From a bacterium (lineage in GTDB: Bacteria; SAR324; NAC60-12): a DNA stretch of 64,000 nucleotides. Under the pieces are notes generated by a model. That model did not search any database, was not told where the DNA came from, and saw only the letters and a list, made by a program, of their open reading frames with translations. The position numbers and the translations under genes are program-made. This document shows positions 1-64,000 of this stretch, piece by piece (position 1 is the stretch's first letter; every line of letters begins with the position of its first letter). Location: the NCBI GenBank assembly GCA_965233585.1, contig CBDDTI010000746.1, positions 576,001 to 640,000 of the forward strand, written 5' to 3'.

Positions 1-58
1 GCACGAAATGCTAGGATATTTGATTGACTCATTTTATTGCAATCTCCTCAAATGTCTC

Positions 59-2002
59 ATGTTATCCATTGCTAATCTGACAATGCAGTATGGTGATGCT
101 CCACTGTTTGAGAATGTCAGTTTAAGCTTTTATCAGCCCAATCGCTATGGCATTGTTGGGGCAAATGGCTCTGGCAAATCCACTTTACTTCGTCTCTTAC
201 TCCATGAAGTCCCCCCCACAGAAGGCGAAGTTTCCATTCCGCAAGATGTCTATGTTGCCGCACTGAAGCAAGACCATTTTCAATATGAAGACCAATCACC
301 AATGGAGGTTGTCTTGCAAGGGAATCCAGAGCTTTGGAAGGCACTCAAGGAAAAAGAGAGCCTGCTGGAGAGTGAAGATGCCCAGACAAACGACACTATC
401 GGTTATCGCCTTGGCGAGCTTGAAGAAACCATCGCACACCATGACGGATACAACGCAGAACATCAAGCAGCAGAAATTTTGCAAGGATTGGGCTTGGAAC
501 TCAAACAGCATCATCAGCCTATGAGTCTGCTTTCTGGTGGTTTCAAACTCCGTGCATTGCTGGCACAAACACTTTTTAGAAAACCTGAAATCCTATTGTT
601 AGACGAACCAACCAACCATCTTGACATTGTTTCTATCTATTGGCTTGAAGAGTTTTTAAAAAAGGATTTTCAAGGTGTGCTTTTAGTGGTGTCGCATGAC
701 CGCTACTTTCTTAATTCTGTGACAACTCATATTGTTGATGTGGATTATGGCACCATGCAAATTTACACGGGTGACTACGACCAATTTGTGCAAGCGAAGG
801 CATTGGATTCAGAACAAAGGGAGCGAGAGGCTTCTAATCAAGAGAAAAAAATTGCACACATGCAAGCATTTGTAGACCGTTTCAAAGCCAAAGCGACAAA
901 GGCACGTCAGGCTCAGTCAAGAGTCAAACAGATTGAAAAAATGGAAGCTCCAGAAATTCGCTACTCTACAAGGGTCAGCCCTTCTTTCAATTTTCAGGCG
1001 GTGCGTCCTTCAGGCAAGGACGTTCTACAAGTCAAAGAGCTTTCTAAAAACTTTGGTGAAAAGCAGGTTTTGTGCAATGTGAGCTTTGAAGTCAGTCGGG
1101 GAGACAAAGTAGCCATCATTGGTCCAAACGGCATAGGCAAGTCCACCCTTCTTAAAATTTGCATGGAGCATTTAACAGCTTCTAAAGGCAAGGTTGAGTG
1201 GGGATATGAGGCACAAAAATCTTATTTTGCCCAAGACTTAGCTGAAGACTTTCGGCACAAAACATCAGTTTATGAGTGGCTTTATCAATTTGCTCCACAA
1301 GAGTCAGTGGGCAAGATACGTTCCTATTTAGGGCGTGTTTTATTTTCAGGCGATGATGTTCACAAGTTCACAAATTCCTTGAGTGGAGGAGAGTCAGCAA
1401 GATTAATGCTTGCCAAAATCATGCTCACACAGCCCAATGTCATTTTACTTGACGAACCAACCAATCATCTGGATATGGAAAGCCTAGAGGCACTGGAAAA
1501 CGCATTACAGCACTACGAACACACCCTCCTTTTTGTCAGCCATGACCGACGTTTTGTTGGACAAGTTGCCACCAAAATTCTGGCTCTTTCTCATCAATCT
1601 GTCAGATATTTTGACGGAACGTATGATGAATATCTGGAAAAATATGGAGAAGACTACCTTGACAAAGACCAACTTGCCAAAATCGTCAGACAAAAGAATT
1701 TACCAAGCAAACAGGCTTTAAGCTATCAGGAAAGAAAAGACTTACAACGTCAGCAAAATCAAATTCAAAAGCAGATTGAAAAGTGCGAGGAACAATCTGC
1801 CAAAGAAGAAAGCACCCTTGCCAAAATTCAACAAGAGTTTGCAAATCCTGCATTGTACGAAAACGAAAACCATCAAAAAATCCAGCATTTGACAAAGCAA
1901 AAACAACAAGTTCAGCAAAAATTAGATGCCTTCGTCGCACAGTGGGAAGAGTTGTCCGAGCAGCTAGAAAAAGTGGAAGCTAAGCTGACTGCTTGCCTCT
2001 AA
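59..2002 (+). CDS. ABC-F family ATPase (YbiT/Uup-like)
   Basis: Two Walker A motifs (GANGSGKST, GPNGIGKST), LSGG signatures, two LLDEPTNHLD motifs, no TM segments, C-terminal coiled coil. Start placed at ATG 59; ORF is open from 8. Confidence 0.92.
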   Translation: MLSIANLTMQYGDAPLFENVSLSFYQPNRYGIVGANGSGKSTLLRLLLHEVPPTEGEVSIPQDVYVAALKQDHFQYEDQSPMEVVLQGNPELWKALKEKESLLESEDAQTNDTIGYRLGELEETIAHHDGYNAEHQAAEILQGLGLELKQHHQPMSLLSGGFKLRALLAQTLFRKPEILLLDEPTNHLDIVSIYWLEEFLKKDFQGVLLVVSHDRYFLNSVTTHIVDVDYGTMQIYTGDYDQFVQAKALDSEQREREASNQEKKIAHMQAFVDRFKAKATKARQAQSRVKQIEKMEAPEIRYSTRVSPSFNFQAVRPSGKDVLQVKELSKNFGEKQVLCNVSFEVSRGDKVAIIGPNGIGKSTLLKICMEHLTASKGKVEWGYEAQKSYFAQDLAEDFRHKTSVYEWLYQFAPQESVGKIRSYLGRVLFSGDDVHKFTNSLSGGESARLMLAKIMLTQPNVILLDEPTNHLDMESLEALENALQHYEHTLLFVSHDRRFVGQVATKILALSHQSVRYFDGTYDEYLEKYGEDYLDKDQLAKIVRQKNLPSKQALSYQERKDLQRQQNQIQKQIEKCEEQSAKEESTLAKIQQEFANPALYENENHQKIQHLTKQKQQVQQKLDAFVAQWEELSEQLEKVEAKLTACL

Positions 2003-2091
2003 ATCAAAATTCCCATGAAACACCACCAATTCTAACAATGCGTTTCATCTGTTTTTTGTTCATCAATCTTGCCTGTTCAAAAGGCTATTTT

Positions 2092-3849
2092 ATGAAGTAC
2101 AGACTGGCATTTGCAAAGTTTGTCTTCACTCTGACTCTCTCCTTCCTTGCTTTATTCAGCTTTGATGCCTCAGCGTCTGATTTAAATGCAGTCTTAGACA
2201 AAACAACAGGGACTTTGGAGGATTTTTTTCAAATGGAAGTCACACTTGAAAACAAGGAACATGAAGACTCCCCAAGAGTCATTTCAAACGATGATTTTGA
2301 GGTGCAATATCAAGGGCAAAGTGTCAGCAGCCAGTGGATCAATGGCGTCTCTAGTCGTCAAACTACATTCAGATTCCTTCTTGAACCCAAACGAGTTGGC
2401 ACTTTGCAAAGCCCTGTGATTGAACTCAAAGTCGGTGGCACTTGGCAGAGGTCTCCATCTTATCAAATCACAGTAGAAAAGCCCCAAATCGTCACTGATG
2501 ACAGCCAAGAACTCCCTGCCGCCTTTGTCAAAGCAGAGTTTCTGCCCCAAGACGTTTATCTGAATCAGCAAGCCACTTACAAAGTTTTGTTTTTTGTACA
2601 ATCTGACTTGCGTGTAGATGAGCTTCAACTGCAAAGCCCCCAGATGCAAGATTTGACCTCTTATGAGCTAGAAGAAACCCCAACATACACGCAGGTTTTG
2701 CAAGGCAGACGCTACCTTGTTTATACCCATCAGGTCGCTGTCTTTCCTCATTCAACAGGAGAAAAACAACTCTTAGCAGGCAAGATTTCAGGCAAACAAC
2801 TTTTTGGCAACAACAATCTTTTTGGAAGTTTTTCATTATTTGATGCAAAACCCTTCCGCTTGTTAATCCCTGAAACCACTTTGCAAGTCAACCCACTACC
2901 CAATCAGCAAAGACCAAAGAGTTTTTACGGCTTGGTTGGGAATTATAGTCTTGATGCCTCCTTGTCTGCAGAACAGATTCAAGTTGGAGAAGTCTCTACC
3001 TTGACCATTCGTGTTCAAGGCAACGGACTGGCAGAAAGTGTCCAAGCACCAGAGATTCAAACCACTCCTGAACTTAAAATCTACCGAGACCAGCCAACCT
3101 ATCAAAATGAAACCAATCAGGAACAGCTCACTGGAACAGCAGAGTTTAAAATAGTACTGAGCCCAAGCCGAGCAGGAGATTACACCATTGCACCAGTCAG
3201 TTTGAACGTCTTTCACCCCGAAACTGGACAATATCAAACATTGACCACACCCGCACTGACTTTGCGTGCTGGTGGCGTCAATCCTGACCAAGTCTTGCAA
3301 GACCCTACAACAGATCAAGGACAGGAAGCCATTGAAAAGCCAGATTTGCCAAGACCCATCTTTCGTGGAGAACTGGCACAAGCACGTTCCAGTAATACAT
3401 GGCTCATCGTGAGTCTGTTCATACTTCCTGTCATTGGATTCGTTTTATTAGAAAGCATCAAAGCCTATTTGAGGTATTTGCAAAGCAATGCTCAAGAAAT
3501 CCGTCAACAAAAGGCTTTCCAAACCTTCCAAAAATCTTTGAAAAAACAACAAAACTTGCCCACAGATCAAGCACAAGCACAATGGACAGCCTCTTGCATC
3601 AGGCAATACATCAGCGACAAATTGATGTGTCAAGCAGAAGCCTTTAATTCCGCTGAAGTTCAAGACTTATTAGCCAAGCAAAATCTGGACACACACCTTG
3701 TCGGGCAGGTTTATCAAAATCTTCTGCATTATGAAATCGTTTGTTATGGGGGTGGAAAACTGGGGTCTCATCTCAATTTACTAGAGACGATGGCACAGTT
3801 AGACCAAGCACTCAAAGACATGTTAAAAGAAGACAAGTTAAGAAATTGA
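2092..3849 (+). CDS. BatD-family protein
   Basis: Signal peptide (ASA-S), repeated Ig-like BatD modules (QSVSSQWINGVSS, FYGLVGNYSL, VQGNG), one C-terminal TM helix. Confidence 0.8.
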   Translation: MKYRLAFAKFVFTLTLSFLALFSFDASASDLNAVLDKTTGTLEDFFQMEVTLENKEHEDSPRVISNDDFEVQYQGQSVSSQWINGVSSRQTTFRFLLEPKRVGTLQSPVIELKVGGTWQRSPSYQITVEKPQIVTDDSQELPAAFVKAEFLPQDVYLNQQATYKVLFFVQSDLRVDELQLQSPQMQDLTSYELEETPTYTQVLQGRRYLVYTHQVAVFPHSTGEKQLLAGKISGKQLFGNNNLFGSFSLFDAKPFRLLIPETTLQVNPLPNQQRPKSFYGLVGNYSLDASLSAEQIQVGEVSTLTIRVQGNGLAESVQAPEIQTTPELKIYRDQPTYQNETNQEQLTGTAEFKIVLSPSRAGDYTIAPVSLNVFHPETGQYQTLTTPALTLRAGGVNPDQVLQDPTTDQGQEAIEKPDLPRPIFRGELAQARSSNTWLIVSLFILPVIGFVLLESIKAYLRYLQSNAQEIRQQKAFQTFQKSLKKQQNLPTDQAQAQWTASCIRQYISDKLMCQAEAFNSAEVQDLLAKQNLDTHLVGQVYQNLLHYEIVCYGGGKLGSHLNLLETMAQLDQALKDMLKEDKLRN

Positions 3850-3853
3850 AGTC

Positions 3854-5251
3854 ATGCTGAAAAATCGTGCTCAGATTGTCGCCTTTGCCTTACTGATTTT
3901 GGACATGATGTTTGTCTTGGTGGCATGGGAGTTTGCTTATATCTTCCGATTCTTCCTCTTTGATTTTCCCAAAGCTGTTCACATTCCCAATCATGTTCCA
4001 TACCTCATCGGTGGTTTGACTGTCATGTTCATTGCTTGTCTGGTCTTTACATTTTCAGGTCTTTATCATGTCAAAGCCATTTTAAGCCACCAAAACTCAC
4101 ACGTTAAATTATTACAAGCCAGCCTCTTTCTGTTCCTCACCATTCCCACCGTGCCTTTTTTTTACAGAGAGTTTTCTTTTTCTCGTCTTCATGCGGTGTA
4201 CTTCATGCTGTTTCTCATCATCAGCCTCTTTGGTATGAGGCAAGTGATGCGGTGGATTCTGAAACGATGCCATCAACAAGGACTGTATCTTGGGCGGAGC
4301 TTGCTGATTGGAACGTCTCAACACTCCACAACATTTGACCAAACACTAAGACAGCATATTGGGTATGGACTGAAAATTGAGGGAGTCGTCGTGGTGTCTC
4401 AACAAGAAGTCATAGAAGGGAACATTAAAACGTTGGGAACGTTAGAAAAACTGCCAGAAATCCTTGCAACCTATCAAATAGACCGCGTGTTTATGCTCCG
4501 TTCTGCATACGAATATAAACACTTTGCAGACATAGAACATTTACTACATGAGCAATTTGTAGATGTTTGCATCATTCCAGATTTGCAACAGTGGGCAACG
4601 CTTTCCTTTGAAGTAGAGCAATTAGGTGATTTGACTTTGATGACTTTAGTGCAAAGTCCCGTGACGGGCTGGCAACGTGTCTTTAAACGAACATTTGACC
4701 TCGTCGGCGCTTTGACTGCAATCATTCTCTTTGCTCCAGTCATGGTGCTGGTGGCGATTGCTATTAAGCTCACGTCTCATGGACCAATCTTTTATCGTCA
4801 AGAACGAATGGGGCTAGATGGTCAACATTTTGGGACGCTTAAATTCCGCTCTATGCGTGTAGATGCAGAAAAGGAAACAGGAGCAATCTGGGCAAAGTCA
4901 AATGATGACAGACGCACTCCCATTGGCGCATTGTTACGCAAAACCAGCCTTGATGAACTGCCCCAACTCTTCAATGTGATTCTAGGAGAAATGAGCCTTG
5001 TCGGACCACGACCTGAACGTCCTGTATTTATTGAACAATTTAAAACACAAATTCCCAAATACATGCTGCGGCACAAAGTGAAAGCAGGCATCACAGGCTG
5101 GGCGCAGGTCAATGGGTGGAGAGGAGACACCTCTCTGGAACAACGAATCAAATGCGACCTCTACTATATCCAACACTGGTCTCTTTGGTTGGACGTCAAA
5201 ATTCTCTTTTTGACAGTCTTCACAGGATTTACCAATCCCAATGCTTATTAG
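3854..5251 (+). CDS. Undecaprenyl-phosphate sugar phosphotransferase (WcaJ/WbaP family)
   Basis: N-terminal TM helices; [35 protein letters not shown] and [12 protein letters not shown] motifs. Confidence 0.93.
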
Positions 5252-5307
5252 TATAAGCTCAGTTTAAAACTCACCTTCGTCATTGTAGTGTTTTTTCCCA
5301 TTTCCCT

Positions 5308-5692
5308 GTCATTGCGGGCTTGACACAGAATCTCAAAAACAAAAGGAGATTGCGGGTCAAGCCCGCAATGACGGAGGAAGTGAGGAAATTAGAGAAAAAT
5401 GAAGACATTCTTTGTCATTCCGTCTCTCCCTCAGTCATTCCGCACTTGATGCGGAATCTATCAGCAAACCAAGCATAGATTCCTAACGTGACTGGATTCC
5501 TGACCCTGTTTTCACAGGGGGGACGTTCTTTCGCTCCGAATGACAATAGTTGTCATTGCGGGCTTGACCCGCAATCTCAAAAACCCTCTGTCATTCCGCA
5601 CTTGATGCGGAATCTCAAAAGAAGAATGCAAACACAATGAGAAAAAACAAAAGAAGAACAAGAGTGAGATTGCGGGTCAAGCCCGCAATAAC
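5308..5692. repeat. Cluster of at least six REP-like palindromes, consensus GTCATT(G/C)CG-N7/8-CG(C/G)AATCTC, in both orientations
   Basis: Copies at 5308-5334, 5346-5372 (rc), 5434-5459, 5552-5578, 5590-5616 and 5666-5692 (rc), between convergent genes. Confidence 0.9.
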
Positions 5693-5720
5693 AGAGGAAT
5701 GAGAGAAAATGGAAGGTTGC

Positions 5721-8700
5721 TTATTGTGGGAACTGGACGTCATCAATCCAGACGGCATCGCTTCCTTCGCTGTCGGAACTGTCCTTCTTGTAGCACCATT
5801 TGAAGGTGTGGCTTCCAGCAGAGACGTTGAAACTGGCTTGCTTCCAAGCAATCGTTCCGCTTTTGCCTCCCAGCTTTTCTGAAGACCCGATGTAAAAGAA
5901 GAGTTTGTCATACCTTCGTTCTGAACTCACTTTGTAGTGAAACTTGATTTGTCCGTCTGAAACGGTTTGAGTCGTTTGGACACAAGTTTCTTGATTGTTC
6001 CCAATGCTTGCAGACTTAAGGCTTTTGGAACTGCCACTTGCACCACCAGAGACCACCGACCAGTTGCCACTCAAACCACTAGGCTTTTTATTGTCCTCAA
6101 AACTCCAAATTTGAGAAGACGGAGGACCAAATGCCCAAACATCGTTTTTGTTACTTCCGCCATATCCTCCCGTGACCCAGATTTTGTTATTGAACACAAC
6201 GCTGGTGTGGGTATGCCTTCTTGACCAGCCTGCTGAATCAGTGACCTTTGTCCAATTCTTGCCATCAACACTACTCCAAACATCGTTGTTGTAGGGACCT
6301 CCTCCCCCCCCGATGACCCAGATTTTGTTATTGAAGACGACGCTGGTGTGTTCATACCTGCTTGACCAGCCTGCTGAATCAGTGACCTTTGCCCAATTCT
6401 TGCCATCAACACTACTCCAAACATCGTTTTTGTAACTTCCGTCATATCCCCCGATGACCCAGATTTTGTTATTGAAGACGACGTTGGTGTGTCCATACCT
6501 GCTTGACCAGCCTGCTGCATCAGTGACTTTTGTCCAGTTTTTACCATCAGAAGAACTCCACACATCGTTTTTGTAACTTCTGTCATTTCCCCCGATGACC
6601 CAGATTTTGTTATTGAAGACGACGCTGTTGTGTCCATACCTGCTTGACCAGCCTGCTGAACTTGTGATCTTTGTCCAATTCTTGCCATCAGAAGAACTCC
6701 AAACATCGTTTTTGCGCCTTCCGTCATATCCCCCCATGACCCAGATTTTGTTATTGAAGACGACGCTGGTGTAATTATCCCTCCTTGACCAGCCTGCTGA
6801 ACTTGTGATCTTTGTCCAATTCTTGCCATCAGAAGAACTCCAAACTTCGTTTGAAAAAGGATAACCTCCGCCCATGATCCAGAGTTTATTTTGAAACACC
6901 ACAGAGGTATGACCAGCTCTTTTTGACCAGCCTGTGTTGTCATTGGGTTTGATTTCTTTCCAAGTGAATTTTGAGATGTCATGGGAGGCAGCAGAAGAGT
7001 CTGGAAAGTTGACTTGGTCAATCCAAGCGGCATCGTCTCCTCTACTGAGAGCATAGTCTTTTTTGTAGCACCATTTGAAGGTGTGGCTTCCTGCAGAGAC
7101 AGCATAGCTGGCTTGTGTCCAGCCGATGTTTCCACTTTTGCCTCCTAGCTTTTCAGCAGAGTCAATGTAGAAGAAGAGTTCGTCATAATTTTGTTCTGAA
7201 CTGACTTTGTATTGAAATTCCACGTCTCCTGCCGAGACATTGCGTGTCGTTTGAACACAAGCCTGTTGATTGCTACTGATGTTTGCAGATTTGAGGCTTT
7301 TGGAAGTGCTGTTTGCCCCACCAGAGACAACAGACCAGTTGCCTGTTAAGCCATTTGGCTTGTTGCCGTTGTCAAAGTTCCAAGTGACTGCTTGGCTGAC
7401 AGCAGGGGCTTTTTGAGCAATGTCTTGGTCATAGCAAGCCCAGTCTGAAGCAGGAGTGTTGCCTGAGGCTTTGACACGAACGCACAGCTTGTCTTTGGCA
7501 ATGGCATCATCACCAAAACTAAAGGGGCTGTTGCAGTTGGTTTTGGTTGTGCCTGCATCTTTGGAACATTCATAGCTGTTGCCTGAAGTCATGTTAAAGG
7601 TCAGGCTTCTAGCAGAGACAGCAAGCGCAGTTGGTGCATTAGGTGCTGTGCTGACAGCAGTGCTTGTCTGGTAAGGACTCCAATCTCCGTCATCATCTTT
7701 GGCACGAATGCGGAAAGTGTAGCTGGTGGCAGGTTGCAGCGATTGAAAGGTGTATGCCGTGTCAGTTGTGGTGCTTGTGCCTGACCAGAATCCATTGCCT
7801 GTTTTGTAAGAGATTTCGTAGCCTGACACCTGTCCATCGGAATCTGTGGCTGCAGTCCATGAGACTTTGATGCTGTCTGCAGTGACATCGCTGGTGCTGA
7901 TGTTGCTGGGTTTTTCAGGTGGTTTGTTGGCAGCAGGAAGCGTCTGGACAGGCTTGCTTTCTTCATAATCACTCCAAGCATTTTCATCATCTTTGGCACG
8001 GACACGAAAGGTGTAGCTGGTGTCAGGTTGCAAACCAGAGACGATGACGTTTGTTTGAGTGGTGTCTGTGCCGACTTGCCAGTTTCCGTTGCCTGTTTTG
8101 TGAGAGACCTCATAACCTGTCACTTCACCATCAGGGTCTGCAGAAGGTGACCAACTTAACTGCAAACTATTAGAGGTCACTTGGCTAATCTTCAAGTCTT
8201 CTGGCTTCTCTGGCTCTTGATTCTTCGCAACAACAGCATTGACCAAGTCCTTCGTCAGCGTCAAATTCTTGTTCAATGTAAACTTCAAGTTGGTGTTTTT
8301 GTCCAGCTGAAAAGGCTTACTCCGAATCAAAGTTTGACCTGTGTCTAAACTGACCACAGAAAAGAAGAAGTCATTAGCATTCCCGTTAGGATAATGCCTT
8401 CCGTTGACTAAAATCATCTTGAAATTGCTATCGTCCTTGTTCAAATCTGGACAACTGCATTCTACATTAAATAATGCCTCATCGCTGTTTCTCACGGTCA
8501 GCATCACATCTTGGTCAGAAGAGTTGAGAAAGTTGATTTTTGCCACGCTCAAGACTTGTTGTTTGGGAATGATGATGCGTTTTTTGTCATCTTTGTTAAA
8601 GACTAGATTCTTCACAAGAACAGGGTTTTGGAAGTCAATCTCCCCTGAATCTTTGTGCGAATAAAACATCAGCAGGCTAGCACCGACAGGAATCTTGATT

Positions 8701-9419
8701 TGATAGTTCAGTTCCTTGCTGGCAATGACGCCAATTTGCTGATTCTGCGAACTGCCTTGAAAAATAGACACCTTCTCATCACGATTGTTTCGCACCATCA
8801 ACATGCCATAGTCTGAATTGGACTCCTCAGTGCCTATCACAAAACTGGATTTGGCTGATGGAATGAACCCACTTTGCATAAAAGCCGTTGGCATTTGGGA
8901 ATCCTCGCAGTCTGCTTTAAAATAGTCTTGCACGGCTGGCATCTTGAAGGCGAACACGGTGACGATGGAACTCGTTCTTTTGGAAATGTCCACCTTGACC
9001 CCTTTCTGCTTGGCGCCAATGACAGCAATCACATCGTCAGTATTTAGATTACTGGAATACGAAAGCAGGACATCGGTATTGAGTGAATTGAAGATGGCAA
9101 GATTGCCTGTGCCTTGCGTCAGGGCTTTGGGAATCTCCAGACACACCGACTCGCCTGACTCTTGTTCTTGCGTCGCAGCGGTGTGTTTGGCTGACACTGA
9201 CACAGCACCATCTTCACCGCAGCCAATCAAAACACTGAAGCACAGCAGAAGCGAACATTTTTTTAAGAATGTTGAGGGTTTGAGGAACGATGCCAGAATC
9301 TTTTTGACATCAATCTCCTTTCTGTTTTTCAAGAAGGAGGGTTGAGGGAACGATGCCAAAGCATCAGTGCAGGACACAACTGCTTGGGAAAACATGTTGA
9401 TTGTACGAAATGCAAACAT
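5721..9419 (-). CDS. Large modular surface lipoprotein: unknown N-terminal region, 2 Fn3 domains, beta-sandwich module, 6 Kelch-like repeats, second beta-sandwich module
   Basis: Lipobox VLIG-C; Fn3 motifs (LQPDTSYTFRVRA, LQPATSYTFRIRA); 47-aa repeats VFNNKIWVIGG...NDVWSSxDGKNW; duplicated YKVSSE...HTFKWCYKKD...WID module. Start at ATG 9419 (GGAG 8 nt upstream) is uncertain. Confidence 0.85.
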   Translation of the reverse strand: MFAFRTINMFSQAVVSCTDALASFPQPSFLKNRKEIDVKKILASFLKPSTFLKKCSLLLCFSVLIGCGEDGAVSVSAKHTAATQEQESGESVCLEIPKALTQGTGNLAIFNSLNTDVLLSYSSNLNTDDVIAVIGAKQKGVKVDISKRTSSIVTVFAFKMPAVQDYFKADCEDSQMPTAFMQSGFIPSAKSSFVIGTEESNSDYGMLMVRNNRDEKVSIFQGSSQNQQIGVIASKELNYQIKIPVGASLLMFYSHKDSGEIDFQNPVLVKNLVFNKDDKKRIIIPKQQVLSVAKINFLNSSDQDVMLTVRNSDEALFNVECSCPDLNKDDSNFKMILVNGRHYPNGNANDFFFSVVSLDTGQTLIRSKPFQLDKNTNLKFTLNKNLTLTKDLVNAVVAKNQEPEKPEDLKISQVTSNSLQLSWSPSADPDGEVTGYEVSHKTGNGNWQVGTDTTQTNVIVSGLQPDTSYTFRVRAKDDENAWSDYEESKPVQTLPAANKPPEKPSNISTSDVTADSIKVSWTAATDSDGQVSGYEISYKTGNGFWSGTSTTTDTAYTFQSLQPATSYTFRIRAKDDDGDWSPYQTSTAVSTAPNAPTALAVSARSLTFNMTSGNSYECSKDAGTTKTNCNSPFSFGDDAIAKDKLCVRVKASGNTPASDWACYDQDIAQKAPAVSQAVTWNFDNGNKPNGLTGNWSVVSGGANSTSKSLKSANISSNQQACVQTTRNVSAGDVEFQYKVSSEQNYDELFFYIDSAEKLGGKSGNIGWTQASYAVSAGSHTFKWCYKKDYALSRGDDAAWIDQVNFPDSSAASHDISKFTWKEIKPNDNTGWSKRAGHTSVVFQNKLWIMGGGYPFSNEVWSSSDGKNWTKITSSAGWSRRDNYTSVVFNNKIWVMGGYDGRRKNDVWSSSDGKNWTKITSSAGWSSRYGHNSVVFNNKIWVIGGNDRSYKNDVWSSSDGKNWTKVTDAAGWSSRYGHTNVVFNNKIWVIGGYDGSYKNDVWSSVDGKNWAKVTDSAGWSSRYEHTSVVFNNKIWVIGGGGGPYNNDVWSSVDGKNWTKVTDSAGWSRRHTHTSVVFNNKIWVTGGYGGSNKNDVWAFGPPSSQIWSFEDNKKPSGLSGNWSVVSGGASGSSKSLKSASIGNNQETCVQTTQTVSDGQIKFHYKVSSERRYDKLFFYIGSSEKLGGKSGTIAWKQASFNVSAGSHTFKWCYKKDSSDSEGSDAVWIDDVQFPQ
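6130..6960 (-). repeat. Six tandem ~141-bp Kelch-like coding repeats
   Basis: The ccaaacatcgtt-type motif recurs every 141 nt (about 6135, 6276, 6417, 6558, 6699, 6840). Confidence 0.9.
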
Positions 9420-9440
9420 CTGATTAACTCCATGAGAGGT

Positions 9441-9580
9441 GAAACAAAACAACAGCACCCCCTGCGGGTGCTGTCATACGAAAAACTCTCCTCTTGAAAT
9501 GAAAACCTCATTTGTTTTCAAGATGAGAGTTTTGCGAAAAGCCAAAACGGGCATTATGCACGTACAAAAAAAAAAAACAA
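9441..9580 (-). promoter_or_regulatory. Putative sigma70 promoter (TTGTTT-16 nt-CATAAT) with T12 tract, then a structured leader (long hairpin plus terminator-like hairpin)
   Basis: -10 at 9553-9558; -35 at 9575-9580; stem 9482-9533; hairpin ACAGCACCC/GGGTGCTGT at 9452-9474 followed by a U-rich tail; near-identical copy at 62969-63103. Confidence 0.65.
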
Positions 9581-9788
9581 GCCAACGTTTTTAATTTTTG
9601 GGTCATTTTTTAGTTTTTTAGGGAATTTTTTGGCTTTTTTGGAAAAAAGAGGAAGGTCAGGAAGTCAGAAAAGATAAGGGTTTGAAAGGTTTTGAAAAAA
9701 ATTTAAAAAGTTTTAAAAAGTTTTGAAGATTTTTCAAAAAAAGGAAAAAAGGAGCAGATTGGAAGAAAAGAGACAACAAAAGATGCGG

Positions 9789-9812
9789 TTGCGGGGCAAG
9801 GGGAGGAATGAC
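9789..9812 (-). repeat. Degenerate REP-like palindrome
   Basis: Reverse complement reads GTCATTCCTCCCCTTGCCCCGCAA, similar to the copy at 61798-61825. Confidence 0.55.
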
Positions 9813-9960
9813 GGGGAAGTGAGAAAAAGGGGGTACCTTGTTAGAGAGTATGAATCCTTTGTAAGCAGGGAAGATTCAAGGAGAGACAAGGAAAAAGGAA
9901 ACTAAAAATAGCTGAATACGTATGTTCCTAATTTAATTTTTAATAAAAATAATTTATTTT

Positions 9961-9989
9961 TTGACAAAATAAATCAAGTCAACAATAAT
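9961..9989 (+). promoter_or_regulatory. Putative sigma70 promoter upstream of the dksA-like gene
   Basis: TTGACA-17 nt-AATAAT; overlapped by the inverted repeat TTGAC-N12-GTCAA. Confidence 0.45.
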
Positions 9990-10161
9990 ATAAAAACTTC
10001 ATAAAACGAGGCAAGAAGTCAAACCATCGTCCTTTATGAATAAAAAAAATTGTTCAAAATAATAATAAAAACTAAAGATTATGCTTGACTTACAAAATGA
10101 AAACCTTTAGAAATACTTTTTTCTTTTTTTTAGATATTAACATTTTGTGTGAGGAAAATTT

Positions 10162-10515
10162 ATGGAAGACATCAAACAGCAATTATTGCAAGAACGGAAC
10201 AAATTAGTTGGCACAATAGGTAATTTTGTCAATGACACAGGTCGCGAAGTGGGTGATGAAGTGGATTCTTCGGTAGAAGAGCAAGTCAAAGCGCTAAATA
10301 TGTTACTCAAGGGACACGAAAAGGCAAGGTTGAAGAAGATAGAAGAAGCCTTGTTGCGTATTGAAAAAGGAGTCTATGGACTGTGCCTTGAATGTGATGA
10401 AGTGATTTCAAAACAACGATTAGAAGCCTTGCCTTTTGCACAAACCTGTGTTGTTTGTCAGCAAGAGCTTGAACGATCCAAAAACTCTGCTTTCCAAACC
10501 CATCGTCACGGCTGA
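10162..10515 (+). CDS. DksA/TraR C4-type zinc-finger protein
   Basis: DEVD coiled-coil tip; ALLRIEKGVYGLCLEC...RLEALPFAQTCVVCQ; GAGGA RBS. Confidence 0.88.
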   Translation: MEDIKQQLLQERNKLVGTIGNFVNDTGREVGDEVDSSVEEQVKALNMLLKGHEKARLKKIEEALLRIEKGVYGLCLECDEVISKQRLEALPFAQTCVVCQQELERSKNSAFQTHRHG

Positions 10516-10571
10516 TTGATTTTTAGGATTGACTTGGCTCATTCCCTCTTTTTTCAAAATATGCCAGAGGT

Positions 10572-11351
10572 ATGGCAAACCTTCTCAATTATGATTCTAG
10601 CCAACTCCTTGGATTCGTTTTAGTTTTAATCCGAGTCTGGGGCGTCTTGGCAGCCTCCCCTGTTCTTGGTGATGCGGCAGTTCCTCAACGCATCAAGGTC
10701 ACAACTGCTTTTGTATTAGCATTGGTTTTTCACCCAATCTTGCCTGATTATGCTGTCTCTTACCGAAGCATAGGTGCGTATCTTGTGCTAGTGGCTCAAG
10801 AGTTATTGATTGGCTTAGCGCTTGGTATGATTGGGCAAGTTCTTTTTGCGGCAGTCCGAGTGGCAGGAGAAATTGCAGGTTTTCAAATGGGGTTAAGTAT
10901 GGCAGGGGTTTTTGACCCACAGACACAGCAACAAAACTCCATCATCTCAGAGATGCAATATGTGTTTGCCATTTTGGCATTTTTGTTGGCTGATGGGCAT
11001 CATGTGTTTATTCAAGCCATTGTAGAAAGCTATCGTCTGTTGCCTCTGGGGGCTGCAAATTTATCTGCTCCTGTCACACAAGCGATGATTAACCTCACTG
11101 CTGGCATTTTTACATTGGGATTCCAACTTGGCGCACCTCTCATCATCTCTTTGTTAATCATCAACATCATTCTTGGATTCATCGCACGTGCTGTTCCCCA
11201 AATGAATGTGTTTGTCGTCGGTTCTCCTTTGACCATTTTGTTAGGGTTTGCTTTGATGGCAGCATCTTTGCCTTTTTTTATCATTGCACTGGGAACGTTA
11301 TTTGAGATGCTAGATGACCAAGTCATCACGATTTTAAACCTCCTGAAGTAG
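10572..11351 (+). CDS. fliR: Flagellar export protein FliR
   Basis: Polytopic membrane protein with AGEIAGFQMGLSMAGVFDP, DGHH and ARAVPQMNVF motifs. Confidence 0.92.
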   Translation: MANLLNYDSSQLLGFVLVLIRVWGVLAASPVLGDAAVPQRIKVTTAFVLALVFHPILPDYAVSYRSIGAYLVLVAQELLIGLALGMIGQVLFAAVRVAGEIAGFQMGLSMAGVFDPQTQQQNSIISEMQYVFAILAFLLADGHHVFIQAIVESYRLLPLGAANLSAPVTQAMINLTAGIFTLGFQLGAPLIISLLIINIILGFIARAVPQMNVFVVGSPLTILLGFALMAASLPFFIIALGTLFEMLDDQVITILNLLK

Positions 11352-11363
11352 CTTTTTCAGAAC

Positions 11364-12074
11364 ATGGACCAACCTCAAGAATCTTTTCGCTCCAAAAGTC
11401 TAATCAAAATTGCAGACAAGCAAATTTTTGCTCTGGAAGACAAACACTTGAGCTTTCTTAAATCCTTTCGCCAAGAACTTTTGCAACAATTAGGAACTTT
11501 TGAAAAAGTCGCACCCCTTGCCTTTTGTAAAAGTTATCAAAAACGTTACCCCCGATGGGAAAAAATTCGGAAGGTAGAGCAACAGATTCTTACCATCAAA
11601 GACAGACGCACCCAACGCAAATTTTGGCATAAAAGAAGCCTTATCAAAAATCAGCTCCAAACCAAAAGGCACGATGATGTCAACAGCTTTTATCATTCTC
11701 TCATCAATTCCGCACGTCGCTATAACACAAGACTTGATTTATTTGACTACACGTTAGACAGACAACAGAAAAAACTTGACCCTCCTTACACCGTGGGAGA
11801 GTTGGAAAAAATAGAAACCACCATCCAAAGAATCTTCAATGCCATCAACAGCGCCATCAAATTGCTGGAAATTGCAGAACACCACCAAGAACTAGACCTT
11901 GCTGATTTGGTCAGGAATCAATTCCATGCCTCCGATTGGTCAGCAGAATACATCTCAGATGCAGTAGAGTTGGACAGTAGCGGACAGTTCATTCAAGATT
12001 TGCTAGTGATTGAGAATGACCTGCGAACAGAATTAATGGACATCTCAAAAAATTACTCCCAAGATGATGAATGA
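11364..12074 (+). CDS. Hypothetical helical protein
   Basis: 236-aa ORF directly downstream of fliR; no recognisable motif. Confidence 0.65.
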   Translation: MDQPQESFRSKSLIKIADKQIFALEDKHLSFLKSFRQELLQQLGTFEKVAPLAFCKSYQKRYPRWEKIRKVEQQILTIKDRRTQRKFWHKRSLIKNQLQTKRHDDVNSFYHSLINSARRYNTRLDLFDYTLDRQQKKLDPPYTVGELEKIETTIQRIFNAINSAIKLLEIAEHHQELDLADLVRNQFHASDWSAEYISDAVELDSSGQFIQDLLVIENDLRTELMDISKNYSQDDE

Positions 12075-12206
12075 AGCGATAATCAAATAAAATGGTTTTT
12101 TAGCTTTTTTTGAAGGTTGAGAATTGAAGGTTAAAGAAGGATTTTAGCCCAGACATGCCATGACAAAGCAAAGCTGGCAAATTATTCGTGGCTTTCAATC
12201 CAAATG

Positions 12207-14042
12207 CTACTCCCAGCCAAAAGTGGCAGGAGGTTTGTGCGTAATGTCATAAAAGACGGCTTCAATTTGGGGAAGTTTTAAGAGTTTGGGGACAAGTTCG
12301 TCAAGCAGGCTTTGGGGGATTTTGGCAAACCTTGCAGTCATCACATCTTGGGAGCAAACAGGTCGCAAGACAAGGCTTTCTTTGATTCCATCAGATGACA
12401 AAGGGAGCAAAATCACCAAAATTTGAAACACTTTTTGCATCAAATCGTAGTCTTGAAAGGCTTGGGTCGTCAATGCCTCTGCCTTTCTTAACAAATCCAG
12501 TCGTTCTTTGGTGCAGTAGGCTTTTTTAAGTTGCATCACTGGCAAGACAGAAGGAGCAAGCAAGAAGACAACCCGATTAACAAATGCAAAGCGATTGGTC
12601 AGTGCGATAGAGTGTTCCTCCAAGTCGTCCCAAGGAATGTCTAAATCGCTGGTTGTGTTTAGGTCTTTGGACAAGACAGCAGGGCATTCATACGTCCGAC
12701 GGTCTCCTTGCACACCAACGGAACGCACAGGTAGCATTGAAATTTGATACTCATCAGGCTTGGCAGTTTGAAGCTGTTCTTGGCGTTTTTCAACGTGGTC
12801 GGGTCTGCCCTGCGTTTGAGAACAAAGAACATTGATGGCAAGCCCTGGACCTGGAAAGGGGTGTCTCCAAACGATAGAGTCAGGAAGTCCCAAAACACTA
12901 CCCACTTGACGCACTTCATCTTTATACAAAAATTGAAGAGGCTCTACCACATGACCCAATGCAATCAAATCTTCCACTGCTTGAACGCGATTGTGATGTG
13001 ATTTGATGGTGTGAGAATGCTCTACTCCGCCCGATTCAATCACATCGGGATACAACGTCCCTTGTCCCAAAAGCCATTCATCAGGATTTAACTCCAATTT
13101 TTTCAAAAACTCTTCTCTCGTTTTCAAAAAGGTCTCTCCAATGGCATGACGTTTCTGCTGCGGGTCGCTGATGCCTTGAACAGCGCCTAAAAAACGTTGC
13201 TCATCATCTTGGAACAAGACTGAATGAACCCCCAACTTTTTGTAACTTTCCAAGACTTGTTGGGCTTCGTTCAACCTTAAAAAACCATTGTCAATAAACA
13301 ATCCCATCACTCTATCATCACCCAATGCTTTGTGAATCAAGGCATAAGCGACAGATGAATCAACACCCCCGCTTAAAAACATGAGAACCTTCTTGCCTTG
13401 TGCCTGCTGGCGAATCTGTTCTATGGCATTTTCAACAAATTGTGCCATAGACCATGAAGGGGAGGCATTGCAGAGTTTTGCAAAATTCTCTAGCATGAGG
13501 TGTCCTTGTGGGGTGTCAGAGACTTCAGGGTGAAACTGCATGGTGTAAATGGGTTTGTGTTGATGAGCCAATGCGGCATAAGAACAGTCGTCAGTTTGTG
13601 CCACTACTTTAAAATCTTTTGGAGGCTGACTCACAGAGTCTTGATGCGATGCCCAAACTTCAAGAGACTGATTGATTTGGAAACCTTCAAACAATGGAGA
13701 ATCTGCAATGATGTCCAGCGTGGTCTTGCCATACTCACCTGAAGTCTTTGCAGAAACTTGACCTTGAAAGTATTTTGAAATGAGTTGATGCCCATAACAA
13801 AGCCCTAAAATAGGAACGTCCAGCGACAACAAGTCTTGGTTAAACGGGGGGACGTCATCGCTTAAAACAGAGGCAGGACCTCCAGAAAGAACTAGACCAC
13901 AGGCTGATGCAAGCTCTTCAACAGCACTTTGCGGTGAGAAAATTTCAGCATAATATCCTAGCGAACGTAGCTTTTTTGCAATTAAATGGGCATATTGACT
14001 GCCAAAGTTTAAAACTGCAATGTGTGAAGAAGCATTCATCAT
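12207..14042 (-). CDS. guaA: GMP synthase (glutamine-hydrolysing), long form
   Basis: FGSQY, GLCYGHQ, QFHPEV, LSGGVDS, QGTLYPDVIES, IKSHHN, RHPFPGPGL and KPPATFGWE motifs. Confidence 0.96.
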   Translation of the reverse strand: MMNASSHIAVLNFGSQYAHLIAKKLRSLGYYAEIFSPQSAVEELASACGLVLSGGPASVLSDDVPPFNQDLLSLDVPILGLCYGHQLISKYFQGQVSAKTSGEYGKTTLDIIADSPLFEGFQINQSLEVWASHQDSVSQPPKDFKVVAQTDDCSYAALAHQHKPIYTMQFHPEVSDTPQGHLMLENFAKLCNASPSWSMAQFVENAIEQIRQQAQGKKVLMFLSGGVDSSVAYALIHKALGDDRVMGLFIDNGFLRLNEAQQVLESYKKLGVHSVLFQDDEQRFLGAVQGISDPQQKRHAIGETFLKTREEFLKKLELNPDEWLLGQGTLYPDVIESGGVEHSHTIKSHHNRVQAVEDLIALGHVVEPLQFLYKDEVRQVGSVLGLPDSIVWRHPFPGPGLAINVLCSQTQGRPDHVEKRQEQLQTAKPDEYQISMLPVRSVGVQGDRRTYECPAVLSKDLNTTSDLDIPWDDLEEHSIALTNRFAFVNRVVFLLAPSVLPVMQLKKAYCTKERLDLLRKAEALTTQAFQDYDLMQKVFQILVILLPLSSDGIKESLVLRPVCSQDVMTARFAKIPQSLLDELVPKLLKLPQIEAVFYDITHKPPATFGWE

Positions 14043-14100
14043 TTTTTCAAAAAATTACGAAGTTAAAAAAATTAATGTTCAAAAGTTAAAAAAGTGAACC

Positions 14101-15000
14101 ATGATACCCCGATTTACAGAAATAGACCAAAGCCAACTGACCTGTCCTGTTGGCACGATTCGTTTTTTGCCAATTCCCTACGACCTGACGACTTCTTATT
14201 GTCCCGGCGCCAGGTTTGCACCTGATGCGATTTTTGCCGCAAGTCCGCAAATTGAAATGTTTGACCACGAACTCAAGTGGGACGCCACCCAGCATGTCAA
14301 ATTCCTTGTGGAAGACAAACTTGAGCAAAACACTGCCTCTGCAGCTGACATGATGCAAGACGTCTATTTAAAAGCTCAAACACTTCTGAAAACAGGGGAT
14401 TTTCTTTTTGCTTTGGGGGGTGAGCATTCTTTGACTGCCCCTTTAGTTCAAGCCCATTTAGACAAGTATCCCAAGCTCCATGTGGTGCAGATTGATGCCC
14501 ATTGTGATTTAAGGCAGACATGGAATGGATCGCCCCACTCTCACGCTTGTTGTGCAAGACGTATGTATGAATCAGGTGCAACGCTCACCCAAATCGGAAT
14601 CCGTAACATGTCAGAAGAGGAGTTTTTATTTTTACAAACCAAGCCACAAGGCATCTCGGTTTGGGAGTCTCGCCAGATTCAAAGCGTGCAGGGTTGGGAC
14701 AATTTAATGAAGCACTTATCCCAAAATCTTCCAAGTCCTGTCTATTTGACCGTTGACGTGGACGGATTAGACCCTTCAGTCATTCCTGCTACTGGCACAC
14801 CAGAACCCGGTGGCTTGTCATGGCATCAATGCCTGTCTATTTTAGAGACTGTGGTTCAAAACACTCAAGTCATTGGTGCTGATGTCATGGAACTCTCACC
14901 AATCCCTCAGTTAGAATATGCCAACTTTGCTACTGCCAAACTTTGCTACAAAATCGCCTCTCTGGTCTTTCATCAAATTTGGGGAAGTCAGACCATTTAA
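14101..15000 (+). CDS. speB: Agmatinase (ureohydrolase family)
   Basis: GGEHS, DAHCDL and DVDGLDPSVIPATGTPEPGG metal-binding motifs. Confidence 0.9.
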   Translation: MIPRFTEIDQSQLTCPVGTIRFLPIPYDLTTSYCPGARFAPDAIFAASPQIEMFDHELKWDATQHVKFLVEDKLEQNTASAADMMQDVYLKAQTLLKTGDFLFALGGEHSLTAPLVQAHLDKYPKLHVVQIDAHCDLRQTWNGSPHSHACCARRMYESGATLTQIGIRNMSEEEFLFLQTKPQGISVWESRQIQSVQGWDNLMKHLSQNLPSPVYLTVDVDGLDPSVIPATGTPEPGGLSWHQCLSILETVVQNTQVIGADVMELSPIPQLEYANFATAKLCYKIASLVFHQIWGSQTI

Positions 15001-15084
15001 CAAGTTTTCAAAAGTCAGATCGTCCTTTGAAAAACAATTTGCAATCGCCTACTTTTATTTTTTGCAAAAAATTAGAAAAAAGCC

Positions 15085-15113
15085 TTGACATTGTGTTTCA
15101 ATGTGAGTACTTT
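15085..15113 (+). promoter_or_regulatory. Putative sigma70 promoter of the TRAP operon
   Basis: TTGACA-17 nt-TACTTT about 125 nt before dctP. Confidence 0.55.
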
Positions 15114-15237
15114 TTGAAAAATTTCCAATCCGTGTCATCAGCTTTCTTGATGAAGGGGGTGGTTTTGTGTTGAGAAAGAAGATGTTTTTTTCTTATTCTC
15201 TTTATTCTATTGTTAAAATTATTTTGGAGTTCATATT

Positions 15238-16245
15238 ATGAAATTCTTAGCGAAAACTTTGTTGACAGTCGCAGTTGCCAGTCCTTTAGTGGCAACACAG
15301 ATTCATGCTACAGAAGCCTGTGATTCCGGTGAGATGGTGATTAAGTTCAGTCATGTCACCAACACCGATAAACACCCTAAAGGGATTGCCGCAAGTTTGT
15401 TGGAAAAACGAGTGAATGAAGAAATGGACGGCATTGCTTGTATGCAGGTCTTTCCAAATTCTACACTTTATGATGATAACAAAGTGCTAGAAGCCCTTTT
15501 GAGTGGTGATGTGCAACTTGCCGCTCCGTCTCTGTCCAAGTTTGAAAAATTCACTAAAAAATTCCGTGTGTTTGATTTGCCATTTATCTTTGAAGACATT
15601 CAAGCTGTAGATCGCTTTCAAAATTCAGAGGCAGGACAAAAGCTCAAAAATTCTATGCGTAGAAAAGGTCTGGTTGGACTAGCTTTTTGGCATAATGGCA
15701 TGAAACAACTTTCTGCTAATAAACCACTTTTACTTCCATCAGATGCTGACGGATTGAAATTCAGAGTTCAAACTTCTGAAGTGCTGGTGGCACAATTTCA
15801 GCAGCTGGGAGCCATTCCTCAAAAAATGGCATTCAAAGAAGTTTATGGTGCATTGCAAACAGGAGTTGTAGATGGACAGGAAAACACATGGTCTAACATT
15901 TACGGAAAGAAATTTTTTGAAGTGCAAGATGGCGTCACAGAATCCAATCATGGACTCCTCGATTATCTTGTGGTTACCTCAAGAAAATGGTGGGACGGAT
16001 TGCCCCAAAACGCCCGTGATCAACTTGCCCAAATTCTCAAAGAAGTCACAGAAGCTAGAAATCGTGAATCCTTTCAAACCAACCAAGCCAATAAAAAGAA
16101 TGTGATAGAGAGTGGTGGAACGGTCAGACAACTCAGCGATGTTCAAAGAGCCGCATGGGTTGAGGCACTCCGACCTGTTTGGAAAAAGTTTGAAAAAAGC
16201 ATTGGTCAAGATTTAATTAAGGCAGCAGTTGCTTCAAACAAATGA
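15238..16245 (+). CDS. dctP: TRAP transporter solute-binding protein (C4-dicarboxylate type)
   Basis: Signal peptide; IKFSHV, HPKG, FDLPF, GLKFRVQ and LQTGVVDGQEN motifs. Confidence 0.93.
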   Translation: MKFLAKTLLTVAVASPLVATQIHATEACDSGEMVIKFSHVTNTDKHPKGIAASLLEKRVNEEMDGIACMQVFPNSTLYDDNKVLEALLSGDVQLAAPSLSKFEKFTKKFRVFDLPFIFEDIQAVDRFQNSEAGQKLKNSMRRKGLVGLAFWHNGMKQLSANKPLLLPSDADGLKFRVQTSEVLVAQFQQLGAIPQKMAFKEVYGALQTGVVDGQENTWSNIYGKKFFEVQDGVTESNHGLLDYLVVTSRKWWDGLPQNARDQLAQILKEVTEARNRESFQTNQANKKNVIESGGTVRQLSDVQRAAWVEALRPVWKKFEKSIGQDLIKAAVASNK

Positions 16246-16284
16246 AATATGATTTTCTGAAACCACTATGAAACCGTTTTCTTC

Positions 16285-16845
16285 ATGTCTTCTATAAAAA
16301 ATTTTCTGAATCGTCTTGAAGAATTTTTCATAGTCATCACTTTAGCTTGCATGACATTGATCACCGTCGCCAATGTCATTGCACGTTATGTGTTCAACAG
16401 TACGATTCTGTGGGCATTGGAAGGTACTTTATATTTGTTCGCATGGCTAGTCATTATTGGTGTTTCTTATGGAGTGAAGCACCACCTGCATCTAGGCATA
16501 GATTCTATCATCAAGGTTTACTCTCCTGCAGTTCGCAAAGTTCTTGCGTATGTTGCTGTTCTGACTTGTTTGACTTATAGCCTCTCGTTGTTGATAGGCA
16601 GTTGGAATTACTGGTTTCCTTTCATTCGGGAACAAGCATTTTTAGAGACTGAAGACATTCCCATTCCTGATTTTCTTCAATTTCTTTCGGTTTGGCTGAA
16701 TGAAGGGGAGGCTTATGAAAAACTTCCTAGATTCATTCCTTATTTTGCTCTTCCTCTCGGTTTGTTTTTATTGTCAGTGCGTTTTTTGATAGCAGGCATT
16801 CACATCTACCAAAACAAAATAGACCGCTTGATTGCCTCACATTAA
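16285..16845 (+). CDS. dctQ: TRAP transporter small permease
   Basis: Four TM helices; NVIARY...WALE and HLGID motifs; located between dctP and dctM. Confidence 0.9.
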   Translation: MSSIKNFLNRLEEFFIVITLACMTLITVANVIARYVFNSTILWALEGTLYLFAWLVIIGVSYGVKHHLHLGIDSIIKVYSPAVRKVLAYVAVLTCLTYSLSLLIGSWNYWFPFIREQAFLETEDIPIPDFLQFLSVWLNEGEAYEKLPRFIPYFALPLGLFLLSVRFLIAGIHIYQNKIDRLIASH

Positions 16846-16847
16846 CT

Positions 16848-18215
16848 ATGGATATTGTTCTGCTCTTCCTTTCCATCATCACTTTGATGCTCATTGGAGT
16901 TCCTATAGCTATTGCTTTAGGAGTTTCAAGCACAGTATTTTTGGTGTTTTATTCTGGAGGTTCGCTTTTATCCATTGCACAAACTTTATTTTCTGCCTTT
17001 CAAGGGCATTACACTTTGCTGGCTATTCCTTTTTTCATTTTGGCTTCATCCTTCATGTCCACAGGTGGTATTGCTAAACGGGTGATCCATTTCACTAACG
17101 CATCGGTTGGACATTTCTCTGGAGGATTAGCGATTGCATCAGTTTTTGCATGTATGATTTTTGCGGCACTGTCAGGTTCTTCTCCTGCCACTGTGATTTC
17201 AGTAGGTTCTATCACGATTGCTGGAATGGTGAAGTATGGTTATAAAAAAGAGTTTGCTGCTGGCGTGATCTGTAATGCAGGGACTATGGGAATTTTGACG
17301 CCTCCTTCTATTGTGATGGTGGTTTATGCAGCTGCAACAGATGTTTCAGTAGGAAGAATGTTTTTAGCAGGGGTGATTCCCGGTATGATTGAAGGCATGT
17401 TCTTAGTCATAGGTATTCTGGCTTATGCCAAAATCAAAGGCTTACCTAAAGGTCCTAGGGCTTCATGGAAAGAACGATGGCTTGCCTTCCGTGAATCAAG
17501 CTGGGGGCTAATGCTGATTGTTGTCATTATGGGAGGAATTTATGGAGGAGCCTTCACACCAACAGAAGCCGCAGCAGTGGCCGCCGTTTATGCTTTCATT
17601 GTGGCAAATTTCATCTACCGAGATTCAGGACCCTTCAGTTCAGAACATCAAAATTCAAATACGAATCTCTTCATCAAAACCCTCTCCGTCTTTTGGCATC
17701 AAGACAACAGAAAAACCTTATTGGAAGCAGGGAAGTTGAGTATCATGTTGATGTTTATCATTGCCAATGCTCTGATTTTAAAACATGTTCTTACTGAAGA
17801 ACGTATTCCTCAAATCATTACGGAGTCCATGCTTGCTTTGGGAATGGGACCGATTATGTTCTTAATCTTGATCAATCTTCTCCTTTTGATTGGTGGACAG
17901 TTTATGGAGCCTTCAGGTTTGATCATTATTGTTGCTCCGATTGTCTTACCTATTGCCCTAGAACTTGGTATTGATCCCATTCATCTTGGAGTGATTATGG
18001 TGGTCAATATGGAAATTGGTCTCACCACTCCACCCGTTGGATTGAACCTATTTGTAACTTCAGGAGTTGCAAAAATGTCTGTGGCTGAAGTCATTCGTGC
18101 AGCTTCTCCATGGATTCTGCTCATGTTTGTCTTTTTGGCTTTGGTCACTTACCTACCTCTCTTATCCACTTGGCTACCTACTTTTTTTATGGGAGCAGAG
18201 ATCATCACACGATAA
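16848..18215 (+). CDS. dctM: TRAP transporter large permease
   Basis: LLAIPFFILA, FAALSGSSPA, FTPTEAA, GIDPIHLG and TPPVGLNLFV motifs. Confidence 0.94.
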   Translation: MDIVLLFLSIITLMLIGVPIAIALGVSSTVFLVFYSGGSLLSIAQTLFSAFQGHYTLLAIPFFILASSFMSTGGIAKRVIHFTNASVGHFSGGLAIASVFACMIFAALSGSSPATVISVGSITIAGMVKYGYKKEFAAGVICNAGTMGILTPPSIVMVVYAAATDVSVGRMFLAGVIPGMIEGMFLVIGILAYAKIKGLPKGPRASWKERWLAFRESSWGLMLIVVIMGGIYGGAFTPTEAAAVAAVYAFIVANFIYRDSGPFSSEHQNSNTNLFIKTLSVFWHQDNRKTLLEAGKLSIMLMFIIANALILKHVLTEERIPQIITESMLALGMGPIMFLILINLLLLIGGQFMEPSGLIIIVAPIVLPIALELGIDPIHLGVIMVVNMEIGLTTPPVGLNLFVTSGVAKMSVAEVIRAASPWILLMFVFLALVTYLPLLSTWLPTFFMGAEIITR

Positions 18216-18217
18216 AC

Positions 18218-18358
18218 ATGACAAGACCCTTGGAAAACATTCTAGTCATCGCATTAGAACAAGCCGTGGCTGCACCTTGGTGTACCGCTCGTTTGTGTGA
18301 TGCAGCTGCAAGAGTTATCAAGATTTTTCAAGAAGTAAAGGACGTTTTGATGACTTGA
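18218..18358 (+). pseudogene. N-terminal remnant of a family III CoA-transferase (CaiB/BaiF)
   Basis: MTRPLENILVIALEQAVAAPWCTARLCDAAARVIKI matches the family N-terminus, but the ORF stops after 46 aa. Confidence 0.75.
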
Positions 18359-18628
18359 TTGAAGTCAATGACCATTTGTACATGAATCTCCCAAATTCAG
18401 TGAATGAACTGATTCAAATTGTAGGAGAAATTTTACAAAAATTTGACAATTATGAATTGAGTGACGTGCGGGTGTTGTCAAAATAATGATGATTATATGT
18501 TAAGGAATGTCTTTAAATTGATAGAAATCCAGCTTGTCAGTCATTGAGATTGCTGGGTAAATACTACGATGACCGCAAAATCAAGTATCAGGTGTCCAAG
18601 TCTGCAAAATCCCTCCTGTTACTTGAGT

Positions 18629-18686
18629 GCTTGACACAGAATCTCAAAAACAAATAGTGAGATTGCGGGTCAAGGTGAGCAATGAC
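18629..18686. repeat. Inverted pair of REP-like palindromes (first copy truncated)
   Basis: GCTTGACACAGAATCTCAAAAACAAA...GAGATTGCGGGTCAAG...GCAATGAC, closely matching 5318-5372. Confidence 0.85.
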
Positions 18687-18806
18687 GAAAGGGTTTTGCT
18701 TGAGTTCCTTTCTTCTTTTAGACTCTCTCTTGCTCTCAAAGTCTTGACAGATTCTATCCCCCTACTCAATAATGGAAATTTTGACAACCTTTTCAAAAAT
18801 GTGCCT

Positions 18807-18995
18807 ATGAAAAACTTTTTACTTCTCCAAATTGGAATGGCTGGAGGTGCCATTGCTTCTGCTGTCAATTATATTGGAAGCGAAAAAACAAAGTATCTTT
18901 TTGAAAGTTGGGTTATTTTCAGTGGTGGTCTCATTCTGTATTCAAGTTGTGCCACAGCATATCTTATCATTGTTATTTTTGAGGACAAAAAATGA
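18807..18995 (+). CDS. Small two-TM hypothetical protein (62 aa)
   Basis: MKNFLLLQIGMAGGAIASAV...YLIIVIFEDKK. The longer track ORF from 18627 runs through the REP and its start is probably spurious. Confidence 0.5.
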   Translation: MKNFLLLQIGMAGGAIASAVNYIGSEKTKYLFESWVIFSGGLILYSSCATAYLIIVIFEDKK

Positions 18996-19084
18996 TTATT
19001 ACCTTAACAACTATCTTGTTGACTCTGATTGGTTTAGTTGCCTCATACATTGCTGTTAAACAAGTTTTAGATCGTAGAAAATAA
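18992..19084 (+). CDS. 30-aa single-TM peptide MIITLTTILLTLIGLVASYIAVKQVLDRRK (not in ORF track)
   Basis: GAGGA RBS at 18981-18985; ATGA overlap with the preceding stop; hydrophobic helix plus charged tail. Confidence 0.55.
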   Translation: MIITLTTILLTLIGLVASYIAVKQVLDRRK

Positions 19085-19189
19085 AAATAAATTTTTAAAC
19101 ACTGACCAAGATATGCAGATTGCAGGCGTGTTACCAGTCCAATAGACTTATTTAATTTATGCTTTTATAGATGATGAGGACATAGAAAC

Positions 19190-20146
19190 ATGATGAAGTT
19201 TTTAGACCTTAAAACAGACTATGCCTTTAAAATGCTGTTTGGAGATGAGAAGAACAAAAAGCTACTCATCAGCTTTCTTAACTCGCTCATTGACTTCCCT
19301 TATCAGCAGAAAATCCGAGATCTGACCATTCAAGACCCTTACAACCCGCCTTTGCTAGAAGGTATGAAAATCACCTTCGTTGATGTCAAAGCCAAACTTG
19401 ACACAGGTCAGCAAGTCTTGATTGAAATGCAGGTCGTCAACCACGAAGGTTTTGAAAAACGTATCCTTTACAATGCTTGTAAAAACTATTCTATGCAACT
19501 GGAGAAAGGGCAGGAGTTTCATCTGCTGAACCCTGTCATTGCTCTCAATATCCTTGATTTCATCATGTTTGAAGACAATGACCAAATCATCAATTCGTTT
19601 AAGTTGTTAGAGAAGAACAACTTAAGCCCGTATTCTGATGACATTGAGTTGATTTTTGTAGAACTCCCTAAATTTCAAAAATCTTTACATGAACTCAAAG
19701 AGCTGCAAGAAGAATGGATTTATTGCATCAAGCATGCAGAAGGGTTACAAGAAATTCCCCAAAACTTTGACCCCACCATTCAAGAAGCCTTGCATCTGGT
19801 CAATCAAGCAGGGTTGTCTCCTGAAGAATTAGAAGTCATCTATAAAAGACAGGAGTTTGTTGCCATCATCAAAGGTGCTGAACAACTGCAACTTAAACAA
19901 GGATTCCAAAAAGGAATGGAAAAAGGCATGGAAAGAGGTCTCCAGCAAGGCAAAGAAGAAGGTCTTCAACAAGGTATGGAAAAAGGACGGCAAGAAGGCA
20001 AAGAAGAAGGTCTTCAACAAGGTATGGAAAAAGGACGGCAAGAAGAGAAACTTGACATTGCCAAAAAGATGCTGGCTCAAGGCATTGACATTGACACCAT
20101 TTGCCTTGCTACTGGACTACCCAAACAACAAATTCAAAAACTCTAA
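19190..20146 (+). CDS. Rpn-family PD-(D/E)XK nuclease / putative transposase
   Basis: DLKTDYAFKMLFG, DVKA...IEMQV, IFVELPKF motifs; C-terminal G-x-E-x-G repeats and IAKKML...ICLATGL tail. Confidence 0.9.
   Translation: MMKFLDLKTDYAFKMLFGDEKNKKLLISFLNSLIDFPYQQKIRDLTIQDPYNPPLLEGMKITFVDVKAKLDTGQQVLIEMQVVNHEGFEKRILYNACKNYSMQLEKGQEFHLLNPVIALNILDFIMFEDNDQIINSFKLLEKNNLSPYSDDIELIFVELPKFQKSLHELKELQEEWIYCIKHAEGLQEIPQNFDPTIQEALHLVNQAGLSPEELEVIYKRQEFVAIIKGAEQLQLKQGFQKGMEKGMERGLQQGKEEGLQQGMEKGRQEGKEEGLQQGMEKGRQEEKLDIAKKMLAQGIDIDTICLATGLPKQQIQKL
19947..20045 (+). repeat. Perfect 48-bp tandem duplication (GKEEGLQQGMEKGRQE x2) in the Rpn C-terminus
   Basis: Direct sequence comparison. Confidence 0.9.
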
Positions 20147-20304
20147 TCTCTTGCCAATGAAAGATGAGCTTGAGAAAATTCTATGTCAGTGTAGGCTTTT
20201 TATGATCAATTAAGAAAGAACCAATCAAATCTTTTTGCATATTTTTTCGCGTCTGAAGAAAAATCAAAACCAGAATAGATCAAGTCATATTTTGACTAAT
20301 GACT

Positions 20305-20961
20305 TTACTCAAAATCTTCGGGTTCAAGTATGACTTCTACCCGTCTGTTGAGACTTCGTTTATAAGGAGTGTCATTGAAAAATCGTGGCTTCATATCACC
20401 ATAGCCTACAATTTTAATACGTTTTCCCTGTATCTTAAGAGTAGTGAGAAAATCTGCCACTGCGGAGGCACGCATCAGTGAAAAATCTACTTTGGAGGGA
20501 TACTCAGGAGTGGTGTCTGAGATGGTGTCGGTGTGTCCTTCTACCAAGATTGGGTTAGGCAACCCACCGATGATTGATGAGAGTAGTTGAAAGGAATCTT
20601 TAGCTTCTTGAGAAAGAACGATTGACCCAGATTCAAAAAGAGCGGTCTCTTTGAATGTGACCTCTACACCTTTTTCAGAAACATTGACCTCTACTTCATC
20701 AGGCATATCTAGCTCTTCAATGTCCTTTGCAATAGATTCCATCACGGATCGTTTTCCTTGAAACATGAAGGGACTACCGGGGGGAGAAGATTTAAAACTT
20801 TGTGAAATTTCTTTGATCTTTTCATCATCAATCCGACACATAGAAAATAACAAAATGAAAAAGCACAATAACAAAGTGACTAAATCACCGTAAGTAAAAA
20901 TCCATTCTTGGTCAAAGACTTCACAAACGGGACAGTCATCTTCGTTAATGAGTTGTCCCAT
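20305..20961 (-). CDS. motB: Flagellar stator B subunit (MotB/PomB)
   Basis: WIFTYGDLVTLLLCFFILLFSM TM helix with conserved Asp; OmpA-like domain (VEGHTD, NRRVEV). Confidence 0.9.
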   Translation of the reverse strand: MGQLINEDDCPVCEVFDQEWIFTYGDLVTLLLCFFILLFSMCRIDDEKIKEISQSFKSSPPGSPFMFQGKRSVMESIAKDIEELDMPDEVEVNVSEKGVEVTFKETALFESGSIVLSQEAKDSFQLLSSIIGGLPNPILVEGHTDTISDTTPEYPSKVDFSLMRASAVADFLTTLKIQGKRIKIVGYGDMKPRFFNDTPYKRSLNRRVEVILEPEDFE

Positions 20962-21783
20962 TTATTCGCCCCCAGATTTTTTCTCATTGTCAAACTTCAG
21001 TTGTTCATAAACTGCCTTTTGGCTGGTTGGCAAATAATTGACTAAATCTTGTTCAATGAAGTCAGGACGTTCACCTTGTTCAATGTAAAGAATCCCATCG
21101 CGAATCATCTCCCGTAGCACTTTTTGGTCATCTTTGCGACCACTTAATTTGTTCGCACATGGGGCAAACACCGTGTTGGCAAACAAAGAACCATACAAAG
21201 TAGTAATCAAGGCAACAGCCATGGCAGGACCAATTTTAGAGGGGTCATCTAAATTCTGTAACAAAATCACCAAACCGACCAACGTCCCTAGCATTCCCCA
21301 CGCGGGGCAAAGTGATCCCATAGTTTTAATGACAGCAATTTCACTTTCTGCGGCAACTTCTGCATACTTCATTTCATGTGAAAGCATTTCTACGATTAAG
21401 TTGCGGTCCACACGGTCTACGACCAGACGCAACCCCCCACGCAAAAAAAGATTTTCAATACTTGGCAACGCATCTTCTATGGCAAGAATGTTCTTACGGG
21501 CAATTTTAGAGACGTCAATGATCAATGTTAAGGTTTCTACAAGAGGCACCGTCTCTGCTTGAAATGAAGATTTGATGGATTTAGCAAAGGTAGAAAAGAC
21601 GTCCATCGGGTAACTTGCCATAGTAGAGGCAATCGTTCCACCAAGCACAATCATTAGTGATGGAATGTCAATAAACCAAGCGAGTGCATAAAATTGAAAA
21701 GAGAATGTTGAGAAGTTAAAGACGATGGCAAGTAAAAAGAGGAAGTAAGCCAGTCCGTATCCTGCCAGAGTTGCGATGTCCAT
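20962..21783 (-). CDS. motA: Flagellar stator A subunit (MotA/PomA)
   Basis: PSLMIVLGGT, PAWGMLGTLVGL and GPAMAVALITTLYG motifs. Confidence 0.92.
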   Translation of the reverse strand: MDIATLAGYGLAYFLFLLAIVFNFSTFSFQFYALAWFIDIPSLMIVLGGTIASTMASYPMDVFSTFAKSIKSSFQAETVPLVETLTLIIDVSKIARKNILAIEDALPSIENLFLRGGLRLVVDRVDRNLIVEMLSHEMKYAEVAAESEIAVIKTMGSLCPAWGMLGTLVGLVILLQNLDDPSKIGPAMAVALITTLYGSLFANTVFAPCANKLSGRKDDQKVLREMIRDGILYIEQGERPDFIEQDLVNYLPTSQKAVYEQLKFDNEKKSGGE

Positions 21784-21805
21784 AAAAATTGAAGTTCAAA
21801 ATAAG

Positions 21806-22579
21806 TTAATCAGGTAGAGCAAATAAACGTTTGGCGTTTGCAGTCGTTTGATTTGCAAGGGTGTCCAAAGAAATATCATGCAGGTTTGCCACAAACTCTG
21901 CAATATGGGGAAGGTAAGCAGGAGCATTGGGCTTTCCACGATAAGGCACAGGGGCTAAATAGGGTGCATCAGTCTCAAGCAATAGATGTTCCAGTGGAAT
22001 TTGCGAGACCATCTCTTGCACACTTTTGGCGTTTTTAAAAGTAACAATGCCATTGACGCCAATAAACCAGCCCATTTCTACAAGTTGCATTGCCATCTCT
22101 AAACTGCCTGTAAACGAGTGTGCAACGCCTTTTTTTAAGGCAACATGCCTTTGTAAAATCTCTAGGGTATCATCTTCAGCATCACGAGAATGCAAGACAA
22201 CAGGAAGTTTGAGTTCATTGGCAAGTTTGATTTGGTTTTGGAAGGCTTCTTTTTGGCTTTCTTGGTCAGAGTGCATGTAGTGATAATCCAAACCAATCTC
22301 TCCAACAGCAATCACTTTTGAAGACTGCTTGGCAAGCAACTTAATTTGATTTTCTATTTCTTCACAATACTCTTGTGCATGATGGGGGTGAATCCCTAAC
22401 GTGCCGTAAACGTTTGGCAGTTTTTGAGTCAAATTGCAAACTTGGGTGAGAGATTCAGGATTTGTCCCAATCGTGATGCAACGATTGACGTTCATGTCTT
22501 GGGCGTCGTCAAGAACTTGTTGAGCAGGAATCTGGAGCATCTCTAAGTGGCAATGTGTATCAATCAAATCAATTGCCAT
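21806..22579 (-). CDS. TatD-family hydrolase/DNase
   Basis: IDTHCHL, GIHPH, VGEIGLDY, HSRDA and ETDAPYL motifs. Confidence 0.93.
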   Translation of the reverse strand: MAIDLIDTHCHLEMLQIPAQQVLDDAQDMNVNRCITIGTNPESLTQVCNLTQKLPNVYGTLGIHPHHAQEYCEEIENQIKLLAKQSSKVIAVGEIGLDYHYMHSDQESQKEAFQNQIKLANELKLPVVLHSRDAEDDTLEILQRHVALKKGVAHSFTGSLEMAMQLVEMGWFIGVNGIVTFKNAKSVQEMVSQIPLEHLLLETDAPYLAPVPYRGKPNAPAYLPHIAEFVANLHDISLDTLANQTTANAKRLFALPD

Positions 22580-22658
22580 ACGTCATGCTGTCTTGCTTGG
22601 TGTTGAAAATTGCATGGATTGCCAATAGAATGTCATCAAATCCGTTACGATACTGCAA

Positions 22659-22973
22659 ATGAGACTTTTTTTCAAACTTCTTTTATTGGTCTGCCTCTTT
22701 TCTGTGGGGGCTTGCTACCGCATCACTGCCTTTACTGATACAAGGTCTGTCAAAGTAGAACCTGATGCACAAATCACGCATCTCAGTTCTGTCTTTGCCA
22801 TGATTGAGCTGGACCAAGCCCAGTCTATTCGTTCTTTTTGTCCAAGTGGTGTCTCTAAATTACAGATGCAACAAACTTGGCATGATGCACTCTTTCATTA
22901 TATAACTTTGGGCAATTACAGCGTGCAAACGACTTACATCTGGTGCAAACGTAGGAGACTGACAGAAGACTAA
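22659..22973 (+). CDS. Bor/Iss-like small lipoprotein
   Basis: Lipobox VGA-C; FCPSGV and ITLGNYS...IWC pattern. Confidence 0.6.
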   Translation: MRLFFKLLLLVCLFSVGACYRITAFTDTRSVKVEPDAQITHLSSVFAMIELDQAQSIRSFCPSGVSKLQMQQTWHDALFHYITLGNYSVQTTYIWCKRRRLTED

Positions 22974-23509
22974 AAAGGAGATTGAAGATCACGAAGTTTA
23001 GGCAGGCGTTGATCTTTTTCAGAGAGAACGGGATTTTGAATAGGCCAGGGGATTGCAATGTCTTCATCATTCCATATCACACCGCCCTCTCCTTCAGGTT
23101 TGTAAAACTCATCTGCCTTGTAAAGCACTTCTGCCACATCGCTTAAAACGCAATAACCATGAGCAACGCCAGCAGGTGCAAACAGCATACATTGATTTTC
23201 TGCAGTCAGAGTGATGCCAAAATGCTTGCCGAAAGTAGCAGAATCTTTCCTCAAATCTACCACCACATCATAAATACTGCCAACCACTGCTCGCACTAAT
23301 TTTGCTTGAGGTTCTTTTTGGAAGTGCAACCCCCGCAGGACGCCTTTTTGTTCAGAACGTGCATGATTGTCCTGCACAAAATGGCAAGTGATTCCATGCT
23401 TTTCAAAATCTCGCAATGAGTAGGATTCCATGAAAAATCCACGTTCATCACGAAACACACGAGGTTTGATGACATAAACATCTTGAATTTCCGTTTTTCT
23501 CACTTCCAT
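22970..23509 (-). CDS. rmlC: dTDP-4-dehydrorhamnose 3,5-epimerase
   Basis: DERGFFMESY, GVLRGLHFQ, QAKLV and DVVVDLR motifs. Confidence 0.95.
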   Translation of the reverse strand: MEVRKTEIQDVYVIKPRVFRDERGFFMESYSLRDFEKHGITCHFVQDNHARSEQKGVLRGLHFQKEPQAKLVRAVVGSIYDVVVDLRKDSATFGKHFGITLTAENQCMLFAPAGVAHGYCVLSDVAEVLYKADEFYKPEGEGGVIWNDEDIAIPWPIQNPVLSEKDQRLPKLRDLQSPF

Positions 23510-23586
23510 TGGTTACTCTAATTAGTGGTGTTCTTTTGCATGACAAAATTGGCTAAAATACCTGACATGAATTGCAGATTTTCTAG

Positions 23587-24591
23587 TTAAAGTGCATTTG
23601 TTGCAGAGAGACGAAAGGCGTGAAAGTTATTGAAATTGACCCGCCAATGAATGACTTCATCAATCGTTTGAAGATAGTTTTGATAATGCAAACCTTCTGT
23701 CTCTTTGTATTTTCCAACAAAACTTGGATCAAAATTTTCTCTGTCATCAATTCCAAAAAGCCTTGCTGTTGCCGTTTTTTCAGAAAGCTCAAGTAAGATA
23801 TTTTTTGAAGGCAGGTCAGAAGAAAGCAAAAAAGTTCCCCAAATCACAAGAATCATCTCAGGACTGAGAAAAAGAGGAAAGATGCCAATTTCACGTTCAA
23901 CTGCCCACAAAGGAGGTTCTTCAATTAAAACACGTTCGTTATCTGCAAAGGGGGTCAAAATTTCTTGAAAAATCCATCTTCCTTGTTCTGTCTTTGTCCA
24001 TGACTGATGAGCAAAGTCTGTCAAATCCAAACCTTGTACCAACTGACCAAACTGTTCAAGTTGCTGTACTAGTTTTTCCACCAAATAGACATGACCGCAT
24101 TGTTCCGCTCCCTCTACACAAACAATCAAGGCTTGTTGAGGAGCTGCTTCCTTCTGTTCAATGAAATCTTGTGCGATTTGCCTTATTGCCAATTCACTAG
24201 GATCAAATAAAGCAACCATATCCTTCAATGTTTCACAATGGATTGCAAAATTTGAGGAGGAAGGTGTTGCAAAATGGACGAAAAGAACTTGCTTTTGAAC
24301 ACATTCTTTTTGGAGGGTTTCAGAATCTGTTACCCAGACAGTGTCTTGGCATTGGTTATTCAAATAGTTCAACTTCTCTTCTTGACTGCCAGACAAGACG
24401 ACGCAACAGTCTTGCCAATGACCCCATGTTGCTAAATCAGGAGTCATCAAAACAATCTGATAATCTCTTTCCAGCAAAATCTTTAAAACAGGCTCAAACT
24501 CTTCCGTAAATTGCACCAAACTTGCATTGTCTATTACTATTTTTTGAATAGTTTGTAAGTGTTGCATCTCCATCAAACAATTCTCTGACAA
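23587..24591 (-). CDS. Hypothetical protein, possibly a degenerate nucleoside-kinase-like P-loop fold in the C-terminal half
   Basis: 334-aa ORF; IVCVEGAEQCGHVYL resembles a Walker A lacking Lys. Confidence 0.55.
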   Translation of the reverse strand: MSENCLMEMQHLQTIQKIVIDNASLVQFTEEFEPVLKILLERDYQIVLMTPDLATWGHWQDCCVVLSGSQEEKLNYLNNQCQDTVWVTDSETLQKECVQKQVLFVHFATPSSSNFAIHCETLKDMVALFDPSELAIRQIAQDFIEQKEAAPQQALIVCVEGAEQCGHVYLVEKLVQQLEQFGQLVQGLDLTDFAHQSWTKTEQGRWIFQEILTPFADNERVLIEEPPLWAVEREIGIFPLFLSPEMILVIWGTFLLSSDLPSKNILLELSEKTATARLFGIDDRENFDPSFVGKYKETEGLHYQNYLQTIDEVIHWRVNFNNFHAFRLSATNAL

Positions 24592-25112
24592 GACATGACC
24601 TTTTTTAACCTTGTTTTTGACTTAAAATTCCCATCATTTGCAAGATTCCACAACAAGAATGCAATGAAATGAAGACTAAAAATAAGCCCAGTGACCACAA
24701 TATCAAATCAAACATAGCAAAAATTATTTCATGTTATCACACATTTTGCACATCAAAAAATCCCAACTTCTTTCATATTTCCAATTTCCTCTTTCCATTC
24801 TTTTTTGATTGGTATTAAAATAAGCAACGTCTTTCGCAAGGTTTGAAAATTGATTATTTTTTAAAATGATGATTTCAGCATCTCAAAAAACTTTAACTAT
24901 TAAACTTAAAATATTGAGTTTTTTCTGTCTCATTTGACTGGGCTACAAGAATGTCTCAATTCATAGTATTTTCCCAAAAACATCATCTGTGAGTTGTTGA
25001 ACTTAACAAGATTTGAGAGGGAACTGTGTCATCAAATTTCATACAGCAATCTAAGCGTAAGTGATTCATTTTCATCATCTTTTTAAAAAAATTTAAAAAT
25101 TAAAAAAAGGAG

Positions 25113-25140
25113 TTGACTTTCAAAAAAAATGTATTATAAT
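25113..25140 (+). promoter_or_regulatory. Near-consensus sigma70 promoter with an A8 tract in the spacer
   Basis: TTGACT-16 nt-TATAAT. Confidence 0.7.
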
Positions 25141-25181
25141 GACTTTTTAAAATTTTCTATTTTTAACTTTATTTGCAATTT

Positions 25182-26474
25182 ATGAAAAAAATATTAACTA
25201 TTCTAATGGCTTGCACAGGTTTTTATTCCGTTTCTTTGGCGCAGTTGATCATTGAGAGACCAGAAGTTGAAGAACTTGAGCTTTCTTACTTCATCTATCC
25301 AATCGCTTACACAGTGCCAGGAGTTGGGACAGGAACAGGGGTGGGGGCAAGTTTGCTTTATGGGGATTTTAACTTCACTGTCGCACAGATTCGCGGGACG
25401 TGGGATTTTGACTCCATTCTCCTGAAAGACATACCATTGTTTTTCACGCAACAAGTCACACTTTCATTTGCTTGGGCTCACTTACGCAACGGAAAATTTA
25501 CCCTTTATGATAGGGGCATTGATTCTGCTGAGGAGCCTTTGCTAGATGTAGAACTGGAAGATTCAAGGGCAACAGGGCTGGAGCTTTCATTTTATTTTCT
25601 GCAAAGGCAGGTGCAACTCTATACAGGGTATTCCGTCAATGTGATTAAGATTAAAGAATTTCACGAGAGAGAGGTTGATGACTTTGAAACAACATATTTA
25701 CAGCAAGCAAATATTTTAAAAATTAATGACGTTTATAAACCTGTCATTGTTCGGTATGGTTTGCGTTGGGACAATACAGATGACCCCATTGACAGAAGAG
25801 AAGGGTTTGACCTTCGTTACGAACAGTATAGTTCTCTGTTTGATTTTATAATGACCTTTAAAATTCATGACTATTCACTCTCATATTACTTGCCTTTTGA
25901 AGGCAAAAGGTCTGTCTTAGCCACCAATTTATTTTATTCTCGTTCTGAATCATCAACCAAAGGAGATTTTCTGTTTACCCGAAGCCAAGAAGGAGATAGA
26001 AATGAATGTGTCTTGAAAGTCTTAGCAGGAGAAGAAGACAATTATGATTCATCAGTGTTGACTCCAGAGGAGTTTTGCTCAATTCCAGACGCGGGGATTG
26101 ACCATTATTTAAGATTTGAAAGGCAGAACCCTGTTGGGGCAACAACACTGGGGGGAAGTAGCCGTTTAAGGAGTTACCCTGTCTCAAGGTTTTGGGATAC
26201 CCACTCTGCATACTTCGGGGTAGAGTACCGTTGGTATTTTGCAGAAAATGCGTTTGACTTCAACTGGATTATTGAAAGGGGTTTGTTTAAAGCGATGCAA
26301 CTTGCAATTTTTTGGGACACTGGAAGTGTCTCGCCTGATGGTAACTTTGACAAATTTAAAGACTCTGTTGGGGTTGGGTATCGTATCGTTTTAGGAGGAG
26401 TGATCCTTCGTATGGATTACGCAACAGGTTCTGAGGGAGACCAGTTTATTGCTTTTTTTGGGCATCCATTTTAA
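25182..26474 (+). CDS. Outer-membrane beta-barrel, Omp85/surface-antigen-like, no obvious POTRA domains
   Basis: Signal peptide; LGGSSRLRSY (resembles the VRGF/Y loop), GVEYRW, FWDTG and SVGVGYR motifs; C-terminal Phe. Confidence 0.7.
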   Translation: MKKILTILMACTGFYSVSLAQLIIERPEVEELELSYFIYPIAYTVPGVGTGTGVGASLLYGDFNFTVAQIRGTWDFDSILLKDIPLFFTQQVTLSFAWAHLRNGKFTLYDRGIDSAEEPLLDVELEDSRATGLELSFYFLQRQVQLYTGYSVNVIKIKEFHEREVDDFETTYLQQANILKINDVYKPVIVRYGLRWDNTDDPIDRREGFDLRYEQYSSLFDFIMTFKIHDYSLSYYLPFEGKRSVLATNLFYSRSESSTKGDFLFTRSQEGDRNECVLKVLAGEEDNYDSSVLTPEEFCSIPDAGIDHYLRFERQNPVGATTLGGSSRLRSYPVSRFWDTHSAYFGVEYRWYFAENAFDFNWIIERGLFKAMQLAIFWDTGSVSPDGNFDKFKDSVGVGYRIVLGGVILRMDYATGSEGDQFIAFFGHPF

Positions 26475-26504
26475 TTAATTTTATTTATTTTAAGAGGTTC
26501 GTTT

Positions 26505-27536
26505 ATGTTACTTTTGAATCATCACACCCGAATTTGGATTTTGTTGGTTGTCTCTTTTCTTGCTTCATCATGTGGTTTCCCAGACCTGGGCGGAGAAACA
26601 AGTCAAGTTCCAAGAGACAAAGAGTTTGTTCAAGGGAATCGTTACAGAGATTTTACGCTTGCCAACCCACTGCAAAATGCAGGGTTTACAGGGATTATTC
26701 GTTTTGATGTTCCTGTAACAGTGAGCAAGCCTGAAAGTTTTCTAAGTGTTCAAAATGCAACACTGTTTTCCCCCAGAAGTTCTGCAGCTGGGTCAGATGC
26801 AGACGCTGAAAATGCCCAAATCATCATTCCTATTAGAAACACTAGCGACAGAGGGTACTGCAACATTCTTGCGTTTAATGTCAAATCCAGTTACCGCAAA
26901 CCGAAAGAAAATAATATTTTGCCTGTACAAGGCAGTTACGGCTTTCATTTCTCCTATTCCAACTCTTGCTTAGCAGCAGGTGAAACGGGTTATATTCTTG
27001 CAGAAACCGTGGTGGGTGGTGGGAATACAACGGGAGTCACCCTTTCTATTGAATCATTCTCATATAGCAAAGAGATCTTTTATCAACCTGACTCGCTTGT
27101 TGTACCAACAAAAATTACTGCCCCTGTGAACCCTGGAAATGAATTGACAGGTTTGGAGATCACTTTAGGCTACAAACTGGTTTCAGGAGATATAGAAAGA
27201 GAACTCTTCATTTTGTCTGATTCTAAGTTTTTTGAAAAAAACATTTCTAATTCTGAGAAGACCATCGGTAAACCCACACCTGTTGCTATCTTCTTTGATA
27301 CCAACAACAGACCCATTTTTTACACCGCATTTTTTGCTGACGGTGATGATGAAGACAAAACACATCTTGTCATGGAAAATGGAGACTCTAAAACTTTGAA
27401 AATGCCCTCCCAGTCCAAAGTTCCTCTGCGCAACACCAATCAAACTGTCAATAGAGTCCGTGTGTATAGTGCCTTTAGTATTGGGGACACCACAAAAGGG
27501 CTTCTTGAAGCCCAAGAACAAGAGAATGCACAATGA
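26505..27536 (+). CDS. Hypothetical lipoprotein
   Basis: Lipobox LASS-C; beta-rich sequence; GAGG RBS. Confidence 0.7.
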   Translation: MLLLNHHTRIWILLVVSFLASSCGFPDLGGETSQVPRDKEFVQGNRYRDFTLANPLQNAGFTGIIRFDVPVTVSKPESFLSVQNATLFSPRSSAAGSDADAENAQIIIPIRNTSDRGYCNILAFNVKSSYRKPKENNILPVQGSYGFHFSYSNSCLAAGETGYILAETVVGGGNTTGVTLSIESFSYSKEIFYQPDSLVVPTKITAPVNPGNELTGLEITLGYKLVSGDIERELFILSDSKFFEKNISNSEKTIGKPTPVAIFFDTNNRPIFYTAFFADGDDEDKTHLVMENGDSKTLKMPSQSKVPLRNTNQTVNRVRVYSAFSIGDTTKGLLEAQEQENAQ

Positions 27537-27602
27537 TAAACCTTGTTACTTTTAAAAGGACGGGTTACAATGTGGAGTTTTGCCTTTTGAAAGTTTCAAA
27601 GT

Positions 27603-28835
27603 ATGAAATTAGATGTAGAGAAAAGGGAGGGTCTTCATAGATTGCTCACTGTTCATATCCCCGCCCAAGAGATGGCTCAAACTTACAACAATGCGTGGCA
27701 AGCCGCACGTTCTACAAAATTACGAGGGTTTAGACAGGGGAAGTTCCCCAAAGGTTTTTTAGAAAAGCAATTTAGGGGGCGTGTAGAGTCAGAACTCTAC
27801 AACCAGCTCATTCCCAAAATCCTACAAGAATCAGAAAAACAATATCACCTGAACCGAGTCACTCAAGCTCAGATTGAAGAGCTACAATTTGACAGAAAAC
27901 AGCCACTTGAATGTAAAATGACTTTTGAGGTTAGACCAGAGTTTCCTGACTTAGACTTGACACAAATTGAAGTAGAAACTCCATCTATTGAAGTTTCAGA
28001 AGATGAAAAAAAGGAGCAACTTGAGTCTATCCTACAAGAATTTGGAAGTTACCAAGACAAAAAAGAAGCTATTGGATTGGGTGATTTTGTGACACTGGAT
28101 TGGACTAGAAAAGAAGATGATGAGGTGGATGTTCAGGAGGATCAGTTTATCAAAGTCGGCTCATCTCTTCCTGAAGAGATACGTAAGAATTTGATTGGTA
28201 TGAAAGAAAATGAACAAAAAGAGTTTGCATTCAAACAAGGAGAGTCAAACGTTGACCTAAGTTTGACCGTTAAAAAGGTTCAGTTTCTGGAACTGCCTGA
28301 ATTGACCGAAGACATCTTGGCAAAATTGAATGTCAAAAATGCTGAGGAATTAGAACAATCTGTGCAACAAAAGATTTATCAAGACAAGGAAAGAGAGGCG
28401 AGGAAGTCCGCTTACCAAACTTTGCGAGAGAGACTTGGAGAGATTTACAAAGAAACCGCTATCCCAGAAACTCCTGTTAAGCAACACAAAGAAAGCCTTC
28501 AAAGAGAGAACACCCCAGCAAATGCTGCTCAGGATATAGAAAAAGAGTTAGACAAGTTTCAGCAGTCGTTACGTGTGAAATATGCACTTGAAGACTTGTT
28601 TGAGAAACAAAAACTGGCTCTGCATCAAGAACGTTGCGAACAACTATTTGTCAACCTTTGTTATATGTACGGGCAGCAACCTGATGAATTTATCAAAACA
28701 GAAAGGGGTCTTTCAACTTATTTCAGTATTCAAAACTCTGTTAGAGAGGAAGTGGCACTTGATTTCATCTTAGACCAAAAGTGGGATTCTGCCTTTCATA
28801 CGGCCTCCTTTGCCAAAACTGCTCAAGACATTTAA
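27603..28835 (+). CDS. tig: Trigger factor
   Basis: GFRQGKFP ribosome-binding motif; upstream of clpP-clpX. Confidence 0.88.
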   Translation: MKLDVEKREGLHRLLTVHIPAQEMAQTYNNAWQAARSTKLRGFRQGKFPKGFLEKQFRGRVESELYNQLIPKILQESEKQYHLNRVTQAQIEELQFDRKQPLECKMTFEVRPEFPDLDLTQIEVETPSIEVSEDEKKEQLESILQEFGSYQDKKEAIGLGDFVTLDWTRKEDDEVDVQEDQFIKVGSSLPEEIRKNLIGMKENEQKEFAFKQGESNVDLSLTVKKVQFLELPELTEDILAKLNVKNAEELEQSVQQKIYQDKEREARKSAYQTLRERLGEIYKETAIPETPVKQHKESLQRENTPANAAQDIEKELDKFQQSLRVKYALEDLFEKQKLALHQERCEQLFVNLCYMYGQQPDEFIKTERGLSTYFSIQNSVREEVALDFILDQKWDSAFHTASFAKTAQDI

Positions 28836-28860
28836 CATTCAATACTTCATTCTTTAGACT

Positions 28861-29448
28861 ATGCCTTTAATTCCAATAGTCATTGAGCAAACTGGTCGTG
28901 GCGAACGTTCCTTTGACATCTACTCCAGACTCCTCAAAGATCGCATCATTTTTCTCGGCACTCCCATTGATGACCACACTGCCAATCTTGTCATTGCACA
29001 GTTGTTATTTTTACAATCAGAAGACAGCGAAATGGACATTTCCATTTATATCAACTGTCCCGGCGGTTCAGTGAGTGCAGGCATGGCGATCTATGACACC
29101 ATGCAATATGTCTCCCCTGACGTCAAAACAATCTGTATAGGTCAAGCGGCAAGTATGGGAGCTGTGTTATTGGCAGCAGGAAGTCCAAACAAGCGATATT
29201 CACTTCCTCATGCAAGAATCTTGTTGCACCAAGTGGTGGGACAATTTGGGGGACAAGCCTCTGACATTGACATTCAGGCACAAGAAATCCTTCGTGTCAA
29301 AAATGTGTTGAATGCAATCCTTGCTAAACACACGGGGAAGTCCACAGAACAAATAGACATTGACACACAGCGAGATTACTACTTTTCTGCAGAAGAAAGT
29401 CAAGAGTACGGAATTATTGACGAAATTTATCAAACCATGCCTTCCTAA
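28861..29448 (+). CDS. clpP: ATP-dependent Clp protease proteolytic subunit
   Basis: [19 protein letters not shown]; catalytic AASMG and HQ residues. Confidence 0.97.
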
Positions 29449-29458
29449 AATAGATGTT

Positions 29459-30706
29459 ATGATTGGAAATGATAACCCTACCATCCATTGTTCTTTTTGT
29501 GGTAAGAATCAAAGTGAAGTTTTTAAGATCATTTCAGGACAGGGTGTTTATATCTGCAATGATTGTGTGGATTTGTGCATTGATATTTTGCAAGAAGACC
29601 CAGGAGAAGACTTAAAAACGCCAGACGGAAAAAAATTACTACCCCCAATGGAGATTAAGAAGTTTCTTGACTCTTATATTGTGGGACAAGAACGAGCCAA
29701 AAAATCCTTAGCAGTTGCTGTTTACAACCACTACAAACGTTGCAATTTTAATAAATCAAATCGCTCCATTGAGCTACAAAAAAGTAATATCTTGCTCATT
29801 GGACCAACAGGTACTGGCAAGACACTTCTTGCCCAAACTCTTGCCAAAGTCCTTGACGTTCCTTTTGCGATTGCTGATGCAACCACTTTGACAGAGGCTG
29901 GATATGTTGGAGAAGATGTAGAAAATGTCGTTCTCAAATTATTACAGAATGCAGACCATGACATAGAACGAGCAGAAAAAGGAATCATTTATATTGACGA
30001 GATTGACAAGATTGTTCGCAAAAGTGAAGGCGTGTCTATCACGCGTGATGTCTCTGGTGAAGGCGTCCAACAAGCATTGCTTAAAATCATTGAAGGCATG
30101 ACAACTAACCTGCCACCTCAAGGGGGCAGAAAACATCCCGAACAGGATTACACGCAAATAGACACCAGCAACATTCTCTTTATTTGTGGTGGGGCATTCG
30201 TCGGTTTAGAAGATTTAATCCATCGCAGAATTGGTCAAAAATCCATAGGCTTCGGTGAGATTCATCAAAACAAAAAAGAAACGACCGACATCTTAGCCCA
30301 AGTTGAACCTGAAGATTTTTCAAAATATGGGTTGATTCCTGAATTTATTGGACGACTGCCTATTGTTGCGATTTTGGAAGAACTAGACGAAAACGATCTT
30401 GTTCAGATTTTGCAAGAGCCTAAAAATGCCATCATCAAACAATATCAAAAACTTCTGGAAATGGACGGCATCAAGCTCAGTTTTTCAGAAGGCTCCGTCC
30501 GTGCTATCGCACAAGAAGCCATTAAACGTAAAACTGGGGCAAGAGGTTTGAGGTCTATATTAGAATCTATTATGCTAGATGTGATGTATGAAGCACCTTC
30601 TAACTCTAAAGTGAAAGAATGTCGGATCAGTAGCTCTGTCATTTTAAAAGGCACACGCCCCCGATTGATTCAAAGAAAACCCACGAAAAAAATTAAATTT
30701 GGATAA
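29459..30706 (+). CDS. clpX: ATP-dependent Clp protease ATP-binding subunit
   Basis: CSFCGK zinc finger; [11 protein letters not shown] loop and RKTGARGLR motifs. Start at ATG 29459. Confidence 0.97.
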
Positions 30707-30709
30707 ACC

Positions 30710-31690
30710 ATGTATGACATTTGTATCATAGGAAGCCCTATTATTGACATTCTCGCTTGCGTTCCTGATTCTTTTTTGCCAGAACATGCTTTGGAAAAAG
30801 ACCGCATGTATCTCATTGAACAAGATCAAAAAAATAAGCTAGCTAATGATTTGGAAGTCTTGAATATCCCAACGCAGCAAGCCCCTGGAGGTTCTGCCGC
30901 AAATACTGCAAAGGGCATCGCACTTTTTGGAAAAAAGGTGGCGTTTAATGGCAAGGTCGGGTCAGATGAAAATGCAACAATCTACCAAAACAAGATGAAA
31001 GCATGTGGTGTGGACGTCTTTTTATCCTCAGGGGAAAGAGACACGGCTGCCTCTACAATTTTAATTACAGACGATTCCGCACGCACCATGAATACTTATC
31101 TTGGTTCTGCTCAAGATTTTGCTAAAGATGATGTTGCAGTTGATGCTATCTCGCAATCAAAGTACCTCTACATTGAAGGGTATCAATGGGACACTGAAGC
31201 ACAAAAAGAAGCTGTTCGTTATGCAATCAAGATTGCCAAGGAACATGACGTCAAAGTCAGTATCAGCCTTTCAGATTTGTTTTGTGTGGAAAGGCATCAT
31301 CAGTCATTTCAAGATTTATTACCCGACCTTGATTTAGTGTTTTGTAACTACGATGAAGCCAAAGCATTGACTTCCCAAAAAGATGTCAAAGATGCCCTGA
31401 ATTTTCTGACAAAACGAACTGCGATTGCCGTCATCACTTTAGGGGCAGATGGTGTGATTGCAGGACAAGGTCAAGTCGTGGAACATGTCAAGGCACTGCC
31501 AAGTCATGTCATTGATACAACAGGGGCAGGAGATTCATTTGCTGCAGGTTTTTTCTATGGCATTTTAACGAATCAATCATTAGCCAAATCTGCACAGATG
31601 GGAGCATTTCTAGCATCAAAAGTGATTGAAGTGATTGGTCCTCAATATCCTGATAACTTGATGACACAATTTCAAAAATCCTTTTCCTAA
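30710..31690 (+). CDS. PfkB-family (adenosine kinase-like) kinase
   Basis: GGSAANT, RTMNTYLG and IDTTGAGDSFAAGF motifs. Confidence 0.9.
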   Translation: MYDICIIGSPIIDILACVPDSFLPEHALEKDRMYLIEQDQKNKLANDLEVLNIPTQQAPGGSAANTAKGIALFGKKVAFNGKVGSDENATIYQNKMKACGVDVFLSSGERDTAASTILITDDSARTMNTYLGSAQDFAKDDVAVDAISQSKYLYIEGYQWDTEAQKEAVRYAIKIAKEHDVKVSISLSDLFCVERHHQSFQDLLPDLDLVFCNYDEAKALTSQKDVKDALNFLTKRTAIAVITLGADGVIAGQGQVVEHVKALPSHVIDTTGAGDSFAAGFFYGILTNQSLAKSAQMGAFLASKVIEVIGPQYPDNLMTQFQKSFS

Positions 31691-31700
31691 AATTTGAAGA

Positions 31701-32882
31701 TTGCTTCCAGAATTATTGGCACCTGCTGGCAATCTGCAAAAGCTCAAAACTGCTGTTTTGTATGGTGCAAATGCCGTTTATTTGTCAGGTCAAAACTTCA
31801 GTTTACGTGCAGGGTCTGATAACTTTTCTCATTCAGAATTACAAGATGCCATTGCTTTCACAAGACAGCATGGCGTCAAACTCTACGTTGCTCTCAACGC
31901 TTTTTCCCATGATTCAGACTTTGAAGGATTAGCTGACTACGTTCGGTTTTTAGACAGCTTGAACATTGATGCTGCTATCGTCTCTGACCTTGGCATGATT
32001 CGCATGATTCAACGTTACTCTGATATTCCGATTCATCTTTCCACCCAGTCGTCTTGTGTCAATATAGATTCTGCTTTACTATGGCGAGATATAGGCGTCA
32101 AACGTGTGATTTTAGGCAGGGAGGTTTCAATCAGACAGGCATCAGAAATCAAACAGCAAACAGGTTTGCAAGTGGAGCTTTTCATTCATGGTGCCATGTG
32201 TTCGGCATTTTCAGGGCATTGTGTCATTTCAAATTACACGCAAGCAAGAGATAGTAATCGCGGTGGGTGTGTTCAAAGCTGCCGGTTTAATTACCAGATT
32301 AAAGACTTGGAAGGTTTTGTGAGTTATCAAAGACGTTTCATAAGCTCCAAAGATTTAAACGGGCTGACCTTACTCCCTGAGTTTGTGAAATATGGAATTG
32401 ACAGTTTGAAGATAGAGGGGAGAATGAAGAGCAGTTTGTATGTTGCGACAACAGTTTCTACTTACGCAAAAGGTCTCAAGTTAATAGAAAAAAATGAGGC
32501 GCAAAATCAGCTAGAGAATATCACACAAGAGTTGAAAAACATGCCTCATCGGACATACACCACAGGTTCTTTGCTACAAAAGGCTGATCATTCAAGTGTA
32601 GTGGAAAGTGGCGACCCTAACCGTGAGAATGGAAGTTATGAAATTGCAGGCACGATTTTGGAGACAACGCCAGTAACCACAGTATTAGTGCAAAATGCGT
32701 TCTGCAAAGAGACTCACTTGGAAGCTCTCACTTTTGATGGTCAAGTGATTTCACTGAATCCCTCAAATATGACCAATTTATCTAAAAAACAACTGGATCA
32801 AGCCAAGCCCAATACACTCATCAAATTACCTTTTGACCACCGGTTGCAAAATCTTAATCTTGTCAGAATGCCCATTAACTAG
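31701..32882 (+). CDS. U32-family peptidase-like Fe-S protein (tRNA hydroxylation, TrhP/YegQ-like)
   Basis: PELLAPAG, HLSTQ, HGAMC...C...RGGCVQSCR and LKIEGRMK motifs. Confidence 0.9.
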   Translation: MLPELLAPAGNLQKLKTAVLYGANAVYLSGQNFSLRAGSDNFSHSELQDAIAFTRQHGVKLYVALNAFSHDSDFEGLADYVRFLDSLNIDAAIVSDLGMIRMIQRYSDIPIHLSTQSSCVNIDSALLWRDIGVKRVILGREVSIRQASEIKQQTGLQVELFIHGAMCSAFSGHCVISNYTQARDSNRGGCVQSCRFNYQIKDLEGFVSYQRRFISSKDLNGLTLLPEFVKYGIDSLKIEGRMKSSLYVATTVSTYAKGLKLIEKNEAQNQLENITQELKNMPHRTYTTGSLLQKADHSSVVESGDPNRENGSYEIAGTILETTPVTTVLVQNAFCKETHLEALTFDGQVISLNPSNMTNLSKKQLDQAKPNTLIKLPFDHRLQNLNLVRMPIN

Positions 32883-33849
32883 ACTCAATCTGACGTTCGG
32901 GAACACCTGTTAAGATTAAAGTCACATGAACCATGTCGTGATTAGAATCTTGACTGCTAGCCTTGCCCAGAATTGTATTGACGTCCTCATGTAGCTTGCC
33001 TTCAAGTTTTTTCATCACATCATCTAAATCTAAAATTCCAACATCGCCAACAATATTCAATAGCAAGCCTTTTGCCTCTTTGATTTCCATGTTTTGTAAA
33101 AGAGGACTTGCCATTGCATGATCTACTGCCTGTTGAAGGGCATCTTCCCCGCTAGCGTATCCTTCACCGATGACGGCAGAACCCATGTTGTGCATGATGG
33201 CATGGATGTCCGCAAAATCAACATTAATAGTACCTGTTGTATTGATGATATTCGTGATGCCCTGTACAGAACTTTTGATAAAATCGTCTGTCTGCTTGAA
33301 AAAATCCTCAGCACTGTCATTGTCATCAGAGTTAAAGAGCGATTCATTTGGCAACTCTATGATTACATCAGCATGCTGTCTTAAATGTAAAATACCTTGA
33401 TCTGCTAAAGCGGCTTTGGTTTTTCCTTCCATATCAAAAGGAAGAGTGACGATACACACAGTGAGAACACCCAAATCTTTTGCAAGTTTAGCTATCACAG
33501 GACTTGCCCCTGTTCCAAAACCTCCTCCTAACGTGCTAATCAGCAAGAGCATTTTGGTCTCTTCAAGCACTTCAGCAATTTGTTCTTGGTAGTCAGAGGC
33601 GATCTCTGCTCCCATCTCACTATTCCCCCCTGTTCCGTAACCATCAGTTGCTTCACTTAAATCAATGAAGTTGATTTCTGGCGGAAAAGACTTTTTCCTC
33701 TGAGTGTCACACGTGACAAGAGAAACATGGTCTAAAGAACATTCAGCAATATTGCAAACCACTCCACTTCCCCCACTTCCTACTCCCAAAATTGTAATCT
33801 TAGGTTGGAGTAGAGATGATTGAATATCAATCGGCAAGCTGGACGTCAT
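32875..33849 (-). CDS. ftsZ: Divergent FtsZ-family GTPase lacking the C-terminal linker and tail
   Basis: GVGSGG, GGGFGTG, VTLPFDMEG and INVDFADI motifs; GGAGG RBS before ATG 33849. Confidence 0.8.
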   Translation of the reverse strand: MTSSLPIDIQSSLLQPKITILGVGSGGSGVVCNIAECSLDHVSLVTCDTQRKKSFPPEINFIDLSEATDGYGTGGNSEMGAEIASDYQEQIAEVLEETKMLLLISTLGGGFGTGASPVIAKLAKDLGVLTVCIVTLPFDMEGKTKAALADQGILHLRQHADVIIELPNESLFNSDDNDSAEDFFKQTDDFIKSSVQGITNIINTTGTINVDFADIHAIMHNMGSAVIGEGYASGEDALQQAVDHAMASPLLQNMEIKEAKGLLLNIVGDVGILDLDDVMKKLEGKLHEDVNTILGKASSQDSNHDMVHVTLILTGVPERQIESS

Positions 33850-33963
33850 AACTTCCTCCACTTCCTTATTAGACAAAAATAAAAGGGGGAATTGTAACAT
33901 ACTCTATAACTTAAAAGCAAATTTTTTGACCTGAATGACCTTAAAAACCCGTCTCGTTTCATC

Positions 33964-36792
33964 TTATTTTTTCAATCTCCATACTTGGTTTTGCCAACGT
34001 GCATCGTGGATATGATAGCCTCCTGAAATCCAAATTTGGTCTTGATAAAGCAGACTAGAGGCGTCAATTAATTTTGCCCAATCCCCATGTTGTCTAAGTG
34101 TCCAATTCTGACCATCAAACGAACTCCAAATGCTTGAAGACCCTTGTCCTCTTGTGTCTCCTCCAATGATCCAAATTTGTTCGTCAAAAACGACGGTTGT
34201 GTGCTGAGATCTTGGCTTCCAAGTCGCTTCGCTTGTCTCTTGAGTCCATTTTTTCCCATCAGTAGAACTCCAAACATCATTAAGTAATCCGTTCTGGTCT
34301 TTACCTCCCATCACCCACATTTTATTGTTAAAAACGGTGCTTGCATGAGCATATCTTGGAGTCCAACGAATGTTGTTATCTGTAGTATGTGGAGCCTCCA
34401 GATTCCAAGACTTGCCATCAGTAGAACTCCAAACATCATTTTGATATTCACCATCAGCGACACCATTCCCCCCTAAAATCCATATTTTATCATCAAAAAC
34501 CAATCCCTGATGCCGCATTCTTGAACTCCAACGAATGTTGGTATTTGTAGTCTTTGGTGCTTCCAAAGTCCAAGATTTGCCATCAGTAGAACTCCAAACA
34601 TCATTCATTCTTTCAGAACCGTTGTGTCCACCTAAAAGCCAAAGTTTTTGTTTAAAATTGAGCGATACATACCTGCTTCTGCCCGTCCAACGAACATTGG
34701 TATTTGTAGTATGTGCCACCTCCAAAGTCCAAGATTTGCCATCAGTAGAACTCCAAATGTCATTATACTCCTGACCACTCCCAGTGTGATTATCGTATCC
34801 CCCAACAATCCACATCTTGTCTTGAAAGACAACGCTTTGATGCTCAGGGTTGGGCTTCATTGCTGTTTCCAAAGTCCAAGATTTGCCATCAGTAGAACTC
34901 CAGACCTTTCTATCTCCTTTGGGGTTACCTTCTGCAACTCCCGCCCATAGTTGATTTTTGAATGCAATGAGACTATGAGAACCTCTTGCATCTTTCCAAG
35001 GAGGTGCTGGCTCTTGAGTCCATGCTGTGCCATCAAAGCTGTACACAAAATTGTCAATGCTATCATCTGGAAGCCGCTTTGCTCCACTCAGCCAAATTTT
35101 GTTGTCAAAAACAGTGGTTGTATAGTCTTTCTCAATGTTTGCAGGCACGTCAAGTCCTGTTGCTCTTGTCCAAGTGGCTCCATCAAAGCTCCAAACATCT
35201 GCCAATTTTTGACCACTATCATTTTTGTTAGTCCCTCCAAAAAAATAGAGTGTATTTTGTAAAACGTGGGCATGATAATCAGTTCTAGGTGTCCAAGGGG
35301 CATCATTGGTTTCTTTTGTCCAGCTGACCCCGTCGCTAGACTTCCAAACTTCGCTAGTATCCTCAAGGTTATCATCTATTAAACTTTTGTCTTTGCCCCC
35401 AAAAGACCAATATTGACCTTTGAAGAAAATCCGTCTTGAGTGGCTTGGTCTCAATTCCCCTCCCCCAACCATAGCCCATGTTGCATTGTGGGATTCTTCT
35501 GACCAGTTGACCAAGTCTTGAGAAGAAAGTAACTTCCCTTTATCACTCTCCAACGGTTCCTGAATATACCAACTGTCACCATTGAAAAAAATATTATAAA
35601 TTTGCCCCCATGTTCTTTCGGGAAAGTCAAAATAACGTTTGTCCCAAGTGATGCCATCTGCCGAAAAAAATATAAATGGTTTAGAGTCTTGATTTTGCTG
35701 TTCAGAGGCACTGTAAAATGATGTCTGCAACCAGATTTTATCATTGACAATGGCAGGGTTTTGCAAAGGAATACTTAAATTTACCTTGTCAGACTGTAGC
35801 TGCCATTCAGGTTCTTCCAAAGTTTTAATCGTTTTTTCAGGACTCAATGGACTTTCTCCCCACGCATTGACGGCTGACACACGATAATAATAATCGGTAT
35901 CAGCTAACAAATTGATATGTTTGTAGGTGGTGAGGCTAGTTTCAATGGTGGTGAGGCTAGTTTCAATAGACTGGTCATCTTCCAAGATTTGAGGAGACTG
36001 CGAAAAATAAATTTTATAACTTTGAGCCATAGGAACACTGTCAAAGCTGATTGTCAGATGAGCAAAAGAGATGTTTTCAGTTTTGATGTTTGTAGGATAA
36101 GAGATAGGAATTGCGAACCTATCCTGAGTCGTGGCGTTCAGTAAATCGCTTAAAGTGCTTTCTTGATTTTCAGACAATGCACTAATTCTGAAATAATAAG
36201 TTGTGTTATTTTCTAAATTCTTGTAGTCAAAGACATTCTTAACCGATGTGACAAAGTGGCTGTTCTTTGTGACATTTGAATCTTTTGAATAATACAGGCG
36301 GTAGCTTTGTGCCTCTTTGAGAGCATCAAAGCCAATTCGGAGAGCATTTGATGTAGTCAACAAGATTTGTATATTAGTCGGAGTAGAAAGTTGTTGAAGC
36401 CGTTGAGGTGCAGAATTTTCTGATGAATCTGTTGTAGTAGCCTCAACTTCTGTGCTTAAAGAACTCTCATAGACCCCACTCACTGTGCTTAATCTGTAAT
36501 AGTACGTTGTGCCTTCTTCCAAACCTTGATGCGAGTAAGTATTGGAAGAAAGAGTCTTGAAAGAACTTGTTTTTTCAACTTCTGGCTGTGTAGAAAAATA
36601 AAGTTTGTAAGACTTTGCATCTGGCACAGCCTTGAAAGTGATGTCAATGCTAGAGTTGTCAGCATCAATGATTTCAATTTGGGAGGGAGGAGGTAGTTTT
36701 TGTTCAGGTTGTTCTGACGCACAGCCAAGAGTCAAAATAACTAAAACAAAAGAAAATACAGAAAACAGATTTTTTTGAAGTTGAATTAACAA
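33964..36792 (-). CDS. Surface lipoprotein with 3 Fn3 domains and Kelch-like repeats
   Basis: Lipobox LTLG-C; TTYYYRLS/TDYYYRVSAVN Fn3 motifs; repeated KIWILGG...NDVWSSTDGKSW. Confidence 0.87.
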   Translation of the reverse strand: MLIQLQKNLFSVFSFVLVILTLGCASEQPEQKLPPPSQIEIIDADNSSIDITFKAVPDAKSYKLYFSTQPEVEKTSSFKTLSSNTYSHQGLEEGTTYYYRLSTVSGVYESSLSTEVEATTTDSSENSAPQRLQQLSTPTNIQILLTTSNALRIGFDALKEAQSYRLYYSKDSNVTKNSHFVTSVKNVFDYKNLENNTTYYFRISALSENQESTLSDLLNATTQDRFAIPISYPTNIKTENISFAHLTISFDSVPMAQSYKIYFSQSPQILEDDQSIETSLTTIETSLTTYKHINLLADTDYYYRVSAVNAWGESPLSPEKTIKTLEEPEWQLQSDKVNLSIPLQNPAIVNDKIWLQTSFYSASEQQNQDSKPFIFFSADGITWDKRYFDFPERTWGQIYNIFFNGDSWYIQEPLESDKGKLLSSQDLVNWSEESHNATWAMVGGGELRPSHSRRIFFKGQYWSFGGKDKSLIDDNLEDTSEVWKSSDGVSWTKETNDAPWTPRTDYHAHVLQNTLYFFGGTNKNDSGQKLADVWSFDGATWTRATGLDVPANIEKDYTTTVFDNKIWLSGAKRLPDDSIDNFVYSFDGTAWTQEPAPPWKDARGSHSLIAFKNQLWAGVAEGNPKGDRKVWSSTDGKSWTLETAMKPNPEHQSVVFQDKMWIVGGYDNHTGSGQEYNDIWSSTDGKSWTLEVAHTTNTNVRWTGRSRYVSLNFKQKLWLLGGHNGSERMNDVWSSTDGKSWTLEAPKTTNTNIRWSSRMRHQGLVFDDKIWILGGNGVADGEYQNDVWSSTDGKSWNLEAPHTTDNNIRWTPRYAHASTVFNNKMWVMGGKDQNGLLNDVWSSTDGKKWTQETSEATWKPRSQHTTVVFDEQIWIIGGDTRGQGSSSIWSSFDGQNWTLRQHGDWAKLIDASSLLYQDQIWISGGYHIHDARWQNQVWRLKK

Positions 36793-36829
36793 TTTGACCT
36801 TTTTTGAAGTTGAATTAACAATTTGACCT
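36772..36829. repeat. Perfect 29-bp tandem duplication spanning the RBS and TTG start
   Basis: TTTTTGAAGTTGAATTAACAATTTGACCT x2. Confidence 0.9.
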
Positions 36830-36835
36830 TATCAA

Positions 36836-37552
36836 TCAACGAACAGTCACACTGGTTGAGCTAGAAAAATCGGAGCAACCTGAGTCATTACATGCTTTCA
36901 CTTGATAGATATACTGTCCTACTGCAAGATTAATAGCATTGTAAGAAGAAAACTTACCCTCGTAAACGAGAGTAAAACTGCCGCTTCCTCCAACTTGATG
37001 ATACAACCGATAGCTTGTTGCTCTAGGAGTTTGATTCCACCCAATGCCCACAGTCCTGAAAATACGAATGACAGCCGACAACCCTGTTGGTTGAGGAGGA
37101 GGTTGCAGAAAGATGTCAATAGTCCACTCGTTGTTGATGTCTTCTAAATTTGTTTGAATAGTGGCTTTCCCTTTCTTTTTTCCTCTGAATGATAATTTTA
37201 AACTGATTTTCTCTTGTCTTGGAAGGAACAATGTCAATTCCCCACTGTCGTTTACACTTTCAATACTTTGGTCATCAGGAACGGTAATTTTGACAAGACT
37301 TTCAGGATATTGCACCACCATCTTCTTACCTTGATATGCTGAAGATAAATCACAATTCAAGGTGTACTGCACAGTTTGACCAACTTCAATTCTGTTATTT
37401 TTTGTATCTAAAGTACAGTTTGAATTTTTAGACTTACTATTTTTCTTTTGAGCAGGATTGCAACTGACGAATATCAAAATCAGGACAATTCCAAGTTTAA
37501 AACGGTAGATTGTAGATTTAAAATGAGGCATTTTTTGAATCATAAATTTCAT
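36836..37552 (-). CDS. Lipoprotein with C-terminal Fn3 domain
   Basis: Lipobox IFVS-C; YIYQVKACNDSGCSDFS. Confidence 0.75.
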   Translation of the reverse strand: MKFMIQKMPHFKSTIYRFKLGIVLILIFVSCNPAQKKNSKSKNSNCTLDTKNNRIEVGQTVQYTLNCDLSSAYQGKKMVVQYPESLVKITVPDDQSIESVNDSGELTLFLPRQEKISLKLSFRGKKKGKATIQTNLEDINNEWTIDIFLQPPPQPTGLSAVIRIFRTVGIGWNQTPRATSYRLYHQVGGSGSFTLVYEGKFSSYNAINLAVGQYIYQVKACNDSGCSDFSSSTSVTVR

Positions 37553-37620
37553 AGTAATCTACTAGTATTGAGTATATCCTGACAACTGAAAACTTCCTAA
37601 AACCAATGATTATTGAGCAA

Positions 37621-38667
37621 TTATATTGTAGTGTCAAGGTTTTTTTGTGAACGTTGCTGAAGCAATGTTTCTAGCCAATCTGCAGTTGGTTTGGGAGTTT
37701 GAAGACGTTCTTGAACCTTGAATGCAAGATGACCATGTAGAACGCCTTGAATCCCACGAAATTTGACAACATCTTCCACTAACGCATTCAGAGGTTCATC
37801 ATGGGCTTGGTTCAATGTCAGACAATCTCCTGTTTTAAGCTCAACAAGCTCACGCAAGGTGATTTTGGTCTTCCCTAACTCTACTTTAAAAGAAATTGGA
37901 ATTTGGCTCACCTGATGTTGTAGCCTAATCTTCGCAGTCGTGTCTTCTTCAAGGTTTTTCTTCCAGCTTAAATTCAGGTGAGAACGAATGGGGTCAATCA
38001 TACTCTGCGGCAAGCAAAGCATGAGGTTCATGTCCATTTTGTGCATACTGACACGAAAAGGGGACGTCAACATCGCAGTTGAAGGTGGAATATTTAGAAA
38101 CTGCTGCCTGCTTTCAAGACGAGAGAGACGGGGTTGTAGTGAAGCAACAGGCTCCCAAGCATTTTCTAAACAAAGCAAAATGGTGTGAAGAGATTTTGCA
38201 AGGAGGCGGGATTCTATCGGCGTAAAATCCCTATGAGGCAAATGAGAGACCCCGTGACCAACACCCCCAAGAAGCCTATCTACAAATGAAAAGCTCAAAC
38301 GTCTATCACACACTAGCAATCCTTTGTCAGACAAAGGATTCAACTGGAATACTCCCACGGCAGTAGGAAACTCAATCAACTGGATTAAATCCTTAAAAGG
38401 TATGACTTCAACTGGTTGATCTTGGACATCAACAGGGGTGCGGAAATTAATGCTTAATGTTTGCCTCAATGTATGACAAAAACGTGCATTCACTGCCTCT
38501 ATCGCAGGAAGCCTTCCTTGGATGCAACGTTCTGTCCGCAAGAGGTCATAAGGGACGACATCGTGTTCATCAGGAATCTCATCTTCTGAAGTTGGACGTT
38601 GGGGGACAGCATCAAAATCACTCAACAGCGCATCAACTTCTTGCTGCGAAAGCATGTTTGCCATCAC
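37621..38667 (-). CDS. fliM: Flagellar motor switch protein FliM
   Basis: LSQQEVDALL CheY-binding peptide; DRLLGG and FTPIE motifs; C-terminal SpoA domain. Confidence 0.92.
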   Translation of the reverse strand: MMANMLSQQEVDALLSDFDAVPQRPTSEDEIPDEHDVVPYDLLRTERCIQGRLPAIEAVNARFCHTLRQTLSINFRTPVDVQDQPVEVIPFKDLIQLIEFPTAVGVFQLNPLSDKGLLVCDRRLSFSFVDRLLGGVGHGVSHLPHRDFTPIESRLLAKSLHTILLCLENAWEPVASLQPRLSRLESRQQFLNIPPSTAMLTSPFRVSMHKMDMNLMLCLPQSMIDPIRSHLNLSWKKNLEEDTTAKIRLQHQVSQIPISFKVELGKTKITLRELVELKTGDCLTLNQAHDEPLNALVEDVVKFRGIQGVLHGHLAFKVQERLQTPKPTADWLETLLQQRSQKNLDTTI

Positions 38668-38673
38668 CTTCTC

Positions 38674-39483
38674 TTAGAAATCGCTATGAAAATACGCAAA
38701 CTCAAAATATAGCGAGCCGACAATCATACCAATCCCGACAATGCTTAAAATGACGTGAAACACCCTTTGTTTGCGTTGAAATCTCAAATAAAGTGCAAGA
38801 CATGCGAAGACTCCCCATGTGATTGAAGCAGCACCAAGTCTCCAAAGGCTAGACTGACTATTGAGCATCTCAGCCAGAACAACCCCAAATAGCAGCCCCC
38901 CTGTTTGCAAAAAGAGACTCCACTTTAAAAAAACTTGCATACTGCGGTCTAGCTTTCCCAGAGGGGGAAATCGGTTGTATGGCAGTTTGAAAGCATGCAG
39001 TTTAATTTGCCTTTCTTGCCTCCAAAACAAAAAGCAGGACACACAGACCAAGCATGAAAGAATATAGCCAACAAGGAGCAAAACAATATGGAACAGCAAG
39101 ATAAACTGGTGACTAATGGACTCTACAATGACATGAGGATATTTAGAAATGAGAAGCCCTACAAACAACGCTGCAGAAATGAAAGGAAAGATGGCATGAC
39201 TCCAACCTAACCCATCTTTAAAACGTACTGACAACCTAAGACATGCTATGGCATACGAGATCACATAAAGCCAAGTAGAAAGCTGATCAAATGGTAAATT
39301 GTTGTTCACAAACAAATCTACCAAAAATGCTAAATGTAGCACAAATGCAGTGACTGTCAGCGAGGTCAGCGAAACTTTGAGGGATAAATAATAAAATTGA
39401 AAGATAGAAAGGACTCCAACAGCAGCATAGAAGAAAATGGTGAACCAGATAATGATTTCTGCAAGGTTCATTTTTGAAACCAA
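38674..39483 (-). CDS. Cytochrome c assembly CcsA/YpjD-like membrane protein
   Basis: Eight TM helices; conserved His (FHIV) and QERQIK...PPLGKLD pattern. Confidence 0.72.
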   Translation of the reverse strand: MVSKMNLAEIIIWFTIFFYAAVGVLSIFQFYYLSLKVSLTSLTVTAFVLHLAFLVDLFVNNNLPFDQLSTWLYVISYAIACLRLSVRFKDGLGWSHAIFPFISAALFVGLLISKYPHVIVESISHQFILLFHIVLLLVGYILSCLVCVSCFLFWRQERQIKLHAFKLPYNRFPPLGKLDRSMQVFLKWSLFLQTGGLLFGVVLAEMLNSQSSLWRLGAASITWGVFACLALYLRFQRKQRVFHVILSIVGIGMIVGSLYFEFAYFHSDF

Positions 39484-41150
39484 TGAGAAGCACGTGGCTT
39501 CAATTCAACAATTTTGAAACTGACAGAACGAGAAGAACGATCTACCATTGCTGAACAGGTAATGTCTGCTTTTCCCCTAAAATCATGCCAAGATTTATCC
39601 TTAAACAATAACTTCATTTGACTTGATTCTTGACCTAATTCAAAATTTTGAATCCCAAACACAGGTACAGGATTGCCATGTCCAAAAGGTGAAAGCCTCA
39701 AGATTTCTTCTGCCAGATGATTATTAAATTGCTTGGTTGAAATCCAAGTATCTACTTGCTTCTTCATTTGATGACTTTGACAGTGCTTTGAACAGCACAT
39801 TAAGAAACGTTCTTGAAATTCTTCTAAATGGACAAGTTCCAATTCCAGTCCTAACGCTTGTGAATGTCCACCAAATTTTAAAAGTAAATCTGAACATTGC
39901 TGCAAAATTTCATACAGATTCACCTTTTTATGGCTTCTAGCAGAACCTGCAATTTTACCTCCTCCAGAGTCTCCAAGAATGATGACAGGGCGACCAAAGT
40001 AAGATGACAGTCTTCCTGTCAAACTGCTAATCACTCCCTGATGCAAATTGGGAACATAAAACACCAAAGCACTCTGTTTAGGATTGCGATGCTCTTTAAT
40101 AATTTGTTGGAAGAATCTTTTTTCAATCTGGTATCTTTCTTGATTTAAAAGGACTGCTTCATGGGCTAATTGTTGAGCTTTCACATGAGATGTGGCAAGC
40201 AAAAGTTCTACTCCCAAATCTGGGAAATTAAGTCTGCCACAAGCATTGATTTTTGGAACTATTTGCAAAGCAATGTCATGTACATCAATTTCCCCAAAAA
40301 CACGTGTTTCACGGGCTAGGTGATGTAATCCAATACGGCATTTGTGATTCAAAAGCTCTATACCTTTCGTTACATAAAAGCGATTTTCCCCAAGCAAAGG
40401 GACATGGTCTGCAATGGTAGCTAGTGCAACCAAATCAAGATAGCGATGAAGTTCTGGGACAGAACACCCTTGCAAATCCCAATATTCCTCATCACTCAAT
40501 TTCTGCTGCAACGCCTCAATAAATTTGAAAGCAACACCTGTCCCGCACAAATCTTTGAAAGGATAGTGGCAGTCTGGTTGTTTGGGATTGACCAGTGCAA
40601 AAACATCAGGGAGTTGGTCAGGAACGTGGTGATGGTCTGTGATAATCAAATCTACTCCTGCCTTGACAATTTCCTTCACCTCTTCTACTGCCGTAGAGCC
40701 TTGGTCTACTGTGAGCATCACACTGGGTAAAGACCTCAACGCACGTCGGATTGTTCTGTGATTCAACCCCCTGCCCTCAGTCAGACGGTAAGGAAGGGTG
40801 TAATGAACACGTCCACCAATTTTCTTTAAATACATAAAAAGTAATGCAGTTGCTGAGATGCCATCAGCATCAGCATCACCATAAATCAAGATTTTTTCTC
40901 TCTTTTTAACAGCTTCAACAACTCTGCGAACTGCTTTTTCCATGTTGTGCATGAGAAAAGGGTTGTGGCAGCTTTCCCCGGAGGGATTCAAAAAATCTTT
41001 GGCTTCTGCTGTTGAACGGATTCCGCGGTCTTTTAAGATGGTTGCAATGGCTTCAGAGACTCTTAATTCTCTACAAAAGGAGCGAGTCACAAGTTTTCCG
41101 TGAAAAAAACTATAAAACTTTTGCCAATGAATTGGATTTTGTAAAGGCAT
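39468..41150 (-). CDS. recJ: Single-stranded-DNA exonuclease RecJ
   Basis: YGDADADG, TDHH, LCGTGVAF, TIADHVPL, GSARS, FGGH and PFGHGNP motifs. Confidence 0.93.
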   Translation of the reverse strand: MPLQNPIHWQKFYSFFHGKLVTRSFCRELRVSEAIATILKDRGIRSTAEAKDFLNPSGESCHNPFLMHNMEKAVRRVVEAVKKREKILIYGDADADGISATALLFMYLKKIGGRVHYTLPYRLTEGRGLNHRTIRRALRSLPSVMLTVDQGSTAVEEVKEIVKAGVDLIITDHHHVPDQLPDVFALVNPKQPDCHYPFKDLCGTGVAFKFIEALQQKLSDEEYWDLQGCSVPELHRYLDLVALATIADHVPLLGENRFYVTKGIELLNHKCRIGLHHLARETRVFGEIDVHDIALQIVPKINACGRLNFPDLGVELLLATSHVKAQQLAHEAVLLNQERYQIEKRFFQQIIKEHRNPKQSALVFYVPNLHQGVISSLTGRLSSYFGRPVIILGDSGGGKIAGSARSHKKVNLYEILQQCSDLLLKFGGHSQALGLELELVHLEEFQERFLMCCSKHCQSHQMKKQVDTWISTKQFNNHLAEEILRLSPFGHGNPVPVFGIQNFELGQESSQMKLLFKDKSWHDFRGKADITCSAMVDRSSRSVSFKIVELKPRASHWFQK

Positions 41151-41180
41151 GGTGTCTTCTTAATTTTGAAAAATCAAGTG

Positions 41181-42596
41181 TTATAAATCAAAAGTGAGCC
41201 GATTGACTCCATTAAATGCCGCAACTTGATACGCTTGGTCTAATGTAGGATAGTTGAAGACAGAATTCATAAAATAGCTGATGTCTCCTCCATAGTGAAT
41301 GACTGCTTGACCTAGATGCACAAGTTCCGGCGCACTTGGACCAATGATATGCACACCAAGTAATTTCAAAGTATCAGGGTCAAAAAGTAACTTCAGAACA
41401 CCACGATCCCCACCCATAATTTTAGCACGAGCCACTTCTTTAAAATATCCCATGCCAATTTCATAGGGAATTTGTGCTTCCGTCAATTCCTTTTCTGTTT
41501 TGCCAACAATACCAATGGGGGGGATTGTCCAAATGCCAGTTGCTAGATTATCAGGCAGACATTCATTTTGGATTTGGTCAAAAGCATGAAGTGTGGCAAT
41601 CCTTGCTTGCAACATGGCAGTAGAAGCTAAGGCAGGAAAGCCTATGACATCACCAACAGCATAAATGTTGGGTATAGTAGTTTGGTAAGTGTCGCGATTC
41701 ACCTCAATTAAACCATTTTGTCCAATCGCCAAATCTAACTTTTCAAGACCCAAATCATCAGTATTAGAAAGACGTCCTGTGGCGATTAAAGCTGCATCAC
41801 AAAGGAGCTTTTTGCCACTTGCGAGTGTCACCGTCACCTGCTTTGTGCCAACTGACTCCACCAGTTCCACATCTTCTCCAAAGCGAAGCGTGATGCGTGA
41901 CTCTCTCATCATCTCCTTGAGCTTATCTGCAATTTCATGGTCTAAAAACTTCAGAATGCTGTAATCCCGTGCAATCAAATTGACACGCACACCAAGTTTT
42001 GCAAAGATGCAAGCATATTCACAGCCAATCACCCCTGCACCGATAATTGCTAGTTTTTTAGGAATATATTGCAGCTGCAAAATTGAATCGGAGTCAAAAA
42101 TCTGCTTCTGGTCAAACTTAGCCCAATCTGGCAGAAAAGGACGAGAACCTGTTGCGATGATGAAATGTTTTGCAGAAATTTTGATTTTTTTAAGGCTGTC
42201 GTAACTGGCAAAGTTCAAAGTATTCGGATCAATAAAAGTACTTTGTCCACGCAAAAGAGTGATGTTTGTTTTTTCTAAATTGCGGTAATACGAACGTTCC
42301 TGCTGTGAAATTACAGATTTTTTGTGGTGCATCAGTTCACTAGCAGTGATGTCATTTTTGATGGAAATAGAGCCTTTGTTGGCTTGACGATCCAAATGTT
42401 GCAAACTCACCACCGTCTCCCAAAGCGATTTAGAAGGGATTGTGCCTGTATGCAAGCAACTGCCCCCAATATTTTTAGGGTCTTTTTCTATCAGCAACAC
42501 TTTCTTACGTAGCTTACTGGCTTGCATGGCAGCCTTTTCTCCTGCTGGTCCAGAACCCAAAATCACCATGTCATAATGCGTGTCAGGCTTCATCAA
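41181..42596 (-). CDS. sthA: Soluble pyridine nucleotide transhydrogenase
   Basis: GSGPAG, GGSCLHTGTIPSK (CxxxxT), GAGVIGCEY and VFNYPTL motifs. Confidence 0.92.
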   Translation of the reverse strand: MMKPDTHYDMVILGSGPAGEKAAMQASKLRKKVLLIEKDPKNIGGSCLHTGTIPSKSLWETVVSLQHLDRQANKGSISIKNDITASELMHHKKSVISQQERSYYRNLEKTNITLLRGQSTFIDPNTLNFASYDSLKKIKISAKHFIIATGSRPFLPDWAKFDQKQIFDSDSILQLQYIPKKLAIIGAGVIGCEYACIFAKLGVRVNLIARDYSILKFLDHEIADKLKEMMRESRITLRFGEDVELVESVGTKQVTVTLASGKKLLCDAALIATGRLSNTDDLGLEKLDLAIGQNGLIEVNRDTYQTTIPNIYAVGDVIGFPALASTAMLQARIATLHAFDQIQNECLPDNLATGIWTIPPIGIVGKTEKELTEAQIPYEIGMGYFKEVARAKIMGGDRGVLKLLFDPDTLKLLGVHIIGPSAPELVHLGQAVIHYGGDISYFMNSVFNYPTLDQAYQVAAFNGVNRLTFDL

Positions 42597-42654
42597 TCTC
42601 TCTCATAAATTCAAAGCAAAAACTGCCAATTCTACCATCATTCACTCCCATTGA

Positions 42655-43653
42655 CTACCTTACCTCAAAATAAACTTGAAACCCCTGCCCAGATTTTTTA
42701 GAATCTCCCAGTGTTTCATTTGCTGAAACAAATTGCCCCCTTTGCACTTGAACACGATTGAGTCTTCCATAGACTGAAAACTTTTGTAAACGATGTTCAA
42801 TAATCACAACACGCGACAATCCTTCTATGACGTCTGAAAAAACTACTCTCCCATCTGCAACTGCATGCACTTTCATTGGTTTCTGAGACTCAAAAATGAA
42901 CCCTTGAGTAGGTGTAGAAGTTGTTTTGCGAGTGATAGGAGAACGCCCTTGAACAGGTTTGGTGAGATTGTCCCAATTAATCGGTGGCTCTGCTTGGGAG
43001 ACCAACCTCTTGGCAGTGGTCAACTGCTTTTTTAAATGCCGCACACGATTTTGCAAGGGGACAATGTCCAAAGTTTGCAGAAACTTTTGACGTTCACGAA
43101 TATTTTGCTTCACGATAAAAAGCTCCTGTTTTTGTTGTTGTTCCTGTCTCAGCAAATGCTGATGAGTTTGATTGCGAAGGCTCCAAATTTTTGGGGCAAT
43201 CTCAGAAATGTCAAGATGATGAGAGGCAGACCACGCTTGCAAATCCGCAACCAACAGACGAGCAATGAGCTTGTGTTGAAGTCTCAACTGTGGAATGGTG
43301 CTAGATTGTGTGGCTAGATAAGCAACATATAGGTTTTGGATTCTCTTCTCAAAATTGGAGTATGACATCATGTCATCTTGGGAAGAAGACGGAGGCACAA
43401 CAGCCAGTTGTCTTAAAAGTTTTTGAATGTGTGCAAGGTCAGATAAAATTACCTGCTCTTTTTTCTGTGAATCTTGCAGTTTGACTTGACTGGTGTGTTG
43501 GGATTGTTGGAGCTGATGAAGTTTACTTTGTTCTTCTTGAAGTGCTGCTTGGAGCTTCTTGACAAAAGGTTGAAATGTTGATGGTTCATCTGCAAAAACT
43601 GATACAATACTGAACGTCAGATATAAAATAAGTAGTGCAAAATGAAGTTTCAT
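42655..43653 (-). CDS. EnvC-like coiled-coil protein with degenerate M23/LytM domain
   Basis: Signal peptide; coiled coil; VHAVADGRVVF...FSVYGRL...VYFEVR lacking the Zn-binding His residues. Confidence 0.75.
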   Translation of the reverse strand: MKLHFALLILYLTFSIVSVFADEPSTFQPFVKKLQAALQEEQSKLHQLQQSQHTSQVKLQDSQKKEQVILSDLAHIQKLLRQLAVVPPSSSQDDMMSYSNFEKRIQNLYVAYLATQSSTIPQLRLQHKLIARLLVADLQAWSASHHLDISEIAPKIWSLRNQTHQHLLRQEQQQKQELFIVKQNIRERQKFLQTLDIVPLQNRVRHLKKQLTTAKRLVSQAEPPINWDNLTKPVQGRSPITRKTTSTPTQGFIFESQKPMKVHAVADGRVVFSDVIEGLSRVVIIEHRLQKFSVYGRLNRVQVQRGQFVSANETLGDSKKSGQGFQVYFEVR

Positions 43654-45459
43654 CAAAACGATATTGAAAGCGTCAAAGAACGTGTCAACCTTGTTTCTCT
43701 TATGATGGACCGGGGGATTGTTTTAAAACAATTTGGAGACTATTATAAGGCAATCTGTCCGTTTCATCAGGAAAAAACGCCTTCTTGTTCTGTGAATCCC
43801 GCCAAAGGTGTTTACTATTGCTTTGGCTGTGGGGCGAAAGGAGATAGCATTCAATTTGTCATGCAATATGACAATCTGTCTTTTGCAGAAGCCGTGCTTG
43901 AGCTAGCAAAGTCTGCAGGAATCACACTAACACAAGCCACTCCAAAACAACCACATCCTGCATTTGAAGTCTTGAATCAGGCTTCGCTGTACTACCAACA
44001 ATCTCTTGCTCATCAGCCAACGCATTTGCAATATTTGGAGGATCGTCAGATTTCCCAACAACTTATTGAACACTTTGGATTGGGTTCTGCCCCTGATGAG
44101 TGGGATTCTCTGACTCGTCTCTTCATTTCTCAAGGTGTCAACACACAGCTTTTGCAAAACGTTGGGTTGACCAAAATATCTCAAAAAAATAATACAAATT
44201 ATGACACCTTCCGCAATCGCATCATGTTTCCCATTCGCGACGAAAGAGGTCGGTGTCTTGGATTTGGGGCAAGAGCGATTGCCCCTGACCAGCAACCTAA
44301 GTATTTGAACAGTCCTGAAACAAATTATTATCGTAAATCTCAAATTTTGTATGGAGTGTACGAGGCATCTTTGAGGCAAAGAGAGATGATTTTAGTAGAA
44401 GGCTATCTTGATGTAATCCGCATGCACCATCACGGATTCAGCAACACAGTTGCCACTTGTGGGACTGCCTTAACTGCCCAGCATATCCAAAAGTTAAAAC
44501 GAATCACTCAAAAACTAACTTTATTGCTTGATGGAGATGAGGCGGGGCATCGTGCCGCTTTGAAGTGTTGTGCCATGCTTCTTGAATCAGGAATGGAAGC
44601 CTCGGTAGCTTGTTTGCCTCCCAGCGAAGACCCCGACTCTTTTCTCCAAAAACACGGTGCTGATGCCATGACCCAAATTCTCAAATCCAAACGTCCTCTG
44701 TTTCAATATCTTGTCCATGAAACATTCAATCAGCCTCAACATGACGTACAAGGGAAAGTTCAGGCAGTGGACAGCTTAATCCAAGTGGCTCACACCGTAA
44801 AAAGACGAGACTTGCGAGAAATCATGCTGACTTCTATTGCAGAAACGGCAGGACTACCTTTGCAAACCATTTTGCAAAACTTCCAAAAATCCAAAACAAC
44901 TCATGCGTTCAATCAGCAACCTTTGAACCAGACCCCAACACTTCCAGACGAAGACGAACAAATCATTCTGGCGACAATGCTTGAATGCTATCACACGCTT
45001 GCAACGCAAAAAATATCCAATCCAACAGGCAAACAAACTCACAATAATACCAATGAATGTCTGCAAATTATTGAGTATTCCTTGGAGCCTGATGAATTTC
45101 AATCTCTTCTAGCAAAAGACATTTATCTTTTATTGCAGAAAAAGAAAGAAAATTTGAATGAAAAAGAATCTGTTGAAGATTTTGAAGATTTCACAAAGTG
45201 GACAAATGACCCCAATTTGTTGAATACATTCAACATGCTTTGGATCAAACGTCCATCAAGTGCAAGGTTAAATGATGTCAAATTGATCATCAGAAGAATC
45301 AAGGAGCAAGCAATCCGAAGGAACTTCGCCCAAAAGAGACAGGAAATTCCAGATGACATTGAAAAGATGAGATTAAGCCGTGAGGAACGAATGGAGCTTG
45401 CAGAATTGGCAGACCTGTTCCCTATTGGAAAAACAACACGAAGCAAAATTGTCAGGTAG
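43642..45459 (+). CDS. dnaG: DNA primase
   Basis: CPFHQEKTPS...CFGC zinc finger; RIMFPI, PKYLNSPET, VEGYLD and DGDEAG motifs. Confidence 0.96.
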   Translation: MKFHQNDIESVKERVNLVSLMMDRGIVLKQFGDYYKAICPFHQEKTPSCSVNPAKGVYYCFGCGAKGDSIQFVMQYDNLSFAEAVLELAKSAGITLTQATPKQPHPAFEVLNQASLYYQQSLAHQPTHLQYLEDRQISQQLIEHFGLGSAPDEWDSLTRLFISQGVNTQLLQNVGLTKISQKNNTNYDTFRNRIMFPIRDERGRCLGFGARAIAPDQQPKYLNSPETNYYRKSQILYGVYEASLRQREMILVEGYLDVIRMHHHGFSNTVATCGTALTAQHIQKLKRITQKLTLLLDGDEAGHRAALKCCAMLLESGMEASVACLPPSEDPDSFLQKHGADAMTQILKSKRPLFQYLVHETFNQPQHDVQGKVQAVDSLIQVAHTVKRRDLREIMLTSIAETAGLPLQTILQNFQKSKTTHAFNQQPLNQTPTLPDEDEQIILATMLECYHTLATQKISNPTGKQTHNNTNECLQIIEYSLEPDEFQSLLAKDIYLLLQKKKENLNEKESVEDFEDFTKWTNDPNLLNTFNMLWIKRPSSARLNDVKLIIRRIKEQAIRRNFAQKRQEIPDDIEKMRLSREERMELAELADLFPIGKTTRSKIVR

Positions 45460-45465
45460 GTCACT

Positions 45466-45486
45466 TGAAGGCACAACATGCCTTCA
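45466..45486. terminator. Hairpin between convergent genes, possible bidirectional terminator
   Basis: TGAAGGCA-caaca-TGCCTTCA; weak U-tract. Confidence 0.4.
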
Positions 45487-45497
45487 TTGGCATCCTT

Positions 45498-46199
45498 TTA
45501 AGGATAGGTAAAAGAAAGGCTGGCTTTGCCTAAAATCTTTGCATTGATTCTGATGAAGTTAAAAGAACCAGTACCTTCAAGGTAAGCCTGAAAAGCGACT
45601 TTTGCATCACCTGTCCAAAGGTTAAAATTAGCATCTTGATTGGTGGCAGGGGCTTTGTCTAATGCAAAAAGCACCAGATTGTATTGACTGCCTTCACGTT
45701 GTTTGGGTCCTAAATATCTGCTTCTGTTACCATTTCTACTCTGATGACGAATTGTTTGTCCATCAACAGAAGGATTGGTATTGGTAAGATTCAAACCCTC
45801 TGGAAGTTGAGAAACGGAACTCGGGAAAAGAGCAATCCATCTGACTGGTCTGGAATTATCACCTGTCGCTTCTAAAAGAAGACCAAAACCCTTAGTACCT
45901 GAAGGAACATTAGACCACGTCAAAGGTGGAGAAACATTTTGACCCCCAGAATAACCCCTTGTATCACAGCCTGTTGCTCCTCCTCCTGTACCGCAGACAT
46001 ATTTGTTCAGCATTCGTCCATTGCTAATGGCAGCAGAATTGATGCTGAATTGAGTGTTTTCTGGGGCAGGAGGATCCTCCTCTTTTTGATCTTTGCCACC
46101 ACTACTTTCGTTTTTGGATTTGTTGCATGAAGCAACAAAAATGCTCAGCAGCAGAACCAATATTCCAAACAAGAAACGGGAAGATGGAAAAGTTTTCAT
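45498..46199 (-). CDS. PEBP/YbhB-YbcL-like lipoprotein
   Basis: Lipobox VAS-C; GQNVSPPLTWSNVPSGTK, YLGP and LFALD motifs. Confidence 0.75.
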   Translation of the reverse strand: MKTFPSSRFLFGILVLLLSIFVASCNKSKNESSGGKDQKEEDPPAPENTQFSINSAAISNGRMLNKYVCGTGGGATGCDTRGYSGGQNVSPPLTWSNVPSGTKGFGLLLEATGDNSRPVRWIALFPSSVSQLPEGLNLTNTNPSVDGQTIRHQSRNGNRSRYLGPKQREGSQYNLVLFALDKAPATNQDANFNLWTGDAKVAFQAYLEGTGSFNFIRINAKILGKASLSFTYP

Positions 46200-46323
46200 A
46201 ATACCTAAAGGGTCAAAAGATTAGCCAAAAGACTATACTATAATCAGCTCAAAGGGAACTGTCAATTAAAACGTCAAACTGGCTAAAGATATGAAACACA
46301 TTTTGGACGTCTTTAAAATTAGA

Positions 46324-47217
46324 CTAGCAAGATTGAAGAAAACGATGGACTTGGATTTGATAACGTTTTTTGTAAGAACTGACTACTCCTTCCACACAGA
46401 GTTTTGCAGATTTTTTGGCAAGTAGAACCCAAAGCGGTAGTGGTTTGAATGACACCGTCCGAATCGGAAGTTTGGGATTCTGTAACGAAATCAATGTCAC
46501 ACCATTTGAAAGAGACTGTTGCTTGAGTAACAAACCCCTGACACGAATAAATTTGTTTTTAAAGCGAGAAAGTTTGATTTTTTTTGCATGTAGAGTTTTG
46601 GAATGATAGATGGAATTTTTTGAGGACATGACTGTTTTTTGCTCCTTAAATAGCCTTTTCAAGTAGCTCTTTCTTAATTTGGAACTCTTCCAGATTCCTC
46701 GTTTTTTATCAAATGCCATTCGCTCTGCTTTGATGTAAATTTTCTCATTTTCAGGACGTTGGAATCTGGTGTCAAAATAGCTGTAACCTTGTTGAATTAA
46801 GGCTAAATTGACCAACCTGTTACGAGACACCAAAAGACCAAGCATTCTGTGATAAGAACCGTAGAGGTTGTTTGGATTGACTGATAATTTCAGCTGGGAA
46901 CGTTGAAGCTCTTTTTCTAAAAACGCTTTGGCTAACATTCCATATTGGCGGTTTGTTCCTTTGTGAGAGGCAGAAAGCTCTGGAGTGTCCACATAAAGCA
47001 GACGCACGACTTCCGTTTTTGAAAAAGACCCATCTTGATTCAAATCTACTTTGAATGTATCGCCATCAATGACTTCACGCTTCATCTCAGAAATGTCAAC
47101 ATGTTCCCATTGATGAGCCAGAACAATTTGACCCAAGAGACAGATGACCAAGAAGGCAAAATAAGGCATCGTTTTAAGCCAAGTAAGGAACTTCTTGATG
47201 CAAAATTGCTTGTTCAT
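46324..47217 (-). CDS. Thermonuclease (staphylococcal nuclease) family protein with probable C-terminal OB-fold
   Basis: VIDGDT, VRLLYVDTPE, YGSYHRML, VNLALIQQG and RGIW motifs. True start may be 47169. Confidence 0.82.
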   Translation of the reverse strand: MNKQFCIKKFLTWLKTMPYFAFLVICLLGQIVLAHQWEHVDISEMKREVIDGDTFKVDLNQDGSFSKTEVVRLLYVDTPELSASHKGTNRQYGMLAKAFLEKELQRSQLKLSVNPNNLYGSYHRMLGLLVSRNRLVNLALIQQGYSYFDTRFQRPENEKIYIKAERMAFDKKRGIWKSSKLRKSYLKRLFKEQKTVMSSKNSIYHSKTLHAKKIKLSRFKNKFIRVRGLLLKQQSLSNGVTLISLQNPKLPIRTVSFKPLPLWVLLAKKSAKLCVEGVVSSYKKRYQIQVHRFLQSC

Positions 47218-49513
47218 CTTCTGTCAAAATATATTCTATTTTGAGCGCATCAATCAATTTTTGGTTGTCATCAATATTCAAAACTTCAGGGTCTTCAAAT
47301 CCCAGTAACATTTTTAAAATTCTTACAAAGATCACTCTGGGTGTTTCTATGGTGCGGGCAGAAATTCGTAAATACATCTCCTGCCCATTATTGTTAAACT
47401 GACGAGTTTCTGGACAGAACGGAATCTTTTCAGAATTGCTTGTGTAATATCCATAGGGCAAGAACTTCATCTCTGCAAAAGAAAGCAAAAACTCCATCGC
47501 AGTATCACTAACTCCAAGATTAGCTAGGTAGTAATTTTCTTTAAAGGGAGCTTCAGGGTCATATTGTTCTAAAAGATGGTCTAAATAGTTAAAAAACGTA
47601 TGTGGCTTTTCTAAAATCTCCAAAATACCCAATGCTCTTTCTGATGCGAGATGATGACAAACACGTTTCAAGTTGTATAAAATCTCTGGCTGGAAAGGGA
47701 GATAAGGACTTTGCGTCACTTTCTTCTGTTTGGCATTGAGCTTGAGCTTGGGGGAGTCTTTCTTTTCATCAGTCTGGTTGATGCCTTCTATCTCAGCAGT
47801 GTTTAAAGGATCGGCTTCTTGTTCTTCTTCTTTTGACAAACCTGCTGTCACAGACTTCACTCTTGACTTTTCTAGCATCGGCTGAATCCAACGATCATAA
47901 TCTTGCTCAAAACGATACATTTCAGAAAGCTCATCTGTCAAAAGGTCATCTATAAACCACTCCAAACGCAAGACCATTTTCCATTTTTTTTGTAAATACG
48001 TTAAACGGATTTTGAGACTTTTTTCTACATGGTCTTGAAGGTCTTCCAAACTGCATTCATCAGGGAGTTGCTGATAAAATGCCTTCAAGAAAAAAATCTC
48101 CTGCAACACACTTTGACGCCTCAAGAGAACGACATGAATTTGTGTGCTAATCTGTTCTACGTCTTCTTGGGAGGCTAATGCCTCAAAGGCTTCGCTTGGT
48201 GATTCAAAAGACTCAAAAGACCCCACAGTGTATCGGTGAAACGATTTGAGGTAGTTGTTTAGCATCGTCTCAATTTGACTCAACTCAGATGCAAAATTTT
48301 GAGACATTTGAGATGTCATTTTGGGAAGGAGGGTAGATTTGACCAATGCTTGTTCTACTGTGGTCGCAGACTCTTGCCACGATTGCACAAGATTGATGCT
48401 TCTTTCCACCAACTTTCTGGAGGCTGTCACTGTTTTTTGTAGAAACTCCCATGACGCCCCTGAAAACTCCAAAGACCTCCAAATCTTGCCTATCAAAATT
48501 TGCAAATCCACCATGAATGCTCCCAATTTGACAATGTCTTCCTCCCATTTTTTAAAAACAGAGCTGAAGTAGTTAAGTTGTTTCTTTTCAAACTGAAGTA
48601 ACGCTTTGATTTTTTCATCTGACCAGTCTTCTGGCTTGGTCAGCTTCTTCTGAAGACGTGATTCAAAGAACTCGTAAGCCTCAAAAGAACAAAGCAGAGT
48701 ATCTATGTTGGTTCGCACCAAGTCAAAACGTCCTTTTTCCAAGAGCTGATAAGCACCTAAGGACTTGCCATGAGCTGGGTCAAAACGTGCAAGTTTGGCA
48801 GGCAACTTTTTGACATGTTGGAAGGCGTGAGCCAAGTCAAAATTGGGACAAAATGGTTGTTTCAAGAAGTCCAGACGTGCTGAATCAATGGTTTGGTTTA
48901 ACTCCCGTAATTGTGAAAAATATTGGTTCGCTTGGCTCATTTTGTCCCATGGCAAGCGTGAGAAGTGCTGCTGCTTGTCTTGCTGGTCTAAATCCTTGAC
49001 AAACGTTTCATGTTGTGTCACGAAGTTTAAAATCTGCCCTTGTAGGTCTTCATTGAGAATAGGAGACAAGTAGTATTGATCAGGCTTCTTGATGGCTTGT
49101 GTCAGCTTTTTCTTCTTTTGCCATGCCAAGTGGATAGAAGCATGAAGAGTGGAACCTGCTGCTTCAATCTCGTAATAGCCATTCTCCAAAGAAAGGTAAA
49201 TCCACTCAATGTAACGTTCTACCAAAGCAATGGATTGCAAATAATCATGACGATGCAACTCAAAGTGATGTTCACTTCGGCAGCTAGAGACCATGCGTTG
49301 TGTCATCTCATTGATCATTGCCAGACCTTGCACAACCTTCATCTGTGCATTGGCACAAATTGCGGGTTGTTCTTGCTTCAAAAACGAGCTGATCTGTGTG
49401 TTGCTCTTGGCAACTTTGTTGCGAATCTGGCTTAAAACGAATGGCAGCTTTCTCTGATGGTCTAATTCAGATTGGGTCTGCTTTAACTTGGCAATGAGTT
49501 TTTCTGTATTCAT
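47174..49513 (-). CDS. Large helical hypothetical protein (779 aa)
   Basis: Long uninterrupted ORF; no recognised motif. Confidence 0.7.
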   Translation of the reverse strand: MNTEKLIAKLKQTQSELDHQRKLPFVLSQIRNKVAKSNTQISSFLKQEQPAICANAQMKVVQGLAMINEMTQRMVSSCRSEHHFELHRHDYLQSIALVERYIEWIYLSLENGYYEIEAAGSTLHASIHLAWQKKKKLTQAIKKPDQYYLSPILNEDLQGQILNFVTQHETFVKDLDQQDKQQHFSRLPWDKMSQANQYFSQLRELNQTIDSARLDFLKQPFCPNFDLAHAFQHVKKLPAKLARFDPAHGKSLGAYQLLEKGRFDLVRTNIDTLLCSFEAYEFFESRLQKKLTKPEDWSDEKIKALLQFEKKQLNYFSSVFKKWEEDIVKLGAFMVDLQILIGKIWRSLEFSGASWEFLQKTVTASRKLVERSINLVQSWQESATTVEQALVKSTLLPKMTSQMSQNFASELSQIETMLNNYLKSFHRYTVGSFESFESPSEAFEALASQEDVEQISTQIHVVLLRRQSVLQEIFFLKAFYQQLPDECSLEDLQDHVEKSLKIRLTYLQKKWKMVLRLEWFIDDLLTDELSEMYRFEQDYDRWIQPMLEKSRVKSVTAGLSKEEEQEADPLNTAEIEGINQTDEKKDSPKLKLNAKQKKVTQSPYLPFQPEILYNLKRVCHHLASERALGILEILEKPHTFFNYLDHLLEQYDPEAPFKENYYLANLGVSDTAMEFLLSFAEMKFLPYGYYTSNSEKIPFCPETRQFNNNGQEMYLRISARTIETPRVIFVRILKMLLGFEDPEVLNIDDNQKLIDALKIEYILTEDEQAILHQEVPYLA

Positions 49514-49531
49514 AGTTTTTTACCTGCATTG

Positions 49532-49640
49532 TGTTATAATTCTAAATCGGCTCAGAGCCGAGACATTCGTAAATTTTTAGTGAAGATGCCATCTTTCATG
49601 CGGAAGAAGGCATCTTTAGTGACTTCTGACTAAAAAAAGA
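49532..49640 (+). promoter_or_regulatory. Extended -10 promoter and hairpin-rich leader upstream of dxs
   Basis: TGtTATAAT at 49532-49540; palindrome TCGGCTC-A-GAGCCGA; stem GAAGATGCC/GGCATCTTT at 49582-49617. Confidence 0.5.
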
Positions 49641-49719
49641 ACCTCTTAACTATCCCAAAAAATTTCTGATTGTCCTGACTCCAAACTTCCAAATGTTTTG
49701 CCCGAAAAAACTTTGAGAC

Positions 49720-51594
49720 ATGATACACACCATTCAATCGCCAGAGCAACTACATCACTTATCTTTGCAAGATCTTCAACAGCTCACTGAAGACTCCAGA
49801 GAACAAATTATTCGTGTCACAAGCCAAAAGGGAGGGCATCTTGCCTCTTCTCTTGGCACAGTGGAATTGACTGTGGCGCTGCTTCATGTGTTCAATCCTC
49901 ATCACGACAAAATTGTTTGGGACACAGGGCATCAGACGTATGCCTATAAAATCTTGACAGGACGCCATAAATCCTTTCACACTTTATCAGAAAAAGGAGG
50001 GATTAAAAAGTTTTTATCCATGCAAGAAAGTCCGCATGATCACTTTGGAGCAGGTCATGCCTCTACTGCCATTTCTGCTGGGCTTGGTATGGCAACAGCA
50101 CGTGATATGTTACAACAACAACACCATGTGGTTGCCATTTTGGGAGACGGTGCGCTCACAGGAGGCTTGAGCTTTGAAGCACTCAATCATAATGGAGCAT
50201 TGGCAAAAAATATGATTGTCATCCTCAATGACAATGGCATGAGCATTGACCCCAATGTTGGAGCCATCTCAAAAATGATCACCAAATTCACTGCCTCCAA
50301 AACCTACAACTTGGTACGTGATGAAGCGTGGCATTTATCCAAAAAAATGCCGTTCTCCTCTGCGTTACAGGAGTTGATGCACAAGTTTGAAGTCTCTACA
50401 AAAATGTTTTTTTCTCCAATGTTTTTGTTTGAACCTTTGGGCTGGCGTTATTTTGGTCCCGTAGATGGACATTCACTGAAGGGACTCATTGACTTGTTTT
50501 CTCATGTCAAAGATCTCAAAGGTCCCATTGTGATTCATGCACTGACACAAAAAGGCAAGGGATACCGCTTTGCAGAAGAAGACGCTTTTAAATATCATGG
50601 AGTGTCCCCGTTCATTCCTGACGATGGACAATTTATTGGGAAAGCGAAGCCCCAAAGTTACTCCAATCTGCTTGGTCAAGAGTTGGACAACATCATGGCT
50701 CAAGATGACAAAGTTTGTGTTATCAGTCCTGCTATGTTAAGTGGTTCAGGTATTTTTCATCTTTTGGAAAAATATCCTGAACGTATTTTTGATGTCGGCA
50801 TCGCAGAAGGACATGCCACAACTTTTGCGGCGGGGCTGGCGACTTCTGGCGTCAAGCCTTTTTTGGCAATTTACTCTACTTTCTTACAACGTTCCATTGA
50901 CAATGTCATCCATGACATCGCTTTGCAAAACCTGCCTGTCAAAATAATGATTGACCGTGCGGGGCTGGTTGGGGCTGATGGTCCAACACATCATGGCATC
51001 TTTGACCTGACTTATTTACGTATGATTCCGAACATGACCATTCTTGCTCCCAAAGATGGACCAGAATTGCAAGCGATGATTCAGTTTGCATACGAATATG
51101 AAGCAGGTCCCATCGCTGTCAGATACCCAAGAGGCAATGCCGTTTTTGACCGCCAGCTTAAAACACCAATTCAACTTGGAAAGAGTGTTGTAGAAAAAGA
51201 AGGCAAGGACGTGGTGATTTTGGCGGTTGGAACGTTGGTGAGTACGGCTTGGGAAGTAGTGGATTCTTTGACAGACAAAGGATACGATGCGGCACTGGTC
51301 AATGTGAGATTTATCAAACCATTAGACACTGATTTGATTCAAAAATTAGCAAAGCATGCCAAGTTGATTGTGACGATTGAAGAAAACACCATTTGCGGAG
51401 GCTTTGGTTCTGCTGTGTTAGAGTTCTTGAGTCAGCAATGCTTGACTCCTCAAACTCTCTTATTGGCTGTTCCTGATGAATTTATAGAGCAAGCCTCTCA
51501 AAAAGAACAACAAGAACAGTGTGGCTTGTCTGCCAATCGCATCTTACAAGCGATTCTTGCCAAAATTTCCACCTCTCATCACGTTGAAACATGA
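49720..51594 (+). CDS. dxs: 1-deoxy-D-xylulose-5-phosphate synthase
   Basis: GGHLASSLG, WDTGHQ, GDGA...LNDN, YSTFLQR and DRAGLVGADGPTHHG motifs. Confidence 0.97.
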   Translation: MIHTIQSPEQLHHLSLQDLQQLTEDSREQIIRVTSQKGGHLASSLGTVELTVALLHVFNPHHDKIVWDTGHQTYAYKILTGRHKSFHTLSEKGGIKKFLSMQESPHDHFGAGHASTAISAGLGMATARDMLQQQHHVVAILGDGALTGGLSFEALNHNGALAKNMIVILNDNGMSIDPNVGAISKMITKFTASKTYNLVRDEAWHLSKKMPFSSALQELMHKFEVSTKMFFSPMFLFEPLGWRYFGPVDGHSLKGLIDLFSHVKDLKGPIVIHALTQKGKGYRFAEEDAFKYHGVSPFIPDDGQFIGKAKPQSYSNLLGQELDNIMAQDDKVCVISPAMLSGSGIFHLLEKYPERIFDVGIAEGHATTFAAGLATSGVKPFLAIYSTFLQRSIDNVIHDIALQNLPVKIMIDRAGLVGADGPTHHGIFDLTYLRMIPNMTILAPKDGPELQAMIQFAYEYEAGPIAVRYPRGNAVFDRQLKTPIQLGKSVVEKEGKDVVILAVGTLVSTAWEVVDSLTDKGYDAALVNVRFIKPLDTDLIQKLAKHAKLIVTIEENTICGGFGSAVLEFLSQQCLTPQTLLLAVPDEFIEQASQKEQQEQCGLSANRILQAILAKISTSHHVET

Positions 51595-52877
51595 ATCCTT
51601 CTATTGGCATTGTTGGGGCAGGACCTGCTGGATGTTATCTGGCTCAAGCCTTGCGGAAGAAGTGGGGGCAGTCTCCAATAGACCTGATAGACCAGCTCTC
51701 CGTGCCTTTTGGTTTAGTCCGTTATGGTGTGGCATGTGACCACCAAGGAACAAAAGGCGTCATTCGTCAATTTGCAAGACTTTTTGAACGTGAACAGGTA
51801 CGGTTCATTGGCAATCTTCAAATAGGAAACGACGTCAGTCTTGAGGAATTGCGGCAGATTTATGACGTGGTTGTTTTGTCTGTTGGACTGTATCAAGACC
51901 GTCAGCTAGGGCTTGAAGGCGAAGATTCCAAAGGCATTTATGGCTCTGGAGTCATCACAAGACTTTTCAATGACTATCCTGACTTTTCTCTATCAACAGC
52001 TCAATCACAGGCAATCACTCAATCACAAATAGACAAATCACAAGTTCACTTTGGGAAGAATCTAGTTGTGATAGGGCAAGGAAACGTAGCAATGGACTTA
52101 GTGAGGCTTTTTGCCAAAAAAGGTGATGAATGGAATGGCTCTGACCTGTCCCCTGACAATCAAAAACTCATTGAACACTCTGAAGTCCAAACCATCTCTG
52201 TTGTGGGACGTTCCCCCATGGAAGACTCCAAATTTGACCTAGTCATGCTCAAAGAGTTCTTAAAGCTCAAAAATGCTCAATTTAAAATACATGGTGAAGC
52301 ACTGCCCCAAACACACCCAAAACTAGAAGTCTTTCAACAGCTCATTGAACAATCTGACGCCCAAGCACCTTGCACCATCTCATTTTATTTTGGCTATACT
52401 CCCAAGCAGTTCATTGCACGACAAGAGCATGTGGAAGGTGTGGTCTTTTCTAACCAGTTGACCTTACCTGCAACCAGCGTTTTCACAGCCATTGGCTATG
52501 AACCGCATTTCAAACATGACCATTTACTAGACGACATGACTTGCCTCCAAACAGGCAGACTGGCAAAAGGACTCTATTGTGCAGGCTGGTTTAAAAGGGG
52601 ACCGAAAGGGACAATTCCTGAAAATAGAACTGATGCTAAATCTGTGGCAGAACAAATTATTCAAGATGTAGAATCTGGCACTATTCCTATTCAGCCTTGC
52701 CAAATTCAAACATCTCAAAGACATAATTTTTTTGAAAAGCTGGCATCTCATCAAACGTTGGTAGATTATGAAGGTTGGCAAAAGATTGATGCTTATGAAC
52801 AAGCCCAAAAGCCTCCCCACCGTACACGATTAAAAGTCTCTGACAAGAGACTCCTTTTAAACCTTGCTACAAAATAA
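51591..52877 (+). CDS. Adrenodoxin-reductase-like flavodoxin/ferredoxin-NADP+ reductase (FprA/XplB/CinB type)
   Basis: GAGPAG, PFGLVRYGVACDH, GQGNVAMD and GWFKRGPKGTI motifs. Confidence 0.88.
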   Translation: MNPSIGIVGAGPAGCYLAQALRKKWGQSPIDLIDQLSVPFGLVRYGVACDHQGTKGVIRQFARLFEREQVRFIGNLQIGNDVSLEELRQIYDVVVLSVGLYQDRQLGLEGEDSKGIYGSGVITRLFNDYPDFSLSTAQSQAITQSQIDKSQVHFGKNLVVIGQGNVAMDLVRLFAKKGDEWNGSDLSPDNQKLIEHSEVQTISVVGRSPMEDSKFDLVMLKEFLKLKNAQFKIHGEALPQTHPKLEVFQQLIEQSDAQAPCTISFYFGYTPKQFIARQEHVEGVVFSNQLTLPATSVFTAIGYEPHFKHDHLLDDMTCLQTGRLAKGLYCAGWFKRGPKGTIPENRTDAKSVAEQIIQDVESGTIPIQPCQIQTSQRHNFFEKLASHQTLVDYEGWQKIDAYEQAQKPPHRTRLKVSDKRLLLNLATK

Positions 52878-52882
52878 AAGTT

Positions 52883-53332
52883 ATGAACATCACCATCTTA
52901 TTTGGAACAGAAACGGGCAATGCTGAAGTGTTGGCAGAAGATTTACAATCAGAATTACAAGGGACACATGAGGTGCAAATCTGCAACATGTGCGACTTTG
53001 ACTTGGCTGATTTTTCAACAAACATTTTTTATATCGTTGTTTGTTCTACCTATGGGGACGGAGATTTGCCCACTTCAGCAGAAGATTTTTACGATGCGTT
53101 GATAGAACAGAAGCCTGATTTGTCTGGAATCCAATTTGCCACGTTTGGGCTGGGTGACACAGAGTATGAAGAGACATTTAATTTTGGCTGTCAAAGAATA
53201 GACAAACTCTTCACCAAGCAAGGCGCTCAAAGAATTGGCACAATCCAAATGCACGATGCCTCCAGCGATGACCTCCCTGAAGACTTGGCAATGGATTGGA
53301 TCAAAGACATTCTCAGTCAAGTCCAAAACTAA
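52883..53332 (+). CDS. Flavodoxin (cindoxin / XplA flavodoxin-domain-like)
   Basis: GTETGNAE, STYGDGDLP and FGLGD motifs. Confidence 0.9.
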   Translation: MNITILFGTETGNAEVLAEDLQSELQGTHEVQICNMCDFDLADFSTNIFYIVVCSTYGDGDLPTSAEDFYDALIEQKPDLSGIQFATFGLGDTEYEETFNFGCQRIDKLFTKQGAQRIGTIQMHDASSDDLPEDLAMDWIKDILSQVQN

Positions 53333-53414
53333 AACACACGTCCAAAAAACTTTGTGACTTCAACAGTTAAAAAACACTTGATTTCAAAGCACTTTTAACC
53401 TCCAAAACCTAATT

Positions 53415-56051
53415 ATGAAAAACCCTGCTGTTAAATATCTGAAAGACTACTGTCCCCCGAATTACTGGATTGAACACATTGAGCTTTGTTTGGAACTTGA
53501 CCCTGAACAGACAAAGGTTTCTACTCATCTGACGCTCAAACGCAATCATCACCAACAAAAAGATTTAGTTTTAGATGGTGAAGACCTCAAACTCATCTCT
53601 GTTTCTGTCAATCATCAAACACTCTCAAAGCATCAATATTCACATGATGACTCCACGCTCACCATTTTTGACCCACCTGATGCCTTTTCTTTGCAAATTG
53701 AAAATGAGATAGAACCTATTAAAAACACCCAATTATCAGGGCTTTATGTCTCAAAAAACCGATTTTTTACACAATGCGAGGCAGAGGGTTTTAGACGCAT
53801 CACTTATTTCTTAGACCGCCCTGACGTGATGGCAACTTACCAAACTAAAATCATTGCAGATGCCAAACAATTTCCCTTGTTGCTTTCCAATGGCAACATC
53901 ACCAATTCTGGCAAGCTAGAAGATGGCAGGCATTGGATAGAATGGCAAGACCCCTTTAAAAAACCTAGCTACTTGTTTGCCCTAGTAGCTGGGGACTTCA
54001 GCATTTTGGAAGATTCTTTTACCACCGCATCAGGACGTGAGGTGGCTCTTAAAATTTACACTGCACCTGAACATGCCACCAAATGCGACCATGCTATGCA
54101 GTCCCTTAAACGAGCGATGAAGTGGGACGAAGAGAAGTTTGGTCTGGAATATGACCTTGAATGCTTTAGAGTCGTTGCTGTTGATGACTTCAACATGGGA
54201 GCGATGGAAAACAAAAGCCTGAATATTTTTAACTCCAAATGTATTCTTGCCACGCCACAGACCACAACCGATGCACAGCTCAGTCGGATTGAAGGCATTG
54301 TTGCCCATGAGTATTTTCACAACTGGACAGGCAACCGCGTCACATGCCGTGATTGGTTTCAACTCAGTCTAAAGGAAGGCTTAACCGTGTTTAGAGACCA
54401 AGAATTTTCATCAGACATGGGCGACCGTGCCATTCAACGAATAGGAGATGCCCACTTTTTACGAGTGTTCCAATTCCCTGAAGACAGAGGTCCCATGGCT
54501 CACTCCACAAGACCTGATTCCTTTGTTGAAATCAATAACTTTTACACACGCACCGTGTATGAGAAAGGTGCAGAAGTCGTTCGTATGATTCACACTCTGC
54601 TTGGTCAGAAGAATTTCCGTCAGGGCATGGATTTGTATTTTGAACGACATGACGGACAGGCTGTGACGATTGATGACTTCATTCAAGCCATGCAAGATGC
54701 CAGCAACATAGACCTTTCTCAATTCCGACTTTGGCACTCTCAACCCGGTACCCCACAAATCCACGTCCGAGCCATTTATGAGCTAGACACCCAAACCTTG
54801 ACCCTTAAAATCAGACAAAGCATTCCATCTCAACCTGCAAAGACTCCTTTGCATATTCCTTTTGCTATCGGATTCTTAGACCGCTCTGGTTCTCCTTTGA
54901 TTCCACAGCTTTTGGGGCAAAAGACCCCCAACATTCAAGAAACATGTGTACTTGAACTTAAAAAGGAAGAAGAGACGTTTTGTTTCACAGGACTATCCGA
55001 AATGCCAATCTTGTCTTTGTTAAGAGATTTTTCTGCACCTGTTGAGGTGCATTTTGACGCCTCGCAAGAAGAGTTAGCCTTTTTGTCTGTTTATGACCCC
55101 AATCCTTTTAGTCGTTGGGACGCCTCAAGGCAGTTGATTTATGGGTCTTTACTGAATCAGCTTCACTCTGAAAGTCCTGAATCTGAAAGCAACCAAAGTG
55201 AAGTCATTCTTGAAACATTCCGTGAGCTGTTGAAAAACCCAAATCAAAACCCTGCACTCCTTGCCAAAATGCTGGCATTGCCATCTGACAGAGAGTTTGC
55301 AGAACTGGTCAATCCCATTGATGTTGATGCCATTCATCAACTGCTGACCAACACCATCAGACACATTGCAACAGCCTTGCAAGATGAGCTTTTACAAGTC
55401 TATGAACGTTACCATGACACCAATCCTTACCAATGGAACACTGAATCTGTTGCCAGACGTGCCTTGAAAAATGCTTGTCTCCATCTGTTGACCCACTCCT
55501 CAAATTATTTTGAATTGGCTTATGAACAATACCAAAACGCGGATAATCTGACAGACAGACTGGCTGCCTTCCGCGACTTGGTGCATACAGAAAACACGTT
55601 CAAGTCCCAAGTGATTGATGACTTCTTCCAAAGGTTTCAGCACGAAGACCTTGTCTTAGAAGAGTGGTTTGCTGTGCAAGCGACTGCCCCTTTTCCAAGC
55701 ACATTGCAAACCATCAAAACCCTAACACAACACGACAAATTTTCTGTCTCCAATCCCAACAAAGTGCGTTCGCTTTTGTTCTCTTTTGCCATGAACAATC
55801 TGACTCAATTTCATCAGCCTGAAAGCTATCAATTTTACACCGATTGGATTTGGAAGTTGGACGACATCAACCCGCAAGCTGCTGCGTCAGGCTTAGCTGC
55901 TTTTCAAAATCGCATCAGGCATCAACCTGAAAAATCTAAGATGATGGCAGAACATTTGCGGGCATTGCTCAACAAACCTGCACTTTCCAATGACGTCTAT
56001 GAGATTCTCCAAAAAAACCTCCAGCAATCTCCTGTCAAAGAAGCCAAATAA
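53415..56051 (+). CDS. pepN: Aminopeptidase N
   Basis: TQCEAEGFRRIT, GAMENK and HEYFHNWTGNRVTCRDWFQLSLKEG motifs. Confidence 0.97.
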   Translation: MKNPAVKYLKDYCPPNYWIEHIELCLELDPEQTKVSTHLTLKRNHHQQKDLVLDGEDLKLISVSVNHQTLSKHQYSHDDSTLTIFDPPDAFSLQIENEIEPIKNTQLSGLYVSKNRFFTQCEAEGFRRITYFLDRPDVMATYQTKIIADAKQFPLLLSNGNITNSGKLEDGRHWIEWQDPFKKPSYLFALVAGDFSILEDSFTTASGREVALKIYTAPEHATKCDHAMQSLKRAMKWDEEKFGLEYDLECFRVVAVDDFNMGAMENKSLNIFNSKCILATPQTTTDAQLSRIEGIVAHEYFHNWTGNRVTCRDWFQLSLKEGLTVFRDQEFSSDMGDRAIQRIGDAHFLRVFQFPEDRGPMAHSTRPDSFVEINNFYTRTVYEKGAEVVRMIHTLLGQKNFRQGMDLYFERHDGQAVTIDDFIQAMQDASNIDLSQFRLWHSQPGTPQIHVRAIYELDTQTLTLKIRQSIPSQPAKTPLHIPFAIGFLDRSGSPLIPQLLGQKTPNIQETCVLELKKEEETFCFTGLSEMPILSLLRDFSAPVEVHFDASQEELAFLSVYDPNPFSRWDASRQLIYGSLLNQLHSESPESESNQSEVILETFRELLKNPNQNPALLAKMLALPSDREFAELVNPIDVDAIHQLLTNTIRHIATALQDELLQVYERYHDTNPYQWNTESVARRALKNACLHLLTHSSNYFELAYEQYQNADNLTDRLAAFRDLVHTENTFKSQVIDDFFQRFQHEDLVLEEWFAVQATAPFPSTLQTIKTLTQHDKFSVSNPNKVRSLLFSFAMNNLTQFHQPESYQFYTDWIWKLDDINPQAAASGLAAFQNRIRHQPEKSKMMAEHLRALLNKPALSNDVYEILQKNLQQSPVKEAK

Positions 56052-56054
56052 GCG

Positions 56055-56999
56055 ATGCAAGCCTGTTATCTTTGCTCAAACCCTTTGCCACAGGGGCAGT
56101 CGTTTTATCAAGACCACAGCAAGTTTGTCTGCCTCCAATGTTTCAAAGACTCACCACGTTGCAAAAAATGCAAATTCCCTTCTAAACAACTTGCCATTGC
56201 TCATTACTGGGGCATGGTCTGCGAGTTTTGCCAAGAAGAACTGAACAAATCCATTGGCTCATGTCAGCTTTGTCAAGCAGAAATCACCATCTCTGCTTCC
56301 CATTATGCAGACGCAGGCAGGCTTGTTTGCCAAAAATGCTTTATCGTTGCCAAAAGATGCTTCATCTGTGCCTTCCCTCAATCTGCTCAAACCATTGCAG
56401 GCTTTGGGGACGTCTGCCCTGACTGTCTTGACCCCTTGTTCAGCCCTCAATCTGACTTGTCTGCAGTGACCCAACCCATTCTTAAATTTCTGGCAAGCCT
56501 CAAAGTTTCTGTTGACACTGTCCCCCAAATCAAATGGGTGGATTGGAATCTCTTGCTTGGCATGCAACACAAAGAACGTCCACCTTGTCCTATCAAAAGA
56601 CTTGATGATTTCTTACGATACGCCTACCCCGTCTTTTACCTGAAAGGCACACTTTACACGTTGAAACGTATGACGCCTTCTTTGCTTCTGACTCACATTT
56701 CGGGGCAACTGGCAGCTGCTCAACTCTGTTCACAATATCAACTCCCTCACCTGCTAGATGACTCCCCTTTTTTTGAGCTTGCCCGCTCCTGGGTTCACTG
56801 GGTGTCTTACACCACTGCACAAATTCTCAAATACGAAAAAGAGCAAAAACTACTCACCAGCCGACCCGAATGGGTTCTCAAAGACTTCAAAAAACTACAA
56901 GCCATGTCTCAATTCAATCCTCCTACCAAAATCGTCCTTTACGCACACTCCACTCTTGCCAACTACGCCAAAAAATATCTTTTCCCTCCTCTTTCATAA
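56055..56999 (+). CDS. Multi-CxxC (LIM-like) zinc-finger protein with DA1-like C-terminal domain
   Basis: Eight CxxC pairs in the first ~125 aa; the C-terminal domain lacks HExxH. Confidence 0.6.
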   Translation: MQACYLCSNPLPQGQSFYQDHSKFVCLQCFKDSPRCKKCKFPSKQLAIAHYWGMVCEFCQEELNKSIGSCQLCQAEITISASHYADAGRLVCQKCFIVAKRCFICAFPQSAQTIAGFGDVCPDCLDPLFSPQSDLSAVTQPILKFLASLKVSVDTVPQIKWVDWNLLLGMQHKERPPCPIKRLDDFLRYAYPVFYLKGTLYTLKRMTPSLLLTHISGQLAAAQLCSQYQLPHLLDDSPFFELARSWVHWVSYTTAQILKYEKEQKLLTSRPEWVLKDFKKLQAMSQFNPPTKIVLYAHSTLANYAKKYLFPPLS

Positions 57000-57122
57000 C
57001 GCCAACCAAACAACAAACCTTTGAACAAAGATTGAAAAAGATTGAGAACAGCAGAATTTTCGTTTTATGATGATGATAACGATTGACTTATTTGATGATT
57101 TTAATTTTTAAGGAGTTATGTG

Positions 57123-57365
57123 ATGAGTATGACATTAAATTTTGAAGCAGATCATGCTTTGAAGGTCTCAAAAAATGAAACCCAAAACATGAAGAAAACA
57201 ATTTTAGAAATCAAAGAACAGATTAGACAGAAAAAAACAGAAAAGAAAGATTATGATTTAGTTTCTATGGTGGGTATAGGGAGGCATTGTAGTTCTTTTG
57301 AAAAAGGAACAATGGACGAAATAGATCAGTATATTCGTGAACTAAGGAGCGAATGGAAAGATTAG
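57123..57365 (+). CDS. Putative antitoxin
   Basis: AAGGAG RBS; small ORF ending YIRELRSEW that overlaps the PIN gene. Confidence 0.7.
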   Translation: MSMTLNFEADHALKVSKNETQNMKKTILEIKEQIRQKKTEKKDYDLVSMVGIGRHCSSFEKGTMDEIDQYIRELRSEWKD

Positions 57366-57784
57366 AAAATAAATTATATTTTGATGCAAACATTTTTATA
57401 TATGCGATTGAGGGAAATGCGTTTTTGCAACAATCTTTAAAAGATTTCTTAGATTTTGTGTCTCGCCAGATTGAGATAATTGTTACAAGCGAACTGACCC
57501 TTGCAGAATGTCTAGTTTTACCTAGAAGGAATGATAATAAGTATTTACAAAGCATGTATTTAGACGCTCTTATTAAAAATAGAAAAGTTTCTTTAAAAAA
57601 TGTTGATATTGCAACATGGTTATTGGCTTCAGATATAAGGGCAAAATATAACTTTCACCTTCCAGATTCAGTACACATCGCAACAGCCATTTTAAACGAC
57701 TGTTCTTTGATGACAAATGATAAGAAGTTGAAAGGTGTAGAAGGGTTGAAAATTTTCTATTTAGATGACTTCTTACAGTCATAA
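57353..57784 (+). CDS. PIN-domain (VapC-like) toxin
   Basis: YFDANIFIY, ELTLAEC, LPDSVHIATA and MTNDKKL acidic PIN motifs. Confidence 0.88.
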   Translation: MERLENKLYFDANIFIYAIEGNAFLQQSLKDFLDFVSRQIEIIVTSELTLAECLVLPRRNDNKYLQSMYLDALIKNRKVSLKNVDIATWLLASDIRAKYNFHLPDSVHIATAILNDCSLMTNDKKLKGVEGLKIFYLDDFLQS

Positions 57785-57810
57785 ACATTCAACTCCCCTC
57801 GTTTTCCTGA

Positions 57811-57837
57811 ATCATTCTGTGCCTGACACAGAATCTC
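57811..57837 (+). repeat. REP-like palindrome
   Basis: ATCATTCTGTGCCTGACACAGAATCTC. Confidence 0.75.
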
Positions 57838-58045
57838 AACCAAGTGAGCAATCGGTGTGTTGGACAACAGTCAAAAAATACAACCTCAAACAAGAATCTT
57901 TGGCATGAACCAACTGAAAATAGGTTGATGAGCTAGCACACAAACAAGCCGCTTGAAGTCCCATAAAAACAGGTAAGCAACGCAAAAGACAGATGCTACA
58001 ACCACCACATTTCAAACTCCATTAGTAAAAAAACGAAAAAAAAGC

Positions 58046-58074
58046 TTGTGTAACTTTTAAAAGGTTTTTACAAT
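58046..58074 (+). promoter_or_regulatory. Putative sigma70 promoter
   Basis: TTGTGT-17 nt-TACAAT preceded by A-tracts. Confidence 0.55.
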
Positions 58075-58083
58075 ATATTGTTT

Positions 58084-58268
58084 TTCTGACTACGTCAAGA
58101 ATGGTCTTGGCAGAGTTCAGGATTAAATGACACATGACTCCTTTTGATCTGGGGCGTCGTGTGTGTTCTTTCATTCGTTTGTCCAGTTTTGTCAGGAATG
58201 GTCTTGGCAGAAATCTGGATTAAATGACGCATGACTCCTTTTGATCTGGGGTGTTGTGTGTGTTCTTT
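58084..58268 (+). ncRNA. Tandem pair of structured leader RNA units (unknown family)
   Basis: 78-nt cores at 58094-58171 and 58191-58268 differ at 7 positions; outer stem shows three compensatory base-pair changes. Confidence 0.7.
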
Positions 58269-58294
58269 AACCATAACTAAAATGAGGATAACCT

Positions 58295-61200
58295 ATGAAT
58301 CTTTTAAAAAGATTTGCACAAATTGCTGCGATTGGACTTGCTGGAGGTTTGATTGCCGCATGTAGTAGTGACAGCTCGTCAAGCAGTAGCAGCAGTGACG
58401 ACGACAAAGCCAGCACCCCAGCTACCACAACCGGAGGAGGCGGAAGCACTTCAAAAGGAGGCAGTGACGCCTTCCCAAGAGTCTCCTTTGCCCCAGGTTC
58501 CACTGATGCCAACAACAAATGTAACGGCTTTGGTGGAATCAAAGCAGAAATAGAAGGCTCTAGTCCCCAAGCCTTTGAATACTTCTGTGATTATGACTTC
58601 CAACATAACTTCACTAAAAACCTAAATGGTGGTGGCGACGATTCCCCACTGGAACCTGAAAACATCAATGCCACGTCTGACAAAATCTTCTTCAACTACA
58701 ATGATGAAGGAAAAAACCAAGTCGGGCTTGTTCAAGATGGTGATGCCAACAGCGCCATTGATTTTGATGACCTTAGCGATGGCACAGTCGCTGGTTTTTA
58801 CAGAACAACCGCCAGCTCCGATGATGATAAAAGGCTCTATATCAGGGTTGACGTTGATGGTGCAGGTGCAGAAACAGTAGAAAGTCTTTACTACATTGAT
58901 GAGTCAGTTTCTCCTAGAAAAGCTGTCCCTGTTAGCGACGTTCCTCACATTCAGGCTGCTAATAATAAAGTCTTTGTAGCAGATTCAGGGGTATTTGTTG
59001 TGCAAGCTGATGGAGGTGTTTATTCAGTGGGTGGAACAGATGGAGTCACAGTCACCACTCATACCTACGCTGCTATTACTGGGCTTGACACAGGAGATAT
59101 TGCAGTAGGTGCGGGAACAACAGACCTTGCAAAAGTTCAAGGTGATACTTTGTATCTGCCACTGGACAATGCAGGTGGTGCTGCAACTGCTCTAGACGCA
59201 GATTCTCTCGGCATTTTTACTCATGGAACAGCCGCAGTTGCAACAAGCAGTGATATCAACACAGCATGGGCTGGCGATGAAAATAAAGCCTTGTTTGTCG
59301 CAGACTCAGGAATCTTTGTTGTTTCTACTGATGACGATGTTTACTCATTAGACGGAGCAACATTGACCACTCATACCTATGGCGATATAGGCAGCCTTGC
59401 CTCAGCAGATGTTGCAGTGGGTGCAGGAACAACAGGACTTGCAAAGGTGAAAGGCGATACCTTGTATCTTCCACTAGACGACGCAGGTGGTGCTGCAACT
59501 GCTCTAGACGCAGATTCTCTCGGTGCTTTCAAACATGGAACAGCAGCAGCGGAAGATGTTGCAGATATTACTACTGCATGGGATGGAACTGAAGCCAAAG
59601 CCTTGTTTGTAGCAGGTTCAGGAATCTTTGTTGTTTCTACTGATGACCAAGTTTATTCGGTTGCAGTGAGTGACTCAAATGTTGCCACAGTGACCACTCA
59701 TACCTACGCTGCTATTACTGGGCTTGGCTCTGCAGATATTGCAGTAGGGGCAGGGACAACGGGGCTTGCAAAGGTGCAGGATGACACTTTGTATCTTCCA
59801 TTAGACAATGCAAATGGTGCTGCAACTGCTCAAGATGCGGATTCTCTCGGTATTTTCGCTCATGGAACAGCAGCAGTTGCAACAAGTAGTATCAATACTG
59901 CGTGGGGTGGAGACGAAGATAAAGCCTTATTTGTAGCAGGTTCAGGAATCTTTGTTGTTTCTACTGATGATAATGTCTATTCAGTGGCAGTGGACGACTC
60001 AAATGTTCCAACAGTAACCACCCATACCTACGTTGCTATTACTGGGCTTGGCTCTGCAGATATTGCAGTAGGGGCAGGAACAACAGGGCTTGCAAAGGTG
60101 AAAGGTGATACTTTGTATCTTCCACTAGACAACGCAGGTGGTGCTGCAACTACCCAAGATGCAGACTCACTCGGCATTTTCACTCATGGAACAGCAGCAG
60201 TTGCTACAAACGCCGCTGTCAATACAGCATGGGCTGGAGATGAAGATAAAGACGTTCTCGTTACAGAAAATGGTGTCTTTGTTGTTTCTGATGAGGATGG
60301 CATTTATTACTTCAGACCTGGAAGTTCAGGAGCAAACGTCACAGGCATCATTGATGCGGCAGATGTTGATAAGGATAATTTCAAAGTGGCAAAGGCAGCC
60401 AAAGGAGCATTAAGCAACTACGCTTTTCACGAAAGTGCAATGATTCTTGGGACTAACCCTGCAGTTGCTTTGAATGAAATCGCCATCTCTGCTGACCAAT
60501 TTGTTCAAACCACCAACGGCAACACTTACTTCACAATCAATGGAAACTTTGACACAGGTCTTTATGCTCATGGAGTGACTGACACAATAGGCATCAGACC
60601 AGCAGTCACAGGCTCTGCAATCAATGCAACCGCAGTCGCTGCCAACGGCAATGATGTTTACTTCTCCACAGCAGATAACTTGTTCAGTTTCAGTGCAATC
60701 GCAACGACTCATGGTGGTTCCGTAACTGACGTCAGCGTCATCTCTGCTCCAACAACGACAACAAGTTCTGCTGTTGATAAAAACAAAAACCTTGAAAAAT
60801 TGGTCTTTGTAGAAGACCAGCTTTATGCACTCAAGAGCAATAAGGTTTACGCATTGAATGACACAGGTGAACTGGATGAAGTACAAACTGATGACGAAAC
60901 TCCAGCAAGTATCTCTGTCAATTCTATCCATCAAGTTGGAGACCAGTTGATTGCAGTGGGGTCAAGTAACGTGTATTCCATTTCTGGCGACGACCCAGCC
61001 GCAACAGAAATTGAAAACACGACTGGAGACACTCCAGCCTCTCTCACTGGCGCAAAATGGGTCGCTGTTGCAGGAGATGTGTTGTTTTTCAATACTGGCG
61101 ATAACAATCTCTGGTTAACTCAAGGTGATTCAGACTCTACCAAACCAGTGAGGAGAAATGGCAATAACGTGACGTGGAATTTAACTGCACAAGATAACAA

Positions 61201-61567
61201 AGCAGTCCAGTCTGGCGATGACTACTACACTCTTTGGAATGGCTTCTTGTATTGGGTGAACGAAAGCACAGGAGTTGCTGTAAGAGCCTCTACAACGAAT
61301 AGGGAGCTTGGCACAGAATCTGTTCAAGGACTCATAGCACTCAAAGTAGGTGATGCCGATGCGATTGCTATCACGACCAGATCAGGTGCTGTTAAAGTCT
61401 TGGTTGGTTGGAAAGGCAAACCAAACAATAAGTTTGTCAATGTGAATACTGGTGGAACTTGGAACACTGCCAAGCCATACTTTGTTGGTGATAGACTTTA
61501 CTTCACAGGCAAAAATGGTCTAGGCATTGAATGGTATTACTTGCAAAAAACGATACCATCTAATTAG
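58295..61567 (+). CDS. Large acidic surface lipoprotein with four ~106-aa tandem repeats and beta-propeller-like (ELWxxDGT-like) flanks
   Basis: GAGGA RBS; lipobox LIAA-C; Ser/Thr/Gly linker; NLWLTQGDSDSTKPV and GDRLYFTG motifs. Confidence 0.85.
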   Translation: MNLLKRFAQIAAIGLAGGLIAACSSDSSSSSSSSDDDKASTPATTTGGGGSTSKGGSDAFPRVSFAPGSTDANNKCNGFGGIKAEIEGSSPQAFEYFCDYDFQHNFTKNLNGGGDDSPLEPENINATSDKIFFNYNDEGKNQVGLVQDGDANSAIDFDDLSDGTVAGFYRTTASSDDDKRLYIRVDVDGAGAETVESLYYIDESVSPRKAVPVSDVPHIQAANNKVFVADSGVFVVQADGGVYSVGGTDGVTVTTHTYAAITGLDTGDIAVGAGTTDLAKVQGDTLYLPLDNAGGAATALDADSLGIFTHGTAAVATSSDINTAWAGDENKALFVADSGIFVVSTDDDVYSLDGATLTTHTYGDIGSLASADVAVGAGTTGLAKVKGDTLYLPLDDAGGAATALDADSLGAFKHGTAAAEDVADITTAWDGTEAKALFVAGSGIFVVSTDDQVYSVAVSDSNVATVTTHTYAAITGLGSADIAVGAGTTGLAKVQDDTLYLPLDNANGAATAQDADSLGIFAHGTAAVATSSINTAWGGDEDKALFVAGSGIFVVSTDDNVYSVAVDDSNVPTVTTHTYVAITGLGSADIAVGAGTTGLAKVKGDTLYLPLDNAGGAATTQDADSLGIFTHGTAAVATNAAVNTAWAGDEDKDVLVTENGVFVVSDEDGIYYFRPGSSGANVTGIIDAADVDKDNFKVAKAAKGALSNYAFHESAMILGTNPAVALNEIAISADQFVQTTNGNTYFTINGNFDTGLYAHGVTDTIGIRPAVTGSAINATAVAANGNDVYFSTADNLFSFSAIATTHGGSVTDVSVISAPTTTTSSAVDKNKNLEKLVFVEDQLYALKSNKVYALNDTGELDEVQTDDETPASISVNSIHQVGDQLIAVGSSNVYSISGDDPAATEIENTTGDTPASLTGAKWVAVAGDVLFFNTGDNNLWLTQGDSDSTKPVRRNGNNVTWNLTAQDNKAVQSGDDYYTLWNGFLYWVNESTGVAVRASTTNRELGTESVQGLIALKVGDADAIAITTRSGAVKVLVGWKGKPNNKFVNVNTGGTWNTAKPYFVGDRLYFTGKNGLGIEWYYLQKTIPSN
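58963..60300 (+). repeat. Four tandem 312-327 bp coding repeats plus the start of a fifth
   Basis: Units start at about 58963, 59282, 59593, 59917 and 60244. Confidence 0.9.
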
Positions 61568-61684
61568 TCGTTGACCCTTCTTTTTTAACCTTTTTTACGA
61601 CCTTCTTTTGTCTTTCTCTCACAGCGGAGGAAGGCAACCCGAGAAGGTTGCAACCTTCTTTCACGTCATTGTCGACGTGTCTAA

Positions 61685-61880
61685 GTCATTGCGGGACCTG
61701 ACCCGCAATCTCCCTCGTCTTCTTCCCAACAACGCCTTTTTTTGAGATTCCGCATCAAGTGCGGAATGACTGAGAGGTTTTGTAGGCGTGTCTTTCCGTC
61801 ATTGCTTACCTTGCCCCGCAATCTCCCTTGTCTTTTTCTCAACAACTCCTTTTTTTGAGATTCCGTGTTCCCCCGTCATT
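61685..61880. repeat. REP-like palindrome cluster, left of the IS
   Basis: Copies at 61685-61712, 61744-61770 (rc), 61798-61825 and a partial copy from 61857. Confidence 0.88.
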
Positions 61881-62652
61881 GGCAGTGTTCACTTGATATT
61901 GGCATGATATTTTTCAAACCTTTTATAGTCAAAGAAGAGTTGTAGAGAGTGTTCCAGCATGTCCAAAGTTTTAGAATGTCGTTTAGATTTTCTCATCAAG
62001 CGAGCTAGGTTATCTCTGATGGAAGAATTAGAAGATTCAATGAGATGAGTCTTTTTTTGCCTATTTCGTGGTTCTCTGGAATTTGTCATTGAGCAAATGC
62101 CACTTGATAGCATGAGTTGGCATCGGTATAGATCGTCTTCATTCTAGGTCGCTGTTCTTTGACTAGTGCATACAGCTTTCGCACAGCTACTAATCCTTTG
62201 CCTATCACAAAGGCAATCACACATTGTTCTTGACGAGAATAGGCTGTCCAAACAGCTACTCTTTGGCTTTTTTTTGAACAAAAGTGTAGATCTCATCCAT
62301 CTCTATACTATCTACTTGTACATGGAAACTTGGTGCGTCTTTTGGAAGTTGAGACACTCTAGCTTTTTTGATCCAGTTGACAATTGAAGCGGGAGACACC
62401 TGCAAAAAACGAGCGATCTTTCTGATGCCTACACTATTGACATACATCTCTAAGGCTTGACGCTTTGTCTCTAGTGGGATTCTCAAACCATTTGAGGTGA
62501 ATGCTCTCTGACATGACTTGCAACGATACCTCTGAACCCCTTTGTAACTTCCATTCTTGATATAAGTCTGACTCCCACAATGATGACAACTTCTCATTTC
62601 CATTCCTCAAATTCACTCTCACATGCAATGACAATACCAACTAAACACTGCC
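61881..62652 (-). mobile_element. IS1-family insertion sequence, 772 bp, probably inactive
   Basis: Terminal IRs GGCAGTGTTCACTTGATATTGGCAT / GGCAGTGTTTAGTTGGTATTGTCAT; 8-bp target duplication CCGTCATT (61873-61880, 62653-62660); InsA-like zinc finger plus HTH and InsB-like DDE segments. Confidence 0.92.
61889..62603 (-). pseudogene. IS1 transposase (InsA-InsB) with programmed -1 frameshift site plus disabling lesions
   Basis: CHHC...QRYRCKSC and EMDEIYTFVQKK; A8G slip at 62268-62275; -1 frame reads RVAVWTAY...IYTDANSCY; in-frame TGA at 62086-62088; a second frameshift precedes THLIESSNSSIRDNLARL. Confidence 0.85.
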
Positions 62653-62654
62653 CC

Positions 62655-62866
62655 GTCATTGCGGGACCTGACCCGCAATCTCTCTTGTTTTCTATCCGCG
62701 TCATCGCTCACCTTGAAAACCGTCATTGCTCACCTTGTCCGCCATCTCATCCTTCTTAAAACACATGACAAACTTGGGTTTGTCCCTACGTTGTGACCTG
62801 ATGGCTTGCCTTTTCGTCATGGTTTACTTTAAAAACCGTCATTGCTCAACTTGATTCCACAATCTG
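62655..62866 (+). repeat. REP-like palindrome cluster, right of the IS
   Basis: 62655-62682 is identical to 61685-61712; degenerate copies at about 62700-62748 and 62838-62866. Confidence 0.85.
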
Positions 62867-62904
62867 TCTTCTTTCTACTTCCTCCCATTCCCAAACGCAT
62901 TCTT

Positions 62905-63105
62905 TCTTCAAAACAGCCAAAAAATTCCTTAAAAACCAAAAAAATTTCCTCAAATCCTGAGTCTTAACTTGTTTTTTTTTTGTACGTGCATAATGCCCGT
63001 TTTGGTTTTTCGCAAAACTCTTATCTTGAAAACAAATGAAGGTTTCATTTCAAGAGGAGAGTTTTTCTATGACAGTATCCTTTGTGTGGAGTGTTGTTTT
63101 TTTGT
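62905..63105 (+). promoter_or_regulatory. Second copy of the promoter/leader block found at 9441-9645, here with a T10 tract
   Basis: TTGTTT (62969)-14 nt-CATAAT (62989); stem 63014-63065; hairpin 63072-63097 plus T7. Confidence 0.65.
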
Positions 63106-63145
63106 TGGTTTTTAATTTTTCTTCATCTTGTTCAATTTTGTTTAA

Positions 63146-64000
63146 GCAGAAAAAGAAACACAAGCACAAGGGGGTCAATGTTTGCAGATTCCCAAAACAC
63201 AGACGCAAGGCACAGGCAACCTTGCCATCTTCAACTCACTAGATGAAGATGTGCTGCTGTCGTATTCCAGCAGTCTGAATGCTGATGATGTGATGGCTGT
63301 CATTGGTGGCAAGCAAAATGGCGTGAAGGTGGACATTTCAAAACGCACCTCTTCCACGGTCATGGTGTTTGGATTCAAAATGCCAGCAGTCAAGGACTAT
63401 CTGAAAGCAGATTGCGATGAGACCAAGATGCCAACAGCGTTTGTGCAAAGTGAGTTCATTCCAACAGCCGAATCTAGTTTTGTGCTGGAAGCCAGCGAGG
63501 TGAAACAAGACTACGGGACATTGCTGATATTCAACAAACGTTCTGGACTGGTGTCTATTTTTCAAGGCAGTTCAAGGAACAAGCAAATCGGAGTGGTTCA
63601 GGCTGGTCAGTCTAACTATCGGATTCAAATCCCCATCGGCTACAAACAACTCGTGTTTTACCTACACAACCCATCAGGAGGCATTGACTTTACAAAACCT
63701 GTCTTTTCCAAAAATCTGGTCTTTAACAAAGGAGACACTAAACTGGTATTCATTCCCAACAAGACCATTTTCAATGGTGCGAAGATCAAGTTTCTCAATG
63801 CCTCTGCCCAAGATGTGATGCTGATGGTGAGAAAGAGTGATAGCCCGTTGTCTAATATAGAGTGCAGTTGTGAGGTCGTTGGCAAACAATCGGATAAACC
63901 TGTGATGATTCTGGTGCAAGACAAGTATTATGCTGATGACTTCTTCTTTTCTGTCATCAATGCAGAGACAGGTGAGACCTTGACAGAGAGTCAACCCTTT
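63146..64000 (+). CDS. Paralog of the N-terminal region of the 5721-9419 lipoprotein; open to the window end, no in-frame signal peptide (possibly 5'-truncated)
   Basis: Manual translation QCLQIPKTQTQGTGNLAIFNSLDEDVLLSYSSSLNADDV... aligns with VCLEIPKALTQGTGNLAIFNSLNTDVLLSYSSNLNTDDV...; in-frame TAA at 63143-63145. Confidence 0.8.

Follow-up and report, generated by a model that had tools for sequence, protein, structure and literature searches.

Several described systems of structured RNA come close to the locus considered here. Tandem arrays such as PrrF1/PrrF2, NrsZ and RsmX consist of near-identical structured units, each with a hairpin and a U-rich tail at its end, and sRNAs of the Hfq type are laid out as a hairpin, an A/U-rich single strand, a terminal hairpin and a U tail. 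The processing hairpins of RNase III typically extend over two helical turns. An ANTAR target is made up of two small hairpins with hexanucleotide loops, a RAT is a hairpin overlapping the 5' arm of a terminator, and in riboswitches the aptamer core, a junction or internal loops with invariant unpaired bases, is conserved while P1 varies, such elements recurring with covariation in many genomes ahead of genes of related function. Among the type III toxin-antitoxin systems, ToxI has a repeat unit of 36 nt. The antitoxin of such systems is described in a passage of PMC8860590 as 'multiple repeats of RNA'. The architecture of independent tandem riboswitches is documented in a section of PMC9481103, and very small aptamers embedded in terminators exist according to an excerpt of PMC6478431. 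For a leader acting on the stability of its message the precedent is the ompA 5' UTR, as presented in part of a review (PMC7509114, citing Emory, Bouvet & Belasco 1992; Arnold, Yu & Belasco 1998).

In the stretch of DNA analysed here (64,000 nt in total, referred to as the window), a 78-nt core is present in two direct copies on the + strand, at 58094-58171 and 58191-58268, which are 91% identical and follow each other with a start-to-start period of 97 nt; together, both copies occupy the DNA from an A-rich tract on the upstream side to the GAGGA/ATG start region of the ORF 58295-61567 (Table 1). An earlier note on this DNA had described two near-identical 78-nt units, 97 nt apart, upstream of the ribosome binding site of a lipoprotein gene, and this repeat is a real feature: two control patterns derived from the core each match just these two sites in 64 kb, searches of the 64-kb window with blastn-short and nhmmer found no third copy, and the covariance model R1, built from both units and run on the window with its filters off, scores them at 117 and 108 bits, the next match in the window reaching 19 bits inside the dxs coding region. 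In the ungapped alignment, homology between the repeats extends upstream to about 58075/58172 (5/9 identical) and stops at 58171/58268, with none downstream of these positions, and we therefore interpret the arrangement as a tandem duplication of a 97-nt segment (about 58075-58171). It may also be noted that the duplicated segment starts directly after the candidate -10 box. The differences between the units are distributed as a mosaic, with changes at 11 of 19 positions of the 5' segment and at 3 of the 9 that form the P1 3' arm, against 4 of 69 elsewhere (Fisher test against elsewhere, 1.3e-5 for the P1 5' segment and 0.03 for the 3' arm). All four differences outside P1 are structure-neutral, three of them converting a Watson-Crick pair into G·U on the sense strand and one affecting a bulge base; the loops, the linker and hairpin 2 are thus near-invariant between the units.

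Table 1. Features of the tandem leader and its surroundings (positions refer to the window)
Feature	Position	Strand	Remarks
PIN-domain ORF	57353-57784		small overlapping partner ORF precedes (57120-57365); vapBC-like pair
A-rich tract before candidate promoter	58027-58045	+	read from sequence
Candidate sigma-70-type promoter, TTGTGT-17-TACAAT	58046-58074	+	read from sequence; -35 matches 3/6
Unit 1 hairpin 1	58084-58122	+	MFE and centroid folds; pair probability 0.96-0.995 in full leader
Unit 1 P1	58084-58091 with 58114-58122	+	outer stem with bulged U
Unit 1 internal loop	inside hairpin 1, between P1 and P2	+	2x2, AC/AG
Unit 1 P2	58094-58100 with 58105-58111	+	inner stem, loop AUGG
Unit 1 linker UUAAAUG	58123-58129	+	single-stranded in MFE; mean unpaired probability 0.70; same sequence in unit 2
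Mini-ORF MTHDSF-stop (6 codons)	58127-58147 and 58224-58244	+	overlaps 5' arm and loop of hairpin 2
Unit 1 hairpin 2	58130-58164	+	13 pairs; single-base bulges U58139 and C58155; 7-nt loop UUGAUCU
Unit 1 tail GUUCUUU	58165-58171	+	final bases of conserved core; low tail score
Spacer CAUUCGUUU	58172-58180	+	homologous to 58075-58083, 5/9 identical
Unit 2 hairpin 1	58181-58220	+	-18.8 kcal/mol; pair probability 1.0
Unit 2 hairpin 2	58227-58261	+	architecture as unit 1, two more G·U pairs
Unit 2 tail GUUCUUU	58262-58268	+	identical to unit 1 tail
A-rich unstructured stretch with Shine-Dalgarno GAGGA (58284-58288)	58269-58294	+	GAGGA 6 nt before ATG
Lipoprotein P0001, 1090 aa	58295-61567	+	N-terminal ...LAGGLIAAC lipobox

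On the + strand, ViennaRNA folds each unit into two hairpins joined by an A/U linker of 7 nt, hairpin 1 being long and hairpin 2 bulged and rich in G·U, with minimum free energies (MFE) of -32.3 kcal/mol for unit 1 and -32.8 kcal/mol for unit 2 (z -3.3 and -4.2); only one of 200 dinucleotide shuffles folded as well, for either unit. The minus strand folds poorly, the reverse complements of units 1 and 2 giving z-scores of -2.1 and +0.25. In the ungapped alignment, G·U accounts for 5 of the 28 pairs of unit 1 and for 9 of the 25 paired cells of unit 2, so that the structure is confined to the sense RNA. Of the elements proposed earlier, both units show the outer stem, the GUCA(A/G)GA-AUGG-UCUUGGC inner stem and the second hairpin, with one correction: the second hairpin had been said to open at AUGAC (58127), and in the MFE structure it opens at A58130 instead (ACACAUGAC...). 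Hairpin 2 of unit 1 has an energy of -17.5 kcal/mol with its flanks and -16.3 kcal/mol bare, and its UUGAUCU loop holds the palindrome GAUC. Hairpin 1 has the form of a simple stem-loop; its one internal loop, AC/AG in unit 1, gives way to base pairs in unit 2, where P1 and P2 stack in one 17-pair helix with a 2-nt bulge and the same AUGG loop, and neither unit shows a multi-helix junction in its predicted fold.

Snapshots of co-transcriptional folding show hairpin 1 as the first structure to form, without a competitor. At equilibrium, the full leader favours a swapped fold, in which the hairpin-2 arms of units 1 and 2 pair mutually (-75.0 kcal/mol, pair probability 0.84), over the local fold of four hairpins (-65.7 kcal/mol, about 0.03), so that the local four-hairpin picture depends on kinetic trapping. 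The palindromic GAUC in the hairpin-2 loops helps the arms to swap, as any tandemly duplicated hairpin would. Two further pairings were considered and rejected: a pseudoknot between loop and tail (GAAUG/CAUUC in unit 1, AUGGU/ACCAU in unit 2) is matched by 1158 and 2617 of 20000 shuffled tails, respectively, and sequestration of the Shine-Dalgarno sequence amounts to just a 6-bp helix with the unit 2 tail in the MFE structure, which is gone from the centroid fold.

Regarding the layout of the leader, the sigma70-like promoter claimed earlier for 58046-58074 is present as a sequence but lies below the threshold of the consensus scan, which lists no promoter or terminator on the + strand within 58046-58300. 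From this sub-threshold candidate, transcription is predicted to start at about 58080-58083; P1 begins at 58084, i.e. 10 nt past the end of the candidate -10 box TACAAT (58074). At the other end, unit 2 stops 26 nt upstream of the ATG at 58295, and the region of the ribosome binding site (58280-58297) is mostly open, with a mean unpaired probability of 0.64, and outside the centroid fold. The lipoprotein gene has a clear Shine-Dalgarno sequence, whereas most other ORF starts in the window are without one, and this probably fits a strongly expressed surface protein.

The downstream gene had been read earlier as encoding a 1090-aa surface lipoprotein; we could read the lipobox directly, and its Cys is invariant in the two relatives found. 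After the lipobox Cys, P0001 continues with a Ser/Asp-rich linker and four tandem repeats of about 104-109 aa. Sequence searches of Pfam, NCBIfam and PDB gave no family or structure match, the best score in the ESM Atlas (0.83) is under the evidence level, tblastn against plasmids gave no match, and among 1.84 billion representatives two distant relatives were found (P0122 with 36% and P0123 with 31% identity). Upstream of the leader lie pepN, an unassigned ORF and the vapBC-like pair, and downstream are recurring GTCATTGCGGG-N6-CCCGCAAT hairpins and decayed fragments with sub-threshold similarity to the IS1 transposase, so that the lipoprotein gene would seem, from these gene and repeat contents, to lie in a mobile or variable neighbourhood. 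Dxs (49720-51594) shares 83-84% identity with P0003 and P0004 and at most 62% with named proteins, which belong to MAGs of the SAR324 cluster; the window therefore derives from a poorly sampled, uncultured lineage.

The family of the leader had not been recognised at first sight, and comparison with Rfam 15 has borne this out: at the gathering score the whole window gave no match, and at E<=10 there was only noise, namely Pox_AX (16.5 of 60 bits, at a CDS start) and two snoRNA models of about 8 bits. A pattern anchored on the loops and the linker, with the stems left free, was run on 185,579 species genomes, a set to which the window's own genome does not belong; it matches both units of the window and returned five loci from unrelated phyla; beyond the anchors these have neither sequence similarity nor a fold in common, about two were expected by chance, and all five are chance matches. 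The leader had no blastn match among plasmids and phages, and a 59-aa minus-strand ORF over the repeat had neither an NCBIfam family nor a candidate homologue. The locus presents itself as probably a structured 5' leader, absent from Rfam and with two copies in one genome. Several other identities were tried and rejected. A protein-coding repeat conflicts with the period of 97, which is not a multiple of 3, and with + strand mini-ORFs of merely 3-29 aa; sigma-54 and attC-like readings were considered by eye, and their motifs do not fit; as a target of a protein-dependent antiterminator of the ANTAR or RAT kind, the unit has loops of 4 and 7 nt and a 7-nt linker that parts the hairpins, which do not overlap; and a type III toxin-antitoxin system would call for a toxin gene of the ToxN, CptN or TenpN type, which is absent downstream, where the lipoprotein belongs to no Pfam or NCBIfam family.

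The account that we favour, tentatively and with considerable reserve, is that of a cis-acting structured 5' leader serving, once transcription has been initiated, as a stability or processing element, like the ompA 5' UTR. According to this proposal, 58080-58294 would be a 5' leader of about 215 nt of the lipoprotein mRNA, made by the tandem duplication of the 97-nt segment; the units would fold locally on the sense strand during transcription, with hairpin 1 of unit 1 beginning 1-4 nt from the predicted 5' end; this 5'-terminal stem-loop and the further hairpins might shield the message from decay that depends on the 5' end, hairpin 1 or the A/U linker may provide the entry site for a double- or single-strand-specific RNase or for an RNA-binding protein, and the downstream ribosome binding site would stay open. 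What leads us to this stability or processing role is the hairpin near the predicted 5' end, the A/U single strands, the open ribosome binding site and the nature of the downstream gene; the promoter, the 5' end, transcription across the region, the effect on decay and any partner are what we infer. In its favour we also count that hairpin 1 is first to form, that the sense-strand fold has stayed stable through 14 differences, and that the P1 arms remain complementary although they diverge fast. Several points speak against a stabiliser. It needs no sequence conservation, yet the loops, the linker and hairpin 2 differ at only 4 of 69 positions, a degree of conservation that hints at either sequence-specific recognition or gene conversion; the duplication would bring no obvious gain; the 5' end is placed by a weak predicted promoter which the scan did not call; and the modelled local hairpins would depend on kinetic trapping, the swapped fold being the one favoured at equilibrium.

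Whether the fold has been retained by selection bears directly on the next explanation, a neutral or near-neutral duplication of the leader with chance inverted repeats, in which compensation in P1 would have arisen by a template switch or by clustered mutation; this appears possible, though we would not call it probable. The earlier note had argued for selection on RNA structure from three compensated pairs in P1. All bases that it cited are correct (T58087/A58119, A58185/T58216, A58089/T58116, T58187/A58213, C58090/G58115 and T58188/A58212), and the 3' arm indeed lies at +97, but the 5' arm has to be placed at +98, i.e. with a shift of 1 nt. Neither MAFFT nor the covariance model (Infernal) introduces a gap when aligning the units, and on this ungapped alignment the change from C58090-G58115 to U-A stands as compensatory, but it is the only two-sided change among 28 pairs; four pairs are altered on one side to G·U, and three P1 cells of unit 2 are unpaired. 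ViennaRNA sets P1 of unit 2 in a register shifted by one. The three-fold covariation hence falls to one pair, and what persists of the selection argument is a modest support for retention of the fold.

With two sequences, the shuffle control for covariation was uninformative (264/500), and tests free of an alignment were therefore used. Hairpin 1 was formed equally well or better by 804 of 5000 shuffled 5' arms in unit 1 and by 34 of 5000 in unit 2, and random 14-mers from the window used as the 5' arm did so in 502 and 12 of 5000 cases, respectively; on energy, P1 of unit 1 is not beyond chance. Exchanging the arms is costly in one direction, hairpin 1 of unit 2 falling from its native -18.8 to -8.9 kcal/mol once it carries the 5' arm of unit 1 (cost 9.9), and nearly free in the other, where hairpin 1 of unit 1, given the 5' arm of unit 2 in place of its own, still reaches -14.0 against a native -15.0 kcal/mol (cost 1.0). 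Simulated descendants with 14 random substitutions matched the stability of the sister unit in 43 of 4000 cases with unit 1 as the ancestor and in 59 of 4000 with unit 2; when the same sites received random new bases, the counts were 126 and 160 of 4000, and for hairpin 1 alone 73 and 93 of 4000. The P1 arms are fast-diverging yet still complementary, and the evidence that the fold, P1 complementarity above all, has been kept despite this divergence is suggestive, not compelling, at a level of about 1-4%.

Set against the idea of a neutral duplication, these numbers cut both ways. Support for retained stability is found only at that level, there is a single compensatory pair on the ungapped alignment, 10-16% of random arms equal P1 of unit 1, just two adjacent copies exist in one genome, and the gene lies in a variable region. 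A single template-switch event can turn one arm into the reverse complement of its partner, as described in a passage of PMC8794818, and one such switch would give what is seen in the outer P1 of unit 2, a perfect reverse-complement repeat of 5 bp (UCCAG/CUGGA). However, a template switch does not leave behind a retained bulged U and wobble pairs, and these argue against a wholesale conversion of this kind; the mosaic divergence is not predicted by uniform drift, all four differences outside P1 are structure-neutral, and both units fold with strongly negative z-scores (-3.3 and -4.2). General caution is advisable, since two paralogous copies prove little: the headline covariation hinges on the alignment, and a template switch could mimic the rest.

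Rather doubtful, although still to be reckoned with, is a pair of transcription attenuators in series, in which hairpin 2 followed by GUUCUUU would stop the RNA polymerase unless a factor acts; this factor could be a protein on hairpin 1, its loop or the linker, a small ligand being less likely, and the serial arrangement would make the response sharper, as in pseudo-cooperative tandem riboswitches. Each unit does close with a hairpin, and the tail behind it is rich in U (5 U in 8) and identical in both; P1 is variable while the remainder of the unit is conserved. An intrinsic terminator has a G+C-rich stem free of interruptions with a U tract directly behind it; hairpin 2 has a base rich in A-U and G·U, two bulges and a longest U run of 3, and was not called by the terminator scan. 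Hairpins that apparently mark gene ends elsewhere in the window have equally poor tails, for example the one at 61634-61651 behind the lipoprotein stop, so that weak U tracts may be normal in this genome. On a terminator discriminant, reportedly that of d'Aubenton-Carafa et al. from 1990, hairpin 2 scores -37 and -49, but seven other scan-derived hairpins of the window score -70 to +1.7, i.e. the discriminant does not discriminate in this genome. Taken together, hairpin 2 would by its predicted structure make a weak terminator. An attenuator also calls for an alternative pairing, and the sole candidate is the 7-bp helix between GGAUUAA (the end of P1 and the linker) and the UUGAUCU loop, which appears transiently in the co-transcriptional folds, but 2421 of 20000 shuffles give an equal one, and hairpin 2 is much the stronger structure. 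Moreover, hairpin 1 has no conserved pocket, and Rfam gave no family match. The riboswitch suggested in the earlier note is not supported: P1 is indeed variable, but it encloses a plain hairpin without a conserved core or junction. The lack of a conserved internal loop in hairpin 1 and of a significant switch helix argues against a ligand sensor, and given the plain helix, the internal loop that is not conserved and the missing junction of the modelled fold, a small-molecule riboswitch is unlikely.

A mere stabiliser does not account for loops, linker and hairpin 2 being near-invariant, and this near-invariance keeps alive a switch recognised by a protein. In its strongest form, the leader would represent an undescribed class of tandem cis-regulatory RNA, each unit being a read-through switch responsive to a protein or a ligand; we regard this as unlikely. 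The variable P1 would then close a recognition hairpin, the AUGG loop, the UUAAAUG linker and the GAUC loop would be recognised or kissing elements, the palindromic GAUC loops and the favoured swapped hairpin-2 fold could themselves be part of the switch, and two units in series might give sharp on/off control of the surface lipoprotein.

Quite improbable is the view of the units as sRNA-like modules, released by termination or processing, with the lipoprotein expressed by read-through: the layout does resemble that of Hfq-type sRNAs, the A/U linker is accessible in unit 1 and the tandem arrangement is reminiscent of PrrF1/PrrF2 or NrsZ, but unit 2 lacks a promoter of its own, the sequence upstream of it being the end of unit 1, the 26 nt from unit 2 to the ATG mean that the units must be in the mRNA leader, the terminator is weak, and no target or partner is known. 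Control by a leader peptide, in which a ribosome on the mini-ORF MTHDSF-stop would melt hairpin 2, seems very unlikely to us; the mini-ORF occurs in both units with a synonymous change (ACA to ACG) as the sole difference, its start lies in the accessible linker and a GGA stands 4 nt upstream, within the 3' arm of P1, but ORFs this short are common by chance, their conservation is trivial at 91% identity, the change from ACA to ACG is explained equally well by a stem pair going from A-U to G·U, a period of 97 does not keep the reading frame, being no multiple of 3, and in a mini-ORF initiated in the loop two of the three changes between the units are non-synonymous. A role at the DNA level, with the repeats as a substrate of recombination or slippage whose change in copy number would vary lipoprotein expression in the population, is just as improbable; direct repeats of this length and identity do immediately precede the gene of a surface protein, and its surroundings are mobile or variable, but no copy-number variation is visible in the sequence and the sense-strand G·U pattern would be left unexplained.

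A stabilising or processing leader thus stays our best reading, if a hesitant one, while a neutral duplication, with somewhat less in its favour, and tandem attenuators, a shade more doubtful again, are the live alternatives; what has been found is a candidate structured leader, and neither a new regulatory class nor a new riboswitch has been demonstrated. If the leader is functional, post-transcriptional control would come into view for the first time in a lineage known solely from metagenomes, and its target, a large orphan surface lipoprotein, may matter for the contact of the cell with its environment.

Compared with the systems named at the outset, the locus shares single features with most of them. 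Like the ToxI, CptI and TenpI antitoxin RNAs, it has tandem direct RNA repeats directly upstream of a gene in mobile-looking surroundings; the repeat unit of 97 nt is, however, much longer than that of ToxI, and the downstream gene encodes a 1090-aa lipoprotein without a Pfam match to a ToxN-type endoribonuclease. With the PrrF1/PrrF2, NrsZ and RsmX arrays it has in common units about 90-100 nt apart, but unit 2 here lacks a promoter of its own and is followed by a start codon 26 nt downstream. Hairpin 1, with 15-17 pairs in a lower and an upper stem that are parted by a small internal loop or bulge, resembles RNase III processing hairpins, although it is shorter than is typical and its internal loop is not conserved between the units. 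Two near-identical serial units, a variable outer stem and a U-tailed hairpin are also features of the pseudo-cooperative tandem riboswitches, as far as a section of PMC9481103 describes them; unlike these, the present leader has neither an aptamer-like core nor a known class nor a significant antiterminator, its terminator is weak, and the function of the downstream gene gives no clue to a ligand. From the ompA-type stabiliser of E. coli it is set apart by the lack of sequence similarity and by a module which is duplicated and roughly twice as long, but it resembles that leader in belonging to an envelope protein, in carrying stem-loops set apart by A/U single strands, the first of them lying at the (here predicted) 5' end or just behind it, in its open ribosome binding site and in the proposed cis action on decay.

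In the leader ahead of P0001, the gene of an orphan 1090-aa lipoprotein, the palindrome GAUC is found in the loops of both copies of hairpin 2, the second, bulged hairpin of each tandem unit (58144-58150 and 58241-58247). These two loops are predicted to be able to pair with each other. At the predicted equilibrium of the full leader, both hairpin-2 copies would be joined in one long swapped helix, with their arms paired between the units, and this fold is calculated to be 9.3 kcal/mol more favourable than the local fold, in which the hairpins of each unit form separately. A Shine-Dalgarno motif precedes P0001, the PIN-domain ORF discussed below and a few other ORFs; among 42 large ORFs examined across the window, the majority show no recognisable motif within the 25 nt ahead of the start.

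Several copies of a hairpin, GTCATTGCGGG-N6-CCCGCAAT(CTC), recur in the window (see table), and this family is REP-like. Searching the 64-kb window with a 22-nt hairpin pattern returned two exact matches and two with three mismatches (0.13 expected); the minus-strand copy is additional to these four. Related half-sites, CCGTCATTGCTCA(C/A)CTTG, lie near 62720 and 62838. Directly downstream of P0001, short ORF fragments resemble the DDE domain of IS1 transposases (E 0.003) as well as HTH_Tnp_1 (E 0.0012), in both cases below threshold, and the segment looks like a decayed insertion sequence between REP-like hairpins.

Hairpin copies and neighbouring features in the window
Feature	Position	Strand	Remark
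REP-like hairpin, related copy	5349-5369	-	5-nt loop; listed by terminator scan only
REP-like hairpin, weaker copy	18662-18683		
PIN-domain ORF and preceding 81-aa ORF	57120-57784	+	Pfam match for the PIN-domain ORF only
REP-like hairpin	61686-61712	+	
REP-like hairpin	61798-61825	+	
Short ORF fragments	61889-62603	-	sub-threshold transposase-domain matches
REP-like hairpin	62655-62682	+	

Elsewhere, a 1245-aa protein (5721-9458, minus strand) carries Kelch beta-propeller domains together with fibronectin-III domains. The GTG start of its gene is overlapped by a hairpin of 12 pairs (9449-9477), and on the upstream side 1.1 kb without large ORFs separate this gene from the next. No Pfam or NCBIfam family was found for the 779-aa ORF at 47174-49513 (minus strand), the 314-aa ORF at 56055-56999 (plus strand) or the 81-aa ORF. 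The 3' end of the last is overlapped by the PIN-domain ORF, which encodes 143 aa and was assigned by Pfam (E 9e-16). Together these two ORFs, which lie 300 nt ahead of the leader, resemble a vapBC-like type II toxin-antitoxin system.
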